From Patescibacteria group bacterium (GTDB lineage Bacteria; Patescibacteriota; Minisyncoccia; Moranbacterales; UBA2206), in assembly GCA_022709735.1 (NCBI GenBank), contig JAKLIG010000003.1, forward strand, positions 70,384 to 134,383: a stretch of 64,000 bases of DNA. Reading direction: 5' to 3'. Under the pieces are notes generated by a model. It did no database searches, had not been told where the DNA came from, and was given only the letters and a program-made list of their open reading frames with translations. Shown here one piece after another: positions 1 to 64,000 of this stretch; positions within the stretch are counted from its first letter, which is position 1, and each line of letters begins with the position of its first letter. The position numbers and the translations under genes are program-made.

Positions 1-405
1 TTTGGGAACAAAACCGAATTTTGGTGGTTCGCCGTATTTTTCTATTTCCTTGTTTTCACTATCATCCTTTCCAATTGGAGAATCAGGATGAGTCATATTT
101 GGAACTTGGTTTAATATTTTTTTGTATTCTTCGCTTATCGTTTCAAGTTCCGGCTTGGTTGTTTCTAATTTTTCCTTAACCGCTTTCCCCTGCTCAATTA
201 AAGCTTTTCGTTCGTCATCTTTTGACATCTGAATCAAATCATTGAGCTTATTTTTTTCCGCATTTAATTCTTCCACATATTGCGCTTGTTTTGTTTTTTG
301 CTCGTAAAGCTCGAGAAGTCGGTCGACATCGCATTTGATATTTCGAGATTCGCAATTTTTCTTGATAACTTCGGCATTTTCCCGGATGAATTTTATGTCT
401 AACAT
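1..405 (-). CDS. serS: seryl-tRNA synthetase, N-terminal part; partial, continues beyond the window start
   Basis: The minus-strand translation starts MLDIKFIRENAEVIKKN...KCDVDRLLEL, which aligns to the SerRS N-terminal coiled-coil arm (E. coli MLDPNLLRNEP...KLDVDKL). The ATG lies at 403-405 and the ORF runs off the window edge. Confidence 0.85.
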   Translation of the reverse strand, partial: MLDIKFIRENAEVIKKNCESRNIKCDVDRLLELYEQKTKQAQYVEELNAEKNKLNDLIQMSKDDERKALIEQGKAVKEKLETTKPELETISEEYKKILNQVPNMTHPDSPIGKDDSENKEIEKYGEPPKFGFVPK

Positions 406-469
406 ATGTTTAATTTAAGTGAATATTAACTTATCCAATATAACACGGCTTAAAAAATAATAAAAGTTT

Positions 470-1570
470 TTATCCCGCCCAATAATTGCTAACAAAAAGC
501 ATAATATCCAGCGCTAAAAAAAGAGTCGAAGCAAAAATCCAGCTCATTTGGAATGTTTTGTTTTTTACTTTAGCCAAAAGAATGAATAGTGGAAAAAGCA
601 CGAGGCTGTAGCGCCCAATGCTCATAAGTGTTCCGGAAGTAAGCGCAGACAAAACTGTAAGCGACATAAAAATTGCATAGAGCAAAGACAGTTTTTTATA
701 AACCAGAAAAATTACCGCGATGATTAGAATCGTAAAAAATGCATCCATTGCAAAATTAACAATCGCCGGATGGCTGAAAAATTGAAAATGCTCCATGTTC
801 AATTTGAATGATCTGCCCCAAGCGCTTTCCAGTTTAAAAAAAAGAAAAAAATCTTTAAATTTCACAGCGCTATAAGCTAAAAATGCAAAAGAAGCAATTG
901 GCGCCAAAAAGACTGGAATTATTTTTAGAGTGAATGTGCTTTTCCATCCATATGTTTCCCAAATTTTCCATAGAATTGGAAGTGCCAAAAAAACTCCATT
1001 GCTGTGAGTTAGCGCACCTAAAAAAGCAAAAAGTCCAGCCAGCCAAAAATTCTTTTTAAAAGCGTAAAAAAAAGTTGCCAGCGTCAAAAAAAGAAACATT
1101 GATTCAGTGTAGACAATATTAAAGAAAAAAGCGGTTGGAAAAACCAACATAAAAATTATCGGAATTTCTGGGGAAATTTCGGGATGAAATTCTTTCAGGA
1201 ATTTATGAAAATAGGCGCAAGCGAAAAATAAAAAAATGATGCTCAAAAACCAGCCGGCCAAAACAAAATTACCCAGAAAAATTGTGCCAAGAATTTTGAT
1301 AAGCGTCGGATAAAGCGGGAAAAAAGCGACATTAGAGAGCGTATTGTCAGAGCGAAGATAATAACCATTTTTCACAATGTCCAAATACCAATAGGAATCC
1401 CAGCGATTGTGCATATCGACAAAATCCCAGCTTTGAGCAACAGGAAATTTATCTGGATAAATCCATCTGTAAGCCGTGTCGGGATTTAGATTGAAGCGGT
1501 TAAGCACCACAAATCCAAAAACATTCACAATTATGAGCCACAAAAAAACAATTAGCAGTATTTTTTTCAT
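470..1570 (-). CDS. polytopic membrane protein, possible GT-C-type glycosyltransferase (PMT/DUF2029-like)
   Basis: The 366-aa product is highly hydrophobic with many predicted TM helices and FFPLYP / W-Y-rich loops. No precise family could be assigned from sequence alone. Confidence 0.4.
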   Translation of the reverse strand: MKKILLIVFLWLIIVNVFGFVVLNRFNLNPDTAYRWIYPDKFPVAQSWDFVDMHNRWDSYWYLDIVKNGYYLRSDNTLSNVAFFPLYPTLIKILGTIFLGNFVLAGWFLSIIFLFFACAYFHKFLKEFHPEISPEIPIIFMLVFPTAFFFNIVYTESMFLFLTLATFFYAFKKNFWLAGLFAFLGALTHSNGVFLALPILWKIWETYGWKSTFTLKIIPVFLAPIASFAFLAYSAVKFKDFFLFFKLESAWGRSFKLNMEHFQFFSHPAIVNFAMDAFFTILIIAVIFLVYKKLSLLYAIFMSLTVLSALTSGTLMSIGRYSLVLFPLFILLAKVKNKTFQMSWIFASTLFLALDIMLFVSNYWAG

Positions 1571-1969
1571 TTACTTTAATTTTGAAGATTTATAAATTTC
1601 CGGCTTGTAGGCTTTCAGTCGGATTATTTTTGTTTTTATTTTAAATTCTTTTAGTTTATTTCTAAGTTCCGTGAGATCAACTTTTTGATCATATCCGAGC
1701 GCAATCACATCTGGCTTATATCTTTTTATAATTGCATACTTATCTTTCAATTTTCCTAGCACTACCTCATTCGCCAAATTACTATTTTTTAAAATTTGTT
1801 TTCTTGCCTTTTCGTTATTCCTTACTTCTTTCTTCTTAATTCTTAATACTGTTTTATCTCTTGCCACTACCACAATCAAATAATCCCCTATTTTTTTCGC
1901 TTGTCTCAAATAACTTTTGTGGCCAAGATGATATATATCAAAAGTGCCAAACGCCATTACTTTCTTCAT
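1571..1969 (-). CDS. cytidylyltransferase-family nucleotidyltransferase (HxGH motif)
   Basis: The N-terminus MAFGTFDIYHLGH carries the (T/H)xGH signature of the class I aaRS-like nucleotidyltransferase fold (FAD synthase RibL / glycerol-3-P cytidylyltransferase type). It is 132 aa long. Confidence 0.6.
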   Translation of the reverse strand: MKKVMAFGTFDIYHLGHKSYLRQAKKIGDYLIVVVARDKTVLRIKKKEVRNNEKARKQILKNSNLANEVVLGKLKDKYAIIKRYKPDVIALGYDQKVDLTELRNKLKEFKIKTKIIRLKAYKPEIYKSSKLK

Positions 1970-2520
1970 TTTTTTAAATATCTAGCGGCTTTTAATATTA
2001 GAACACAACTTGCTCCGTGTGTGATAACACTATCCATAACCATCTTTACCGCTTCTTCTAATTTAACTTTAACTAGAGAAATATTTTCCGTTCCTTCCTG
2101 GTCATCTTTTCCAAATGTCAATTTTCTAGCTAGAAACATTTTTTGTGATCCTTTGACGACTGAAGTAAAGGGATTAATTAAACCTAAATCAACCCATTTC
2201 TTGGCTGTTATGCCTAACTCTTCCTTTAGCTCTCTTTTGGCCGATGTTAGATATCTCTCACCGCCATCGAGCCCTCCACTCATAGTTTCGATATCTATCT
2301 TCCCTATGGCATATTTAAACTCCTTTGTTAGATAGACATATCCGTCTTCATCTAGTGGAAGAACGGCCGATCCATCCAGTACGCGCACTGTACCAAAAAT
2401 TCCAGCTTTTCCGTTGGGTCTAATCACTTGATCTTCAGTCACTTCAATCCAAGGATTTTTATATTTTTGAACTGATTTTTTGATTATAAATTGTCCGTTT
2501 TTTTTCATATTCTTTTGCAA
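1966..2520 (-). CDS. NUDIX hydrolase
   Basis: The Nudix box GGLDGGERYLTSAKRELKEELGI matches GX5EX7REUXEEXGU. Confidence 0.8.
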   Translation of the reverse strand: MQKNMKKNGQFIIKKSVQKYKNPWIEVTEDQVIRPNGKAGIFGTVRVLDGSAVLPLDEDGYVYLTKEFKYAIGKIDIETMSGGLDGGERYLTSAKRELKEELGITAKKWVDLGLINPFTSVVKGSQKMFLARKLTFGKDDQEGTENISLVKVKLEEAVKMVMDSVITHGASCVLILKAARYLKK

Positions 2521-2873
2521 GCTTCAAAATTTATTTTCGGATCATTTTCATCAAAAACTTCAATCACCTTATATTTCCCCTTTGTCCAAACTTCTCCCTT
2601 ATCCAAAAAATGTGTTGCTTCAAGAATTTTTATGCTAGCCAGTGGCCGTGATAATTCTTCTTTGCCATTAGTTTCGCAAAGCGGAATTTGTCCATTCCCC
2701 CAAAATTCGCTGTCTGACAAATAAAAAACTCTTTGCCCGCTTTTTAAAAATTCATAAACTTTTTCCACTTCCAAATTTTCCGGAATACATTCTTCTATTT
2801 TTCTATTTCCATTTTTAAACTCCGTTATATTTCGAAGCGCCAAATCCGGATTGAATTCAACTTTTATGCCCAT
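2505..2873 (-). CDS. hypothetical protein
   Basis: It is a 122-aa ORF in operon context with the flanking minus-strand genes. No motif was recognised. Confidence 0.4.
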   Translation of the reverse strand: MGIKVEFNPDLALRNITEFKNGNRKIEECIPENLEVEKVYEFLKSGQRVFYLSDSEFWGNGQIPLCETNGKEELSRPLASIKILEATHFLDKGEVWTKGKYKVIEVFDENDPKINFEACKRI

Positions 2874-2875
2874 AA

Positions 2876-4462
2876 TTATTTTATAACTTCTTCCAATCTT
2901 TTTTCCAAAAACTTCTTATCTAAAACGCTCAAGAACCAGCCGACTTTCGGTCCGCGGTCTTTCCCAAGAAAACTCAAGTAAATTGCAGAAAAAAGTTCTT
3001 TTGGTTCAACTTCCATTTCTTGTTTTATCTCATGAATTTTAGAATGAAGCTCTTGGCCATCAAGACTTTTTTGCGATTTCACATATTCTAAAATTTTTCG
3101 AAGTCCTTCTTTTTGTTTTTCTGTAAAATTCTTAGCCGATTTGGGAATTTCATTTTCCTTGAGTTCATATTTATAATCCTCTGGCGCATATTTCAAAAGC
3201 CAGGACCGAGCATATTTGGAACGATAATCAACTTCTTCCTTATCCTCCTTAGTCAAAGATGAACCTTTTATTTTTTCTACTTCTGAATATATATCCATGT
3301 GTGGCATCTGTACCAAAAAAGCAATCTGTGAAAAACGAGGCAAAAATCTTTGCTTCATTTTTTCTTCCCAATTAGCGTGGATTAATTTAAAAATTCTAGT
3401 GTCGTCATTTTCTTCTTTTCCAAAATAACTGCCAGCCATCTTATCATAAGTGTCATAAAGGATCGGAATAGTATCTCCGTCAGGAATAAAATCAATTACT
3501 TTTTTTGCATCTTTTCCTAAAAGTAAAAGCCGAAGAAGTTCCGGTGGAAGAAGATCGGCAATTTCGCGAGAAGATGAACCAGCCCCCTTGGATGAAGACA
3601 TTTTTTTGCCACCTACTTGAAAAAATTCATAAGGAATATTAAATGGAGGATTGTGCATAAAAATTTTCCGACAAATCTCATCCGCAATTTCACGAGAACC
3701 TCCGCGCGTTGAATGGTCTTTCCCTGCACCTTCAATATCAACACCCACAACTCTAAATTTTGCTGCCCACTCGACTTTCCATGGCAACTTGGCATTCCCA
3801 TCATATGGAGAATTTTCGCCTGAATATCCACAACCTTTTGTCCATTTGACTGCATCTTCTACGCATTCATATTTTACTTTTTCGCCGTCAAAACTATATG
3901 CTCTCGTAGTGCTGACTTTCCCACATTTCTCGCAAATCATTTGTACTGGAAGCCATTTTTCTTCTTTTTCCGAACCGGAAATTTTTTTATAAATATCTCT
4001 GATTTTTTCCGCATTTTCTATAGCCAATTTTATAACTTCGTTATATTTCCCTGTTTTATACAATTCACTCGAGCGATAAAATTTTGGCCTGAATTCTGCT
4101 TCTTCAATGACTCTGATAAATTCCTCTCCGAAATATTCCGCATAGTTTTTCGCTTTTTTGTCAGGGGAAGGAACATTGCAAAGCGGTTTGCCCATATGGG
4201 GCTCAAATTTTTCTTTGTCCAAATAGACAGGTAGGCCATCCATCGGATCAAAATCGTTTATTTCATAAAGATATTCATTTTTTATCCCCTGCTCATTCAA
4301 AATTTCTGAAACAATTCCGTGAATCGCTACTCCGCGAAGCGATCCGATATGGACTCTTCCGGAAGCTGTTTTTTCATCACGAACAATAAGCGGTTTACCG
4401 CTTTCGATTTTTTCTTTTCGTTCTATTTTTATCTGCTCAATTAATTTATCTGCCCAAAACAT
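2876..4462 (-). CDS. lysS: lysyl-tRNA synthetase, class I (archaeal type)
   Basis: It has the HIGH-type motif (ASGRVHIGSLRG) and the KMSKS-type motif (KMSSSKG). At 528 aa it is typical of class I LysRS. Confidence 0.85.
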   Translation of the reverse strand: MFWADKLIEQIKIERKEKIESGKPLIVRDEKTASGRVHIGSLRGVAIHGIVSEILNEQGIKNEYLYEINDFDPMDGLPVYLDKEKFEPHMGKPLCNVPSPDKKAKNYAEYFGEEFIRVIEEAEFRPKFYRSSELYKTGKYNEVIKLAIENAEKIRDIYKKISGSEKEEKWLPVQMICEKCGKVSTTRAYSFDGEKVKYECVEDAVKWTKGCGYSGENSPYDGNAKLPWKVEWAAKFRVVGVDIEGAGKDHSTRGGSREIADEICRKIFMHNPPFNIPYEFFQVGGKKMSSSKGAGSSSREIADLLPPELLRLLLLGKDAKKVIDFIPDGDTIPILYDTYDKMAGSYFGKEENDDTRIFKLIHANWEEKMKQRFLPRFSQIAFLVQMPHMDIYSEVEKIKGSSLTKEDKEEVDYRSKYARSWLLKYAPEDYKYELKENEIPKSAKNFTEKQKEGLRKILEYVKSQKSLDGQELHSKIHEIKQEMEVEPKELFSAIYLSFLGKDRGPKVGWFLSVLDKKFLEKRLEEVIK

Positions 4463-4465
4463 AAA

Positions 4466-5095
4466 TTATTTTGAATTATTTTTTAATTTTTCTTTAATTT
4501 TTTTAATTTTTTCGAGATTCTCATTATAATCATCGCCTTCGTCATTTTCCATAAGAGCAAAAACATAAGCTTCCAATACTTCGTTTGCTTTTCCTTTTTT
4601 TACAACATACCACTTGCAATTACTTCCTAAACAAGTCCTGACTCTTTCAGAAGCGCCGGTATCTTTACGCTCCTTAGATAATAGGCAATAAGCTTCCCAT
4701 AGAATTTCAACTCTTTCCCTGGTTCCATCTTTATTTTCTAAATCCAAATACTTTTTATTTTGATCAGTATTACTTTCTCCAGCGATAGGTTTCTCGTTTG
4801 GAAACTTTGGATTGAAATAAATTTCTCGTTGTTCGGGTGGATTATCTCTGAATTTTCTCATTCTTTTCCTTATATCTTTTATTTCAGGCCCCTCATTTCT
4901 TATCGCTTGCAAATCCGCTCTTAATTGCTCGGGAGTTTTTTCCTTTTTTTCTTTTGCGACTATCTTTGGTGAATTCTTTTCCTTTAATTCTATTCTTTGC
5001 ATTTTTTTAATTGGCAAATCCATTTGTTCTGACATTTTTTTAAATGAAATATTATACCTTGATTTTATCCTATTTTCCCCAATTTTGCAATTCAT
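4466..5095 (-). CDS. hypothetical Lys/Glu-rich protein
   Basis: It is a 209-aa ORF; the start may instead be the internal Met (MSEQMDL...). The start codon is directly abutted by one arm of a long-range inverted repeat (see findings). Confidence 0.45.
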   Translation of the reverse strand: MNCKIGENRIKSRYNISFKKMSEQMDLPIKKMQRIELKEKNSPKIVAKEKKEKTPEQLRADLQAIRNEGPEIKDIRKRMRKFRDNPPEQREIYFNPKFPNEKPIAGESNTDQNKKYLDLENKDGTRERVEILWEAYCLLSKERKDTGASERVRTCLGSNCKWYVVKKGKANEVLEAYVFALMENDEGDDYNENLEKIKKIKEKLKNNSK

Positions 5096-5276
5096 CCCGC
5101 ACCACTTTTGCGCTTTTTTAAATATTTTTATTTTCTACTACTAATTTTTACGCTCGACATAAACTTATAATTAAATTTATTTATTTTTTGCGCCTTTGGC
5201 GCAAGCACAAAAGTGGTGCGGGACAAGAAAAAACAGGACTTGATTCCCGTTTTTCTTTAATAAGATTATTTGTAAA

Positions 5277-5732
5277 TTACTTCACATCCAATATCTCATA
5301 CTTCATTTTCCCGCCTGGAGCCTGCACTTCTACTTTGTCGCCCTTAACATGCCCCATAAAAGCTTTGCCCATCGGCGATTCGTTGGAAATCTTAAATTCT
5401 CCCGGATTGGCTTCGTTGGATCCGACAATTTGAAATTCTAACTCTTCCCCATTCAATTTAACTTTCACTCGGGACCCAATCTGCACTCCGCCAGAAGCTT
5501 TGTTATATTTCACCACCGTTGATTCTTTGAGCATAAATTCAAGCTCTGCAATTCTGGCTTCATTTTCCGCTTGCTGTCTTTTGGCTTCACTGTATTCCGC
5601 ATTTTCCGAAAGATCGCCTTGCTCTTTCGCTTCCTTGATTGCATTAGCAATAGACTGTCGAATAGTAATTTTTCGATTTTCCAATTCTTCTTTGATTTTT
5701 TTGAGACCTTCTTCAGTAATAAATTTTCCCAT
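5277..5732 (-). CDS. greA: transcription elongation factor GreA
   Basis: The product is 151 aa with an N-terminal coiled-coil (GDLSENAEYSEAKRQQ) and a C-terminal FKBP-like domain typical of GreA. Confidence 0.9.
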   Translation of the reverse strand: MGKFITEEGLKKIKEELENRKITIRQSIANAIKEAKEQGDLSENAEYSEAKRQQAENEARIAELEFMLKESTVVKYNKASGGVQIGSRVKVKLNGEELEFQIVGSNEANPGEFKISNESPMGKAFMGHVKGDKVEVQAPGGKMKYEILDVK

Positions 5733-5742
5733 ATTTTTTTTA

Positions 5743-5760
5743 ATCCCGCCAAGGCGGGAT
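5743..5760 (-). other. GC-rich hairpin (ATCCCGCC AA GGCGGGAT) in the greA leader, between the predicted promoter and the ATG
   Basis: The complementarity is perfect. It lies 10 nt upstream of the greA ATG and downstream of the TTGACA/TACAAT promoter. Confidence 0.45.
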
Positions 5761-5785
5761 GAATTTTAGTTAAACAATAAAACCA

Positions 5786-5813
5786 ATTGTACCAGAAAAA
5801 AAATTTCTGTCAA
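5786..5813 (-). promoter_or_regulatory. sigma70-like promoter for greA (TTGACA-16 nt-TACAAT on the minus strand)
   Basis: The minus strand reads TTGACAgaaattttttttctggTACAAT. The -35 hexamer is a perfect consensus and the -10 matches 5 of 6 positions. It sits between the mrdA stop and the greA start. Confidence 0.5.
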
Positions 5814-5820
5814 ACTATAA

Positions 5821-7713
5821 TTAATTCTGGCTTTTTTTGTTTTCAAAATACCAGCTTAACACTTCTTTTGTCACTGGCAAGGCCGCGCTATTCCCTTCTC
5901 CTCCGCCTGGCACAATTACCGCTAACGCAATTTCCGGATTTTCATATGGCGCAAAAGCGATAAACCAAGAATGGGTTTTTCCTTCTGTTCCAAATTGGGC
6001 TGTTCCGGTTTTTCCGGCCACTGCCACCGGCAAAGTTTTGAGTGTTTGCGCTGTCCCAGATTCAATTGTCATTCGCATTCCTTCTCGCACCACATTCATA
6101 ACATCTGCTGATATAAAATTATTGTTTAATATTTCCGGATCAACTATTTTTTCCGTCCCATCATTTTTTCTGATTCGATTTACAATTCTCGGGGAATAAA
6201 CTGTTCCGCCATTGGCAAGCGTAGCAGAAAAATTTGCCAATTGAAGCGGAGTTGCCGTCACAAATCCCTGGCCGATAGCACAGTGATAGCTGTCGCCAAT
6301 ATACCATCTTTCACCCAAATTATTTAATTTCCATTCTTCACTAGGGATAAATCCCGGCGTCTCTCCCGGGATATCAATCCCGGTTAAATTTCCAAAACCG
6401 AATAAGTTTTCATATTTTTTCATTCGAGACATTCCAAGGCCACTTATATTTCCATATCCTCCGCCCAAAGTATAAAAAAATATGTCATTACTTTCAGAAA
6501 TCGCGCGTCTCACATCGCTTGGCGCATGCGCTTTCCAGTCTCGAAAACTAAAACTTCCAATATTTATCACTCCTCCCAGCCCATCAATTATCGTTTCCGG
6601 TGTAATTGTTTTTTCTGAAAGCGCCGCGGCCGCTATAGCCGGTTTTATAGTTGAGCCAGGCGGATAAATCCCCGCGATACTGCGATTAAAAAGCGGGAGA
6701 TTAGCATCACTGATTAAATTTTTATAATCCTCATTGGAAATTCCTTTGGCAAAAAGATTATTATCATAGCTTGGCAGATTCACCAGCGCCAAAACTCCGC
6801 CGTTTCTTGGATCAATCGCCACCGCGGCGCCAGTTTGCGCTCCAGTTTTTTGCAAAACTTCACTCAAACTATCAAAAAATTTTTTCTGCAGTTCTCCATT
6901 AATATTGAGCACGAGATCATTGCCAGCTGTTGGATTTATGACGCCTAGCGTCCTTTTTACATTTCCCAAAGAATCAACTTCTGCCTGCGTCGCGCCATAA
7001 ATTCCGCGAAGTTCTTTTTCATAATTTTTTTCCAATCCGCTTTTCCCGATATAATCAGTCATCAGATAATCTGAATTATCATTGAGTTCTTCCCGTGTTA
7101 TTTTTCCATCATACCCAATGACTCCGGAAAAAATCGGTCCGCTATCATAGGAACGGATGGCTGTTTTTTCTAATTTTATTCCAGAAAATTCTGCTTCCCT
7201 TTCCGCCACAATCAAAGCTTGGTCTCGACTGATGTTTTCCTTGAGAAGAACCGGATTTAATGATTTAGGATCTTGGCTCGAAAGCATAATTTCAATGTTT
7301 CCTGAATTCATATCTAAAATCCCCGAAAGTTTTTCGGCAATTTCTTTTTTCGCACTGTCGTCTTTCGGAAGATCAGCTGGAATAACAATTGCATCGATGC
7401 TGGGCGCATTTCCCGCCAAAACATTTCCAAGTTTATCATAAATTGTTCCTCGAGGAGCCTTGATAACCACCGATCTCACCCGATTGCCTTTAGATATTTC
7501 ACTGTAATATTTTCCTTGGTAAAAGTTCAAATAAATAACTCGGCCAGCCAAAATTAAAATAATCACCACAATTGCCAGCCACGCCAGAGAAAGTCCCTGC
7601 CTTTTGAAAGGCGATTCAATTATCGCCTCCTCTTTTTGCGTTATGGTCATAATCGAATCTTCAATTTCCGTTCCTTTTCTGATTCTTCTTTGATTGAAAA
7701 ATTTTTGAAACAT
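5821..7713 (-). CDS. mrdA: penicillin-binding protein 2 (peptidoglycan D,D-transpeptidase)
   Basis: The active-site motifs SXXK (GSTIKP) and KTG (AGKTGTAQ) are present, with an N-terminal TM anchor. It lies directly downstream of mreBCD. Confidence 0.85.
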   Translation of the reverse strand: MFQKFFNQRRIRKGTEIEDSIMTITQKEEAIIESPFKRQGLSLAWLAIVVIILILAGRVIYLNFYQGKYYSEISKGNRVRSVVIKAPRGTIYDKLGNVLAGNAPSIDAIVIPADLPKDDSAKKEIAEKLSGILDMNSGNIEIMLSSQDPKSLNPVLLKENISRDQALIVAEREAEFSGIKLEKTAIRSYDSGPIFSGVIGYDGKITREELNDNSDYLMTDYIGKSGLEKNYEKELRGIYGATQAEVDSLGNVKRTLGVINPTAGNDLVLNINGELQKKFFDSLSEVLQKTGAQTGAAVAIDPRNGGVLALVNLPSYDNNLFAKGISNEDYKNLISDANLPLFNRSIAGIYPPGSTIKPAIAAAALSEKTITPETIIDGLGGVINIGSFSFRDWKAHAPSDVRRAISESNDIFFYTLGGGYGNISGLGMSRMKKYENLFGFGNLTGIDIPGETPGFIPSEEWKLNNLGERWYIGDSYHCAIGQGFVTATPLQLANFSATLANGGTVYSPRIVNRIRKNDGTEKIVDPEILNNNFISADVMNVVREGMRMTIESGTAQTLKTLPVAVAGKTGTAQFGTEGKTHSWFIAFAPYENPEIALAVIVPGGGEGNSAALPVTKEVLSWYFENKKSQN

Positions 7714-7718
7714 ATAAA

Positions 7719-8225
7719 TTATTTCACCGCCAATTTGCTTTCGCTAATTCCAAAAAACTCTTTGAATTTAGAAATTATTAAGTATAAAAAAATTGCAATG
7801 ATAAGATTTCCAATTATTTTCATAATCATTAGATTTACAGAAAAATTTATGGAAAAGTCAGCCAAAAAATTCGTCAAAAGCCAATTTAAAATCGTTCCGC
7901 CCGCCACCAGCGCCAAAGCAATGAGAAAAGATCCGGTTCTTTGGGCGATGAAAAATCTTTCCTTGAGAAAACTAGCCATAAAAGAAATTAAGATGAAGGA
8001 AAAAGCATTAATTCCGACTTTTCCAAAAACTGCGATATCCAAAATAAGTCCGCCAATCAGCGCCCAAAGCCAAATATCTTCAAATTTTTTTCTGGAAGAC
8101 CATAAAATAATAAGCACCAAAACAACATCGGGAACAATTTTTCCAGAAGTCAGCCCCGGGAAAAAAGAAATTTGCAAAACAACTGCCAAAAAAATAATTA
8201 TAGCTAATTTGATTTTTTGCCCCAT
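7719..8225 (-). CDS. mreD: rod shape-determining protein MreD (assigned by position)
   Basis: It is a 168-aa polytopic membrane protein located between mreC and mrdA. Confidence 0.55.
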   Translation of the reverse strand: MGQKIKLAIIIFLAVVLQISFFPGLTSGKIVPDVVLVLIILWSSRKKFEDIWLWALIGGLILDIAVFGKVGINAFSFILISFMASFLKERFFIAQRTGSFLIALALVAGGTILNWLLTNFLADFSINFSVNLMIMKIIGNLIIAIFLYLIISKFKEFFGISESKLAVK

Positions 8226-8241
8226 AAAATTAAAAGCAAAA

Positions 8242-9054
8242 CTATTTCACTCCCTTAATCGCAAAAACTACATTCAAATCGGAATATTTCACTTTTGGCC
8301 GAACGACTGCTTCCTGAAATAATTTATCCGATGAATTGGAAACCTGGTCTATCTTCCCAACCAGAAGGCCTTTCGGCATCAATCCTCCCAGCCCGGAAGT
8401 CACAATATCATCTCCTGATTTTATAATATCTGTCTGCTCCACCATTCCAAGTTTCAGCCCCAGCCCATATTCGCCGGTCAAAATTCCTTTAGCAGAAGTT
8501 TCGACGTCCGAAACATTGGTGGAACTTCCTGAATCAGACAAAAGAAAAACCTTGGAGCTATTGCTATAAACTTCGCTTATTTTACCCACCAATATTCCAT
8601 CAAAAACAATGACTGGCATTCCTTCTGCTATTCCATCCGCTTTCCCCTTGTCGATGACTATCCAGCTTCCTGATCCGCGCGGATCCTGCGCAATTACCAA
8701 ACTGGGTTCTAAATTATATTTTCCGCGTGGAGAAAGTTCCAACTGTTTTCTAAGTTCTTCGTTTTCTCTTTTTTGATCCTGTGCATCAGCTAATTTTGCA
8801 GAAAGCTCATTATTTTCCTTGATTAACTTTTCATTATTTTTCTTATAATCTCCAATTGAAAAAAGAAGACTGAAAAAATTATGAGTTTTCTGTCCAGCAA
8901 GATAAAAAGTTTTTTGAAAAGGATAGGAAATTTTGAGAAAAGTTCCCCGAACGGGATTGAAAAAATTTCGAGGATTTAGAAAAATTAATAAAAGGCAAAT
9001 TGCAATTGCCAGAATTAATTTTATTATTTTAGAAGTTAAGGTTTTTTTTGGCAT
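8242..9054 (-). CDS. mreC: rod shape-determining protein MreC
   Basis: It has an N-terminal TM segment, a coiled-coil (NEKLIKENNELSAKLADAQDQKREN) and a beta-rich C-terminal domain. It lies immediately downstream of mreB. Confidence 0.75.
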   Translation of the reverse strand: MPKKTLTSKIIKLILAIAICLLLIFLNPRNFFNPVRGTFLKISYPFQKTFYLAGQKTHNFFSLLFSIGDYKKNNEKLIKENNELSAKLADAQDQKRENEELRKQLELSPRGKYNLEPSLVIAQDPRGSGSWIVIDKGKADGIAEGMPVIVFDGILVGKISEVYSNSSKVFLLSDSGSSTNVSDVETSAKGILTGEYGLGLKLGMVEQTDIIKSGDDIVTSGLGGLMPKGLLVGKIDQVSNSSDKLFQEAVVRPKVKYSDLNVVFAIKGVK

Positions 9055-9069
9055 TATAAAAAAACATTA

Positions 9070-10152
9070 TTAACGCAAGGATTTTTCGTGCTGGTTTTCA
9101 ACTAGAACTTCCCTGAGAGTTTCGATGTCTTCCAAAACAATTCCTGTTCCGCGAACAACTGCCGTCAAAGGATCTTCCATCATTCGAACCGGCATTCCTG
9201 TCTGATCAGCTACTAATTTATCTAAATTCCGAATGAGACTGCCTCCGCCAGCTAGAATTATTCCTCGTTGCATAATATCCGCAATAAGTTCCGGCGGAGT
9301 TTCTTCCACTGCCGTTTTGATGTTGTTGATTATAATTCGAATCGATCTTGAAAGCGCTTCGCGCGCCTGTTCGTCAGTTATGATAATTTCTTTCGGGAGC
9401 CCGGAAACTAAATCGCGTCCGCGGACCGACATTTGCATTTTTTTCTCCTGCGGACAAGCGCTTCCAATTGCAATTTTCACATCCTCTGAAGTTTTTTCAC
9501 CGATAAGCAGATTGAATTCATCTCGGCAATAACGAATGATGTCCTCATTCATTTCATCTCCCGCTATGCGAAGATTTCGGGAAACCACAATTCCGCCTAA
9601 GGATATGACTGCGATATCAGTCGTTCCGCCTCCAATATCCACCACCATATTCCCCGCTGCTTCCTGGACTGGCAAGCGGGCGCCGATTGCCGCTGCCATT
9701 GGTTCGTCGATAAGATAGGCTTCTTTCGCTCCAGCATTTATCGCCGCGTCAATTACCGCTCTTTTTTCCACTTCGGTAACATCCGAAGGGATTCCAATTA
9801 CCACTCTTGGTCCAGAAAAAAAAGAAAAACCGCCCTTATTAACTTTGTCGATAAAACATTTGAGCATTTGTTCGGTAATTTCAAAATCGCTCACGACGCC
9901 GTCAACCAGCGGGCGAGTCGCCACAATATGGCTCGGAGTTTTTCCGACCATTCTTTTCGCCTCTCTTCCAATCGCCAAAACTTGGCCGGTTTTTTTGTTG
10001 ACCGCCACAACTGACGGCTCATTTATCACAATTCCTCGGCCTTTTACATAAACCAAAGTATTGGCGGTTCCAAGATCAATTCCGATATCCTTGGAAAATC
10101 CGCCGAAAAAATTGCCGGTTATTTTTTGAAAAAAGTTTCTAATTTTGCCCAT
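9070..10152 (-). CDS. mreB: rod shape-determining protein MreB (actin homolog)
   Basis: IGIDLGTANTLVY is the actin/Hsp70 phosphate-1 motif. The product is 360 aa. Confidence 0.95.
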   Translation of the reverse strand: MGKIRNFFQKITGNFFGGFSKDIGIDLGTANTLVYVKGRGIVINEPSVVAVNKKTGQVLAIGREAKRMVGKTPSHIVATRPLVDGVVSDFEITEQMLKCFIDKVNKGGFSFFSGPRVVIGIPSDVTEVEKRAVIDAAINAGAKEAYLIDEPMAAAIGARLPVQEAAGNMVVDIGGGTTDIAVISLGGIVVSRNLRIAGDEMNEDIIRYCRDEFNLLIGEKTSEDVKIAIGSACPQEKKMQMSVRGRDLVSGLPKEIIITDEQAREALSRSIRIIINNIKTAVEETPPELIADIMQRGIILAGGGSLIRNLDKLVADQTGMPVRMMEDPLTAVVRGTGIVLEDIETLREVLVENQHEKSLR

Positions 10153-10232
10153 ATTTTAAAAATCCAACATTATCTAGTTGGGAAATTTTATGATTAAAAA
10201 ATTTTGTTTTTATTTTACTTTACTTCTTATCT

Positions 10233-10261
10233 ATTCTACTTTAATAGAAGGGCGTTGTCAA
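10233..10261 (-). promoter_or_regulatory. sigma70-like promoter upstream of the mreB operon (TTGACA-17 nt-TAGAAT)
   Basis: The minus strand reads TTGACAacgcccttctattaaagTAGAAT, about 75 nt upstream of the mreB ATG. Confidence 0.5.
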
Positions 10262-10263
10262 AA

Positions 10264-10617
10264 TTAAGCGCTTTCTCCTTTGATTATTTTTCTGGCTCTT
10301 TCAAAATAACTAGATATGGCCTCTAAATCTGCTTCTTTTTTTATTCGTTCTAAATCAGCGTTATATTTATCAACAAGATTATTGAATTCAACAATAGCTT
10401 TCGGATCGCTTTTTAACATAATATAATCATACATCCCAGGAAATCCTTTTTCATTCCTCCTTAAATATTCTTCATAATGTTCGAGAGGCTTGGGCGAAAT
10501 TATAGTCGGCCATAAATTAAGAATATCAATATCTAATTTGTAGCCCATATTAAAGCTACTATCTACCATTTCTTTATGGTCATCACTTAGAATTGGCGAT
10601 TTTTTTTCGATATTCAT
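10264..10617 (-). CDS. hypothetical protein
   Basis: 117-aa ORF with no recognised motif. Confidence 0.4.
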   Translation of the reverse strand: MNIEKKSPILSDDHKEMVDSSFNMGYKLDIDILNLWPTIISPKPLEHYEEYLRRNEKGFPGMYDYIMLKSDPKAIVEFNNLVDKYNADLERIKKEADLEAISSYFERARKIIKGESA

Positions 10618-10629
10618 ATCATCTAAATT

Positions 10630-11013
10630 TTATAAATTATCATTTAAAAAATTTTCCAATATAACTAGGTCTTTTTTATCTTTACTATAATGAGATGTTT
10701 TTATGCCAACTGATTTAGCGCTTTTGGCAGCCTCTTTGTCATGCTCAAAATAAATCACATCTTCTGCATTTAACCTAAAATATTCTAACATTTTTTTATA
10801 ATAGTTTGGGTCTGTTTTTTCTGGATTATGCTTTAGGGTAAAAACTTCATAGGGAGTATCGTTTAAATTATAGCTATTATTAGTTTTATAATCAGCACTT
10901 GTAAGAATAATTTTTTTATTTTCAAATTTATCCAATAACAATTGCATATCTTTAAAAATATTTCCCTCTGTATCTATTAGACATCCTATTGCATCTACTA
11001 AGATTGTTTTCAT
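10630..11013 (-). CDS. hypothetical protein (possibly HAD-like)
   Basis: 127-aa ORF. The N-terminus ILVDAIGCLID weakly resembles HAD motif I, but no DxD is present. Confidence 0.35.
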   Translation of the reverse strand: MKTILVDAIGCLIDTEGNIFKDMQLLLDKFENKKIILTSADYKTNNSYNLNDTPYEVFTLKHNPEKTDPNYYKKMLEYFRLNAEDVIYFEHDKEAAKSAKSVGIKTSHYSKDKKDLVILENFLNDNL

Positions 11014-11038
11014 ATAGTTTTTTATTTGCTTTTCTATT

Positions 11039-11386
11039 CTAAATCTCCTCTACATAAAAATCTCCTTCTGTATAAGTAACCCTGACTCCATATTTTGGAA
11101 AAGATTTTGAACCTCCTTCTTCAAACTCAATGCAATCGACAATATCTTCAAGCGATTTATCGTTAGGACATTCCGGGTCAAGATACACGATCTGAAGTTT
11201 GTTTGGCGCTTCATTTTCCCACTCATCTGTTAATCGTCTCAACAAAAGAGGTTTGCCTCCGGGTTGCTTGCTCGCATAAACATTTTCAAGGCTTTCTTTT
11301 ATTCTATCTCCATTTTTCAATAAATCCTTCGTTTTATTTTCTTTTTGTTTTTTATATGCAAAAAAGTCTATTGTTTTTTCTGCCAT
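11039..11386 (-). CDS. hypothetical protein
   Basis: 115-aa ORF with no recognised motif. Confidence 0.4.
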   Translation of the reverse strand: MAEKTIDFFAYKKQKENKTKDLLKNGDRIKESLENVYASKQPGGKPLLLRRLTDEWENEAPNKLQIVYLDPECPNDKSLEDIVDCIEFEEGGSKSFPKYGVRVTYTEGDFYVEEI

Positions 11387-11401
11387 ATGTTTAATAATTA
11401 A

Positions 11402-12718
11402 TTATTTCACAAACTTCATCACATCCTTAAATGTAATTAGAATTAAAAGAAAAATGAGAAGCGCGAAGCCGACTGAATGGAAAGTTTGTTCCAATTTATG
11501 GCTCACGGGCGTTCCTTTTATTTTTTCAATTATCACAAAAAGAATTCTTCCACCATCAAGCGCCGGAATCGGCAAAATATTAATTATCCCAAGATTTATA
11601 CTTAGAAGCGCCGCAAATTGCAAGATATAAACCAAACCAAGACCGGTAACTTCTTTAGTGAGCACCGCAATGCCGACTGGTCCGGCGACATCTGCCGAGA
11701 CGCCATTACCCATAAATAGGCTTTTGATAATCCCGCCTAGCGCCACTAAAATTGCTACTGTTAAATTAAAAGTAGTTTTCAGGCCTTCCCAAAGAGCTTG
11801 ATACCACGGGTATTTTATAATCGAAGTTTCAGCAAGGCTCACGCCCAGCGGTCCCTGTCCTTCCGGCGCGTCTTTTCGTGGCGTTACTTTTATCTCCAAA
11901 ATCTGATCCCCTCTTTTTACCTCTAAATTTATTTCCTGACCGGCATTATTTTTTATGTAATTTTGGACATCTTCAATATTGGAAAGATTTTCATTTTTTC
12001 CAATCGAATTTTTCTGATTTTTTAGAATTTCATCTCCGATTTTTATCCCGGCTAATTGTGCCGGAGTTCCAGCGGAAACATTTGAAATTTGAATTTTCGT
12101 ATTTGAAATACTTTTATCATTCGGATCAATCGCTTGCGGAGCACCCAGCATAAAAACAATTGATATCAAAACCCAAGCCAAGATAAAATTCATCATCACT
12201 CCCGCGGCCAAAACTTTTGTTCGAACCCATGCTGATTTTCCCGCAAAACTATCTTCATCATCTTTGTTTCCTCCATCCTCGCCTTTGATTTTCACAAATC
12301 CTCCAAGCGGTATCCAGTTTATCGAATAAATTGTTCCGCCTCGAAATTTTTTTTCATGCGCCTCAGAAAGATCTTTTTTTTCATTTTCGTCATCGCCATC
12401 TTGGCTTCCCCAAATTATTCTCCATTTTTTTATCGGCGCAAGTATATATTTCTCATGAAATTTTTCCGTGATAATTTCTTCGCGAATTTCTTCACCCGGA
12501 ATTTTTATGTCAATCGATTTTACTTCCACGCTTTCCACTTCCCTTTCTTTCTTGTTTTCTTCTCCGGCTATTCTCTGCAAGCCAAAAATTCTTGGCGGAA
12601 AACCGAAACCAAATTCACTGGCTTTGATGCCATTTCTTCTAGCCGTCACAAAATGCCCCAACTCATGGACAAAAATTAAAACGCCGAGAATTATTATAAA
12701 GACAATTATCGCTATCAT
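11402..12718 (-). CDS. rseP: site-2 protease RseP (M50 zinc metalloprotease with PDZ domain)
   Basis: The HExxH motif HELGHF sits in the first TM helix, with a central PDZ-like segment and C-terminal TM helices. Confidence 0.85.
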   Translation of the reverse strand: MIAIIVFIIILGVLIFVHELGHFVTARRNGIKASEFGFGFPPRIFGLQRIAGEENKKEREVESVEVKSIDIKIPGEEIREEIITEKFHEKYILAPIKKWRIIWGSQDGDDENEKKDLSEAHEKKFRGGTIYSINWIPLGGFVKIKGEDGGNKDDEDSFAGKSAWVRTKVLAAGVMMNFILAWVLISIVFMLGAPQAIDPNDKSISNTKIQISNVSAGTPAQLAGIKIGDEILKNQKNSIGKNENLSNIEDVQNYIKNNAGQEINLEVKRGDQILEIKVTPRKDAPEGQGPLGVSLAETSIIKYPWYQALWEGLKTTFNLTVAILVALGGIIKSLFMGNGVSADVAGPVGIAVLTKEVTGLGLVYILQFAALLSINLGIINILPIPALDGGRILFVIIEKIKGTPVSHKLEQTFHSVGFALLIFLLILITFKDVMKFVK

Positions 12719-12793
12719 ATGAAAAATTTACAATTTTCAATTTACAATTTTCAATTTATTGTAAATTGATCATTGGTTATTGAAAATTAAATT

Positions 12794-13351
12794 TTATATT
12801 GTCATTATCTCTTCTTCTTTTTTCTTTCTGATTTCTTCAATTTTGGCATTGTATTCATCAACTATTTTTTGCAATTTTTCTTTTCCGCTGAATTTATCAT
12901 CCTCGCCGATTTTTCCAGCTTTCTCCGCTTCCTGAATTTCTTCCCAAATTTCTTCCCGCACTCTTCGCACCGACACTCGAGCTTCTTCCGCTCTTTGATT
13001 GAGCATTTTGACCAGTTCTTTTCGACGCTCTTCATTGAGCGCTGGAATATTGATTCGAACTACCTGCCCATCGTTAACTGGATTCAGATTCAATTGTGAT
13101 TCGCGAATCGCTTTTTCAATATCCACCAAAACATCCCGGCTCCACGGGGTAATGGCAATTGTTCTGGCTTCCGGCACGGTGATGCTCGCTACTTGTTTCA
13201 ATGGAGATTTGGCGCCATAATAATCCACCAGCAAATCCTCCACCAAAGAAACGCTAGCTCGTCCGGTTCGAAGTTTTCCCAATTCGTCCTTGAAATAACT
13301 AATCGCTTTTTCAAAATCCTCTTTTTTCTTGTTGATTGTTTCATTAACCAT
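12794..13351 (-). CDS. frr: ribosome recycling factor
   Basis: MVNETINKKKEDFEKAISYFKDELGKLRTGRAS... is typical RRF. The start was moved to the internal Met; the ORF track extends it to 13393. Confidence 0.9.
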   Translation of the reverse strand: MVNETINKKKEDFEKAISYFKDELGKLRTGRASVSLVEDLLVDYYGAKSPLKQVASITVPEARTIAITPWSRDVLVDIEKAIRESQLNLNPVNDGQVVRINIPALNEERRKELVKMLNQRAEEARVSVRRVREEIWEEIQEAEKAGKIGEDDKFSGKEKLQKIVDEYNAKIEEIRKKKEEEIMTI

Positions 13352-13460
13352 AATTATAAACCTACAAAAATACAAAATTTTACAAAAGTACAAAATTATA
13401 AAACTATTTTATTTCTTGCACTTTTGTATTTTTATATATATTTGTAATTTTGTAGGAAAT

Positions 13461-14519
13461 TTACTTAGTGAATCCCAAATACAATTCTCCGCCATTTGGA
13501 TTATATTCCAAAATATTGGCTTTCATTTTATTGTCAAACTGGAAAGTCTTCCAATTTTTTCCGCCGTCAATTGATTTATATGTCGCCTGGTCCATTGCAT
13601 ACACAATTTCGCTGGAATTTTTCGGGCTTATTGCCAACGCTCTTATCGGAAAATTTTCCGGATTGTTAAGCGCCAAAATTTCCTGCCATTTTTCTCCGCC
13701 GTCTGCGCTCATCATTATCCCATCTGCGCCGGCAAGATAAACACGATTAGGAAACACCGGATCAGTTTTTATCACACTGAATTTTCCACTATTGAAAGAA
13801 AAGGATTCCTTATTTATTTTTCCCGAAATATCTTCAAAGCTGGCGCCCGCATCTTTGCTTCGAAAAATATTTCCAGAATTAGTTATAAAATAAAGCAAAT
13901 TGCTATTTGCCACATCTATGACAATTTTTAAAATTGGATCTTCGGATAAATAAATATTCTTCCAAGTCGCTCCGCCGTCCATGCTTTTTATAGCTTCTTT
14001 TTCACTGGTCGTAGCATAAATAACATTAGGATTTTTTTTATCAATAATCAAAGAAATTACAATCGGACCGGCTGACGGACTGGTATAAATTTCCGTCCAA
14101 TTTTTTCCTTCGTCTTGGGTTTTGAAAATTTTTCCCGTTCCTTGCCAAACTCCGCTGGCATATAGGGTTCTGCCGTCAGTTGGGCTAAGCGCCAAACCAT
14201 AAACTTTTTCCGATTGATAGTTTATAAATTTCCAAGTTGTTCCACCGTCAGTTGTTTCCAAAATTCCGCCTTTCCGCAGTCCGACATAAACATTGTTCAC
14301 GTCATACGGATTTATGGCAAAACTCAAAATATCAATATCCGTCGCATTCGCTTTTCCTTCACCTTTGTTTTTTGCTTCCCAATTTGCTCCGCCGTCAGTT
14401 GACTTCCAAACGCTTTGCGTCAAAGTGAAAGTTGGGACAGCAGTAGTTTTATTACTCACGCAACCAGAAAAAACCAAAGCCACAAGCAATCCAGCCGAGA
14501 TAAATAATATTTTTTTCAT
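13461..14519 (-). CDS. BNR/Asp-box repeat beta-propeller lipoprotein (sialidase/Ycf48-like)
   Basis: A lipoprotein signal (LVALVFSGC) is followed by seven or more S/TxDxGxxW Asp-box repeats (STDGGANW, TTDGGTTW, SMDGGATW, SIDGGKNW...). Confidence 0.7.
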   Translation of the reverse strand: MKKILFISAGLLVALVFSGCVSNKTTAVPTFTLTQSVWKSTDGGANWEAKNKGEGKANATDIDILSFAINPYDVNNVYVGLRKGGILETTDGGTTWKFINYQSEKVYGLALSPTDGRTLYASGVWQGTGKIFKTQDEGKNWTEIYTSPSAGPIVISLIIDKKNPNVIYATTSEKEAIKSMDGGATWKNIYLSEDPILKIVIDVANSNLLYFITNSGNIFRSKDAGASFEDISGKINKESFSFNSGKFSVIKTDPVFPNRVYLAGADGIMMSADGGEKWQEILALNNPENFPIRALAISPKNSSEIVYAMDQATYKSIDGGKNWKTFQFDNKMKANILEYNPNGGELYLGFTK

Positions 14520-14556
14520 ATGTTTTTTATTTATTTAATTATAGCATAACTGCGCT

Positions 14557-14586
14557 AAAAAACAAAAAACCCCGCGTTATCGCGAG
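14557..14586 (-). terminator. intrinsic terminator after tRNA-Lys
   Basis: The minus strand reads CTCGCGATAACGCGGGG followed by TTTTTTGTTTTTT. Confidence 0.45.
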
Positions 14587-14595
14587 ATTTTCTTG

Positions 14596-14669
14596 TGCGC
14601 TGTGGAGGATTCGAACCTCCGACCGTTTGCTTAAAAGGCAACTGCTCTACCAGGCTGAGCTAACAGCGC
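14596..14669 (-). tRNA. tRNA-Lys (anticodon UUU); CCA not encoded
   Basis: The sequence folds as a cloverleaf: acceptor GCGCTGT/ACAGCGC, anticodon loop CTTTTAA, T-arm GGAGGTTCGAATCCTCC. Confidence 0.85.
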
Positions 14670-15163
14670 AAAAATGATAAGCTGAGTCCCGACCTTGCGT
14701 CGGAGCTAACAGCGCAAAATAAAAAATAACTTTCGTTATTATATCATCCTCATTTCTTTAGTCAATACGAGCTTAACTAAAAAAAGAAGGAGCCGGGATT
14801 GTAGCTTGGAGGTTCATATGGGACCACCAAAAATTCGCACAATCTCGGCTGGGTTAAATTGTTTGAGGGTTTTAACCGTAAAGTTCTATTCCCCTAATCC
14901 CAACCTCTGCAAGATGATTTCTTGCCATTTTTCTGTTTGCCGCGGAAACAGTTTCATCCATCGACATTTTAAATAAATAATCACATACAACAGAAAAATT
15001 CTTTCCTGGGCTCGGATAGGGAGCTAAAACAACTACAGCTCCACCTTCTTCTTGCTCCGATTTCATCATGGTGCCATTTCCTTTCTTTTTCCTTTAAACC
15101 CTCGTCCACAGCGTTGCCTAAGATTCTAGGCTATGAGTGCACACCGTGTGCACATTTAACGCT

Positions 15164-15192
15164 AAAAAAACCATAGCATACTTGTTATGGTT
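15164..15192 (-). terminator. intrinsic terminator downstream of the 15212-15703 gene
   Basis: The minus strand reads AACCATAacaagtatgcTATGGTT followed by TTTTT. Confidence 0.6.
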
Positions 15193-15211
15193 TGTCAAAA
15201 GTAAAAATGCC

Positions 15212-15703
15212 TTAATTAAGCCTTTTTCGAATAAGATAAACGAAAATAATTGGAATAATTAGCCAAAAGAAGTGAAACTCGGAAGAAACCAAGTATTTAT
15301 AAGCGTTTTCGGAAATGTAGCCGAGCGCTATTTTTTTAGGTAAAATTGAAAGAATAACACTTAGAAGCATTACTACTTCCAAAAAACTAACCGTGAAAAT
15401 TCGCCACAAAAATTGGGATCCGGAAATATAAACGCCAAAAATTCGTTTGCTAAAAATTGTAAATAAAATTAAAAGAATAAGGAAAAAAATCAACTCATAA
15501 GAATAATCCTTGAGATAATTTCCGGGAAAAGCCTCGAGAAGCGCCAGCGATATATAAGCGCTCATGAGAACTGCAATGAGTCGGCCACGACCAACCAAAA
15601 ATGCAAAAGCAACTGTTAGCAAAATTATAACTATCAAAAGAGAAAAGTCTTGCATGAAACTTGGCGAGATGCCTATTTTTGAAAAAAGTTCAATAAAGTT
15701 CAT
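15212..15703 (-). CDS. hypothetical membrane protein
   Basis: 163 aa with 4-5 predicted TM helices. Confidence 0.5.
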   Translation of the reverse strand: MNFIELFSKIGISPSFMQDFSLLIVIILLTVAFAFLVGRGRLIAVLMSAYISLALLEAFPGNYLKDYSYELIFFLILLILFTIFSKRIFGVYISGSQFLWRIFTVSFLEVVMLLSVILSILPKKIALGYISENAYKYLVSSEFHFFWLIIPIIFVYLIRKRLN

Positions 15704-15757
15704 ATGATTTTTATTTTAGTTTTTAATCTACGTTATTTATAGTATCAAGTATTTTAT

Positions 15758-15937
15758 CCCGCCCTTGCGAAATAGAAAGTCATAAATTAAAGTTTGCGAG
15801 TGTAAAAAATTTACTCATTATTATCCTAAGGGGAGTTTAGTAAATTTAACGAGCAAACTGAAAATTTATCTTTCTATGAGCCTGGGCGGCCTTTTTCTTT
15901 TCTGCCACTTTTCTTTTGGGAAAAGAAAAGTGGCGAA
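15758..15937. repeat. structured intergenic element, copy 1 (candidate sRNA or cis-regulatory element)
   Basis: It matches 35249-35427: CCCGCCCT, then AAAAATTTACTCATTA-TATCCTAAGGGGAGTTTAGTAAATTT (hairpin 1), then CTGGGCGGCC, then the 31-nt hairpin GCCACTTTTCTTTTGGGAAAAGAAAAGTGGC. Confidence 0.5.
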
Positions 15938-16015
15938 ATGTTATTGCGGAAAGAAAAAGTATAAATATTAAAATCTCATTTGGAATTTTATCATCATTTA
16001 ATTCTATTGCCAAAT

Positions 16016-17137
16016 TCATTCCCCCATCTTTTCCAACTCTTCAATAATCCTTTTTTGTTCTCGCGAAAGATTTTTTGGAATCCTGACAATAATTTTGACC
16101 AGCTGATTTCCCCGTCCTCGCCCGTGAATATCCGGCACGCCCTTATTTTTTATCCGAAAAGTTTCGCCTGATTGCGTTCCGGAGGGAATTTTCAAAATTA
16201 ATTTTCCTTCAATTGTTTCGATTTCAATTTCTCCGCCAAGCGTGGCGAGGGAAAAACTAATTTCCTCCGTGCTCAAAATATCATTGTCTCGGCGTGTAAA
16301 TTTATTGTGATTTTTGATGTGAATTAAAACATAAAGATCTCCGGATCTGGCGCCTTTTTCTCCGGCTTCACCCGCGCCTTGGATAGAGATTGTTTGACCA
16401 TTAGAAATTCCCGCCGGAATATTTATTTCCAGTTCTTGCTCTTTTTTTATTTTTCCGTCTCCTCCGCATTTTGTGCATTTCTTTTCATAAGTTTTTCCTT
16501 CTCCCTGGCAGTCCGGACAAACTGTCACTTGGGAAAAAGATCCAAAAAAACTGCGAGTGGTTTTCTGCACTTGTCCCGCGCCATGGCAAGTCGGACAAGT
16601 TTTGATGTTTGCTCCCGGCTCTCCTCCCGTTCCATTGCACCGGTCGCAAACTGCACTTTTATAAAGATTTATTTTTCTTTTCGCTCCGCTTACCATTTCA
16701 TAAAAATCTATTTCTACATCAACTTGAATGTCTTGGCCTCTTTTTTTTCTCCGACCTCTTCCTCCGTCTCCACCGCCAAAAATATTGGAAAAAATATCCT
16801 CAAAATCCGTTCCGCCAAAATCGAAGTTGCCAAAATCTCCGCCAAAGGCGGATCCGCCTCCGGCGGAAAATCCTGAAAAATCGAAACCTCCCGCTTGTCC
16901 GCCTTGGCCAGAAAAGCCTCCAGAACCATCAAAAGTCCGCCCAAATTGGTCGTATTGCTGTCTTTTGGTCTTATCGGAAAGCACTTGGTAAGCTTCGTTT
17001 ATTTCCTTGAATTTTTTTTCGTCTCCGCCGGCTTTGTCAGGATGATGTTTGTGCGCTAATTTTCGATACGCTCTTTTTATCTCATCATCCGACGCGCCTT
17101 TGGAAACGCCTAATATATTGTAATAATCATTCGCCAT
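16016..17137 (-). CDS. dnaJ: chaperone DnaJ
   Basis: It has a J-domain with HPD ([10 protein letters not shown]), a G/F-rich linker and four CxxCxGxG zinc-finger repeats. Confidence 0.95.
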
Positions 17138-17177
17138 ATATTTTTTACTCTTAATATTCTACCACCAAATAAAAAAA

Positions 17178-17204
17178 TTAGCAATCCCATGACTTGAGTG
17201 CTAA
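17178..17204. promoter_or_regulatory. CIRCE operator (HrcA binding site) upstream of dnaJ
   Basis: TTAGCAATC-N9-GAGTGCTAA has one mismatch to the TTAGCACTC-N9-GAGTGCTAA consensus. It lies about 41 bp upstream of the dnaJ ATG. Confidence 0.75.
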
Positions 17205-17228
17205 CTATTCCTTTTATTTTTATTTATA

Positions 17229-17363
17229 AGATTTATGCATTTGTTTTAGAAATTACTCATTGCAAAACTTTATTTGAAAACCTAAACTTTAAGTAAACCA
17301 GAAGAAAATTAGCTTAATAAAAAAATTATGCTTTAGTAATTTCTAAAACAAATGCATAAATCT
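17229..17363. repeat. perfect 29-bp inverted repeat pair flanking a 77-bp spacer
   Basis: AGATTTATGCATTTGTTTTAGAAATTACT at 17229-17257 has an exact reverse complement at 17335-17363. Confidence 0.6.
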
Positions 17364-18358
17364 TACTCCACCACTTCCACCTCCGTCATCACCTTAGAAA
17401 CCTTAACAAGTTCCGCTTTTCGCAAAATCCAAAAAATAAAAGCAACGAAATATCCAACGATGGAGCCAAGAAATGATCCAAGAGAAGCTACAGTCAAGAA
17501 AAGTATGAAAGAGGCAATGAAAGGCAAAAATGGCAAGTTATCCGCTTTGAAACTAGTGGAAAAAAATTCATTTATCTTGCCGTTGATCATCTCCGAGAAA
17601 ACATCAGAAATTTTTTCCTGCCCGGTAAGCTTCATTCCGGTAATTTGAGAAAGGCTTTCTCTTTCTTGCTCGATAATCTTTCCTTGATCAGCTTCAAGCA
17701 TTTTTTTCATCTGCTCCTTGCTGACACCGGTATTTTTTTCGTTGAGCCCCTGGCTTTCTAAAATATTTCCCAAAAAACCTTCAGCATTCTGCTTGGATAT
17801 TTCCGAAATAAATTCATCCACGGTAAGTTCGGTTTTTTGATTATCTTTCATATCCGGATAAATCATCGGCAAAATTTTGGAAACCGCATCCCCTGTTTCG
17901 AATTTTGGAATAATATTTATGTTGTTATTATTTTTTATCTCCGAATAATATTGCGAAGTGATGGCAATTGAAAGCGCCAAAATTAACATCGTTTTCCCAG
18001 TACGCACCGATTTGGCAATATCAAATTTTATATTCAGCTTCAAATCCTTGGCAATTCTTTCTGCTCCCAAAAAAATAAGTAGAAAAGAAAAAGCTAGCGC
18101 CAATATATGCCAGAAAGAAAAAGTGAAAATTAGACTTGAAAAAAGGCCTATCGCCAATGCAGAAAAAATAAGATATTTTTGTTTGATAAGAATTGCGCCA
18201 AGTGCGATTGCAATGAAAAAAAGCGAAAACCAAATAGCCGGAATGAGCCAAGTGCTGGAGGCCGGAACATTAATTGCCTCATCAACATAAAACCACGAAG
18301 CCGCACCAAAAATAACAACAAGTCCAGCGATTATATATTTTGTAATTTGTGTTTTCAT
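17363..18358 (-). CDS. hypothetical membrane protein
   Basis: 331 aa with N- and C-terminal TM helices and a soluble central domain. Confidence 0.5.
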   Translation of the reverse strand: MKTQITKYIIAGLVVIFGAASWFYVDEAINVPASSTWLIPAIWFSLFFIAIALGAILIKQKYLIFSALAIGLFSSLIFTFSFWHILALAFSFLLIFLGAERIAKDLKLNIKFDIAKSVRTGKTMLILALSIAITSQYYSEIKNNNNINIIPKFETGDAVSKILPMIYPDMKDNQKTELTVDEFISEISKQNAEGFLGNILESQGLNEKNTGVSKEQMKKMLEADQGKIIEQERESLSQITGMKLTGQEKISDVFSEMINGKINEFFSTSFKADNLPFLPFIASFILFLTVASLGSFLGSIVGYFVAFIFWILRKAELVKVSKVMTEVEVVE

Positions 18359-18360
18359 TT

Positions 18361-18975
18361 TTAAACTTTAACATTTTTTGCAAGAATATACCAATCTCCC
18401 TTTTCCATAATTTCGAATCCATTTTCTTCCGCTAATTGAATCTCCTTTTCAATTATCTTTTTCCCGGAGGTTACAAAAGGTAAAAATACAAAGCCATTTT
18501 CTTTGAGAATTCTTTTTAATTCAGAATAAAATTTTGGGATGTCCTTTCTTTGTTTTGTTATAGCTAATCCAGTTGCCAGATCAAAACTATTTTCATCAAA
18601 ACTCATTTCATGGAAATCACCTTCAATAACCTGCTCTTTAGAAAATCTTTTTTGAGCAGTTCCAAAATCAACCATATTTCTTAAATTATCCATCCCGATC
18701 AATTTTAAATTAGGAATGGAATTTAGCTCTTTGGTGTATATTCCAGTTCCCGATCCAAGTTCGAGCCCCAAATATTCTTTTTCTTTATCAAGAAAACTTT
18801 CCAGCTTATCTTTGGCAACTCTTGCCGTTTCGTCTCGTTCGCGACCCAAAACGAACGTGTCATACTCTTCTGGGCTGACATTTTCCATATTGTTATCAAT
18901 CCTTTTCTTAAGCGCCTTCTCTTCTGAATTGAGCGGCTTCAAATTTTTCTTAAATTCATGAATAAATTCTTCCAT
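18361..18975 (-). CDS. class I SAM-dependent methyltransferase
   Basis: Motif I LELGSGTGIYTKEL is present. The product is 204 aa. Confidence 0.7.
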   Translation of the reverse strand: MEEFIHEFKKNLKPLNSEEKALKKRIDNNMENVSPEEYDTFVLGRERDETARVAKDKLESFLDKEKEYLGLELGSGTGIYTKELNSIPNLKLIGMDNLRNMVDFGTAQKRFSKEQVIEGDFHEMSFDENSFDLATGLAITKQRKDIPKFYSELKRILKENGFVFLPFVTSGKKIIEKEIQLAEENGFEIMEKGDWYILAKNVKV

Positions 18976-19016
18976 ATTTTTTATTTAAAAAAATTATATT
19001 TTCTTCTCCTTACTGA

Positions 19017-19046
19017 CATTCTCACATTCTGCAGAATATGAGAATG
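19017..19046. promoter_or_regulatory. 30-bp palindrome CATTCTCACATTCTGCAGAATATGAGAATG (candidate operator), copy A
   Basis: It is a near-perfect dyad with one mismatch pair, centred on CTGCAG, 41 bp upstream of the methyltransferase ATG. A second copy lies at 49075-49104. Confidence 0.5.
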
Positions 19047-19835
19047 TTATTCTTTAGACATTATAAAATACTCGAGAACTTTCGGATGCAATTTCTTATT
19101 AGTCGCAATAATAGAATCAGCGTCCATGCTGATAGCCCGTCCATCAAAATTCGTTACAACACCCCCTGCCTCCTCGATGATAACTTTCACAGCAGCAATA
19201 TCATAGAGCTTGGCCTTGGCCTCAACCATTATATCCATTTTTCCTTGAGCAACTAAATGATAACTCCAAAAATCACCAAAACCTCTAGCGCTGTTTGCAT
19301 CGGCCGTTAATTTTGCCAAATTATCAATAATATTCTTTTTGTAGAAATGTTTTGGACCGCCAAATGTTATATAGGTCGACTCTATTTCTTGAGTTTGCGA
19401 TACGGATACTTTTTGTTCGTTGAGATAAGCACCGCCGCCTTTTTCTGCATACATTAGTTCTCCTAAAGCTGGTGCGTTAGAAACTCCAAGAATTATTTCT
19501 CTATCTTTCATCAAAGCAATTTGCGTTCCAAAAATCGGAATATGGTGGATAAAATTGTTCGTGCCGTCAATTGGATCGATTACCCAGACATATTGAGACT
19601 CCACATTTTCTTTTCCTGATTCTTCTCCAAAAAATCCGTGATCGGGAAATTCTTTCCTGATGGTCTCAATAATTATTTTTTCCGCCCCTTTATCTGCCTC
19701 TGTAACAAATGACCGATCCGCTTTCTGAGTCGATTTAATCTCTTTGGAATAATATTCCATTATTATTCTTTCCGCTTTCTTAGCTGCTTGAATAGCTACT
19801 TCTAAAAATTTACTTTGCGATTGTAATTGGTTCAT
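19047..19835 (-). CDS. inositol monophosphatase family protein (SuhB-like)
   Basis: The IMPase motifs WVIDPIDGT and GGxxY context are present. The product is 262 aa. Confidence 0.8.
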   Translation of the reverse strand: MNQLQSQSKFLEVAIQAAKKAERIIMEYYSKEIKSTQKADRSFVTEADKGAEKIIIETIRKEFPDHGFFGEESGKENVESQYVWVIDPIDGTNNFIHHIPIFGTQIALMKDREIILGVSNAPALGELMYAEKGGGAYLNEQKVSVSQTQEIESTYITFGGPKHFYKKNIIDNLAKLTADANSARGFGDFWSYHLVAQGKMDIMVEAKAKLYDIAAVKVIIEEAGGVVTNFDGRAISMDADSIIATNKKLHPKVLEYFIMSKE

Positions 19836-19845
19836 GGCTTTAAAA

Positions 19846-20607
19846 TTAATTAATTATTCTAGCTTGAATTAAGGTTAAAAGTAATATTATTACTGTCAGA
19901 GCATACATGACAGAATAATTTCTTATCGACACATAATTTTCAGCTGGAGAGATGCATAACTGGCTATCCATAAAATTTTTATTTTCCATTTTTTGATGAT
20001 GAGGGTTTGAATCATTTACTTTTTTATAAAGAATTGTTCCATAATAATCGCCAATTGAATTAAATAAAATATCCGACTCTGCTTTTAAAAATTTCTTATT
20101 TTTATCAATAAGGCAAACTCCCCCAGCCTCAGGCTGATTATTAATAAAACCGCCAATTTTCAGCGGAATTTTTATGGAATTAAAATAAACGATTTGAAAT
20201 TCATCATATAAATTTAAAAAATCTTCTTTTCTTTTGATTACTTTACCATTATTATCAGTTAGATCCATCACTTCAATTTTAATTTTTATTTTTCTATTCG
20301 CAATAAAACCACCCTTCGATGAAAGTGTCATCGATATCGGTATTCCAAAGTCTAGTGGAATATTTTCCGATCCAGGAGCAGAGAATGTGTAGAAAAATTT
20401 ACAGCTTGTTATAAAAAAACCAAAGAAACCAAATATGGCCCAAATTAAAAATAAAAATACTATAAATTTAGAATTAAATCCATATAAAATTCCAAAAAAA
20501 ATAAATACAGCTACCGCGATTTCAATAAAATATCTTTTTGGTCCATCAAATAAAAAAAATTCCTTAATCCATGTTTTTATTTTAATAATTTTTTCTTTAA
20601 TTTCCAT
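19846..20607 (-). CDS. hypothetical membrane protein
   Basis: 253 aa with N-terminal and C-terminal TM segments. Confidence 0.45.
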   Translation of the reverse strand: MEIKEKIIKIKTWIKEFFLFDGPKRYFIEIAVAVFIFFGILYGFNSKFIVFLFLIWAIFGFFGFFITSCKFFYTFSAPGSENIPLDFGIPISMTLSSKGGFIANRKIKIKIEVMDLTDNNGKVIKRKEDFLNLYDEFQIVYFNSIKIPLKIGGFINNQPEAGGVCLIDKNKKFLKAESDILFNSIGDYYGTILYKKVNDSNPHHQKMENKNFMDSQLCISPAENYVSIRNYSVMYALTVIILLLTLIQARIIN

Positions 20608-20649
20608 AGTTTTTTAAGAGCCCCGATAAATCGGGGCTCAAATTTAAAT

Positions 20650-22614
20650 TTATTCTTTTTTATCCCCTTCCTTCGTCTCCGCGTCCCGCACACTGTCATC
20701 TGATTTATTGGATGACTGTGCGTCCGCCGATGAGGCGGATTCGCTTGCCTGTCCGCCTTGGGCTGATTGCTGGGACTGCTGAGCCTCGTTAGCGGCTTTA
20801 TAAAGCTTCTCGCCGATTTTTTGTGCTGATTGAGATAATCCTTCGGTAGCTTTTTTGATAGCCTCAATATCATCTCCGTCTTTTACTTTCTTGAGCGCTT
20901 CAACTGCTTCTTCAACTGGTTTTTTTTCATCGGCAGTAATTTTGTCCCCAGCATCGCGAAGCGCTTTTTCTGTGGTATAAACCAAAGTGTCCGCCATATT
21001 TTTCGCTTCAATGAGTTCCTTCTTTTTCTTATCTTCCTCCGCATGTGCTTCAGCATCCTTTTTCATTTTTTCAATTTCATCTTTGGAAAGTCCCGTCGAA
21101 GCTTCAATGCGGATTGATTGCTCCTTGCCAGTGGCTTTGTCCTTAGCTTTGACAGAAAGTATTCCGTTGGCATCAATATCAAATGTCACTTCAATTTGCG
21201 GAATACCTCGAGGCGCTGGTGGAATACCGTCTAGAATAAATCTTCCAAGAGTTTTGTTGTCAGAAGCCATTTCTCGTTCGCCTTGCAAAACATGAATTTC
21301 GACTGATGGCTGGCTGTCAGCCGCAGTTGAAAATATTTGCGATTTGGCTGTTGGCACCGTCGTGTTTCGTTCTATGAGAGGTGTTCGCACTCCGCCCATT
21401 GTTTCAATTCCAAGTGTAAGGGGAGTCACATCCAAAAGTAATACATCTTTTACATCGCCTTGAAGCACTCCACCTTGGATTGCCGCACCAAGCGCCACTA
21501 CTTCATCCGGATTAACGGTGAGGTTAGTTTTCTTACCAAAAAAATCTTCCACTGTTTTTATGACAAGTGGCATTCTAGTCATTCCGCCAACCATCACTAT
21601 TTCATTTATATTCTTAGTTTCAAGCTTCGCATCCGCGAGAGCTTTTTTTGTTGGCTCCAAAGTTTTCTTGACCAAGTCTCCGACTAATTCTTCCAATTTC
21701 GCTCGAGTAATTTTCATCACTAAATGTTTCGGACCATTAGCGTCAGTCGTGATAAATGGCTGATTAATTTCTGTTTCCACTGCAGTTGAAAGTTCAATCT
21801 TAGCTTTTTCCGCCGCTTCTTTGATTCTTTGAAGCGCCAACGGGTCGTTTCCAAGATCAATACCTTCTTGTTTCTTAAATTCCGAAATAATCCAGTTAAT
21901 TATAATTTGGTCAAAGTCGTCTCCGCCAAGATGCGTGTCACCATTGGTTGATTTCACTTCCACTGTGTCGCCTCCCACTTCCAAAATAGAAATATCGAAA
22001 GTTCCGCCGCCAAGGTCATAAACCGCAATTTTTTCATCTTTCTTTTTGTTGAATCCATAAGCCAAAGCCGCCGCTGTTGGTTCATTGATAATGCGTCGAA
22101 CTTTGAGTCCCGCGATTTCTCCCGCTTCTTTGGTGGCTTTTCTTTGTGAGTCGTCAAAATAAGCCGGAACAGTAATCACTGCTTCGTCTATTTTTTCTCC
22201 CAATTTTTCTTCGGCATCCGCTTTTAATTTTCCAAGTATCATTGCAGAAATTTCTTGCGGTGTATAATCTTTGACTTGCCCCGAGCCTGTTGAGGGGTCT
22301 CCCATTTTTATTTTCACTCCGCCGTTTGATTTTTCAATTTTATACGGCATAAGCTTCATGTCTCTTTGCACTTCTTCGTCCGTAAAAGCCCGTCCGATCA
22401 GGCGCTTAATGGAAAATAGCGTGTTTTGCGGATTAGTCACGGCTTGGCGCTTAGCCAAAAGCCCGACCAATCTTTCCCCGGATTTTGAAATCGCCACCAT
22501 TGAAGGTGTAGTTCTCGCCCCTTCTTTGTTTTCAATTATTTCCGGCTTTCCGCCCTCCACGATTGCCATCGCGGAATTAGTTGTCCCCAAATCGATTCCT
22601 AATATTTTGCTCAT
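20650..22614 (-). CDS. dnaK: chaperone DnaK (Hsp70)
   Basis: It carries [18 protein letters not shown] and the Hsp70 signatures, followed by a C-terminal acidic tail. The product is 654 aa. Confidence 0.97.
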
Positions 22615-22735
22615 AGTTTTACAATAATTTTTAAATTTTTAATTTTTGAATTTTTAAATAAATCCAAATTTTAAATTTTTAAAAATTAGAAATTAAATAT
22701 TATTTATAAAATTAAAAATTACAAAATTAAAAATT

Positions 22736-23629
22736 TTACTCTACAATCACTCTCGCCACTCTAATTACTTTTTCTCCTATTTCATATCCCTTCATCACTA
22801 TTTTCTTTATTATTAATTCTTTTTCGCTTTCTTCTTTATTCTTACTTCCTTCTTCATGTTTTATGGCTTCCATAACACTGGGATCAAACTTATCTCCAAC
22901 TTTAACTGAAATTTCATTCACTCCATTATCTTCTAAAACTTTTTCTAATTGTTTCTGAATATGCATTATTCCAACTACCCATCCGCTTTCTTTCTGATCT
23001 TCCGGAATATGATCTGTCGAGGCATGGAAATTATCCAGCACCGGCAAAATTTCAGAAATTAAATTGGCATTAGAATAGGCAACAGTGTCTTTCAAATTTT
23101 CCGCCTGTCTTTTTTTATAATTTTCAAAATCAGCCATGCAACGCTTCCAGCCAGCAAGAGAATTTTTGAGCTCAATAATTTTTTGCGCTTTTAGGATCGT
23201 ATTTCTTTTTTCATTTTCAAAGCCGTCTTTCTCTGATAATTTCAGAAGTGCTTTTTCAAAAGAAAGCCACTCATATTCTTCGTGTTCCGGACTTAATTTA
23301 ACTTCTGTTGATTTGCTATAACAAATGCATCTTATTCCTCTTTTTTCTTCTTTGAAGAGCGGGCTATCTTTTGGAAATTCCACGACATCAATAATTTCTC
23401 CCAAAACAGTTTCGAGCCCGGCTTCTTCTTTGATTTCTCTTATTATAGAATCTTCAAAACTTTCATTCTCTCCGATGTGCCCACCGGGCAAATCATATTT
23501 TCCTGCATTCAGAAAATCGCTCTTTGCTCTCTTTAAAATCAAAACTTCATTATTTTCATTAAGAACCACCGCCTTGATTGTGAGCGCCATTGGACGCGGA
23601 TCTGAATCAACTTTTTTTTCTTTTTCCAT
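22736..23629 (-). CDS. grpE: NUDIX hydrolase-GrpE fusion protein (nucleotide exchange factor GrpE with N-terminal Nudix domain)
   Basis: The N-terminal ~150 aa carry a canonical Nudix box (GGHIGENESFEDSIIREIKEEAGL). The C-terminal ~150 aa are GrpE, with a coiled-coil and the KFDPSVMEAI..HEE signature. It sits between hrcA and dnaK. Confidence 0.8.
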   Translation of the reverse strand: MEKEKKVDSDPRPMALTIKAVVLNENNEVLILKRAKSDFLNAGKYDLPGGHIGENESFEDSIIREIKEEAGLETVLGEIIDVVEFPKDSPLFKEEKRGIRCICYSKSTEVKLSPEHEEYEWLSFEKALLKLSEKDGFENEKRNTILKAQKIIELKNSLAGWKRCMADFENYKKRQAENLKDTVAYSNANLISEILPVLDNFHASTDHIPEDQKESGWVVGIMHIQKQLEKVLEDNGVNEISVKVGDKFDPSVMEAIKHEEGSKNKEESEKELIIKKIVMKGYEIGEKVIRVARVIVE

Positions 23630-23638
23630 TTTTTTATT

Positions 23639-24385
23639 TTAAAATATTATTCCGCCTTCAATTATCAAAAATATTACAACCGAACCGCCTAAAAGTTTTC
23701 GAGCATAATCCAAAAGGGACTTGTTTTTGGCATATTTCATTCTTTTTGGCCCGACAATCGCCAAGACTCCTCGTTCGCCTGATTTAGTTGTATATGGACT
23801 CACCACCATCGAACAATTGGAAATTTCTTTGATTGGATTTTCTTTGCCGATGAAAATTCTGGTTTCGCCGTCTTTGATTTTGGAAAGAATCGCATCCACA
23901 TTTTCATCAATATAATCCAACGCTTCCGCAATCCGGCAAAATTCATCTACATTTTGGAATTCCGGATTTTCCAAAAGTTCCCGCACTCCAAAATCATACA
24001 ATTTATTTTCCGATCCGCTAATCGCTAGTGATCCGGAAAGTGAAGAAAGTAGTTTCGCCGTAGTTCTGGAAAGTCTTTGATTTTTGGCTTTGAGTTTTAG
24101 CACTTCTGTTTGGAGTTTTTTTTGGTCAGTGAGACTCAACTTTTGATCAGCCATAATACTCTCCACAAAAAAACGGTATCCTTTGTCAGTTGGAATTCGT
24201 CCGGCGCTGATGTGCGGTTGGTATAAATATCCTTTTTCTTCCAGTTCTACCATATCGTTTCTAATCGTTGCTGAACTCACTTTCAAACCATACTTATCTT
24301 CCAAAACTTTTGAGCCCACTGGAATAGCCGAATTGGTATATTCTTCCACCACTGCCGCTAATATTTTTTTGAGTCTTTCATTCAT
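23639..24385 (-). CDS. hrcA: heat-inducible transcription repressor HrcA (short form, 248 aa)
   Basis: The N-terminal winged-helix segment LKKILAAVVEEYTNSAIPVGSKVL is typical of HrcA. A perfect CIRCE lies 22 bp upstream. Confidence 0.8.
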   Translation of the reverse strand: MNERLKKILAAVVEEYTNSAIPVGSKVLEDKYGLKVSSATIRNDMVELEEKGYLYQPHISAGRIPTDKGYRFFVESIMADQKLSLTDQKKLQTEVLKLKAKNQRLSRTTAKLLSSLSGSLAISGSENKLYDFGVRELLENPEFQNVDEFCRIAEALDYIDENVDAILSKIKDGETRIFIGKENPIKEISNCSMVVSPYTTKSGERGVLAIVGPKRMKYAKNKSLLDYARKLLGGSVVIFLIIEGGIIF

Positions 24386-24406
24386 AAGTTTATTATAATC
24401 TATCCT

Positions 24407-24433
24407 TTAGCACTCGTCAAGAGTGAGTGCTAA
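24407..24433. promoter_or_regulatory. CIRCE operator (perfect consensus) upstream of hrcA-grpE-dnaK
   Basis: TTAGCACTC-GTCAAGAGT-GAGTGCTAA. Confidence 0.85.
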
Positions 24434-24614
24434 TTGTATTTTAGCAGATTGGTTTGGAGTGTCAAATATTCAAAAATTGGCAAATAAAAAAGGACCTAAA
24501 CGATGTAGATCCAATTATTTTACATATGTCTTTTGTTTGTAGTCAAAACAGAAAAAACTGAAATTATATTTTCCTCAAGATTATTCTTTCATCAACTTAT
24601 AAAATTATAAACAG

Positions 24615-25130
24615 TTAGCAAATAATCAAACCTTTTTCAACTGATTCATATTTACAAATCATTTTTTTTCCGTTTGTAAATTTAACAATTACTATGTCTC
24701 CGGGCAATAATTTAAGAAGAGCATCATTCCAAGCGACATTTTTATCTGCAAGCTGAGGCGAAAAGTAGAAATCTTTTGGCCCAGTTGCTTTTTCAATAAC
24801 TTTCTCTTGCCAGAAAAAACTCGAGTTTTTTTCTGAATCCTGAAGTGTCCATCGACCTATTGCCTTGTCTGAAACTCGATCTCTGGTCATAACAAGAACA
24901 AGAACTCTTTCATCATTGAGCCGGTTTGGTTTTGCGAGAACAAATCCATTGGCCGTCCTAACAGGAAATGCTTCATAAACAAAGCCGTGTTTATCTACCT
25001 CTGGAAGATTTTTCTTAAACAAACAAATCTTCTTGCTAGCAGAGCCAGCTCCAATATGAAGATTATTTTCAAAAAGATCCAGTTTCATTCCTTTTCTTAA
25101 GCCAAAATGATTGATGGTAAAAACTTTCAT
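24615..25130 (-). CDS. hypothetical protein
   Basis: 171-aa ORF with an AAAGGAGA ribosome-binding site and a GC-rich structured leader at 25135-25230. Confidence 0.45.
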   Translation of the reverse strand: MKVFTINHFGLRKGMKLDLFENNLHIGAGSASKKICLFKKNLPEVDKHGFVYEAFPVRTANGFVLAKPNRLNDERVLVLVMTRDRVSDKAIGRWTLQDSEKNSSFFWQEKVIEKATGPKDFYFSPQLADKNVAWNDALLKLLPGDIVIVKFTNGKKMICKYESVEKGLIIC

Positions 25131-25364
25131 AGCAATCTCCTTTTTCTTATTTTTAACAGCACATTTCTGGCTATCTCTGCACGGCGCAGAGGCAGTCAGA
25201 AAATGGCTGTTAAATGACTAGCCATAAGTTTTTAATGTTCAATTAGCTATTATACTCTTTTTTTATCATTTTGTCAAATATAAATATTATAAAACAAAAA
25301 AAGGCCTTAAAAAAGCCTTCTTTTAATTATTGGGCCAATAGTATTCTCACTTCGCGCTATCTTG

Positions 25365-25435
25365 TTCGGAGACTAGGACTCGAACCTAGATTAACAGGAT
25401 CAGAACCTGTCGTCCTACCATTAGACGATCTCCGA
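25365..25435 (-). tRNA. tRNA-Gln (anticodon CUG); CCA not encoded
   Basis: It folds as a cloverleaf: acceptor TCGGAGA/TCTCCGA, anticodon loop TTCTGAT, T-arm CTAGGTTCGAGTCCTAG. Confidence 0.8.
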
Positions 25436-25566
25436 ATATAAATCTACTATACATCATACATAATATCTCCACAAAATCAATAAGCGCTTGACAATATCCT
25501 TATTTTCCCTATTATTAAGTATCTCTGGCTTTAAACATATAATTTAACAGAAAAGGAGATTGTGCG

Positions 25567-26202
25567 ATGAAAAAGTTCTTTAAAATAGCGACATTAATTC
25601 TCCTTTTTTTATTTATGCAAAAGAGAGAATTAGAAAGTTATGAAATTAAAGAAGCAGTTGGTTTCGTTAGTGGATTCTTGGCCGGACTAGGTGGTCACGA
25701 ATTTGGTCATAAGATTGCCTCGGATAGCCAGCATGCTGGAATAAATTTTTCCGGAAAAAAATGCGATTTTTCTTCCGGCGCAACTGACTCGCAATATGAA
25801 AATTCTTTTTTGGGAGGATTTGCAAGTGAAATCATGAGTTCGGAAATAATTTTAGCCAAAAATAAAAATTCCAAAATAATCTTAAATAATAATTTTATCT
25901 TGGGATATATGTTTTGGAATATAGCTCATCCCGTAGTTTATGTGATTCGACACGAATCATTTAAAAGTAATAGCGACGATCTTTCTGGAATTGAATGGAA
26001 TGGAGGAGATAGCAGTGCCATAGAGACTTTAATTGTTTCACAAGCTCTTTGGAGTATTTGGAGACTTTATGACGGAGAAAAAGAATTAAAAATTTTTTCT
26101 TTGAAAAAAACTATTTCATCTCCTTTCTTTGAAATTGTTCCTCCGACTGAAAAAAACAACCGCCAAATTCAATTTGAATTTGGTATTCGTTGGCAAAATT
26201 AA
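25567..26202 (+). CDS. secreted/membrane-anchored HExxH protein (putative zinc metallopeptidase-like)
   Basis: It is the only complete plus-strand CDS. It has an AAGGAG ribosome-binding site 8 nt upstream, a signal peptide and an HEFGH motif, and it is adjacent to tRNA-Gln. Confidence 0.55.
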   Translation: MKKFFKIATLILLFLFMQKRELESYEIKEAVGFVSGFLAGLGGHEFGHKIASDSQHAGINFSGKKCDFSSGATDSQYENSFLGGFASEIMSSEIILAKNKNSKIILNNNFILGYMFWNIAHPVVYVIRHESFKSNSDDLSGIEWNGGDSSAIETLIVSQALWSIWRLYDGEKELKIFSLKKTISSPFFEIVPPTEKNNRQIQFEFGIRWQN

Positions 26203-26244
26203 AAACCCTTGGTTCAAAAAATGAATCGAGGGTTTTTACATAAA

Positions 26245-27153
26245 TCAAATCTTAAGATATTTTCTCATGGCGATCCAACTGCTAGCGATGCCCAAAAATG
26301 CACCGATAGCGATTTGGAGGCCGAGAATATAAAGCGCATTATCAAGATAAAAAGCAAAAAGATTTCCGGAAGATACGACCGAAGAAGCATAAACATTTAT
26401 AAATTTAATTGCAATCATAAGAATGATTGACGCTACGAGCGAAGCAACCACGCCATAAATTATGCCTTCAAAAATAAACGGCAGACGGATAAACATATTG
26501 GATGATCCAACCAAGCGCATTACTTCAATTTCCTGCTTGTGGGTATAAATTGTAATTCTAATCGTGTTAAAAATAATCAGAATGGAAACCGCGCCAAAAA
26601 TTCCCGCCAAAACCAATCCGATTTTTTTGATCTGAAGGATAATACTGTTTAAGCGATTGATTAAATCCTTATTTTTCCCATAATTAACCCGGCTCACATC
26701 ATCTTTGAAAGATGCATTATTTACATAATCAACAATCACTTGATACTGGCTGGGATTATTCGCTTTGATAACTAATGAGGCTAAAAGCGGATTCTCCCCT
26801 ATTTCTTCCAGCGATTCCATAATCACTTGCTCGTCAGCATTGTCCCGTTTGAAAATTTCCAGCGCCTTATCTTTAGAAATATATTCCACCGAGCTTATTT
26901 CCTTAAAGCCTTCCAAATCTTTTTTGCTCGCTTGTATTTTTTCTTCAGCTACATCACTTTTGAAATACACGCTGATATTAACTTTATTTTCCACATTTTT
27001 GAGCACATTATCCGCTACCATTCCGAGCATAAAAACCGCGCCCACAACAAAAAGTGAAAGCACGAGAACACTCACGGCAGCCACTGATAGCCAGCCGTTT
27101 CGCCAAAAATTTATAAAACTTTCTTTTAACGCCCTGCCGATAATTAAAAACAT
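26245..27153 (-). CDS. ftsX: cell division ABC transporter permease FtsX
   Basis: It has the FtsX topology: one TM helix, a periplasmic domain and three TM helices. It lies directly downstream of ftsE. Confidence 0.8.
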   Translation of the reverse strand: MFLIIGRALKESFINFWRNGWLSVAAVSVLVLSLFVVGAVFMLGMVADNVLKNVENKVNISVYFKSDVAEEKIQASKKDLEGFKEISSVEYISKDKALEIFKRDNADEQVIMESLEEIGENPLLASLVIKANNPSQYQVIVDYVNNASFKDDVSRVNYGKNKDLINRLNSIILQIKKIGLVLAGIFGAVSILIIFNTIRITIYTHKQEIEVMRLVGSSNMFIRLPFIFEGIIYGVVASLVASIILMIAIKFINVYASSVVSSGNLFAFYLDNALYILGLQIAIGAFLGIASSWIAMRKYLKI

Positions 27154-27246
27154 AGTATTTCTTTACGAATTACTAATCACTTACTAATATACGAATGTAA
27201 GAATTTTTTATTAGTATATTCGTACAAAATTAGTAATTAGTAAAGA

Positions 27247-28017
27247 TTAACACATTTTATATTTCCCTTTTGCATCGTCGCAAATTATTTTTCCATGATC
27301 AAGAACAATCACTCTTTTCGCTGCCTTATTCACCACTTCCCGGTCATGGCTGGCCAAAATTACTGTCGTTCCAAGCTTGTTGATTTCCAAAAGTAATTTT
27401 ACCATTTCAATAGAGCTCACTGGATCCAAATTTCCCGTCGGCTCATCCGCCGCGATCACCAGCGGTTTATGAATCAGTGCTCGCGCCAAAACTACTTTTT
27501 GCTGTTCGCCTCCGGAAAGTTCGTGCGGAAATTTTTCCATTTTATCTCCCAGTCCCACTATATCCAAAATCTGTGGCACATCTTCCAAAATTTCGTTCTT
27601 TGGCGCTCCGCAGGCTTCCATAGCATAAGCGACATTTTCAAAAACAGTTTTCTTGGGAAGCAATTTGAAATCCTGAAAAATCGTGCCGATTCTTCTTCTG
27701 TGATATGGCATTTTTCTTCGACTGATCATATCCAGAGAAACTTCATCAAAATAAACCGAACCGACTGTTGGCATTTCTTCAGCATAAATTAATTTGAGAA
27801 GCGTGGACTTTCCCGCTCCGCTATGTCCAACTATGGAAATAAATTCTCCTCTTTTAATTTCCAAATTAATATCCGACAATACATCCTTATCGTCTTTGAA
27901 AAATTTGCTTACATGATCAAACCTGATCAACACCGAAGGATCTTTTGATTCCCTTGAATATTTTTCTTCGTTCATATCTTCTGTTTCTTCAATTTTTATT
28001 TTTCTTTCTTTTTTCAT
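27247..28017 (-). CDS. ftsE: cell division ATP-binding protein FtsE
   Basis: Walker A GHSGAGKST, the signature LSGGEQQKV and Walker B are present. The true start may be an internal Met. Confidence 0.9.
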   Translation of the reverse strand: MKKERKIKIEETEDMNEEKYSRESKDPSVLIRFDHVSKFFKDDKDVLSDINLEIKRGEFISIVGHSGAGKSTLLKLIYAEEMPTVGSVYFDEVSLDMISRRKMPYHRRRIGTIFQDFKLLPKKTVFENVAYAMEACGAPKNEILEDVPQILDIVGLGDKMEKFPHELSGGEQQKVVLARALIHKPLVIAADEPTGNLDPVSSIEMVKLLLEINKLGTTVILASHDREVVNKAAKRVIVLDHGKIICDDAKGKYKMC

Positions 28018-28021
28018 AATG

Positions 28022-28083
28022 TTTTACGAAATACAAAAAGGGAGTTTAAATGTTTCGTAGTTCGTTCATTTCGTAGTTCGTAA
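28022..28083. repeat. short, inverted-orientation variant of the ~88-bp TACGAA/TTCGTA TIR element family
   Basis: The sequence TTTTACGAAATAC...AAAAAGGGAGTTTAAATGTTTCGTA...TTTCGTAGTTCGTAA fills the ftsE-prfB spacer. Confidence 0.5.
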
Positions 28084-28094
28084 TTTATTATAAA

Positions 28095-29184
28095 CTATTT
28101 CTTAATATACTTCAAATAGCTTTCCATAAAATCATTTAGATTTCCCTCCAAAACCCATTCCGCCTGGGCTGTTTCGTATTTTGTCCTATGATCTTTGACC
28201 ATTTTATAAGGGTGAAGGACATAAGAACGGATTTGGCTTCCCCACTCGGCGCTTAATTGTTCGCCACGAATTTTTCTTTTTTCTTCTTCGGCTTCTTCCA
28301 GATATTTTTTATGAAGCTTCGCTTTCAAAATTTTCATTGCTTGTTCTTTGTTTTGCAATTGCGATCTTTCATTTTGGCAAGTTGCTTGGATTCCGGTTGG
28401 AATATGCGTGATGCGAACTGCGCTGTCTGTCGTGTTCACACTTTGTCCGCCGGCGCCAGATGAGCGATAAACATCCACGCGAAGATCCTGGGGATTAATT
28501 TGCACTTCTTTTATTTCCGGAATTACCGGCATAATTTCCACTAGTGCAAAAGAAGTTTGACGAAGATTATCTGCATTGTATGGCGACAACCTAACAAGCC
28601 GGTGTACTCCCGCTTCGCTTTTGAGATATCCATAAGCATATGCGCCAGAAACTTCTATTGTTACATTTTTTATTCCAGCTTCTTGACCACGAGTTTCATC
28701 TAAAATTCTCGCTTTAAAATTATATATTTGCGCCCACTTGAGATACATTCGAAGAAGCATCTCTGACCAGTCTTGCGCGTCCACTCCGCCGGCTCCACTC
28801 ATGATCGTGATAATCGCGTCATTTCTGTCATAATCTTCGGAAAAAAGCGTTTTGAATTCTAAAGCATTGATATTTTCCTCTACTTTTTTAATTTCTTTTT
28901 CGAGTTCAGCAATATCTTTTTTGCTTTCTGAAATTTCCGCCAATTCTTTTAAATTTTCAAGCTTTTTTTCTAATTCATCTATTTCCTCAATTTCTTTCTT
29001 TGTTTCTTCTAATTCTTTCATAATCTCTCCTGCTTTTTGCGAATCACTCCAAAAATTTTCCTTAGCCGTTTCTTTTTCCAGTTCTTTTATTCTTTTTTCT
29101 TTTTTCGGTAAGTCAAAGATAGTCCCGAATAGTCGGGAGTTTATTTTTTAGCTCTTCGATTCTTTGTAAGGTTTCTTTTGGCAT
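28095..29184 (-). CDS. prfB: peptide chain release factor 2, with a programmed +1 ribosomal frameshift
   Basis: Frame 0 reads MPKETLQRIEELKNKLPTIRDYL and ends at the CTT TGA C shift site (plus-strand 29112-29118). The +1 frame continues DLPKKEKRIKEL... into the long ORF carrying GGQ and the RF2-type domain. Confidence 0.85.
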
Positions 29185-29241
29185 TACTATTTATTCGAAT
29201 CATTCGAGTGTTAATTCGCAACATTCGAGTCGCGTTAATAA

Positions 29242-29985
29242 TTATTCAAACATCAGCATCCCTAACATTAGTCCTATTCCTAAAACAAACATTATTACCT
29301 GTAAAATTCCTTTTTTGGCTTCGTTGTGTTTGTGAAGTTCGGGAATTAAATCTGTTCCAGCAATGTAGATAAATCCCCCAGCCGCAAAAGGCACTAAAAA
29401 TGAGGTCAGATTAGCTGGATTCAAGTTTATCGATAAAATTACCATTGCTCCCAGAACCGCTGAAAGAGCGGTAATGAAGTTAAAAAACAACGCTTTTGCT
29501 CTTGAAAATCCAGCATACACCAAAGAAGCAAAATCGCCAATCTCCTGGGGAATTTCATGGAAAACTACCGCTACCGTTGTGGCAATTCCAAGCGGGATGC
29601 TCGCAAGAAAACTTCCGGCAATTATCACTCCGTCAAGAAAATTATGAATTGAATCTCCAAACAAGATAACATAAGAAAAAGGATGCGGATGATCCACGCA
29701 AGGTTCCTCGTGGCAATGGCGCCAGCGGATAATTTTTTCAATTAGGAAAAAAACTAAAATTCCTCCCAGGATTGAAAAAGAAATTTTAACCGTATTTTGT
29801 GAATTCTCAAAAGCTTCCGGGATAAGATGGATAAATGCATCGCCCATTAAAGTTCCCGCCGAAAAACTCACCAGATAAATGAGAATTTTATATAATTTTT
29901 TCTGATCAAAAGACAGCGTAAAAACTCCGACTAGTGAAATTAGACTGACAATAATTACTGAAATAATTGTATAAAACCAAAGCAT
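29242..29985 (-). CDS. ZIP family metal transporter (ZupT-like)
   Basis: The HEIPQEIGDF and HNFxDG motifs are present, with 8 predicted TM helices. Confidence 0.8.
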   Translation of the reverse strand: MLWFYTIISVIIVSLISLVGVFTLSFDQKKLYKILIYLVSFSAGTLMGDAFIHLIPEAFENSQNTVKISFSILGGILVFFLIEKIIRWRHCHEEPCVDHPHPFSYVILFGDSIHNFLDGVIIAGSFLASIPLGIATTVAVVFHEIPQEIGDFASLVYAGFSRAKALFFNFITALSAVLGAMVILSINLNPANLTSFLVPFAAGGFIYIAGTDLIPELHKHNEAKKGILQVIMFVLGIGLMLGMLMFE

Positions 29986-29988
29986 AAA

Positions 29989-30504
29989 TTATAAATTCTT
30001 GATGAGTTCGATGTGTCCTGCCTCGACTTGCATTAGCGCGCCGAAAAGTTTTCGGATATTATCTTCAGAAGCTTCGCTGGCAAACTTTTTGTAAATTTCT
30101 GTCGCATGGTCTTCCAGCTCAATTGTTTTTTGAAAATTTTCTTCATTCGTATCAGCGCAATTTTCAACTTTTATTTCCGGCATTGCAATTCCCAAAAGTT
30201 TTGTCGCGATCACCGCATGCTCCAATTCCACTTTTGCCAAACGCTTATACATTTTTTGGATTTTATATTCCTGCGCTTTTCCGGCCATACAAAGATAAAT
30301 CGCATTGGCTCGAGTTTCCAGCGCCAGCGTTTCCATCAAATTCTTCTTGGAAAGTTCGCTAATCGGAGTTTTCTCCTCAATAATTGGCTTAGCCTCCGAA
30401 GCCAATTTTATAAAATTTCCTTTCGCCCCGCAAAACGGGCAGTCAGTTGGTTTTTCTTCCCCAATATATGCGTCTCCGCATATTTCACAAATGTAGAGTT
30501 TCAT
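29989..30504 (-). CDS. reverse rubrerythrin (N-terminal rubredoxin-like CxxC..CxxC plus a diiron four-helix bundle)
   Basis: The N-terminus has CEICG...CPFCG. ExxH diiron motifs follow (ELEHAV, EAGHIE). Confidence 0.8.
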   Translation of the reverse strand: MKLYICEICGDAYIGEEKPTDCPFCGAKGNFIKLASEAKPIIEEKTPISELSKKNLMETLALETRANAIYLCMAGKAQEYKIQKMYKRLAKVELEHAVIATKLLGIAMPEIKVENCADTNEENFQKTIELEDHATEIYKKFASEASEDNIRKLFGALMQVEAGHIELIKNL

Positions 30505-30520
30505 ATAATTAAAAATATTA

Positions 30521-31543
30521 TTAATTTAATTCTGGATAAATTCTTTTAGCTCCAAAGTGCTCTACGAAATTACGATAAATATCAGTATCTCCTCCTTTCT
30601 TCAATTCTTCTGCAATATTCCTCAAGCTTTGGTCGCTTAAATTTGCTTTTTTGACAACTCCTTCTATAGAATCTTTTATATACTTCCAATCTCCAGCTTT
30701 TTGATTTGCGACAAAACTTCTTATACTATTTTCTATACCCTTTAAAACCTTTGGGTCATTGAATATTTCTTTAGAAATTCCAGGTAAATCTTGTATCCTA
30801 TCGATATTATACAAATGAACATTTCCGGAAGATAATACTTCCTTAAACCTATCCGTGATCTCAGGTTGAGAAATAATCTCTGGTTTATTTCCAAAATTAT
30901 TTAAAAAATCTAATGTATGTTCCCAATCCCCCTTCGCTATATTTTTAGCAACAGCAGAAATTTCTCGTGAAGTCATATTTTTCAGCGCTTCTTCATAGTC
31001 TTTAGGCTTATTGACTTTCAAATCAACCATTTTATTATTCAAAGCAACAGTATCAATTGTTTCATCCTCAGAAATTTCCTTGGTTGGCTCTGCATTTCTT
31101 TCTTTATTATCAACAATTCTATCGGGTGCATTTTCTTCTCCTAAATTCCCACTTTTTATTTGTGCTAAAAGTGATTCTGCTTTCCCCCTGTCTTCCTCTT
31201 CTTTTTTTACTTTTTCTTCTTCAAACTTAATCTTTGCTGCTTCCTCTTCAGCTTTTTTAACAGCCTCGGCTTCATCAAAAGCTTTATTTTCTTCATTGGC
31301 TTCCTTGTGTATTTCTTCTTCGCCGGTCTCTTCTCGCTCTGCACTATCTTTTTCTAATCTTAAAGCTTCACCCTGCTCTTGGAGTTTTTTCCCAAGTGCT
31401 ATCAAATCTTCTGGTGATTTAGCATCCATAACTTCTTTTGACATTTCACTTTTCGCTCCTTCAAATTTTTTCTTAAAATTCTCCCATTTTTTAGCGAGTG
31501 CTTCTTTGACAGTTTCATACACATTTTTAGGTGTTTCTTTCAT
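30521..31543 (-). CDS. hypothetical Glu/Lys-rich coiled-coil protein
   Basis: 340 aa; the N-terminal half is low-complexity and E/K-rich. Confidence 0.4.
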   Translation of the reverse strand: MKETPKNVYETVKEALAKKWENFKKKFEGAKSEMSKEVMDAKSPEDLIALGKKLQEQGEALRLEKDSAEREETGEEEIHKEANEENKAFDEAEAVKKAEEEAAKIKFEEEKVKKEEEDRGKAESLLAQIKSGNLGEENAPDRIVDNKERNAEPTKEISEDETIDTVALNNKMVDLKVNKPKDYEEALKNMTSREISAVAKNIAKGDWEHTLDFLNNFGNKPEIISQPEITDRFKEVLSSGNVHLYNIDRIQDLPGISKEIFNDPKVLKGIENSIRSFVANQKAGDWKYIKDSIEGVVKKANLSDQSLRNIAEELKKGGDTDIYRNFVEHFGAKRIYPELN

Positions 31544-31725
31544 TTTTTTTTATTTTCCTTAAATTATAAAATTATTTTTTATAATCCAGGTTAAATTAAT
31601 TATTTATAAAATTTATTTGAATTATTTCGACTTTTGTTTTATATTATCTAAGCGCCGATGTAGCTTCAGCCCTAGGCTGATCCGCCTCGGGCGGACAATT
31701 GGTAGTCGAGAGAAAAATATTATAT

Positions 31726-31798
31726 GCCCTCTTAGCTCAGTTGGCAGAGCGACGCATTCGTAACGCGTAGGTCATCAGTTCGATTCTGATAGAGGGCT
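31726..31798 (+). tRNA. tRNA-Thr (anticodon CGU); CCA not encoded
   Basis: It folds as a cloverleaf: acceptor GCCCTCT/AGAGGGC, anticodon loop TTCGTAA, T-arm ATCAGTTCGATTCTGAT, discriminator U. Confidence 0.85.
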
Positions 31799-31835
31799 CC
31801 GTTTACTCCGCTTGCCCCGTGGCAGCGAAGCTGCT

Positions 31836-32738
31836 TTACGGGGTCATATCCACCAGTCTTTGCCATTCGTCATTAACTAATTTTTGTATTTCTTCCAATA
31901 CTTTCTTATTTTCTTCTTTGAACAAATGTTTGAATCGTCCTTGCGTTTTCAAAAATTCGCTGACTGGCTTTGGTTTTTCCGTCGCGAAGTTTATTTTATA
32001 TTTTCCATTTTCGATTTCATAGAGTGGCCAGAAATTTGTTTCGGTTGCTAATTTGGCAAGAGCTACATATTCTGAAGTCGGAAATTTCCAATTATTAGTG
32101 CAAGGCGAAAAAACCAAAAGAAAAGTCGGTCCTTCGGTCTCCAGCGCTTTTTTGGCTTTCTTTTTTAGATCGGCTATATATGCCACATTCGCTTGCGCTA
32201 AATATGCAATTCTGTGAGCATTGACTATTTCCATTAAATTTTTCCGCGTTTCCATTTTTCCAAAAGATTTTTTTCCAACTGGTGTAGTTTCCGTGAAAGC
32301 GCCATAGGGAGTTGCTGAAGATCTTTGGTTTCCCGTATTCATATATCCCCCATTGTCATAACAAACATAAAGAAAATTATGCCCACGCTCCAGCGCGCCA
32401 GATAAGCTTTGAAGTCCAATATCATATGTTCCGCCATCCCCGCCAAACGCCACGAATTTTATTTTTTTCTTAATCTTGCCTTTTCTCTTTAGAATTTCAT
32501 ATGCTTTTTCCACACCGGAAATTGTTGCCGCGGCATTTTCAAAAGCGCTGTGGATATATGGCACTTTCCAAGCGGAGTATGGATAAAGCGTGGAAGTCAC
32601 TTCAAGGCATCCCGTGGCATTCGCCACCACCACTTCGTTTTTCGCCTCGCCTAAAATAGTGCGAACTATCGCCGGAAATCCGCATCCTGCGCAAGCGCTG
32701 TGTCCCGGAGCAAAATGTTTAGTTAATTCTTTGTTCAT
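31836..32738 (-). CDS. porB: pyruvate/2-oxoacid:ferredoxin oxidoreductase beta subunit (TPP-binding)
   Basis: It has TPP-binding GDG..N-type motifs (AFGGDGGTYDIG) and the Cys cluster of the POR beta subunit. Confidence 0.85.
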   Translation of the reverse strand: MNKELTKHFAPGHSACAGCGFPAIVRTILGEAKNEVVVANATGCLEVTSTLYPYSAWKVPYIHSAFENAAATISGVEKAYEILKRKGKIKKKIKFVAFGGDGGTYDIGLQSLSGALERGHNFLYVCYDNGGYMNTGNQRSSATPYGAFTETTPVGKKSFGKMETRKNLMEIVNAHRIAYLAQANVAYIADLKKKAKKALETEGPTFLLVFSPCTNNWKFPTSEYVALAKLATETNFWPLYEIENGKYKINFATEKPKPVSEFLKTQGRFKHLFKEENKKVLEEIQKLVNDEWQRLVDMTP

Positions 32739-32741
32739 AAA

Positions 32742-33005
32742 TTATTTTTTAGAAAATTCTTGCCAGATTTTTTTAATTAAATAAAAAATCAATGAGTATG
32801 CTATATAAAAAAGTGTCAGTAAAAATAGAATTAATAAGATTGCTAGATATAAATTTGAGTTTATTAAAGTATCACAACGTGAGCATAGGCTATTTTTCCA
32901 ATCACAAGAAGGACAACCAAAATTTGCAATTATAGCAAAAACTTCCCATGTTGAAAAAAATGCTAGGATAATTTTTAATATAACTAATAATATTTTTTTA
33001 ATCAT
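32742..33005 (-). CDS. small membrane protein with a CxxC...CxxC loop, inserted between porA and porB
   Basis: 87 aa; two TM helices flank the loop CPSCDWKNSLCSRCD. Confidence 0.45.
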   Translation of the reverse strand: MIKKILLVILKIILAFFSTWEVFAIIANFGCPSCDWKNSLCSRCDTLINSNLYLAILLILFLLTLFYIAYSLIFYLIKKIWQEFSKK

Positions 33006-33009
33006 TTTT

Positions 33010-34167
33010 TTACTTTATATATTTCCCTTTATGTTTCCCCAAAATCACATCCTCGATTTGTTTTTGAAAAATATCTCGTCCGCCGAGACCATAAATATAG
33101 CTTTTTATTTTTTTATTTATAGGTACGGACAGGTCGCGACCTGTCCCTACGAATGAATTTAATATTTCGCTGTAAAACGGTGGATTTGTTCCAATTGATT
33201 GCGCGCGATCAAGCACAATTATTTCTTTGGCATTTTTGAGAGCTTCGGCGATTTCTTTGTGTGGAAACGGCCTAAATAAGCCGATTTTCAATAGCCCTAC
33301 TTTTTCTCCGGATTCCCGCAATTTATCAATCACAACTTTGGATGTTCCGGACGCACTGCCAGTGAGCACTAATATTTTTTCTGCGTCTTCTGTCTGATAT
33401 TTTTCAAAAAATTCATATTTCCTTCCACTAATTTTCTCGAATTCTTTGGCAATTTTTTGATATTCTTCAAAAGCTTTTTCCATTGCTTCTTCTTCGTCAA
33501 TCCGAAATTCAAAATATGAATTTTGAAGCGCGACTGGTCCATAACTCACGGGATTGTCAGTGTCAAGAAGCGAATTTATTGCTTCAAATCTCCCAACAAA
33601 TTCTTTGACGATTTTTGTTTCCAAAATTTCCAAATTTTCCACCGAGTGCGAAGTGTTGAATCCATCCATAATTACCATGACCGGCAATTTCACTTTTTCC
33701 GCGAGTCTCATTCCAATAATTGTTTTATCATAAACTTCTTGCCCATTTTCACAAAAAATTTGAATCCAGCCGGAGTCTCGACAGCCCATCACATCAGAGT
33801 GATCGCCATGAATGTTTATCGGGGCTGCCAGTGCTCGCGCGCTAACAAGCATGAGAATTGGAAGCCTCATTCCGCTCGCAATATAGAGCATCTCGTGCAT
33901 CAAAGCCAAGCCTTGCGAACTTGTGGCCGTTGCTGTTCTTGCTCCTGCTGCACTCGCTCCAATCGCCGCACTCATGGCAGAATGTTCCGATTCAACTTTT
34001 ATTATTTCCGTATCCACTTCGCCATTCGCTTGAAAACCGGCATAAGTTTCAATAATCGGCGTTTGCGGTGTGATCGGATAAATCGGCATCACTTCCGGTT
34101 CGATTTGTTTCAAAGCCTCGGCCGCCGCTGCTCCACCAGTCAACGCTAATTTATTTTTTTTATTCAT
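33010..34167 (-). CDS. porA: pyruvate/2-oxoacid:ferredoxin oxidoreductase alpha subunit
   Basis: 385 aa with the POR alpha fold signature. It sits in porGDAB order. Confidence 0.85.
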   Translation of the reverse strand: MNKKNKLALTGGAAAAEALKQIEPEVMPIYPITPQTPIIETYAGFQANGEVDTEIIKVESEHSAMSAAIGASAAGARTATATSSQGLALMHEMLYIASGMRLPILMLVSARALAAPINIHGDHSDVMGCRDSGWIQIFCENGQEVYDKTIIGMRLAEKVKLPVMVIMDGFNTSHSVENLEILETKIVKEFVGRFEAINSLLDTDNPVSYGPVALQNSYFEFRIDEEEAMEKAFEEYQKIAKEFEKISGRKYEFFEKYQTEDAEKILVLTGSASGTSKVVIDKLRESGEKVGLLKIGLFRPFPHKEIAEALKNAKEIIVLDRAQSIGTNPPFYSEILNSFVGTGRDLSVPINKKIKSYIYGLGGRDIFQKQIEDVILGKHKGKYIK

Positions 34168-34168
34168 A

Positions 34169-34438
34169 TTATTTTTTCTTCATAACTATTGCCTTTACCG
34201 GGCAAACTTGTGCACAAACTCCACAACCCTTGCAATATTCATAATCTATTTCTGCTTTTTTCTTGCTTCTTACTTCTTTATTCTTACTTCCTACTTCTAT
34301 GCTTGCTTCTGGACAAAACGGAACACAAGTGCCACAACCAATGCACTTTTCCTTGTCCACTTCCGGATGCATATACCGCCATGCCCCAGTTTTCGGCGCC
34401 TTGTCCAAATTGTGTTTAATTACAGCTCCTAACTCCAT
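34169..34438 (-). CDS. porD: pyruvate:ferredoxin oxidoreductase delta subunit (2x[4Fe-4S] ferredoxin)
   Basis: It has two CxxCxxCxxxCP motifs. The start was moved to the internal Met, because the ORF track start runs into AT-rich repeat sequence. Confidence 0.8.
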   Translation of the reverse strand: MELGAVIKHNLDKAPKTGAWRYMHPEVDKEKCIGCGTCVPFCPEASIEVGSKNKEVRSKKKAEIDYEYCKGCGVCAQVCPVKAIVMKKK

Positions 34439-34552
34439 GAAAATTTTGTAATTTTGTAATTTTATAATTTTTAAATAATTTCTAATGCTAAAATTTTTAA
34501 ACATTGAAAAATAAGATTCATTTATAAAATTAAAAATTAAAAAATTAAAAAA

Positions 34553-35137
34553 TTAAATTGTATCGTACGCCTTTTCTATCGCCAAAATATTTTTATCACA
34601 AGCTTCTTTTCCTATTTTTTTCTCAAAAATTTCCCGGAATTCTTCTATCACGCTTTCGAGCTTTACTATTCCTGAAACTTTCACAAATTTTCCTAAAATC
34701 ACCGTATTGGGCCGAGGCGCTCCGATAATTTTCATGGATATTCCGCTAGCATCCACCGGATAAATTTTCCCAGAAAAATTACCTCCCCTTTCCATCATTT
34801 TTTCCCGCACTTTATGCTCCGGCATTTGGGTGTTTATTATTAAAAATTCATTTTTGTCTAAATTAAAAGCCACTTCCTGCGAATCCAAAAGAGTGTCATC
34901 AAGAACAACCACAAGATCCGGATCAACTACCGGCTCATGAGTGCGAATTTCACTATCTGAAATTCGAAGATAAGTTTTTGTCGGTGCGCCAGATCGCTCG
35001 GGTCCAAAACTCGGGAAAGCCTGGACGAATTTATTTTCAAATAAAGCCGACTGCGCTAAAATTTCCGCAGTAGTTTTTGCGCCCTGCCCTCCGCGGGCAA
35101 AAAAAATAACTTCAAAAATGTCTTTATGATACTTCAT
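34553..35137 (-). CDS. porG: pyruvate:ferredoxin oxidoreductase gamma subunit
   Basis: The ARGGQGAKT motif of POR gamma is present. Confidence 0.85.
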   Translation of the reverse strand: MKYHKDIFEVIFFARGGQGAKTTAEILAQSALFENKFVQAFPSFGPERSGAPTKTYLRISDSEIRTHEPVVDPDLVVVLDDTLLDSQEVAFNLDKNEFLIINTQMPEHKVREKMMERGGNFSGKIYPVDASGISMKIIGAPRPNTVILGKFVKVSGIVKLESVIEEFREIFEKKIGKEACDKNILAIEKAYDTI

Positions 35138-35248
35138 GTTATTCTTTACTAATTACTAATCAAATACTGGCGTACTGGTTTAAAAATCGACTTTAATATT
35201 ATAGCATAATAATTCAAAAACTAAAAAATTTGATTTTTTGCATTTAAA

Positions 35249-35427
35249 CCCGCCCTATAAAATAAAGCACTATAAATTGAGATTTTCTAGCGTTAAAAAT
35301 TTACTCATTAATATCCTAAGGGGAGTTTAGTAAATTTAGCGAGAAAATCGAAAATTTATTTCTTTATTTTATCTGGGCGGCCTTTTTTCTTTCTGCCACT
35401 TTCTTTTTGGGAAAAAGAAAGTGGCGA
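35249..35427. repeat. structured intergenic element, copy 2 (candidate sRNA or cis-regulatory element)
   Basis: It matches copy 1 at 15758-15937. The long hairpin here reads GCCACTTTCTTTTTGGGAAAAAGAAAGTGGC, with two compensatory base-pair swaps relative to copy 1. Confidence 0.5.
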
Positions 35428-35495
35428 ATAATTAAACAAAAAAACAACCTCTTTTCCAGAGATTGTTTTTGAAATAACGCTTTATTCTTACTTCT

Positions 35496-36518
35496 TTATT
35501 CTTGCTTCTTACTCAATTGTTCTTCGATATCCGCTTTAAATTGATCCGCGCTTAACGCTCCAGTCTCTACTTTGTCCTGAATAAAAATTGTCGGTGTCCC
35601 AGTGACGCCAAAATTTTGAGCTTCATTTTTGTCGGCATTAATTTTATCCTGATATTTTTTGTTATCCAAACATCCATTGAAATCATTGGCATTTAACCCG
35701 AGTGTTCGAGCATATGATTTGAAACTTGAGGTGTCTTTTGTTTCGCCCCACTGCGATTGCTTGGCATAAAGCATATCCGCATATTCCCAGAATTTTCCCT
35801 GTTCCAGCGCACACATGGAAGCCAGCGCCGCATTTTCCGCTTGCGGATGAATTTCGGAGAGCGGAAATTCTTTGAAACTAAACAAAACATTGTCTTTATA
35901 ATTTTTCATCGTATCGCGAAGAGACTTGTAGAAAACTTTGCAATATGGACACTGAAAATCAGAAAAAATAACCACCTTAACTTTGGCGTCATTGTTTCCA
36001 AAAGTGGCATCATCATTATTTATTCTTGGAAGCTCCAAATATTTTCCAACCGGCGCGCCAAGTTCTTGGACATTTAAAACATACTTGTCGCCCTTAGCAT
36101 AAAATAGGGGTTGAGCCTCTGCATAAAATTCCGTTTGGTCAAGATTTTTTCCAAAAATGAAAGCCGGCAAGGTTTTGATTCCAAATTCCCCGATTAAAGT
36201 TTTTCCTTTTTCAGTGTCAAAATTTATTTTTTCCGCGCTTATAGTCGGCGACACTCTTCGAAGCCAAGCCAAAATTTCTCCCGGATCGCAATTTTCACAA
36301 GCGTCGTCTGTGATAACAGAAATTGGAACAGCTGGATCGCTGTAGGCTACCCAGGTTTTTCCGCTCGCTTCAAAAATATCCGATTTATTGAGGTTTTTTT
36401 GCGAATATCCGCCGCCTTTTATAATTTGGCCAATGTCCACAAAAAGACTGCCTAGAAGCAACCCAAATAAAAGAATTGAAAGAGAAATTAGGTTTTTAAT
36501 TTTATTATCCTTTTCCAT
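35496..36518 (-). CDS. DsbA-like thioredoxin-fold protein (membrane anchored)
   Basis: It has an N-terminal TM segment and a CPYC active site in a DsbA-like domain. Confidence 0.65.
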   Translation of the reverse strand: MEKDNKIKNLISLSILLFGLLLGSLFVDIGQIIKGGGYSQKNLNKSDIFEASGKTWVAYSDPAVPISVITDDACENCDPGEILAWLRRVSPTISAEKINFDTEKGKTLIGEFGIKTLPAFIFGKNLDQTEFYAEAQPLFYAKGDKYVLNVQELGAPVGKYLELPRINNDDATFGNNDAKVKVVIFSDFQCPYCKVFYKSLRDTMKNYKDNVLFSFKEFPLSEIHPQAENAALASMCALEQGKFWEYADMLYAKQSQWGETKDTSSFKSYARTLGLNANDFNGCLDNKKYQDKINADKNEAQNFGVTGTPTIFIQDKVETGALSADQFKADIEEQLSKKQE

Positions 36519-36538
36519 AATATTATATTTAGAATTTA

Positions 36539-36865
36539 TTATTCAACTGCTTGATTATTATTTTCTTGATTTTGCTCTGGATTATTCTCAACATTTTCTG
36601 CTTGCTTCTTTAGAATATCTTCTTCAATTTTATTAATATCAAAATCTTGCTTCATAATTTTCATTTTATAATCGTCAAAGCCCATCGTAATTCTTTTCAC
36701 GGCTTCGGTTTTCAGCGCAACTCCAATTAGAATTCCTAAAACCAAAAACAGCACGAGTTCCATATAGAAATCATACTTTCTTTTTTTCGATTGCTCTTGG
36801 GGCGCTTCTAAAATTCTTTCCAGCTCCATTATTTGCGTTTCAATTTTTTCTTCGTTATTTTCCAT
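36539..36865 (-). CDS. hypothetical small membrane protein
   Basis: 108 aa with one TM helix. Confidence 0.4.
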   Translation of the reverse strand: MENNEEKIETQIMELERILEAPQEQSKKRKYDFYMELVLFLVLGILIGVALKTEAVKRITMGFDDYKMKIMKQDFDINKIEEDILKKQAENVENNPEQNQENNNQAVE

Positions 36866-36940
36866 TGCTTTTTGTCATTCCCGCGAAAGCGGGAATCCAG
36901 TCAATAAATTTATTTGTGTAATTAAAACTATCATATACTC

Positions 36941-36962
36941 AAAAACCCTGCAATCTTGCAGG
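36941..36962 (-). terminator. intrinsic terminator downstream of the 37013-38200 gene
   Basis: The minus strand reads CCTGCAAGATTGCAGG followed by GTTTTT. Confidence 0.6.
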
Positions 36963-37012
36963 ATTTATGGTTTATGGCGTAATAAAAAGTTAATCAGAAA
37001 AATAATTCGTAC

Positions 37013-38200
37013 TCAATATCTGCTAAAAATCCCATAAGGAGTATCCAAAATTACTTTATTTTCAAAATTTTTATTAGCCTCACAAATTCCTAATTCGAAT
37101 AATTCAATATGCACTTCTTTAGCAACTTCTTTAAGCGCTTTTTTGAATTTAATATTGTTTTCTCCTACTATATCTATTCCTATACCGCAATTGAAATCCT
37201 GGAACATTTCTTCCCATGTAACGCCAGATTCGCTCTGAATAAACTGAAAAATACTGGGTGGCATCGGCATTTTCTTTTTATAAATAATCCCCTTGCCAAC
37301 ATGAGAAATTTTAGTAGCACCCCCTCCCGTATTCATACTTATTCCATGAAGCATAGAAAATATTCCCTTTTCTTTAAGCTTTTCAGCTATTTTCTTAATC
37401 ACTATCGCCCAATGTCTTGTCGGGGAAAGAATTGCTTCGCTTACTGTCATGCCCTCAAGAATTTTTGGTTTATCATTGACTTTAAATTTTCCTCTATATC
37501 CGGATTTCCCATTACTTAAAAAAGGGTATTTTTTTGAATATTCCTTGCTCATCAATTCAATTCTCGCCAAAGTTACGCCGTTTGACATGATTCCTGAATT
37601 ATTATTTTTTTCCCATTTTGCTTTTCCGTCGCTTGCAAATCCATATATAATATCGCCCGCCTCAACTTCGCCCGAAATTATTTCTGTTTCCTTTGCTCTC
37701 GCATAAATAGAAACATCAAACACCATGCTTTGAACTTGCGTCGGAAGATCAGCAGTTTCTCCTCCCAGAAAATAATTCATATCAAATCCATTTTTTTTAT
37801 ATAAACCCATCAAATCAGATATTCGTAATGCAATTTGCTTCATTATAATTTCTTTAGGCAGATTTTTTGCATTAATATTGATAACATCCGTGATAACCCA
37901 TTTGCCAAACAAAAAACCACTGGCAGCAATGTCTCCTGTATTCATAGAAATTGCATCATCGACTGCTCCTTGAAAAATTGTAGGATCTTTCGTTTCAAAA
38001 TAATGCAAAATACGCTGAACAATTTTGCTACCGTCTCCATCCATATGCTGGGTAAAAACAGTTCCGGCAATTTCAGGATCATGAACGATATTTACAAATG
38101 CACTGGGATAATCATTTGAAATATTTTTTTTGAATATTTTTCTGACATTTTTCTTTCCGGCATCGATTCCAAGTTCTTTATATTTATTTATTTTTTTCAT
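37013..38200 (-). CDS. AIR synthase-related (PurM-like) protein
   Basis: It has a PurM-like N-domain (GIDAGKK.., HMDGDGSK) and a PurM C-domain. The start was moved to the internal MKKINKYK, because the longer ORF overlaps the upstream gene. Confidence 0.5.
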   Translation of the reverse strand: MKKINKYKELGIDAGKKNVRKIFKKNISNDYPSAFVNIVHDPEIAGTVFTQHMDGDGSKIVQRILHYFETKDPTIFQGAVDDAISMNTGDIAASGFLFGKWVITDVININAKNLPKEIIMKQIALRISDLMGLYKKNGFDMNYFLGGETADLPTQVQSMVFDVSIYARAKETEIISGEVEAGDIIYGFASDGKAKWEKNNNSGIMSNGVTLARIELMSKEYSKKYPFLSNGKSGYRGKFKVNDKPKILEGMTVSEAILSPTRHWAIVIKKIAEKLKEKGIFSMLHGISMNTGGGATKISHVGKGIIYKKKMPMPPSIFQFIQSESGVTWEEMFQDFNCGIGIDIVGENNIKFKKALKEVAKEVHIELFELGICEANKNFENKVILDTPYGIFSRY

Positions 38201-38216
38201 AATAAAATGACTTTTT

Positions 38217-39470
38217 TTATTCCTTACGAAGCGCTTCCATTGGCGAAAGAAGCGAAGCTTTGCGGGCCGGATAATAGCCAAAAATAATTCCAGTGAGCGC
38301 GGAAAATCCTAGTCCGATTGACGCTGACCACCAAGTGATTGGAAATTTCAAATTAAATCCAAAATTAACTGCCACAATTTCTCCAAGTTTTGAAATACCA
38401 AAACCGATTAAAAATCCAACTATTCCTCCGAGTAGAGTGATAAAAATCGCTTCAAAAAGAAATTGAAAAAGTATCTGGGAATTTTTCGCTCCAATTGATT
38501 TTTTTAGCCCGATTTCAAATGTCCTCTCTGTGACTGTCACATACATCACATTCATAATTCCCACTCCGCCGACAATGAGGGAAATTGAAGTAAGCGCAAT
38601 GAGAAGCAAATTAACCGAGAAAAAAACTTTATTGAGAATTTCCAAAACTTCCACAATTGAATTGACCGCAAAATCATCGTCATTTGGGTCAGTAATATCG
38701 TGTTGCGTTCGCATAACATCTGTCGCATTGAGAATAGTAAGATCAAGCTTTTTCATATCATCCAGTTTGAAAATTGCAAATTGAATATAATCGATACCGG
38801 CTAATTTTTTCTGGACTGTTTGAAGCGGAACATAAACAACTTCATCAAAATTGAAAGGACCGACGGCGCCTCTTTCTTTCAAAACTCCAATGACTTTATA
38901 AGTCTGCCCTTTAATTTTTATTTCTTTACCTACCGCTTCGCTTTCCCCAAAAAAATCTTTTTTCACTCCTGATCCCAAAATTGCTATTTGCCGAAGGCTA
39001 TTATCATCATCTTCGTTAAACATTATGCCCTTTTCTATCTCCATTTTTTTGTCCGCCTCTGCCACTCCGGCGGTCGTTCCCATTATATAAACTTGCTTGT
39101 TTTTATTTTCATATTTTATTATTTGCTGATTCATAATCGCTGCATACCAAGCGCCAACATTGGGAAGTTTCGCAACTTTCTCGGCATCTTCTAATTTAAA
39201 AGTGGTGATTTGTGTTCCGCCCGCTTGTCCGCTGGCATTTTGCGTGGAAGTCTTGGAAACTTTCGGCACCTTAATTTCAATTTCCATAATATCCGAACCA
39301 AAAGCGGATACTTGATCAACCAAAAATCCTTTGACGCCAGAACCAAATGACAAAACTAAAATCACGCTCACTACTCCAATCACAATTCCAAGAAGCGACA
39401 AAATAGTTCGTCCAACATTGTTGCGAAGACTCTTAAAAGCTAATTTAATTGGAATTAAAAAATTATTCAT
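38217..39470 (-). CDS. ABC transporter permease, FtsX/MacB-like
   Basis: It has the MacB topology: TM1, a large periplasmic domain, then three TM helices. Confidence 0.75.
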   Translation of the reverse strand: MNNFLIPIKLAFKSLRNNVGRTILSLLGIVIGVVSVILVLSFGSGVKGFLVDQVSAFGSDIMEIEIKVPKVSKTSTQNASGQAGGTQITTFKLEDAEKVAKLPNVGAWYAAIMNQQIIKYENKNKQVYIMGTTAGVAEADKKMEIEKGIMFNEDDDNSLRQIAILGSGVKKDFFGESEAVGKEIKIKGQTYKVIGVLKERGAVGPFNFDEVVYVPLQTVQKKLAGIDYIQFAIFKLDDMKKLDLTILNATDVMRTQHDITDPNDDDFAVNSIVEVLEILNKVFFSVNLLLIALTSISLIVGGVGIMNVMYVTVTERTFEIGLKKSIGAKNSQILFQFLFEAIFITLLGGIVGFLIGFGISKLGEIVAVNFGFNLKFPITWWSASIGLGFSALTGIIFGYYPARKASLLSPMEALRKE

Positions 39471-40710
39471 AACGTAATGCTTCCATTGGACTTATGCGCG
39501 AAGCTTTGATCGCCGGATAAAGCCCGAAAATAATTCCGATTGTGATTGAAACTAAACAAGCAATGACTATCGATTGCCAAGAAATTATGAATGGCCAGGT
39601 ATATTTTAGGCTTTGAATAATTATTGCTGCTAAAAATGAAATAATTATTCCAATAATAATTCCCACAACTCCGCCGATAAAAGAAATGAAAATTGACTCA
39701 ACAATAAATTGCATTCGGACATCGCCATTTTTTGCTCCAACCGCCTTTCGCAGTCCCACTTCCCGAATTCTTTGATTGACTGCCAAAAGCATAATATTCA
39801 TAATTCCTACTCCGCCGACAATGAGCGAAATTGTTCCAATCGCTAAAAGAAAATATCGGAGAACATCAGTTACTTGCGTAATTATTTTTACAGCCGAAGC
39901 CATATCGCGCACAGAAAAATCATCATTGGCTGGGTCATCTATATTGTGCCGATCTCTAAGCGTCACGGCGACATTTTCTTTGGCCAATGAAATCAAACTC
40001 GAGTCTCTCACTTTGAGCCGGATAAATCCAAGATGATCAATGCCTAAAAGAAGTTTTTGCGCAGTTTTAAGCGGAACAAAAACCGCATCGTCTTGGCTCG
40101 CCATACCAAAACCGGTTGAGCCTTTTTTCTTCAAAATTCCTATGACCGTAAAATTTTGATCTTTTATTTTTATTACTTTTCCCAAAGGATCCGCACTGGG
40201 AAAAAGATCACGCACAATATTCGCTCCAATCACTACTGTTCGAGACATATTTGTTTCTTCATCTTTCGAAAAAAAACGCCCTTGAACCACTTGTGTATTT
40301 TCAACATTAATATAGCTCGCCGTTGTTCCCTCAAAAGAAGCATTTAAATTATTGCCGTTATACGAAACTTCCGCCGTACCCAAAACATATCCCGCGCCTT
40401 CCGCCACTTCCGGAACATTTCTTCCATTTCGAAGCGCTTCGAGATCATCATATTTCAAAGTTGTGATTGAAATTCCCATCGCTGCCGCCGGTGGACCATT
40501 TTCATCCGATGCTCCCGGTAAAACTCCGATTAAATTTGATCCGATGCCGGTAATTTGATCCAAAATCAAAGCTTGGGCTGATTTTCCAATCGCCATGATA
40601 ATAATCACTGACGCCACCCCAATAATAATTCCAAGAATTGTCAAAAAAGAGCGGAACTTCGCCGCCATTAAGTATTTATAGGAGATTTTTATGGGACTAA
40701 TTAAATTCAT
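39463..40710 (-). CDS. ABC transporter permease, FtsX/MacB-like (paralog)
   Basis: It has the same architecture as 38217-39470. The two overlap by 8 bp. Confidence 0.75.
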   Translation of the reverse strand: MNLISPIKISYKYLMAAKFRSFLTILGIIIGVASVIIIMAIGKSAQALILDQITGIGSNLIGVLPGASDENGPPAAAMGISITTLKYDDLEALRNGRNVPEVAEGAGYVLGTAEVSYNGNNLNASFEGTTASYINVENTQVVQGRFFSKDEETNMSRTVVIGANIVRDLFPSADPLGKVIKIKDQNFTVIGILKKKGSTGFGMASQDDAVFVPLKTAQKLLLGIDHLGFIRLKVRDSSLISLAKENVAVTLRDRHNIDDPANDDFSVRDMASAVKIITQVTDVLRYFLLAIGTISLIVGGVGIMNIMLLAVNQRIREVGLRKAVGAKNGDVRMQFIVESIFISFIGGVVGIIIGIIISFLAAIIIQSLKYTWPFIISWQSIVIACLVSITIGIIFGLYPAIKASRISPMEALRYE

Positions 40711-40712
40711 TT

Positions 40713-41483
40713 CTATTTTGTAATCATTTTATGTTTGAGACAACCACGATCGCTTTTAAATTCACAAGTTTTATAGCTTAAAAATCCCATTAATACCAAT
40801 AAAACAATCAATAAATAAATAAACTTCTTAAAATAAACGGATAATTTTCCATATTTATCATTGTATTTGGAATAATATATTTTTTTATATAAATGTATTG
40901 GCAAAACGCCGAACAGCAAGCTTAGTATTGGAGAAATAATCAGGCTGGCTATTAAAATTCCAATTAGTATAAAAAAGATCAGCCCAACTGTATCGCCATG
41001 TTTCCCTGAATTTGCCACGCAAATTCCAAAAATAATTGTATAAAAAAAAGAAATTGCAAAAAATATTGCAGAGCTTACAAAAAAATAAATTAAAAGCCAT
41101 TTCCAAGAAAAAGAACCATTAATCATCCTTTTGCGAGCAAGGTGTATTGAAATAAAAAAGAATGTTAGTAGAAAAGTTAATGATCCGATTGCTATAAACT
41201 CACCCCTGAATTCCAGTCTGTTTAATATTTTATTTAAATCTCCCAAGAAAAAAGAACTGGCGCTTAGATTAAAAACAAAAACTGCTTCCAAAATAATTAG
41301 TATAAAAATATTTTTTAATGTTTTTGAAAAACTTTCATAAACTTCATTTTTATTTTCAAATTTATAGTTAATTTTTTTATAAAAATATACGGGTAAAATA
41401 CCCATAAAAAAAATTATTAAAGGAAAAAGCAATAAAAAAAATGATAGCCCATAAGTTCCTGATGATATTTTTTCACAAATCAT
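40713..41483 (-). CDS. hypothetical membrane protein with an internal duplication
   Basis: 256 aa; LPVYFYKKINYKFENK... and LPIHLYKKIYYSKYNDK... are repeated halves. Confidence 0.45.
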   Translation of the reverse strand: MICEKISSGTYGLSFFLLLFPLIIFFMGILPVYFYKKINYKFENKNEVYESFSKTLKNIFILIILEAVFVFNLSASSFFLGDLNKILNRLEFRGEFIAIGSLTFLLTFFFISIHLARKRMINGSFSWKWLLIYFFVSSAIFFAISFFYTIIFGICVANSGKHGDTVGLIFFILIGILIASLIISPILSLLFGVLPIHLYKKIYYSKYNDKYGKLSVYFKKFIYLLIVLLVLMGFLSYKTCEFKSDRGCLKHKMITK

Positions 41484-41508
41484 ATTTTTAATTTATCTAA
41501 TCATTAAA

Positions 41509-42243
41509 TTATTTCAAAATAGTTTCCCCGTCTTGCGCGATTCTTCTGTTTTTTACCGGATCATCCGCCACAATTTCTCCGTCTTTCATATAAAGAATTC
41601 TTTTGGCGTGTTCAGCGGTATAAGTTTCATGTGTTACCAAAATAATCGTGTGCCCTTCATCATTTAATTTTTGAAGAATTTTCATTACTTGCAGTCCCGA
41701 TTTTGAATCCAAGTTTCCAGTCGGTTCATCGGCAAAAATAATTTCCGGATTGTTGACCAGCGCTCTGGCAATCGCCACCCTTTGTTTTTCTCCGCCAGAA
41801 AGTTGATTGGAAAGATATTTCTCACGATGTTCCATGCCGACAGATTTCAAAGCATGCATCACTTTTTCCTGATTGATTCCATCTGGCTCCTGGTCATAAA
41901 GAAGAGGAAGCTCAACATTTTCAAAAACAGAAGTTCTTGGCAGAAGATTGAATGATTGAAAAACAAAACCGATTTTTTTGTTTCTAACTTTTGCCAAAGT
42001 ATCATCGCTAAATTTAGCCGCATCCTTTCCTTCGAGCAAATATTTTCCTTCTGTCGGACGATCAAGTAACCCAAGAACCTGCATTAAAGTTGATTTTCCG
42101 CTACCGCTCGGCCCCATAATCGAAAGAAATTCCCCCTTCTCCACGACAAAATTCGCTCCGCAAAGCGCCGGAGTTTTCACACCTTCATTTTCATAAACCA
42201 TACAAAGATTTTTAACCTGGATTAAAGACATAATTACATCCAA
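41509..42243 (-). CDS. ABC transporter ATP-binding protein (MacB/LolD-type)
   Basis: Walker [10 protein letters not shown], the signature LSGGEKQRV and Walker [13 protein letters not shown] are present. The true start is probably Met5 (42231). Confidence 0.9.
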
Positions 42244-42782
42244 ATATTTTCAACATTATTTCTGTCCTGTTCCCAATTTTTCGGATTATTTAGAATATAT
42301 TCACGGATTTTGTTCAACGATATTTCATTTCGGATGATATGGTCGTAAAAAGATTTTTGCCATATCGTAGGGAACGCGTATACGCGTTCCTTTTTATTAT
42401 TTTTATCATATCCGTTTTCCATTCGCGTTACAGCAGCTTTGAAGCCCTGGACAATTTTTGATAATAACATTTTTGTTCTATTGGTATTTTTGGAACGCAT
42501 ATATGCGTTCCCTACATTAATATTGAAATTTATTTCAATAATTCCGTGAACATGATTCGGCATTATGACATATTGATCTAAATATATATTATCAAAATGT
42601 TTAGGGATTTCTAAATAACATTTTTGAACAATTTTCCCTAATTCATTCAAAATCATTTTTCCATTTTTTATTCCACCAAACAATTCTTCCCTATTTTTCG
42701 TGCAAATTGTCACAAAATACATCCCGTTCTGGGAATAATCGTAATTTTGCAAACGATTGTTTTTTCTATTTTTTAATTCCAT
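42234..42782 (-). CDS. REP-associated tyrosine transposase (RAYT) / IS200-like HuH Y1 transposase homolog
   Basis: It has the HuH motif MPNHVHGII, the conserved IWQKSFYDHIIRNE (compare E. coli RAYT IWQPRFWEHAIRNT) and a catalytic-Tyr region REYILNNP. It is embedded between the HlyD-like gene and the ABC ATPase gene. Confidence 0.8.
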   Translation of the reverse strand: MELKNRKNNRLQNYDYSQNGMYFVTICTKNREELFGGIKNGKMILNELGKIVQKCYLEIPKHFDNIYLDQYVIMPNHVHGIIEINFNINVGNAYMRSKNTNRTKMLLSKIVQGFKAAVTRMENGYDKNNKKERVYAFPTIWQKSFYDHIIRNEISLNKIREYILNNPKNWEQDRNNVENIWM

Positions 42783-43780
42783 TATTTCTCACTGGAAAGC
42801 ACCACCACATCTTCTCCGCCCTTGAGTCCTGACACAATTTCCACCATTCCGTCGTCCCCTTTCAGTCCAGCTTGCACATTCACTCGTTCCGTTTTATTTT
42901 CTGGTTTTAAAATTTCTACAAAATCTTGATTGCCATCATTTTTCACTGCTCGCAAAGGAATCATAACCGCATTATTTTTTTCCGCCGTATTAATATCAGC
43001 GTCCACACTCATTCCGATTTTCAATCTTTCATCCCATTTTGAAAGTTTTAATTTAGCTTTATAATAAACCACATCTTGAATGACAGTTGAAGCCGGTTCG
43101 ATTTCAAAAACTTCTCCTTCTAATTTTTCAGTTGACGGCAAAGCGTCAAAAGATATTTTGGCTTTTTGCTCGATTTTTACATCAATTACATCTGATTCTG
43201 AGACATCAATTTCAATAAATGGTTCGCCTAAACCGGAAATAACCAGAACAGAAGTATTGGCTACTGCATTTTCTCCAATTTCAATATTTTTCCTTGTAAC
43301 CGTTCCTTCAATCGGCGAATAAAGAATTGTGTCGCCTATCTGCTTTTTTATTTCATTAATTGCTCCCTCCGATTCTCTTATTTGCGCTCTTTGAGCTTCC
43401 CGCTGCGCATGATTGTAAGTGCCATCTCTTTTTTTCATATTTTTCAAAGTTTCATTCTGTACTTCAAGCTCGTGTTTAGCCTGCTCTAATTGCTCCAGCA
43501 ATACTCCTTTGTCAATCACCGCAATTTTTTGGCCCTTTGTAATATTATCTCCCACATCAACAAAAATAGACTCTACTCGCCCGCTTATTTTGAAAGACAA
43601 ATCTGATTCAATTTCCGGCTTGATTTCTCCAGTAGCGGAAACTGTTTTAGCAATAGTTCCGACTTTCGCTTTTTCAGTTGTGTAAGTAATTTTAACCGGC
43701 CTCGATTTCCAATAATAAATTCCGCCGATAATTAAAATTATCAGAACTAGAATTATATAGGTTTTTTTCTTCTTGGACAT
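42782..43780 (-). CDS. HlyD/MacA-family periplasmic adaptor subunit
   Basis: It has an N-terminal TM segment, a coiled-coil hairpin and lipoyl/beta-barrel domains. It is the first gene of the efflux operon. Confidence 0.7.
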   Translation of the reverse strand: MSKKKKTYIILVLIILIIGGIYYWKSRPVKITYTTEKAKVGTIAKTVSATGEIKPEIESDLSFKISGRVESIFVDVGDNITKGQKIAVIDKGVLLEQLEQAKHELEVQNETLKNMKKRDGTYNHAQREAQRAQIRESEGAINEIKKQIGDTILYSPIEGTVTRKNIEIGENAVANTSVLVISGLGEPFIEIDVSESDVIDVKIEQKAKISFDALPSTEKLEGEVFEIEPASTVIQDVVYYKAKLKLSKWDERLKIGMSVDADINTAEKNNAVMIPLRAVKNDGNQDFVEILKPENKTERVNVQAGLKGDDGMVEIVSGLKGGEDVVVLSSEK

Positions 43781-43787
43781 AAATGCC

Positions 43788-43900
43788 TGTCATTGCGAGG
43801 GAGCGTAGCGACCGTGGCAATCTCGGACTTTAATACGCCAGACTCGAAATTTTATTTATGATTTTAATTGCGAGATTGCTTCGCTTTGCTCGCAATGACA
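43788..43900. repeat. intergenic imperfect inverted repeat (TGTCATTGCGAG...CTCGCAATGACA)
   Basis: Arms of about 37 nt with matching ends (GTCATTGCGAG / CTCGCAATGAC) flank a 45-nt AT-rich loop. It fills the rnhA-HlyD spacer. Confidence 0.45.
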
Positions 43901-43904
43901 TACT

Positions 43905-44333
43905 CTATAATAAGCTTCCTTGCTTCTCTTTTGCGTCAAGAGCCTGATTCACCAAGCTATCAGCAATCTCATTTTGCTCCCTCGGTATATGTATCATCTT
44001 AACATTTTTAAAGTCTAACATCAAATTCCAAACTTCGATAAAATTCTTTTGGACATTTGCTTCTTTCAGTTTATATTCGTGATTAAGTTGTTTCACCACT
44101 AACTCAGAGTCTAGATAGCATTCTATTTCAAATTGTTTGGTTTTATCTTTTCCAAGAAGTTGTTTTAGTTTTTTTAGGCTAAAAATCAGTGCTTCATATT
44201 CCGCCTCGTTATTGGTTTTCTCGCCAATATATTCGCCGTATTTTTTGTCCAGCGTTTCAACATAAACCCCAATCCCAGCTGGCCCCGGATTTCCTCTTGA
44301 TCCGCCATCAGTAAACATTTTAATAATATTCAT
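43905..44333 (-). CDS. rnhA: ribonuclease HI
   Basis: The N-terminus FTDGGSRGNPGPAGIG is followed by the DEDD catalytic residues. Confidence 0.85.
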   Translation of the reverse strand: MNIIKMFTDGGSRGNPGPAGIGVYVETLDKKYGEYIGEKTNNEAEYEALIFSLKKLKQLLGKDKTKQFEIECYLDSELVVKQLNHEYKLKEANVQKNFIEVWNLMLDFKNVKMIHIPREQNEIADSLVNQALDAKEKQGSLL

Positions 44334-44506
44334 AAAGAATTTTTAATTTTTGAATTTTTAATTTTGTAAATAAATTTTAATTTTTAATTTCTAAACTTTA
44401 TTTTATCGGTTGGTTTAAAAATTTAGATTTAAGATTTATTTCAAAAATTATAAAATTAAAAATTGTAAAAATTTTATTTACTACCATATGTAAGCGAATG
44501 GTAGTA

Positions 44507-46225
44507 TTACTTTTCCGATATTTTTATATCAATCAATTTCAATTGCATTTTCTTATTCCCATTCCACTCGTCTTCTTCTAAATTAAAAACTATATCTATT
44601 TTATCATCTTTTTTAATTTGGGGGAATTTCTCGGCTAAGGAAAATCCAATCGCTTCAAAAATTTTCGGGCTTTTGCCTTCGCCCTTAAGCGCTAATTTCA
44701 AATGCTTGCTTCCATTTCCCACGATTTTCAAATCAACAACTTGCATATTTTTTACGCAAAATACCGGCTGTTCATTGCCCATTCCAAAAGGTTCCATTTT
44801 CTTGAGATCTGAAATTAGTTCCCAATCAATATCATCCGCTGTAATTTCAGCATCCATTTCAAGGTTTAGCGTAATTTCTTTTCCAGCCAATTCTTCCTCG
44901 ACCAATTTTGAAATTTTTTCACAAAATTTTTCAATATTTTCATGCCTCACTCTCACTCCCGCTGCTTGGGAATGCCCGCCGAATTTAATGAGCATGTCCG
45001 AACATTTTTCTATTATTTCCACAATATTTATTTCCGGAACGCTTCGAAGCGATCCAACGAATTCTTTTTCTTGCCGTTGCATAATCATGCTGGGCTTTTG
45101 AAATTCATCCGTTATTTTTCCCGCTACCAATCCTAAAATTCCCACCGGCCAATGCTCGTTTTCCGCAAAAATAAATTTTCTGTCCTTGAAAGAATTTTCC
45201 GCCAAAATTTGCACCTCGCGAAAAATTTCGGAAGTTATTTTTTGACGGTTTTGATTTTTGCTTTCCAGTTCAAGTGCCAAAACGCGCGCCACTGCTCCTT
45301 CTTTTTCTATTAATAATTTATAAGCTGCATTAGCGTGATCCATCCGGCCGGCCGCATTGATTCTCGGCGCAAGTTGAAAGGCGATTTTTCGCGTGTCCGG
45401 AATATTATTTTCCGAAATATCAATTCGACCGACTTTGAATATTTCTTGAAATCCGGCTCTTTTAGTTTTCGAAAGTACCAGAAGCCCGTATTTTACCAAT
45501 ATTCTATTTTCAGAAATCAATGCTACGCAATCAGCAATAGTTCCAAGCGCCACGAGATCAAGTAGCCACTTCAATTGATCTTTTTTTTCTGGCGCGATTT
45601 TCTGATAAAGGCCTTGCGCTAATTTGAAAGCCACGCCCACTCCAGCCAAATCCTTAAAAATAAAACCTGAATTTGGAATATTCGGATTTATAATCGCATG
45701 GGCTTTTGGAAGAATTTCCGGCGCATGATGATGGTCAGTAATAATAACATCCATTCCAAGTTCCTTTGCCTTTTCCACTTCCGAAACATTTGTTATTCCA
45801 GAATCAACAGTGATGATGAGATTTACTTTTTCTTTTTGAAGATAATCAATAGCATTTTCATTCATCCCATAGCCTTCCAACTGACGATCTGGAATATAGC
45901 AAATAATATTTTTGAATCCTAAATTAGTTAGCGTTTCATAAATAAGTGCAGAAGCTGAAACTCCGTCCGCGTCATAATCTCCAAAAATTGCAATTTTTTC
46001 TTCTTTAGCTTTGGAAATTCTTTCCACTGCTTTTTCCATTCCGGAAATTTGAGACGGATCGCCCAAATCTTTTTCGTAGTCAAAATCAAAATATTTTTCA
46101 ATTTCTTCTATTTTTTCCAAACCGCGATTTTGAAGCAATTGCAAAACAATCGGATTATATTTTTCCAATAAATCTGCAGAAAAATTTATTTTATCAAGTG
46201 AAGTTTTAGTTTTCCAGATTTTCAT
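44507..46225 (-). CDS. recJ: single-stranded-DNA-specific exonuclease RecJ
   Basis: The DHH motifs (GDYDADGV, ITDHHH) and a DHHA1 domain are present. The product is 572 aa. Confidence 0.85.
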   Translation of the reverse strand: MKIWKTKTSLDKINFSADLLEKYNPIVLQLLQNRGLEKIEEIEKYFDFDYEKDLGDPSQISGMEKAVERISKAKEEKIAIFGDYDADGVSASALIYETLTNLGFKNIICYIPDRQLEGYGMNENAIDYLQKEKVNLIITVDSGITNVSEVEKAKELGMDVIITDHHHAPEILPKAHAIINPNIPNSGFIFKDLAGVGVAFKLAQGLYQKIAPEKKDQLKWLLDLVALGTIADCVALISENRILVKYGLLVLSKTKRAGFQEIFKVGRIDISENNIPDTRKIAFQLAPRINAAGRMDHANAAYKLLIEKEGAVARVLALELESKNQNRQKITSEIFREVQILAENSFKDRKFIFAENEHWPVGILGLVAGKITDEFQKPSMIMQRQEKEFVGSLRSVPEINIVEIIEKCSDMLIKFGGHSQAAGVRVRHENIEKFCEKISKLVEEELAGKEITLNLEMDAEITADDIDWELISDLKKMEPFGMGNEQPVFCVKNMQVVDLKIVGNGSKHLKLALKGEGKSPKIFEAIGFSLAEKFPQIKKDDKIDIVFNLEEDEWNGNKKMQLKLIDIKISEK

Positions 46226-46313
46226 ATTTTAAAATTAAATTAGGGGGTAGTTCCCCTAACTTTTCGTATTTCGTTAATTTCGCCTGCCTGCCGGTAGGCA
46301 AGGTAGTTCGTAA

Positions 46314-46874
46314 TTAATTACATCTAGGACAGACAAATTTTGCCGTAAATTCTTTCTTGTCCACATTAGAAACTTCTAAATTCAATATCATTTCGCCTAG
46401 ACAGCTTGGGCATTGAAATTTTTCACCAAAATAAAAATCTTTCGCTAATTTTGGCGCGTCTATTTCTTCCGCATTGAATTTCAAATGATATTTTAGAGAT
46501 CCAAAAATATTACGCACTCTTTCCACTACTTGTCTCGGCGTAACCATGCCTTGAACTATAAAATCTTTTACTCCCAAGCTTTCTGCTTTTTGCCGATCTT
46601 CTTCCCGCCCCATATGCGAAAGCATTACCACTGGAATATTGGCAGTATTTACATTTTTCGCCAAAGCTTCCTTCAGAGAAAAACCATCCATTTTCGGCAT
46701 AATAATTCCAGTAAAAATGATATCTGGAATTATTTCCATAGCCTTATTCATACCTTCGAGCCCGTCAATCGCTTCGATTACTTCAAATCCTTCATTGCGA
46801 AAAATATCCGCATATGTTCCGCGAATTATTTCATCATCATCAATAACCAAAATTTTAACTTTTTTGTCTTCCAT
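46314..46874 (-). CDS. response-regulator receiver domain protein with a C-terminal Cys4 zinc ribbon
   Basis: It has a REC domain (DDDE.., phospho-acceptor D in IIMPKMDG, conserved K) and C-terminal CPSC...CPRC. Confidence 0.7.
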   Translation of the reverse strand: MEDKKVKILVIDDDEIIRGTYADIFRNEGFEVIEAIDGLEGMNKAMEIIPDIIFTGIIMPKMDGFSLKEALAKNVNTANIPVVMLSHMGREEDRQKAESLGVKDFIVQGMVTPRQVVERVRNIFGSLKYHLKFNAEEIDAPKLAKDFYFGEKFQCPSCLGEMILNLEVSNVDKKEFTAKFVCPRCN

Positions 46875-46881
46875 AATTATA

Positions 46882-46970
46882 TTTACGAACTACGAAACGA
46901 CCGAATTACGAAACGCTTAAGCCACCCTTTCGTACTTTCGTATTTCGTATTTTTTTCGTATTTCGTAAAA
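46882..46970. repeat. ~88-bp TIR-bounded intergenic element (TTTACGAACTACGAAA ... TTTCGTATTTCGTAAAAC)
   Basis: It is one of three full-length copies and exactly fills the spacer between the acs stop and the response-regulator start. Confidence 0.6.
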
Positions 46971-46971
46971 C

Positions 46972-49029
46972 TTAAATAATTATTTTAACATCCACGGCAG
47001 TCGCCTCCTGACCATTATTATAAACAAATAGCGGGTTTATATCAAACTCGCAAATTTCCGGAATTTCCAGCGATAGCGCGCCAATTCCCATAAGAATTCT
47101 GGCTGTTTCTTCCAAATTATATTTCCTTTGCCCGCGAACGCCTTGGAATAAAAATTTAATTTTTCCTTCTGTCAAAGATTTTTCCGTTTCACCTAAATTC
47201 AACGGTGGCACAAGATAGTCCACTGTTTTCAGAAATTCCGCATAAATTCCACCCAAACCATAAACCACGACCGGTCCAAAAATTTCATCTTTTTTTATCC
47301 CAACTATAAGTTCCATTCCTTTTTCTGCCATTGGTTGGATTATAAATTTGCTTCCCGGAAAGCTTGTATGCATTCTGGATATAGCCTTAGAAAGTTCTGA
47401 TTCATCTTTGATGCCCAAAATCAAACCATTCTTATCGGTTTTATGCAAAATTTTGTCGCTATCAATTTTGAGTGCCACTGGATACCGAAAAGTTCTTTCC
47501 CGATAATTTTGAATTTCAAAACTTTCCACTGTAGAAATTCCGTATAATTTCATAACCTCCGCGCTTTCTTCAAAATATAGCGCTTGGCGATTTTCTGATT
47601 TGGCACGCTTTATTATTTCTAAAACTTTTTCTTGCCTTTTTTTATTGATTATCTGTGCTTCGCTTTTTATTTTTAAATTCTTAGATTCGCTCCATTTATA
47701 ATATTCGTCAATCGCCAAAACTGCGCTGTCAGGAAAATTAAAATTACATATTCCACTTTGTTTTAGCTTTGCAATTCCCTTTTCCACTTTCTCTCCGCCC
47801 AAAAAAACTGTCGAAATTATCTTGTCAGTTTTTTCTTTGAATTTTATTATCTCCGAAGCAATTTTAAGAACTGGCGTTTGCTCTTGTGGAGTAAGCAGAC
47901 AAATGACTGAACCGATTTCTTCGACTTTGGAAATTATTTCCAAAACATTTCTGTATCGATCAGCTGTGGCGTCACCCAAAAGATCAATCGGATTTTCCAC
48001 TGATGATTCCAGCGGAAGAATTTCTCGCAATTTATTTTTTGTTTCTTCGTCAAAATTTGCCATCTGTATATTTTTTCCAGAAAAAGCATCAGAAGCCAAA
48101 ACTCCCGCTCCGCCGGCGTTCGTTATAACCGCCACTTTTTGGTTGGGGAATGTTTCAGAAAAACTAATAAGACTTAGTAGATTGAAAAATTCTCCCAAAT
48201 TTTCTGCCCGAATTATTCCAGCTTTTTTTAAAACTGCCGAAACAATTTCGTCATCGCCGGCAAGCGCCCCAGTATGCGAGCTGATGGCTTTTTGCGTTTT
48301 TTCATTTTTTCCCGCCTTGAGAATAACCACTGGCTTAACACGAGAGACATTTCCAACAATTTCAACAAATTTTTTTCCACCTTTTATTCCTTCAAGATAC
48401 ATTCCAATCACTTTCGTATTTTCGTCTTTCGCTAAATATTCGAGCATTTCTTCTTCCGCAATTTGCATTTTGTTCCCGACAGAAACAATGTTGGAAAATT
48501 TCAATCCTTCTTTTTTTGCTTTGTCCATAAGCGCTACCGCGAGAGCTCCCGATTGCGAAACAAAAGAAATGTTTCCGGCTTCCGGCATCCCGCCGGCAAA
48601 AGAAGCGTTGAGCTTGAGGCTTGGAATAATAAATCCCAAACAATTCGGTCCCAAAATATTCAAATCATTTTCTTTGGCAATTTTCGCCAAGTCTTCTTCC
48701 TGCTTTCTTCCTTCTTTGCCAATTTCAGAAAACCCCGCCGAAATCACAATATAGTTTTTTATTTTTTCGGCATTGTTTTTTATTTCTTGATTTACAAACT
48801 TCGCCGGTATGGCAATAATCGCCAAATCAACTTCTTTTTCAATTTCATTTAAAGATTTATGACATTTCTTCCCAAAAATTTCATCGTATTTCGGATTCAC
48901 TAAAAAAACTTCGCCTTGATATCCAAGCTCGATTATATTTTTTGCAATCACATTGCCAATCTTGCCTTCTTCTGATGAAGCCCCGACAACCGCGATTGAT
49001 TTAGGATTAAAAAGTTTTTCTAAGTTCAT
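46972..49029 (-). CDS. acetyl-CoA synthetase (ADP-forming), fused alpha/beta subunits
   Basis: It has an N-terminal CoA-binding domain (IAVVGASSEEGKIGN), succinyl-CoA-synthetase-like domains and a C-terminal ATP-grasp. The product is 685 aa. Confidence 0.8.
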   Translation of the reverse strand: MNLEKLFNPKSIAVVGASSEEGKIGNVIAKNIIELGYQGEVFLVNPKYDEIFGKKCHKSLNEIEKEVDLAIIAIPAKFVNQEIKNNAEKIKNYIVISAGFSEIGKEGRKQEEDLAKIAKENDLNILGPNCLGFIIPSLKLNASFAGGMPEAGNISFVSQSGALAVALMDKAKKEGLKFSNIVSVGNKMQIAEEEMLEYLAKDENTKVIGMYLEGIKGGKKFVEIVGNVSRVKPVVILKAGKNEKTQKAISSHTGALAGDDEIVSAVLKKAGIIRAENLGEFFNLLSLISFSETFPNQKVAVITNAGGAGVLASDAFSGKNIQMANFDEETKNKLREILPLESSVENPIDLLGDATADRYRNVLEIISKVEEIGSVICLLTPQEQTPVLKIASEIIKFKEKTDKIISTVFLGGEKVEKGIAKLKQSGICNFNFPDSAVLAIDEYYKWSESKNLKIKSEAQIINKKRQEKVLEIIKRAKSENRQALYFEESAEVMKLYGISTVESFEIQNYRERTFRYPVALKIDSDKILHKTDKNGLILGIKDESELSKAISRMHTSFPGSKFIIQPMAEKGMELIVGIKKDEIFGPVVVYGLGGIYAEFLKTVDYLVPPLNLGETEKSLTEGKIKFLFQGVRGQRKYNLEETARILMGIGALSLEIPEICEFDINPLFVYNNGQEATAVDVKIII

Positions 49030-49074
49030 CTTTTTGTTTTAATTTATTTTCTATAACAATTACTAGCCTATTAA

Positions 49075-49104
49075 CATTCTCATATTCTGCAGAATGTGAG
49101 AATG
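49075..49104. promoter_or_regulatory. 30-bp palindrome CATTCTCATATTCTGCAGAATGTGAGAATG (candidate operator), copy B
   Basis: It is the exact reverse complement of copy A (19017-19046) and lies 45 bp upstream of the acs ATG. Confidence 0.5.
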
Positions 49105-49112
49105 TTCTTTTT

Positions 49113-50102
49113 CTATGAAATTTCTTCTTCCTTTAAGAGTCCCTTTACTGCTCCGAAATTTTTGATTGCGCTGGCGCTGTTTTCAATGCCCCATTTCAAA
49201 CATTCTCCTAAATTTTTTCCTTTGAGATGCGCCGAAATAAATCCACTAGAAAACGCGTCGCCGGCTCCCAAGGTGTCCGCCACTTTTTCTTTTTTGGCTT
49301 CAACATGCAAAAATTCTTTTCCATCAAATCCCCACGCGCCTCTCTGCCCATCTGTAAGAGCAATGATTTTAGCGCCTAATCTATTCAATTTTTCCGCTAA
49401 AAATTTCTCGTCATTAATCATCTCATTATTTGAGTCGTCTAATTTATCCACTATCTCAATCGCTTCGTCTTTGTTGATTATTAGCATTTCTGATTGACGG
49501 ATAGCTTCAATCACTTTCTCCTGATTGTTTTTGATATTTTTTTGTCCCGGATTAAAAATTAATTTTATGTTTTCCTCTGAAATTAAATTCAAAATCTTAT
49601 CCAGTTTTTTGTCCCAACTTTCGTCCACATTCCCATTGAGCGAACTTAGGAAAATCCACTGAGCGCCAATTTTCTTAATTTCCTCCGGAATTATTTCCAG
49701 CTTTTCATTGGAATCGCGATCAGAAAAAATTATCCGGTCTTCGCTCGGAATATGCGCCACAATCGCCGAAAGATCACTCTTGTGATTTTTCCCCACTTGC
49801 ACTAAATCAGTTTTGACGCCGTTTGTTTCCAATTCTTTTTTGAGCCATTTTCCTGCATCGTCATCGCCCAATCTTGTAGCACAATATGTTTCAACTCCAA
49901 GACGCGCGAGTCCTGAGGCGACATTAGCCGCACAACCGCCAATGGACTCGTGGCGCTCCTCAAGAACTTGATATTTGGCGCCAAGTTCAAAAACAATTTT
50001 TTTCTGTGCTTCCAAATCTTCCGGTGTTTCCTTGACTTCCCCTTCACTGATTGGAAAAATTATATCTTTCGCCGACGAACCTAAACATATTATTTTTGTC
50101 AT
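49113..50102 (-). CDS. PfkB-family carbohydrate kinase (ribokinase-like)
   Basis: It has the C-terminal DTLGAGDAF signature and N-terminal GG motifs. Confidence 0.75.
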   Translation of the reverse strand: MTKIICLGSSAKDIIFPISEGEVKETPEDLEAQKKIVFELGAKYQVLEERHESIGGCAANVASGLARLGVETYCATRLGDDDAGKWLKKELETNGVKTDLVQVGKNHKSDLSAIVAHIPSEDRIIFSDRDSNEKLEIIPEEIKKIGAQWIFLSSLNGNVDESWDKKLDKILNLISEENIKLIFNPGQKNIKNNQEKVIEAIRQSEMLIINKDEAIEIVDKLDDSNNEMINDEKFLAEKLNRLGAKIIALTDGQRGAWGFDGKEFLHVEAKKEKVADTLGAGDAFSSGFISAHLKGKNLGECLKWGIENSASAIKNFGAVKGLLKEEEIS

Positions 50103-50121
50103 AAAATTATTTTTAATTTAA

Positions 50122-51681
50122 TTATTTCAAGAGTGATTCCTTTTCCATCACTTTAGGTTTTTCAATATTCAAAATATCTAAAATCGTCGGCGCGATGTTG
50201 CCTAAGATTCCATCTCCTTTTAGTTTAGCATTTTTAAATTTTTCGCCAATCAGTAGAAATGGCACTGGATTTTTGGTGTGGAAAGTATAGGGTTGATTGG
50301 CTTTTTCATCAAACATTTTTTCTGCATTGCCATGATCAGCGGTAATTATCAAATTTCCTCCGCGTTTCAAAACTTCCGCGGAAAGAATTTCAATTTGCTG
50401 GTCTAAAATTTCACAAGCTTTGACAGTCGCCATGAGATCTCCCGTATGCCCGACCATATCTGCGTTGGCAAAATTAACCGCATAAAAATCGTATTTATTT
50501 TTCTGCATTTTTTCCAAGAGAGTGCTCGTAATTTTCGGCGCTGACATTTGTGGCATCTTGGCATAAGAATCAATTTTCGGTGAAGGAACCATAATCCGAT
50601 TCTCATCATCCACCGGATCGGCATATCCGCCATTTATAAAATATGTGATATGGGCGAATTTTTCCGTTTCCGCAATATAAAGCTGTTTTATTTTTTTCCC
50701 AAGAGCCATCGGCAAAGTTCCTTGAAGTGGCTGGTCATCCCAAACTGTATGCACATCAAGATCTGGCCCGAAATCAGTAAGCGCCACAAAATATAAATTG
50801 TTAATGTGGTCAATTACCGGCATATCGTCATTAATGATAGAAGTTTTATTAGAAGCTACAAAAAGTTTTGCAAATTGCCTGGCCCGATCTGATCTTAGGT
50901 TGAAAAAAACCATACTGTCATTTTCTTTGAGCCTCACGATTGGAGCATCGTTTTCCAAAATTACTGTCGGCAAAATATATTCATCTGTTAAATTATTTTT
51001 ATAAGCATTTTTTATTGCTTCTTCCGGACTGTCAGCTTTTTCTCCTCTGACAAAAACCATTGCATCATAAGCGCGCGTAAGCCGATCCCAATTTTTTGCG
51101 CGATCCATTGCATAAAATCTCCCAGAAATCGTGGCAATTTTTCCAATTCCTATTTCAGATATTATTTTTTGAAAATACTTTAAATGTTCCAAAGCAGATT
51201 TCGGATAAGAATCGCGCCCGTCAGTAAAAAGATGACAATAAACTTCTTTGATTCCATTCTCTTTGGCTAATTTTAGAATTGCGCGAAAATGATCAGGATC
51301 GCTATGTGGGCTGTCAGAGTCTCCCATTAGTCCCATCAAATGAAAATTCCCTCCGCTTTTTTGGACATGGCGAATTGATCCTATAAGTGCCGGATTCATA
51401 AAAAAACTTCCATCCTTAATACTTTTGGTAATATAATAATTATCCTGAAAAGCAATTCGTCCCGCACCGATATTCATATGCCCGGATTCTGATCCGCTCA
51501 TCATATTGTCCGGCAGTCCCACATCTTTTCCGGTCGCACCTAACTGCGTACTTGGATAAAGCTCAAACAAGCGATCAATCGCCGGCTTTTTTGCCAAGGT
51601 TATTGCATTATATTTTCCCGCCTCGGCAATGCCATAACCATCTAATATCATCAGTAAGGTTGGACGCTTTATATTAGACAT
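50122..51681 (-). CDS. gpmI: 2,3-bisphosphoglycerate-independent phosphoglycerate mutase
   Basis: LMILDGYGI, the catalytic Ser region SGSESGHMN and a metal-binding C-domain are present. The start was moved to the internal MSNIKRP. Confidence 0.85.
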   Translation of the reverse strand: MSNIKRPTLLMILDGYGIAEAGKYNAITLAKKPAIDRLFELYPSTQLGATGKDVGLPDNMMSGSESGHMNIGAGRIAFQDNYYITKSIKDGSFFMNPALIGSIRHVQKSGGNFHLMGLMGDSDSPHSDPDHFRAILKLAKENGIKEVYCHLFTDGRDSYPKSALEHLKYFQKIISEIGIGKIATISGRFYAMDRAKNWDRLTRAYDAMVFVRGEKADSPEEAIKNAYKNNLTDEYILPTVILENDAPIVRLKENDSMVFFNLRSDRARQFAKLFVASNKTSIINDDMPVIDHINNLYFVALTDFGPDLDVHTVWDDQPLQGTLPMALGKKIKQLYIAETEKFAHITYFINGGYADPVDDENRIMVPSPKIDSYAKMPQMSAPKITSTLLEKMQKNKYDFYAVNFANADMVGHTGDLMATVKACEILDQQIEILSAEVLKRGGNLIITADHGNAEKMFDEKANQPYTFHTKNPVPFLLIGEKFKNAKLKGDGILGNIAPTILDILNIEKPKVMEKESLLK

Positions 51682-51810
51682 ATAATAAATTTTCAATTTA
51701 CAATAATCAATTTTCAACCAATTATCAATTCTCAATTATTTAGTTTTGTAAATTGAAAATTATCTCATTGAAAATTCATTGTAAATTGTAAATTGATAAT
51801 TGAAAATTTT

Positions 51811-53067
51811 TCACAACTCTTCTTCTATCCGAAGTAGCCTATTGTATTTGCAAATTCTTTCTCCTCTGGAAAGTGAACCGGATTTGATATAATCAGCGCC
51901 GGCGCCCACAGAAAGATCAGCAATAAAATCATCCGTTGTTTCTCCGCTTCGATGCGATACTACAACTTTCATTTTATTTTTCTTAGCTAATTTTATACAA
52001 TCCATTGTTTCCGTGAGTGTTCCAATTTGATTGACCTTGATCAAAACTGCATTGCAAGATTTTTCTTCTATCGCTTTTTTCAAACGCTTTACATTTGTTA
52101 CCAAGAGGTCATCTCCAATCAACATAATTTTTCCTCCAATTTTTTCATTCATCGCTCGCCAGCCGGAAAAATCATTTTCATTGAGGCCGTCTTCCACTGA
52201 AATAACATTATATTTTTCTATCCATTCGTTATAAATATTAACCAGCATTTCGCGAGTAAGCGTAGAATTTTCCGGCTTGAAAATATATTTTTCTTCTTTT
52301 TCGTCATAAAAAGAATTGGCAGCCGCATCTATTCCAATGCTGGCTTCTTTGCCATTTTTATATCCCGCTTTAGAAATCGCTGCATTAATCAGTTCCAGCG
52401 CATGAGCATTGCTTTCCAATTTTGGCGCAAAACCGCCTTCGTCTCCCACGGAAACACTATAGCCCTCACCGGAAAGTATTTCTGAAAGCGTATGAAAAAT
52501 TTCGCTACCAGCCCGAAGTTGTTCGCTGAATTTTTTTATTCCATTCGGCACTAATTTATATTCCTGGATTGAAAGTCCGCTATCGCTGTGCTTTCCGCCG
52601 TTTATGATATTAAACATCGGCGTTGGTATTTTATATTTTGTATATTTTATATTGTATATTTTCTTAATATACGCATAAAGTGGCAGATTATTTTCCGTGG
52701 CCGCTGCTCGACAAACAGCTAATGATACGCCAAGAATTGCATTCGCTCCAAGATTGGATTTATTTTCTGTAGAGTCCAGTTCTAACATTTTTTTGTCAAT
52801 TTCAGTTTGATTTTCCACTTCCATCCCCACTAAAATTTCAGAAATTTTTTCATTGACATTTGAAACAGCTTTTAGAACTCCCTGCCCAAGATAACGTTTT
52901 TCATCCTTATCTCTAAGTTCAAGCGCTTCATAAGCGCCAGTCGAAGCCCCGCTTGGCACTGCCGCACTTGCTTTTATTCCCGATTCCAATTCAACTTCCA
53001 CCTCCACCGTCGGATTTCCCCTCGAATCCAAAATTTCCCGCGCAAATATTTTTTTGATCTTTGACAT
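51811..53067 (-). CDS. eno: enolase
   Basis: It has the enolase N-terminus (IKKIFAREILDSRGNPTVEVEV) and C-terminal signatures. The start was moved to the internal Met. Confidence 0.95.
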   Translation of the reverse strand: MSKIKKIFAREILDSRGNPTVEVEVELESGIKASAAVPSGASTGAYEALELRDKDEKRYLGQGVLKAVSNVNEKISEILVGMEVENQTEIDKKMLELDSTENKSNLGANAILGVSLAVCRAAATENNLPLYAYIKKIYNIKYTKYKIPTPMFNIINGGKHSDSGLSIQEYKLVPNGIKKFSEQLRAGSEIFHTLSEILSGEGYSVSVGDEGGFAPKLESNAHALELINAAISKAGYKNGKEASIGIDAAANSFYDEKEEKYIFKPENSTLTREMLVNIYNEWIEKYNVISVEDGLNENDFSGWRAMNEKIGGKIMLIGDDLLVTNVKRLKKAIEEKSCNAVLIKVNQIGTLTETMDCIKLAKKNKMKVVVSHRSGETTDDFIADLSVGAGADYIKSGSLSRGERICKYNRLLRIEEEL

Positions 53068-53146
53068 ATTTGTTATATAAATATACGAATACAACGCATA
53101 TTTTAAATAAAATTTTATTTGAGTTAAGTTCTAATTTATAACCAAA

Positions 53147-53407
53147 CTATTTTTCAATTTTATCCATAAAATTCTTTTCCATCTTAATAACTTCGTCCAT
53201 TACCGCCATATCATTTTTTGACAAAGCTTCCAATTTTCTATCCAAAATCTTAATAAAATCAGAAACAAGATTTATGTCTTTAGATAAAACTCCCGCAACA
53301 TATTCCTGAATGTTATCTTCTATTTTTACTAGAACTTTTTCATATTTTTCAAGTTGTTTTTCGGAAACTTTATTTTTTAAAAAAAGTGTTTTTAATTTTA
53401 TATTCAT
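53147..53407 (-). CDS. hypothetical protein
   Basis: 86-aa ORF between eno and pgk. Confidence 0.35.
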   Translation of the reverse strand: MNIKLKTLFLKNKVSEKQLEKYEKVLVKIEDNIQEYVAGVLSKDINLVSDFIKILDRKLEALSKNDMAVMDEVIKMEKNFMDKIEK

Positions 53408-53434
53408 TTTTATTATTTTAAATTATTAATTTAT

Positions 53435-53815
53435 TTATTTAGTTAGTTCTGTTTCTTCTAAATTTCCAGCTTTTTTTATTTCCTGATCACCTATCGATAA
53501 GGCTACTCCGTTATAATTTTCTAGTTTTTGACTGCCAATATTCATCGCAATTCCCATCGAATCCTTAATTTCTTGCTCTCCAATTGACATGGCAATACCA
53601 TGGAAATTATTAATCTTCTGAACACCGATATTCATGGCACATCCCTCACAAATATACAACGATGATAAAAGAAGAAATCCAGCAATTATTCTGCCTTTTC
53701 CTGTTCTAGCATGTTCAAATAAACTTTTTTCCGCACCAATTCTTTCTTTTATGCTATCTTCAGCATTTTCTTGTCGAGGTTTTTCAAAAATTCCCATATT
53801 TTTACATTTTGACAC
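53435..53815 (-). CDS. hypothetical small membrane protein with three tandem ~19-aa repeats
   Basis: Repeats of the form AMNIGVQKINNFHGI / AMSIGEQEIKDSMGI / AMNIGSQKLENYNGV / ALSIGDQEIKK follow one TM helix. Confidence 0.4.
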   Translation of the reverse strand: MSKCKNMGIFEKPRQENAEDSIKERIGAEKSLFEHARTGKGRIIAGFLLLSSLYICEGCAMNIGVQKINNFHGIAMSIGEQEIKDSMGIAMNIGSQKLENYNGVALSIGDQEIKKAGNLEETELTK

Positions 53816-53867
53816 TTGATAAAAAATTTAGCACATTTTTTCAAGTATCTAAAATAATTAATTTAAA

Positions 53868-54959
53868 CTAATCCATTAAACAAAGAACACCTGGCATTTT
53901 TCCTCCCGCTAAATATTCAAGCATCGCTCCTCCACCAGTCGAAACAAAACTTATCCTATCCATTGCATTATTTTTTTCCAAAATTTCCAGCGTTTCTCCT
54001 CCGCCGACTACTGTGTATGCGCCGGATGCTAAAACAGATTTCAATATTTCATTGGAACTAACGGCATATTTTTCTTCTTCAAATTTTCCAGTCGGCCCGT
54101 TCCAAACAATTGTTTTAGCGCTAGAAATTATTTCTTTGAATTTTTTGAGCGTTTCTGGTCCGATATCCAAACGGCTTGCCCCGTGGTCCGACGCAAAGTC
54201 GGACTTTACGGGGTCATCTACAAAATCAAAAGGCAAAATTACTTTCTCACTAAATTGCGTTTTTTGGTCTAGCGCTTCATTGGCAATTTTCCCGCCGACT
54301 AAAATATAGTCGTATTTTTCTTCAAAAAATTTAATCACCGGCAATTTCGTTTCAATTTTCGCACCACCGATGATTGCCACTGCCGGACGCGCAAAATCAT
54401 TTTTTATTTTTTCCATCTCTGAAACTTCTTTTTGCATTAAAAGTCCAGCATAGCTTGGAATAAATTTTGGTATGCCAGCAATTGAAGCTTGATTTCTATG
54501 TGATTGACTAAATGCATCATTAACAAAAATATCAAAATTCTCCGCTAATTTTTTGGCAAATTCTTCATCATATTCTTTCCCTGTTTCAACATCACCTTCG
54601 CCCGGATAAAATCTGACATTTTCCAAAAGCGCTATTTCTCCATCCTTTAATTTATCCATTGCTTCTGCAACTTTTTCCCCAATACAATCCGAAACAAAAA
54701 TTATTTTATAGCCTAAAATATTTTCAACATCATCCTTTATCTGACTGACAGAGAATTTCATATCTCTTTCTCCTTTTGGACGTCCAAGCCAAGTCATCAA
54801 AGCCACTTTAGCTTTTTTATTCATGAGATAATCAGTTGCTTCTTTTATTGTTTCAATTTTAAATTTTTCTTTAGCATGTCCGTCTTCGATTGAAACATCT
54901 ACTCCAACGCGAAAAATTACTTTTTTATTTTCGACGCTAGTATCTTGTATCTTTCTCAT
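53868..54959 (-). CDS. pgk: phosphoglycerate kinase
   Basis: It has the PGK N-domain and C-domain signatures (GGGAMLEYLAGGKMPGV). A surface-loop codon stretch is encoded by a GC-rich hairpin cassette (see findings). Confidence 0.9.
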   Translation of the reverse strand: MRKIQDTSVENKKVIFRVGVDVSIEDGHAKEKFKIETIKEATDYLMNKKAKVALMTWLGRPKGERDMKFSVSQIKDDVENILGYKIIFVSDCIGEKVAEAMDKLKDGEIALLENVRFYPGEGDVETGKEYDEEFAKKLAENFDIFVNDAFSQSHRNQASIAGIPKFIPSYAGLLMQKEVSEMEKIKNDFARPAVAIIGGAKIETKLPVIKFFEEKYDYILVGGKIANEALDQKTQFSEKVILPFDFVDDPVKSDFASDHGASRLDIGPETLKKFKEIISSAKTIVWNGPTGKFEEEKYAVSSNEILKSVLASGAYTVVGGGETLEILEKNNAMDRISFVSTGGGAMLEYLAGGKMPGVLCLMD

Positions 54960-54968
54960 AATTCTTTA

Positions 54969-55055
54969 TTTACGAACTACGAAATTAGCGAAATACGAAA
55001 CATTTAAACTCCTTTTTCGTACTTTCGTATTTAGTATTTATTTCGTAGTTCGTAA
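54969..55055. repeat. ~88-bp TIR-bounded intergenic element
   Basis: TTTACGAACTACGAAAT...TTTCGTAGTTCGTAA fills the spacer between the mraY stop and the pgk start. Confidence 0.6.
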
Positions 55056-55061
55056 TGTAAT

Positions 55062-56171
55062 TTAATGAAAATGTTTTCCTGCTCCTAAAATTCCAACGAT
55101 CACCCCAATCATAGCGGTAATTGCCGTAAATATCCAAAATCGCATTGTTACTTTAGTTTCCGGCCAGCCAATAGCTTCAAAATGATGATGAATCGGCGTG
55201 GATAAAAATATTTTTCTTTTAAAAAACTTCTTACTAGTAAGCTGAATTGCCACCGAGCCGGATTCAATAACATAAATAAAAACAATGATGAGCAAAACTA
55301 GAGCGGAATTAGTAAGCATTGCGACTATTCCCAAAGTTATTCCAAGCGACACTGCTCCAGTGTCTCCCATGAAAAATCTGGCCGGATAAACATTGAACCA
55401 AAGAAAAGCCAAGAGTGCGCCGGCAATGGCTGCACAAAAAGAAGCCAGATCCATTTTATTTTGGGAAAAGGAAATCAGCGTGAATGATCCAAATGCCATA
55501 AGCAACACTCCGCCATTAAGGCCGTCCAGCCCGTCTGTTTCATTGGAAGAAATGGCCGTGAAAAGAATAATAAAAATAAAAAGCGGGATATACCAAAGTC
55601 CGATGGAAAAATCACCCATCGCCGGAATATGAATTTTGTCCCAGCCTAATTTATAATAAAACCACCAGGCGCCAAGAATTGAAATCACAATTAACCAGCC
55701 GAAGCGCGCCAAAAATCTCATTCCGCCTCCCTTATTTTTTCCAATTCCTCGAACACTCATATAATCATCGCAAAGACCGAGAACTCCGGCCGACAAAAGT
55801 GCAAAAAGCGGAAGCCAGGTTTGTGACCGGCTAAAAAAATCAAGTCGAGCGATAAAATCAGTCTTGAAAAATTGAGCGATATAATGAAAAAGATAATGGG
55901 AAGCAAAAATCAAAATAGCTATTGAAAACCAAATTAAAACTCCGCCCATAATCGGCGTGCCGGATTTGTGTCGATGGAGATTATTGACATAAGTAAGTTT
56001 TTCTCCGTCAACAGATTTTTCTTTTATTTTTATTCCGATTTTATATTTATAAAGTATGTGCGTCCAAAGCGGAGTCAAAGCAAATGCTAAAACAAAAGCT
56101 AAAAAACCAGTAGTAAGAATTTTCATCACATTTATGACATCGGGGATAGTTTGTATTTGAGAGATATTCAT
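55062..56171 (-). CDS. mraY: phospho-N-acetylmuramoyl-pentapeptide transferase
   Basis: It has 10 predicted TM helices, the cytoplasmic-loop motif GLCDDYMSV and PIHHHFEAIGW. Confidence 0.8.
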   Translation of the reverse strand: MNISQIQTIPDVINVMKILTTGFLAFVLAFALTPLWTHILYKYKIGIKIKEKSVDGEKLTYVNNLHRHKSGTPIMGGVLIWFSIAILIFASHYLFHYIAQFFKTDFIARLDFFSRSQTWLPLFALLSAGVLGLCDDYMSVRGIGKNKGGGMRFLARFGWLIVISILGAWWFYYKLGWDKIHIPAMGDFSIGLWYIPLFIFIILFTAISSNETDGLDGLNGGVLLMAFGSFTLISFSQNKMDLASFCAAIAGALLAFLWFNVYPARFFMGDTGAVSLGITLGIVAMLTNSALVLLIIVFIYVIESGSVAIQLTSKKFFKRKIFLSTPIHHHFEAIGWPETKVTMRFWIFTAITAMIGVIVGILGAGKHFH

Positions 56172-56174
56172 AAT

Positions 56175-57221
56175 TTATTTCCATTCATAATTAGCAAAAA
56201 CCCAATCCACCAATCTTTTCATATCTTCCCAGCGATTTTCATCACTAAGTATCACAGAAACTATTTTGTGCTCTCTGGTTGGATCAGCCGCTACGGTGAG
56301 AAGCGATTTTCCAGCCATCGGAGTAAAGCCAGTTTTTCCGCCAAGGCAATTTGGCATTTCACGAAGTAGCATATCCGTATTCTTAAGCTGGTGCATATAT
56401 TTCCCGTTCGTCGAATAAACCTGCTCCTCCTCTATCTTCATTATATCCCAAATCAAGCTATATTGTAAGGAATAGGAAGCGATTCTGGCAATGTCGTAGG
56501 CGGATGAATAACATTCTGCTTCCCTGCCGTCAATTTCCAATCCTGATGGAGTGCAAAAATTCGTGTCCTTAAGCCCTAATTCCTTGGCTTTAGCGTTCAT
56601 TAATTTTACAAAATTTTCCGGAGTTGTCGCCACATGAATTGCCAACGCCGTCGCCGCGTCATTAGCGCTGTTTAGAAGCATCGCTTTTAGGAGATTTCGC
56701 ACAGTTATTTTTTCTCCCACATACATCCGGTTGGCGTTGCAAAAAACACTGGTCGGACAGCCCACTGTCGTCCCATCGACATCCAGCGCAGTTTTTGTAA
56801 TTGTCACGCTCTCATCCAAATTTTCAATTTTTTCAGCAACCAGAATTGCCGTCATAATTTTCGTAAGCGACGCAATCTGTGTTTGCTTTCGGCCATCAGC
56901 ATATTCCAAAATCGTTCCACTATCAGCATCAATCGCCACTGACGCTCCCGCTAAAATATTTATATCTCGATAGTTATCCTTTCTTTGCGGAATCAGATTA
57001 TTTGGAAGTTTTTTTTCATCCAGCGGAAAAAGGTTTCGGGAAGCTAGGCTTTGTGGAACATCACTTTGGCAAGAATTTATTTCTTCTTTTTGTTTTTCCC
57101 CGCCCAAAATTTTATTCAAGCTTATTGTATTTTTTTCAAAATTCGCCCTATCAACTAAATCCCCATACATAAAAATGGGGAGAAAGGGAACTATTAAAAT
57201 TGCAAAAATTATATTCAGCAT
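56175..57221 (-). CDS. D-alanyl-D-alanine carboxypeptidase (S11, PBP5/6-like)
   Basis: The SXXK (SLTKIM), SXN (NSANDAA) and KTG (KTGFT) motifs are present. Confidence 0.75.
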   Translation of the reverse strand: MLNIIFAILIVPFLPIFMYGDLVDRANFEKNTISLNKILGGEKQKEEINSCQSDVPQSLASRNLFPLDEKKLPNNLIPQRKDNYRDINILAGASVAIDADSGTILEYADGRKQTQIASLTKIMTAILVAEKIENLDESVTITKTALDVDGTTVGCPTSVFCNANRMYVGEKITVRNLLKAMLLNSANDAATALAIHVATTPENFVKLMNAKAKELGLKDTNFCTPSGLEIDGREAECYSSAYDIARIASYSLQYSLIWDIMKIEEEQVYSTNGKYMHQLKNTDMLLREMPNCLGGKTGFTPMAGKSLLTVAADPTREHKIVSVILSDENRWEDMKRLVDWVFANYEWK

Positions 57222-57237
57222 TTAAAAAAATATTGCT

Positions 57238-57780
57238 TTAGCTTGCGATCACGCTTTCTATCCGACTGTCTTTTGAAAGTGTTTCAAAATCCGGCAGTTT
57301 TGAAATATCATCCAACCCGAGTTTTTTCAAAAATTCAAAAGATATTTTATATAAATATGATCGGTTATCCGTCGGATTTTCCACTCTTTCCAAAAGCCCG
57401 CGCATCATAAGATTTCGAAGGGTAAAAGTGCAATTGACTCCGCGGATGGCTTCAATATTGATTCGGGAAATCGGTCCACGGTATGCCACAATTGAAAGCA
57501 CTTCGAGTGCCGCTTTGCTTAACGATTCCTGAATTTCGCTTTTCACGAGTTCTGAAATAATTTCAGAATTCTCCGACGCTGTCGCCATTTGAATTTGATC
57601 TTCTTTTTTGATAATAATTATTCCGCGATTTCCGCTATATTCGCCTTGAAGAACCATTATGGCATTTTCAATTTCCGGCGTTTTTGCGCCAGTAACTTTC
57701 GCAATCTTTGAAATCTTCACCGGCTCTCCGTTCACAAACAAAATACTTTCAATTATTGATTTTAGTTTTTCTATTTCCAT
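57238..57780 (-). CDS. scpB: segregation and condensation protein B
   Basis: It has the two ScpB winged-helix repeats and lies downstream of scpA. Confidence 0.8.
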   Translation of the reverse strand: MEIEKLKSIIESILFVNGEPVKISKIAKVTGAKTPEIENAIMVLQGEYSGNRGIIIIKKEDQIQMATASENSEIISELVKSEIQESLSKAALEVLSIVAYRGPISRINIEAIRGVNCTFTLRNLMMRGLLERVENPTDNRSYLYKISFEFLKKLGLDDISKLPDFETLSKDSRIESVIAS

Positions 57781-57783
57781 AAA

Positions 57784-58488
57784 TTAATTATTTTTTAAGT
57801 TTAGTTTTATTTCTTGGAATAAATCAGCTTGCTCTACTTCCACTATCCTTTGTTTTATCATTTCAAGCATTGCAAGAAAAGATACAATTACCTCCGCTTT
57901 ATCCTGGGCTTTTCCCACCAAATCAGAAAAGGATGATTGGATTTTTTCGCGCAAGAAATTTTCCAGTTCGCTTATTTTCTCTTCCAGCGTCACTACTTCA
58001 CTCACTATCTCTTCAGACAATTTTTCCAGAATCGGAATTTCGCTAAGAATTGAAAGAAAATGTTTTTTGAAATCATAAATATTAAAGTCTTCCGGCGGAT
58101 AAAAAATAGATTTTACTCCCCCGAAACCTTCTCGAGAATAGCAAATTTTTCCTCTTCCGGCAATTTTTCCAAGATTTATTGAGACCTCCTTGAATTTTTT
58201 ATATTCTTCCAGTTGTTTGGCCAAATCCTGGATTTCTTCCTCCTCTTCTTCACTGAATTTCAGCATTGGGAGAAGCGCCCGAGATTTTATAAGAATAAGC
58301 CGTGATGCGACTGACAAAAAATCAGCCAAATTTTCCAGATTAATATTCTGGTTGCTTTTTATATATTCCAAATATTCATTGGCTACTTTGGAAAGGCTAA
58401 GTTCCGTGATTTCTAATTTTTCTTTTTGAATTAGTTCCAGAAGCAATTCCATCGGGCCCTCGAATTTGTCAGTTCTAACCTGATACAT
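57784..58488 (-). CDS. scpA: segregation and condensation protein A
   Basis: The N-terminus FEGPMELLLELIQKEKLEI is typical of ScpA. Confidence 0.8.
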   Translation of the reverse strand: MYQVRTDKFEGPMELLLELIQKEKLEITELSLSKVANEYLEYIKSNQNINLENLADFLSVASRLILIKSRALLPMLKFSEEEEEEIQDLAKQLEEYKKFKEVSINLGKIAGRGKICYSREGFGGVKSIFYPPEDFNIYDFKKHFLSILSEIPILEKLSEEIVSEVVTLEEKISELENFLREKIQSSFSDLVGKAQDKAEVIVSFLAMLEMIKQRIVEVEQADLFQEIKLNLKNN

Positions 58489-58509
58489 ACTGTTTGGTTA
58501 ATTATCTAA

Positions 58510-58598
58510 TTTACGAACTACGAAATGAGCAAACTACGAAACATTCGAACTTCCTTTTCGTATTTTCGTATTTCGTATTTTTTTCGTAGTTCGTAAAA
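58510..58598. repeat. ~88-bp TIR-bounded intergenic element
   Basis: TTTACGAACTACGAAATGAGCAAACTACGAAAC...TTTCGTATTTTTTTCGTAGTTCGTAAAAC fills the spacer between the 58599 stop and the scpA start. Confidence 0.6.
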
Positions 58599-59096
58599 CT
58601 ATTTCTTTTTGCTAAAACTTCCCTTGACCACTTCCTCTTTTTTTATATATTCACTGGTATTAATCAAAATTGATTCCGTATATTCTCCTGATCCGGTATA
58701 AATTTTCTTGTTTTTGAGAAGCAGACTGTCGGCAAAAATATCTAATTTTATAAGACCGCGAAATGGCGGAGTAGCGCCGACTTTTCCTTCTAAATTCTTT
58801 TTCATCCAAACTTCTTTGGCAAAATCAATTTTTTTGCTGTTTTTTAAGCCCTGCTTTTTCCTTTGCGCATTAATGAGTTTCAATAATTTCTGCTTGTCTA
58901 AATTCCTGTTTCCCGGTATTAGCGCTAAAACATAATTATTATCCGCTTTCATAACCAAAGCTTTCGCCACCATTTTTGGATCAATTTTTTCCGTCTGCGC
59001 CGTGTCCCAAGCTGTGAAGGTTTTTTTATGATCAATGATATTATATTTATATTTTTTCTCTTCTAAATATTTTTGGATTTTTTTAGAAATAGCCAT
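58599..59096 (-). CDS. YbaK/ProX-family aminoacyl-tRNA deacylase
   Basis: 165 aa with YbaK-like conserved Lys and GxxxG-type residues. Confidence 0.6.
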   Translation of the reverse strand: MAISKKIQKYLEEKKYKYNIIDHKKTFTAWDTAQTEKIDPKMVAKALVMKADNNYVLALIPGNRNLDKQKLLKLINAQRKKQGLKNSKKIDFAKEVWMKKNLEGKVGATPPFRGLIKLDIFADSLLLKNKKIYTGSGEYTESILINTSEYIKKEEVVKGSFSKKK

Positions 59097-59132
59097 AAAT
59101 TTAAATTATTTTTTACTTTTCTATCATACCAT

Positions 59133-59160
59133 AAAACAAAAATTCAGGAAAATCCTGAAT
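59133..59160 (-). terminator. intrinsic terminator downstream of the MFS gene
   Basis: The minus strand reads ATTCAGGATTTTCCTGAAT followed by TTTTGTTTT. Confidence 0.55.
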
Positions 59161-59212
59161 TAATTCATCTTTTTATTCATAATCATCCTTAACAAATTTT
59201 CACTTCTTTTTC

Positions 59213-60379
59213 TCATTTACTGTCTTTGAGCCTGAAAACCGGGTAAAGCGCGAGAAAAACTGTTATCGCCAACAAGACGAAAACCGCTTTTATCGAAAAA
59301 AAGAAAATCACCAAAGCGGAAACAATTGAAGCTACGATATATGCTCCGGGACGCGCCGTTCGGAAAATATTAATGAGATCCACATCACTCGCATCAATTC
59401 GTTTGTAGAAATACGAATCCCGAAGAATTTCAATCAGCGACGCGCCAACTCTTGTCAAAAAGAAAACCGCCGACCAGACAAGAATGCTTTTTGAATTTAT
59501 AAAATATACTGCCAGTGTCGAAATTCCCATCAAAAATACCGCGCCGACGAGCATCTCTTTTTCCCCCAACTTTTTATCCGCCAGCATTCCGACCGGATAT
59601 TGAAAAAGAACAAAAGGCACAAGCATGATTGTGAAAATAATTCCGATTTCTTTCCAACTTATGCCAAGATCAATAAGATAAATTGGCGCATAAATTACCA
59701 TCACGGCATAAAAAAATTCCAAAGTGAAGGAAATAAGATAAATATGCAAAATATTCTCTCTCTTTGCAATTTTTCGAAAAATTGAGACCAGCGAAAGATC
59801 GCTTCGCAAATTTTTTCCCGCCCGTTCCATAATGTTAGTTTCGATAAAAAGAACAGCAGTATTGATGATGAGCAGGATAAGAAAAACTCCGAAATATTGG
59901 AATTTTGAAAATATTTCAATAGACAAAAACGGACCCAAAAGAAAACCTAAATTCATAATCGTGAGAAATGTCCCGCGGATTCTTCCGGACATATTGTCGA
60001 TGGAATAAGATTCCAAAATTATATCCAGCATAACCCATTCCAAATTTCCAAAAATCAGATACAAAATTACAAGCGTAATTCCCAAGTATCCGGAAGGCAA
60101 AAAAAGAAGACCGGTAATAATTGCTACTTTTGAAACTAGCGAAAAAACAAGCACATCGGATTTCCCAAATTTTCTGACAATTTTGTGCAAATTTAAAAAT
60201 ATAATCAGTATCACGCCATAAGCGATCAAATAAAAAACCCCGACATTTTCCGTGCCGGAAGCTAGTTTGAAAAAAGAAGACATTATATAAAGAAAAAAAG
60301 CTTCGGATAATCCCACTAAAAGAGAAACCGCGCTGATAATTCTTATTTTTTTCAGATTTAATTTTTCGTGATGAAGCAC
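59213..60379 (-). CDS. MFS transporter
   Basis: 388 aa with 12 predicted TM helices in a 6+6 arrangement. Confidence 0.7.
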   Translation of the reverse strand: MLHHEKLNLKKIRIISAVSLLVGLSEAFFLYIMSSFFKLASGTENVGVFYLIAYGVILIIFLNLHKIVRKFGKSDVLVFSLVSKVAIITGLLFLPSGYLGITLVILYLIFGNLEWVMLDIILESYSIDNMSGRIRGTFLTIMNLGFLLGPFLSIEIFSKFQYFGVFLILLIINTAVLFIETNIMERAGKNLRSDLSLVSIFRKIAKRENILHIYLISFTLEFFYAVMVIYAPIYLIDLGISWKEIGIIFTIMLVPFVLFQYPVGMLADKKLGEKEMLVGAVFLMGISTLAVYFINSKSILVWSAVFFLTRVGASLIEILRDSYFYKRIDASDVDLINIFRTARPGAYIVASIVSALVIFFFSIKAVFVLLAITVFLALYPVFRLKDSK

Positions 60380-60407
60380 TGTGTTTGTTTTGATTTTTAT
60401 CTAAAAT

Positions 60408-61730
60408 TTATGGCGCCAATCTTTTCACATCCCGCGGGAAAAGAATGGCCTCCTTGATTGAAGCAATGCCAAGAATTTTTTGCACAATTCGTTCCGAACC
60501 AAGCCCCCAACCGCCGTGCGGTGGCATACCGATTTTGAAAACTTCCAAATAATCTTTGAAATCTTCCGGATTCAGTTTGTGTTTTTTAATATTGGCCACC
60601 AGCTGATTATAATTATGAATTCTTTGGCTACCAGTCGCAATTTCCACTCCCTTGAAAATCAAGTCGAAGCCTTCCGTAAATTGCGGGTCATCACTGCTTG
60701 GCATAGTATAAAATGGCTTGGCGCTAGCCGGATAGTGTGTGATAAAAATAAAATCACTGTCATAAGTTTTCTTTGCCCACTCCGAGATCATTCGTTCGCC
60801 TTCCGGATCGATATCAATTCCTTCGATTTCCTTATTATATTCTTTTTTGAGAATTTCCAGCGCTTCAGTAAGTTTTATTTTTGGAAAAGTTTCCGGAACA
60901 AAAATTTCACTTTCATATTCTGCCAGTTCCTTGGCGCATTTTTCTTTCGCGTCTTTTATAATTCTTTTCATCACAATTTCAAGTTCATCCATAATTTCGG
61001 AAAAATTTTCGATAAATCCCATTTCCGCATCAAGTCCCGTATATTCATTAACATGTCGAGTGGTAAAATGCGGTTCCGCGCGAAAAACTGTGCCAATTTC
61101 AAAAACTCGCTCAAACGCTCCGACTCCAGCTTGTTTATAGAACTGCGGGCTTTGCGCGAGATAGGCGTCTCTTTTGAAATATTTTATTTTGAAAAAGTTC
61201 GCTCCGCCTTCTGTCGCCGCCGAAAGAATTTTTGGAGTTTTTATCTCTAAAAATCCTCTCTCTCGCAACACCTCGGCATAGGATTTTAAAATTTGCGAAT
61301 AAACTTTGAAAATATCATTTACCTTCTTGTTTCGAAGCGATAAATTTCGATTATCCAAAAGCGTAACCAGATTTACATCCAAATCTTTTTTGGAAACATC
61401 AAAAGGCAATTCTCCTTCGACGCGAGAAATTATCTCCATCTTTTCCACTTCAATTTCCACTTTTCCCAAAGGATTTTCATTTTTTTCTTGTCCGCCTGGA
61501 CGCTCTTTTACCAAACCTTCGACTGATATGACAAATTCATTTCTCACTTCCTTGGACGCGCTATATGCGCCTTCTTTGTCCGGAATAACTACCATTTGGA
61601 TTATTCCTGATCGGTCGCGAAGATCAATAAAAATAAGCTTGCCGTGATCGCGCCGGACATTTACCCAGCCGGAAAGTTTCACTTTTTGGCCGATTAGATT
61701 TGGAGTTTCGGAAATTAAAATTCGTTTCAT
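60408..61730 (-). CDS. aspS: aspartate--tRNA ligase, archaeal/eukaryotic type (class IIb; discriminating status unknown)
   Basis: It has an N-terminal OB fold, the class II motifs 1-3 and the C-terminal GGWGLGSERIV...FPRDVKRLAP. At 440 aa it is the archaeal-type size. Confidence 0.8.
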   Translation of the reverse strand: MKRILISETPNLIGQKVKLSGWVNVRRDHGKLIFIDLRDRSGIIQMVVIPDKEGAYSASKEVRNEFVISVEGLVKERPGGQEKNENPLGKVEIEVEKMEIISRVEGELPFDVSKKDLDVNLVTLLDNRNLSLRNKKVNDIFKVYSQILKSYAEVLRERGFLEIKTPKILSAATEGGANFFKIKYFKRDAYLAQSPQFYKQAGVGAFERVFEIGTVFRAEPHFTTRHVNEYTGLDAEMGFIENFSEIMDELEIVMKRIIKDAKEKCAKELAEYESEIFVPETFPKIKLTEALEILKKEYNKEIEGIDIDPEGERMISEWAKKTYDSDFIFITHYPASAKPFYTMPSSDDPQFTEGFDLIFKGVEIATGSQRIHNYNQLVANIKKHKLNPEDFKDYLEVFKIGMPPHGGWGLGSERIVQKILGIASIKEAILFPRDVKRLAP

Positions 61731-61742
61731 AAATTTATTTAA

Positions 61743-62552
61743 TTATTCTCCTAATAGTTCCCCGACTTTTTTGGAAAGTTCGCTTGGAATTATTTTAGTT
61801 TTAATGAAAAATTCATTGGCGCCTAATTTTTTTACTTTTTCTTCAACATGGTCTTCAACCGAAGCCGAGAGAATGATAATTGGAATGTCTTTTGTTTTTT
61901 CTTCCAATTTCAATTTTTCAATTATCTCATCTCCCGTCATCGCCGGCATCATCATATCAATTATAAAAAGATTGAAATCCTTGCTTAGCGCCTCCTTGAG
62001 GCCCCAAGCGCCATTATTGGCTGTTTCAACAACATAGCCGTCTTGGCGAAGTTTTTCCCCAAACATTTCCAAAAATATTTCTTCGTCTTCAATCAAAAGA
62101 ATTTTTTTCTTTCCGTTTTTTTCTTTCTCCGCAGAAAGCTGGCTGTCTCCATTATGTGAAGCTTCGTTTTTTTCCATCTCCCTGTCTTGATTCATCCTTC
62201 TGGAAATTTCCTTGACCAAATCAGACGGCGCATAATTCGCCTTGATGATAAATCCATCGGCGCCCAATTTCATTGCTTTGTCTTGATCTTCTTTTTGACT
62301 CAAATTGCTGAACACAAAAATTTTCATTCCGGGATTGCAATTTGATTCCCTGATATTTTTTATCACTTCAAATCCGTCCATTTTCGGCATAATAAGATCG
62401 AGGAGCATAATATCGGCCTTTTCGGTCCTGTCCAGTTCCAAAGCTTTTTCCCCGCAGTCCGCCGCCAGAACTTCATAACCGGACTCGGAAAACTTTTTCT
62501 GGTATATTTCAGAAATCATCGGATCATCTTCAACAATGATAATTTTGGGCAT
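61743..62552 (-). CDS. tandem receiver-domain (REC-REC) response-regulator protein without an output domain
   Basis: Two CheY-like domains (IIIVEDD...LDLIMPKMDG and ILLIEDE...DMMMPAMTG) are joined by a Glu-rich linker. Confidence 0.7.
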   Translation of the reverse strand: MPKIIIVEDDPMISEIYQKKFSESGYEVLAADCGEKALELDRTEKADIMLLDLIMPKMDGFEVIKNIRESNCNPGMKIFVFSNLSQKEDQDKAMKLGADGFIIKANYAPSDLVKEISRRMNQDREMEKNEASHNGDSQLSAEKEKNGKKKILLIEDEEIFLEMFGEKLRQDGYVVETANNGAWGLKEALSKDFNLFIIDMMMPAMTGDEIIEKLKLEEKTKDIPIIILSASVEDHVEEKVKKLGANEFFIKTKIIPSELSKKVGELLGE

Positions 62553-62599
62553 AAAATTAAAAAAATATAAGTTTTATATTACTTCTAAATTATAGCTTA

Positions 62600-63460
62600 T
62601 TAAAGAGAAAAGGCAAGTTTTTTTGCCACTTCTTTGATTATCCAGCTGGGAGTGGACGCGCCGGCGGTAATGAAAACTTTTTTTGTTCCCCAAAACCAAG
62701 TTTTTTTGAGCTGGCCGGCATTTTCTACAGAATAAGTTTTGGGATTTTTCTCTTTGGCAATTTCAAAAAGACGAGTGGAATTGGCGCTTTCTTTGGAACC
62801 GATCACAATTACCGCTTCGTTTTTCTCGGCCATTTTTTTTATCTCTTCTTGGCGATCGTGCGTAGTGTAGCAAATGGTAGAAAAAATTTCCGCCTTGCTA
62901 TTTTTCTTTTTGATGAATTTGCCGGCTTTTTCAAAAAAATCAATGTCCTGGGTAGTTTGTGAGATCACTGCAATTTTTTCATTTTTAGAAAATTTAAGTT
63001 TCCCCAAATCTTTTTTCGAAGAAATAATTTTGGCTTTTTTTTCGCCCCATGAATTGATCCCTTCCACTTCCTTGTGCCCCTTGTCGCCAATCAAAATTAT
63101 TTTATATTTTCTTTTTGAAAAAACTTGAGCCAACCGTTGAACTTTGGCAACTTTTGGACAAGTTGTATCGATTATCTCTATTTTTTTCTTTTTCGCAATT
63201 TCAAAAACTTCCGGTCCGACGCCGTGAGCCGTGATGATAAGCGTGCCAATTTCTCCTACCTTGGAATGCAAAAGTTTTTTATAATCTATTTTTTTAATCC
63301 CCTTTTTCTCAACTCGCCTGATCACTTCCGGATTATGCACTAAAGAACCCAATATATAAATTGGTTTTTTCACTTTAGAGATATCAAGAGCGCTCACTAT
63401 TTCATAAGCTCTTTCCACTCCACTGCAAAAACCAGCGAACTGGCTAAGGTTTATCTTCAT
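62600..63460 (-). CDS. ispH: 4-hydroxy-3-methylbut-2-enyl diphosphate reductase
   Basis: The N-terminus GFCSGVERA carries the first cluster Cys, with the two further Cys at the conserved positions. Confidence 0.85.
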   Translation of the reverse strand: MKINLSQFAGFCSGVERAYEIVSALDISKVKKPIYILGSLVHNPEVIRRVEKKGIKKIDYKKLLHSKVGEIGTLIITAHGVGPEVFEIAKKKKIEIIDTTCPKVAKVQRLAQVFSKRKYKIILIGDKGHKEVEGINSWGEKKAKIISSKKDLGKLKFSKNEKIAVISQTTQDIDFFEKAGKFIKKKNSKAEIFSTICYTTHDRQEEIKKMAEKNEAVIVIGSKESANSTRLFEIAKEKNPKTYSVENAGQLKKTWFWGTKKVFITAGASTPSWIIKEVAKKLAFSL

Positions 63461-63572
63461 AATAATAATACTAATGCAAAATCAGCCCATTGCCAAGCTT
63501 TTGCCAATAATTTATTTTAGTAGTATGCTAGATAAAGACAGAAAATTATAAATCCTAATAAATCTAATTATT

Positions 63573-64000
63573 ATGCAAAATAATAAAAAACATTCCGAGA
63601 CAGTCGCAGTTATTGGATTGGGTTATGTCGGGTTGCCATTGGCTATTCGAGTCGCCGAAAGAGGTTATAAAACTTATGGCTTTGATATGGATAAGAAAAA
63701 AATTGAAGCTATAAAAAAAGAACGAAGTCCCTTCAAAGAAGAATTTATTGAAAAAAGAAAACATTTACTTTCCAAAATAAATGCCTCAATTGATCCAACT
63801 GTTCTAAAAAAAGCTGATATTGTAGTAGTTTGCGTCCCTACTCCAGTGGATGAAAAGTTTTATCCGATTTTTGAACCTCTTATCTCCGCTATTGAACTAA
63901 TTATAAAAAATAGAAAAGCTGGACAATTAATAATTATTGAATCCACCATCAATCCTGGCGTATGCGAAGAGGTGCTTATACCATTTTTTTCTAAAGCTAA
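63573..64000 (+). CDS. UDP-glucose/GDP-mannose 6-dehydrogenase family protein (N-terminal part; runs off the window)
   Basis: The Rossmann motif VAVIGLGYVGLPLA and VCVPTP are present. The ORF is open to the window end. Confidence 0.75.
   Translation, partial: MQNNKKHSETVAVIGLGYVGLPLAIRVAERGYKTYGFDMDKKKIEAIKKERSPFKEEFIEKRKHLLSKINASIDPTVLKKADIVVVCVPTPVDEKFYPIFEPLISAIELIIKNRKAGQLIIIESTINPGVCEEVLIPFFSKA

Follow-up and report, generated by a model that had tools for sequence, protein, structure and literature searches.

A GC-rich hairpin cassette in pgk and porB of a Patescibacteria genome very probably belongs to a dispersed family of miniature palindromic elements

REP and REPIN sequences of Enterobacteria, Pseudomonas, Stenotrophomonas and others are GC-rich imperfect palindromes of 20-40 nt with a two-tier stem and conserved unpaired nucleotides. 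They occur as singles, arrays and inverted doublets, number tens to hundreds per genome, lie mainly outside genes and have species-specific termini. Rickettsia palindromic elements (RPEs) are roughly 100-150 bp long, are restricted to Rickettsia and sit in frame in conserved protein genes of a reduced genome, where they are translated as loops. IS200/IS605 elements carry two distinct subterminal hairpins and insert without target duplication at a well-defined target of 4-5 nt, with a strong strand bias. It has been reported that REPs occasionally lie inside ORFs and that REP ends can give stop codons, that RPEs occur in frame, with a pseudouridine synthase gene as host of RPE-1 in R. conorii, that RAYTs cleave single-stranded REP DNA, and that TIRtrons are Y1 transposase genes with flanking inverted repeats carrying GGGGWSAS (PMC3733652). 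Mitochondrial GC-rich palindromic clusters and coding palindromes place GC-rich hairpins in frame in AT-rich, compact organellar genomes (e.g. PMC6649704).

Here we characterize a hairpin cassette from a 64-kb stretch of Patescibacteria DNA (the window). Patescibacteria genomes are small and tightly packed, so a repeated insertion element is unexpected in them. A sequence-only reading had placed one copy at the junction of tRNA-Thr and porB (copy 1) and another inside pgk (copy 2), and both were found at those places: GCTTGCCCCGTGG and (C)TTTACGGGGTCAT match exactly at 31810-31822/31835-31847 and 54174-54186/54205-54217. The two copies lie in one orientation. On the gene-sense (minus) strand they share the outer sequence CCCCGTAAA-(hairpin)-CACGGGGCAAG around different self-complementary cores (CAGCGAAGCTG and TCCGACGCAAAGTCGGA). 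Copy 1 reads CCCCGTAAA-GCAGCTTCGCTGC-CACGGGGCAAG and copy 2 reads CCCCGTAAA-GTCCGACTTTGCGTCGGAC-CACGGGGCAAG, and the common part amounts to 27 nt, counting the C before TTTACGGGG. Each boundary is ambiguous by one C, with 31810-31842 as the alternative for copy 1 and 54174-54212 equally possible for copy 2. The inner hairpins, which had been described as different yet self-complementary, are so, and both copies fold as nested hairpins, with energies of -12.0 and -15.1 kcal/mol as DNA (z -4.0 and -4.5) and -20.9 and -26.8 as RNA.

Features of the window, with the models or comparisons that identify them
Feature	Position	Strand	Remarks
tRNA-Thr(CGT)	31726..31800	+	Convergent with porB; neighbour but no part of copy 1
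Element copy 1	31811..31843	-	33-nt insertion in porB; covariance-model match 56.2 bits
porB-like pyruvate:ferredoxin oxidoreductase beta subunit, 300 aa	31836..32738	-	Host of copy 1; PF02775; 'pyruvate ferredoxin oxidoreductase beta subunit'
Element copy 2	54175..54213	-	39-nt insertion in pgk; covariance-model match 43.8 bits
pgk, phosphoglycerate kinase, 363 aa	53868..54959	-	Host of copy 2; PF00162; identical to Candidatus Moranbacteria MAG protein
Possible third, shortened member in dnaK	22275..22298	-	Covariance model 16.1 bits, E 0.04 (weak)
RAYT-like HUH/Y1 tyrosine transposase, 182 aa	42234..42782	-	NF047646, PF01797

Two such sites could resemble each other through a coincidence of codon usage, for which the small size of the motif speaks and nothing more. 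The gapped pattern CCCCGTGG-N-TTTACGGGG occurs in the 64-kb window at the two copies only, and none of 100 dinucleotide shuffles of the window yields any match to the pair. Nor was it found that only two copies exist and that orthologs encode the same peptides. On the contrary, at least 231 distinct loci were found elsewhere, in species-representative genomes and metagenomes, and orthologs lack the segment. The shuffles, the hundreds of further copies and the empty orthologs refute coincidence.

Alignment showed that close orthologs of both host genes lack the segment precisely. The window PGK reads DD[PVKSDFASDHGAS]RLDIGP and orthologs read DD/RLDIGP; of the peptide that had been ascribed to the cassette, the 13 codons of PVKSDFASDHGAS are insert and the two preceding Asp are native. 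Among 32 aligned pgk orthologs, 27 have DD/RLDIGP or a close variant and 5 have an insert at the same place with different cores; among the best 120 PGK matches, only 5 carry it. In a neighbour-joining tree the carriers are polyphyletic, and the window pgk nests among the empty P0002 and P0003, at 82-85% identity. Filled and empty pgk DNA show no target duplication beyond one ambiguous C. Even where pgk orthologs are only ~66% identical, their synonymous positions keep the outer nucleotides of the element. In the predicted structure, residues 251-259 of the insert are coil with a pLDDT below 50, and the in-frame insert probably occupies a surface loop in this low-confidence coil.

Copy 1 lies in the penultimate codon of porB, where it changes ACG GAG TAA (T E stop) to ACC CCG TAA (T P stop). 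Owing to this 33-nt insert, the window protein ends ..VDMTP, whereas orthologs end ..VDMTE (..LVDMTE). The porB stop codon falls within the element, whose TAA serves as the stop and keeps the protein as long as its orthologs. The native GAG TAA, now displaced, persists at 31804-31809, and taking out the 33 nt restores ACG GAG TAA. The cassette had been credited with the last three codons and the stop of porB; it supplies the Pro codon, the TAA stop and the third base of the Thr codon, not three codons, and replaces the native Glu-stop. It begins 9-10 nt past the end of tRNA-Thr (31800) rather than the 12 bp claimed. The closest porB orthologs are without the insert, and the insertion is seen directly in a DNA comparison with L250 and L249, both empty, and with L247, which is filled as well. 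The porB/tRNA-Thr synteny is the same at L250. The inner stem of the L247 copy differs from that of the window copy by one compensated pair (GCAGC/GCTGC versus GTAGC/GCTAC), and the synonymous sites flanking the element differ between the two.

The cassettes very probably belong to a dispersed family of insertion elements. Counts for this family are lower bounds, with at least 118 stretches from species-representative genomes and at least 120 from metagenomes. Among the matches listed, carriers are mostly Patescibacteria of many classes, with some Omnitrophota, Myxococcales-type and other MAGs. The element recurs across Patescibacteria and other groundwater bacteria, often in frame inside essential genes. 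The viral contigs searched gave no element match and thus no sign of phage carriage. Lengths among the matches listed range from 29 to 57 nt with a mode of 33. The consensus on the sense strand of the window genes is (T-G-)A-CCCCGT-AAA-(variable hairpin, often RTC...GAY)-C-ACGGGG-CAAG-(C). Hardly any variation is seen in the 6-bp outer stem, the AAA/C internal loop or the CAAG tail; the inner stem-loop varies from copy to copy and keeps its self-complementarity. Each of the five inner-helix pairs has changes on both sides; double-change cells number 54, compared with 14.1 in shuffled data, and 0 of 500 shuffles reach the observed value. Diverged copies show compensations in the outer stem too: CCGCGT/ACGCGG (L087) and TCCCGT/ACGGGA (L082).

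Copies also form head-to-tail tandem arrays, and the GC-rich variants at L010, L071 and L079 are inverted doublets. Close relatives share copies (L019/L102, L038/L065), and the cores within one genome are unrelated. The smallest core among the copies listed is the 7-nt GCTNCGC; none of these copies is an 'empty' outer hairpin in which CCCCGTAAA runs directly into CACGGGG, a target for nested insertions. Long autonomous versions, sought through solo half-sites in the element loci, were not found. Full-text literature searches returned no description of the element and no such dispersed repeat family for Patescibacteria. The earlier proposal of a very small module, mobile or recombinogenic, that is tolerated in frame is supported: in-frame copies are common in the family, and the distribution together with the filled and empty sites points to mobility.

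Where the copies lie bears on what they might do. Among the matches listed, 92 of 226 copies (~40%) are within ORFs, 72 of them sense and 20 antisense; between co-directional genes there are 47 sense and 22 antisense copies, and about one third of all oriented copies are antisense. Several copies provide a stop codon, as in porB, and several lie at or just after stops. The host loci include glycolytic, chaperone, RNA-modification and tRNA genes. Such an arrangement could reflect a functional RNA (or DNA) structure under selection. One example would be a hairpin bound by a protein, with a role in transcript protection or processing like that of REPs at the 3' ends of mRNAs. A conserved factor would then bind the invariant outer part, pairing would be the sole requirement on the inner helix, and spread and loss would be secondary. 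The sense preference inside ORFs and between co-directional genes, the copies at or just past stop codons and the outer nucleotides kept at synonymous sites in pgk all fit this idea, and unpaired AAA, C and CAAG conserved across phyla while the inner helix covaries are typical of a recognised structure.

We nevertheless consider a selected structure unlikely. The host genes and positions are mutually unrelated, the closest relatives are without a copy and show no visible consequence, and the antisense third fits poorly. Rfam 15, including small ribozymes, returned only tRNAs at the gathering threshold in 10 loci, and nothing relevant at E up to 10 around copy 2. An intrinsic terminator was rejected because there is no T/U run; past the hairpin, one strand continues with CAAGC.. 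and the other with TCAT.. In about 10 of 32 short copies the sense strand shows a tandem UC/CU mismatch, which on the opposite strand reads as a stable GA/AG pair, and the loops are mostly GNA on the antisense strand; these features suit DNA better than sense RNA. Arm-to-arm template switching (quasi-palindrome mutation) can keep DNA palindromes perfect without function.

The reading frames of the in-ORF copies are uneven. Among the matches listed, frame S2 accounts for 33 of ~46 copies that run through ORFs in the genome set, and it is the commonest frame in the metagenome set too. The common in-ORF frame reads ..PVK(S)...(D)HGAS.. Lengths divisible by three were found for 25 of 36 S2 copies compared with 35 of 83 others (again among the matches listed), and this enrichment indicates that in-ORF copies are translated and unremoved. 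It therefore speaks against an intervening sequence that is removed from RNA or skipped by the ribosome, such as a mini-intron, a self-cleaving motif or a bypass element. A compact conserved hairpin in essential genes might suggest one, as might the copy in the anticodon loop of a tRNA-Val (L024). However, that lengths divisible by three and one open frame are preferred implies selection on translation through the element, and porB uses the element's own TAA at the ortholog protein length. The interrupted tRNAs at L024 and L180 (the latter in the D-arm) are truncated fragments beside intact genes, not functional split tRNAs, and Rfam gave no ribozyme or intron match. On inspection, the bulge geometry is wrong for an archaeal-type bulge-helix-bulge intron. 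An intervening sequence is thus very improbable.

No duplication beyond one ambiguous C was seen in four independent filled/empty comparisons (pgk, porB, the L024 tRNA-Val and the L180 tRNA). A DDE-type MITE, which would combine terminal inverted repeats with a target-site duplication of 2-10 bp, was therefore rejected. Among the matches listed, A stands at -1 in 89 of 122 copies (73%), TGA precedes 17 of 122 (14%) and C stands at +1 in 73 of 123 (60%). Flank logos of the copies revealed no strong target site, and the target flank is a preference rather than a fixed site. Because this consensus is weak, target choice alone leaves repeated insertion at the same pgk and porB codons unexplained.

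Those identical codons, hit in non-sister pgk lineages and again in a more distant porB ortholog, favour the view that no dedicated transposition operates today and that old vertical inserts have been lost by precise deletion, or exchanged by homologous recombination after DNA uptake. The single compensated pair between the window and L247 porB copies is what homologous copies would show, the copies shared by close relatives agree with it, and unrelated cores within one genome suggest age rather than recent bursts. Loss alone, however, would need many independent base-precise deletions, with a 1-nt flanking repeat as the sole guide for slippage. The differing synonymous flanks of the window and L247 leave no recent recombination tract, and the outer sequence has changed far less than neutral sites have at the same divergence. 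A family that crosses phyla, forms tandem arrays and occurs in tRNA fragments needs an insertion process at some time. We judge vertical inheritance with loss, or recombination, to be a rather improbable account of the whole.

In its overall form the element is a REP/RPE-like miniature palindromic element. It shares with REPs and REPINs the size, the GC-rich imperfect palindrome, the two-tier stem and the conserved unpaired nucleotides. Like them it occurs as singles, arrays and inverted doublets and in ORFs with ends that supply stops, and a RAYT-like gene is present in the same genome. It differs in lacking a GTAG or CGTC tag, having GTAA in CCCCGTAAA and GTAG only in rare variants (L079, L017). 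Its termini are conserved across phyla, its copy number per genome appears modest, and its ~40% intragenic share with a marked frame preference (among the matches listed) appears unlike that of REPs. Unlike in a REPtron, the RAYT-like gene is unflanked by the element.

The likeness to RPEs is that a palindromic repeat sits in frame in conserved protein genes, within a reduced genome, and is translated as loops; both systems have a pseudouridine synthase gene among their hosts (here at L008, L096 and L122). The element differs from the RPE description in being 3-4 times shorter (29-57 nt), apparently different in sequence and spread across phyla. With IS200/IS605 it has in common the missing target duplication, the dependence on a hairpin, a pattern compatible with precise excision and a Y1 HUH enzyme encoded in an element-bearing genome, but it has one compound hairpin and is weak in both target and strand bias. 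The plus-strand end of the window copies is ..ACGGGGTCAT, and all copies end ..GGGGCAAG on the other strand, where G4-N-N-A-N resembles the GGGGWSAS of TIRtrons. This match is partial, the polarity is opposite (C-run first in the element, G-run first in TIRtrons) and there is no gene between the arms. Mitochondrial palindromes differ in being organellar, in sequence and size, and in lacking termini conserved across hosts.

Further classes were rejected by inspection. Integron attC sites are 57-141 nt, for which the element is too short, and their R''/R' core sites (RYYYAAC ... GTTRRRY) are absent from both copies. A kink-turn would have tandem GA behind the bulge, which is missing here. Solitary units with a self-complementary variable part do not fit arrays of the CRISPR, ToxI or TIGR-like kind, and copies are far too few for a DNA uptake sequence.

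The explanation we favour combines dispersed miniature palindromic insertion elements with movement by a Y1 transposase, and as a whole we hold it to be moderately probable; the Y1 mechanism, taken on its own, is a tentative proposal. The element would travel as single-stranded DNA in its folded form. Cutting and rejoining would be done in trans by an HUH/Y1 tyrosine transposase of RAYT/IS200 type, with one cut following the A immediately 5' of the hairpin and the other behind the CAAG tail; insertion would be scarless and excision precise. Of the resulting copies, selection would then retain only those between genes, at the ends of genes, or in tolerant loops with the reading frame kept. Scarless insertion and precise excision would account for the absent duplication, the tandem arrays and the patchy same-site presence in non-sister lineages; arrays would be expected since the element end ..AAG/C resembles the target ..A/C. 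Unrelated cores within one genome would be unexpected under recent copy-and-paste. Transposition on the lagging-strand template predicts a strong GC-skew bias, and the weak one observed (sense strand G-rich in 118 loci and C-rich in 79, among the matches listed) counts against the mechanism. Frame S2 is ~tenfold more frequent than the equally open S1 among the matches listed, an excess that the favoured explanation leaves unexplained.

The RAYT-like gene of the window is the candidate trans-acting mobiliser. It was matched by an E. coli RayT query in tblastn and then confirmed with curated models. Against NCBIfam NF047646 ('REP-associated tyrosine transposase', cut-off 80) its protein scores 69 bits (E 4e-19) and so falls short; its 37.8 bits against Pfam PF01797 (Y1_Tnp) exceed the cut-off of 23. 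The gene stands between HlyD-like and ABC-ATPase genes with boundaries that abut or overlap. The protein has 3354 homologs, many named RayT, and the family is widespread in Patescibacteria and in other phyla of the same habitats. Elements flank the gene neither in the window nor at L251 or L252-L255. Clustering of all ORFs within 8-kb neighbourhoods of 118 loci revealed no recurrent transposase family, only housekeeping families. A small GIY-YIG protein was rejected as a partner, being present in 4 loci only and at variable distance, and tblastn with an approximate IS608 TnpA query gave no match. Y1-family sequences are present in two element-bearing loci, as an intact TIR-flanked gene (L217) and a broken ORF (L099), both kilobases from the elements and non-adjacent. 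The L217 gene lies between perfect 24-bp repeats containing GGGGTCAG, 3.5 kb from the element.

A bolder view, which we regard as doubtful, is that these are a distinct class of ultra-small mobile hairpins, among the shortest movers known. They would be shared horizontally across Patescibacteria and several other phyla and would home to particular sites in conserved genes, with one frame preferentially kept so that many essential proteins gain a stereotyped hydrophilic loop (PVKS..DHGAS). The frame bias and the same-site recurrence might then go beyond tolerance and reflect real rules of targeting, or some use made of the peptide or the RNA. A 33-nt element with nearly invariant ends at hundreds of loci would mark horizontal exchange among uncultured lineages and their neighbours, and it offers a natural experiment on loop tolerance in essential proteins. 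It accounts for some puzzling short lineage-specific inserts in Patescibacteria proteins. In annotation it gives rise to false 'variable loops', shifted stop codons (porB) and tRNA-gene fragments. Should the RAYT-like enzyme prove to be its partner, the two together would form a very compact insertion system based on single-stranded DNA, testable in vitro.

The window holds two further hairpin-like sites. The motif beside tRNA-Lys that the sequence-only reading had likened to the cassette is a real hairpin (14687-14704) of a related kind; it is outside the family, since the conserved outer sequence is absent. This hairpin lies within a tRNA-Lys 5' fragment that is duplicated. Read as the reverse complement, TCCGACGCAAGGTCGGGA, it agrees with the copy 2 core at 15 of 17 bases, a likeness that is only weakly significant when taken alone. 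The dnaK candidate, GACCCC-TCAACAGGCTC-GGGGCAAGT, is without an inner hairpin. Copies within the 64-kb window number 2-3. The dnaK candidate encodes part of GD[PSTGSGQV]KDY, and at this site E. coli DnaK is shorter by 8 residues.

The sequence-only reading reported two copies of a GC-rich hairpin in the window. Both sites are present as claimed, with GCTTGCCCCGTGG and CTTTACGGGGTCAT exact on the plus strand, and the gapped pattern CCCCGTGG..TTTACGGGG matches only these two sites in the window and nothing in 100 shuffles. The inner hairpins differ yet are self-complementary, with cores CAGCGAAGCTG and TCCGACGCAAAGTCGGA each nested in a common 6-bp outer stem. Fold energies lie 3.4-5.2 SD (plus strand) and 2.5-4.3 SD (minus strand) below those of shuffles, and the genome, which its proteins identify as a Candidatus Moranbacteria (Patescibacteria/CPR) MAG, has a G+C content of ~36%. 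On the sense strand, the layout in both host genes is CCCCGTAAA-core-CACGGGGCAAG.

Features of the window discussed in the text
Feature	Position	Strand	Remark
Hairpin copy 1	31810-31847	plus	
porB-like gene	31836-32738	minus	host of copy 1
Hairpin copy 2	54174-54217	plus	
pgk	53868-54959	minus	host of copy 2
RAYT-like HUH/Y1 gene	42234-42782	minus	182 aa; NF047646 and PF01797
HlyD-like gene	42782-43780		
ABC ATPase gene	41509-42243		
dnaK segment	22275-22298	minus	
porA-like gene, palindrome	33123-33150	minus	
5' tRNA-gene fragment	31652-31707	plus	
tRNA-Lys start and 5 upstream bases	14654-14673		
tRNA-Lys duplicate	14681-14719		
Hairpin in tRNA-Lys duplicate	14687-14704		
AT-rich palindromes	19016-19047, 49073-49106		
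Long imperfect hairpin	25152-25214		

The element is far from confined to two copies, the case in which the similarity had been regarded as coincidental. Scanning species-representative genomes (one per species) with ACCCCGTAAA-N8-38-CACGGGGCAAG returned at least 118 stretches, and an unanchored scan of metagenomes at least 120; at least 231 copies are distinct and exact, with cores of 7-37 nt (mode 13). Both large scans demanded exact 20-21-nt ends, which accounts in part for how invariant the ends look. Viral contigs were also scanned and gave 0 matches. Among the matches listed, hosts are chiefly Patescibacteria of many classes (Moran-, Sacchari-, Woese-, Wolfe-, Yanofsky-, Kaiser-, Falkow- and Uhrbacteria, among others), with further hosts in Omnitrophota, Bdellovibrionales, Verrucomicrobia, Planctomycetia and WOR-3 MAGs and in MAGs labelled Myxococcales and Coxiellaceae or Gammaproteobacteria. 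MAG labels may cover mis-binned contigs, and part of the non-Patescibacteria hosts may be binning errors. The GC-rich copies in "Myxococcales" MAGs constitute a variant of their own, in which inverted doublets occur.

Almost every core is unlike the others, yet self-complementary. Across 32 copies with 13-nt cores, both sides change in all 5 inner pairs, and compensated cells number 54 versus 14 in shuffles, a count that none of 500 shuffles reaches; the signal is lost once the partners are slid. Diverged copies also show compensation in the outer stem (e.g. CCGCGT/ACGCGG). Sense-strand loops are chiefly TNC (GNA on the opposite strand), and in about one third of short cores there is a tandem mismatch reading GA/AG on the antisense strand. 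This pattern hints at a role for folding of the DNA alongside, or above, that of the sense RNA. In the flanks, A occupies position -1 in 73% of copies, 14% follow a TGA, and 60% have C at +1.

Ortholog comparisons show both window copies to be insertions. Most of 32 aligned PGK orthologs read ..DFxDD|RLDIGP.., and the window protein has 13 additional residues (PVKSDFASDHGAS) precisely at that point. The insert is absent from the closest orthologs (81-77% identity) and occurs in only 5 of the best 120 hits. Four remoter orthologs have it with other cores at the same codon (DETSDN, --LRDH, DVISDH, DMISDH). At the DNA level, empty GAT GAT|CGA corresponds to filled GAT GAC[CCC GTA AAG ... GCA AGC]CGT, and the inner stems of filled sites covary (TCCGAC/GTCGGA, TCCGAT/ATCGGA, ATCGC/GCGAT). 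In a neighbor-joining tree built with the insert columns left out, carriers are polyphyletic and the window gene is nested among empty ones. The AlphaFold model of the window PGK has a mean pLDDT of 91.7; residues 251-259, within the insert, form the sole run of three or more residues below 50 and have no secondary structure.

The element had been said to supply the last three codons and the stop of porB. It does supply the stop, whereas the change in residues, judged from orthologs, is from Glu-stop to Pro-stop. Ortholog C-termini read ..LVDMTE, ..TTE or similar, and the window protein ends ..LVDMTP. Two empty sites (L250, ATG AC|G GAA TAA, with the same tRNA-Thr downstream; L249, ACG AC|A GAG TAA) identify the segment as an insertion when set against the filled window site, ATG AC[CCCGTAAAGCAGCTTCGCTGCCACGGGGCAAGC]G GAG TAA, and the insert therefore swaps the ending; the former GAG TAA is still readable behind it. 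P0148, a porB ortholog with 80% identity that ranks below many empty ones, carries an insert at the identical base, with one compensated pair differing in the inner stem. No filled/empty comparison shows a target duplication, one C being assignable to either side.

Other hairpins and extra segments were seen in coding sequences. In dnaK, a short GACCCC..GGGGCAAGT segment coincides with 8 residues that E. coli DnaK lacks, and it may represent a decayed element copy. The porA-like gene contains a GC-rich near-perfect palindrome (GTACGGACAGGTCGCGACCTGTCCCTAC) in frame, encoding part of GTGRDLSVP; at this point the orthologs at L249 and L250 are shorter by 6 residues, and the extra segment of L247 is a different one, of 8 residues. 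Two pgk orthologs carry other in-frame hairpins: that of P0003 (L126, 699-1793) a perfect 16-bp-stem palindrome, GGACATCGAATGTCCAT-AAT-.., encoding RTSNVHNGHSMS, and that of P0022 (L002, 1385-2494) a 30-nt CCCGC..GCGGG-CAAG, encoding PAFVKTLAGK, whose CAAG tail is common to the element. These genomes seem generally prone to hairpin insertion into coding sequence.

To place copies relative to genes, we took ORFs of 100 codons or more as a proxy. Among the matches listed, 72 sense and 20 antisense copies lie inside ORFs, 47 sense and 22 antisense between co-directional genes, 17 between divergent and 15 between convergent genes. Long ORFs running through copies favor one frame, xAC CCC GTA AAx .. 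CAC GGG GCA AGx, encoding [D/H/N/Y]PVK(S)..(D)HGAS; among the matches listed, 33 of ~46 such copies from genomes use it, and it is again the most frequent frame in those from metagenomes. Lengths are divisible by three in 25 of 36 dominant-frame copies versus 35 of 83 remaining copies, and this excess indicates that dominant-frame copies are translated. The suggestion that the module is tolerated in frame is supported: in-frame copies are common, and one open frame is favored. Hosts include RluA-type pseudouridine synthases with an identical site in three loci (L008, L096, L122), porB at a different position (L057), and many further genes. Frame S0 contains TAA, with which several copies, as in the window porB, furnish the stop of the gene. 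Intergenic copies form head-to-tail arrays of 2-4 units with the junction ..CAAG|CCCC...

A structured 30-45-nt unit is inserted without scars at many unrelated sites, and at individual sites its presence is phylogenetically patchy. This is the behavior of a mobile element, as had been proposed.

No partner gene adjoins the copies at the 118 loci listed. The window does encode a RAYT-like protein whose best match among curated models is "REP-associated tyrosine transposase" (NF047646, E 4e-19, slightly below the family cut-off) and whose PF01797 match is above cut-off. Its gene abuts or overlaps its HlyD-like and ABC ATPase neighbors. A homolog search gave 3354 hits, many of them labelled RayT, from Moranbacteria, Saccharimonadales and unrelated phyla. 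In other Patescibacteria the homologs lie in diverse operons with overlapping gene boundaries (in L251 between a glycosyltransferase and Wzy, in L252 elsewhere), and no flanking elements or repeats were found beside the window gene or in the homologous loci L251 and L252-L255. A hunt for Y1 genes, using only hits confirmed by curated models, found another at L217 between perfect 24-bp inverted repeats, AAAGGGGTCAGGTACCTTTGATTT (~6720-6745 and ~7505-7530, estimated from flanks), with a tandem element pair 3.5 kb away. The repeats bear GGGGTCAG, the GGGGWSAS motif reported for "TIRtrons" (PMC3733652); window copies end ..ACGGGGTCAT. We therefore favor a model in which a Y1 enzyme would mobilize the element in trans as a folded single strand. 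Against this model, replication-strand bias is weak (118:79 among the loci listed), as is the target consensus, the GTAG tag is absent, cores within a single genome are unrelated, and the model does not account for the tenfold excess of one open sense frame over the other. The pre-insert sequence GAT..ATGAC is common to pgk and porB, and recurrence at the same site may reflect an extended target, selection favoring the very few sites that tolerate an insert, exact loss of an old insertion, or recombinational transfer.

In several species REPs are found within ORFs, and their ends often provide a stop codon; Rickettsia genes carry RPEs inserted in frame, and the E. coli RAYT cleaves single-stranded REP DNA (PMC3733652). 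By analogy, the element works like REPs and RPEs. It differs from classical REP-RAYT systems in tag and REPtron arrangement and perhaps in extragenic bias; from RPEs in size and lineage, the two features compared; from DDE MITEs in lacking target duplication; and from IS200/IS605 derivatives in having a single hairpin and a weak strand bias, and probably in its weak target. It does not conform to attC sites. We found no Rfam family for it and no earlier description in the literature. We regard the element as a REP/RPE-like miniature palindrome.

Several copies split truncated 5' tRNA-gene fragments directly upstream of intact tRNA genes, with the break in the anticodon loop (L024) or at TAGCT|CA in the D-arm (L180, L166); at L074 a copy fills the spacer of two tRNAs. 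The window has a similar fragment (GCGCCGATGTAGCT ... CAATTGGTAGTC) directly upstream of tRNA-Thr, in which two further GC-rich hairpins, TCAGCCCTAGGCTGA and TCCGCCTCGGGCGGA, both lacking the conserved outer sequence, interrupt TAGCT|CA. In L180 and L166 this design carries the element itself, L180 also upstream of tRNA-Thr(CGT). The first 15 nt of tRNA-Lys and 5 upstream bases are duplicated, with the hairpin TCCCGACCTTGCGTCGGA interrupting the D-arm of the duplicate. The reverse complement of this hairpin matches 15/17 bases of the pgk element core.

An AT-rich perfect palindrome of 32-34 bp (ACATTCTCAYATTCTGCAGAATRTGAGAATGT) has two copies in short intergenic gaps between co-directional minus-strand genes; they resemble the operator of a dimeric regulator and have no relation to the GC-rich element. 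A long imperfect hairpin, ..CTGGCTATCTCTGC-ACGGC-GCAGAGGCAGTCAG.., with an RNA fold of -24.5 kcal/mol, lies ~150 nt from tRNA-Gln.
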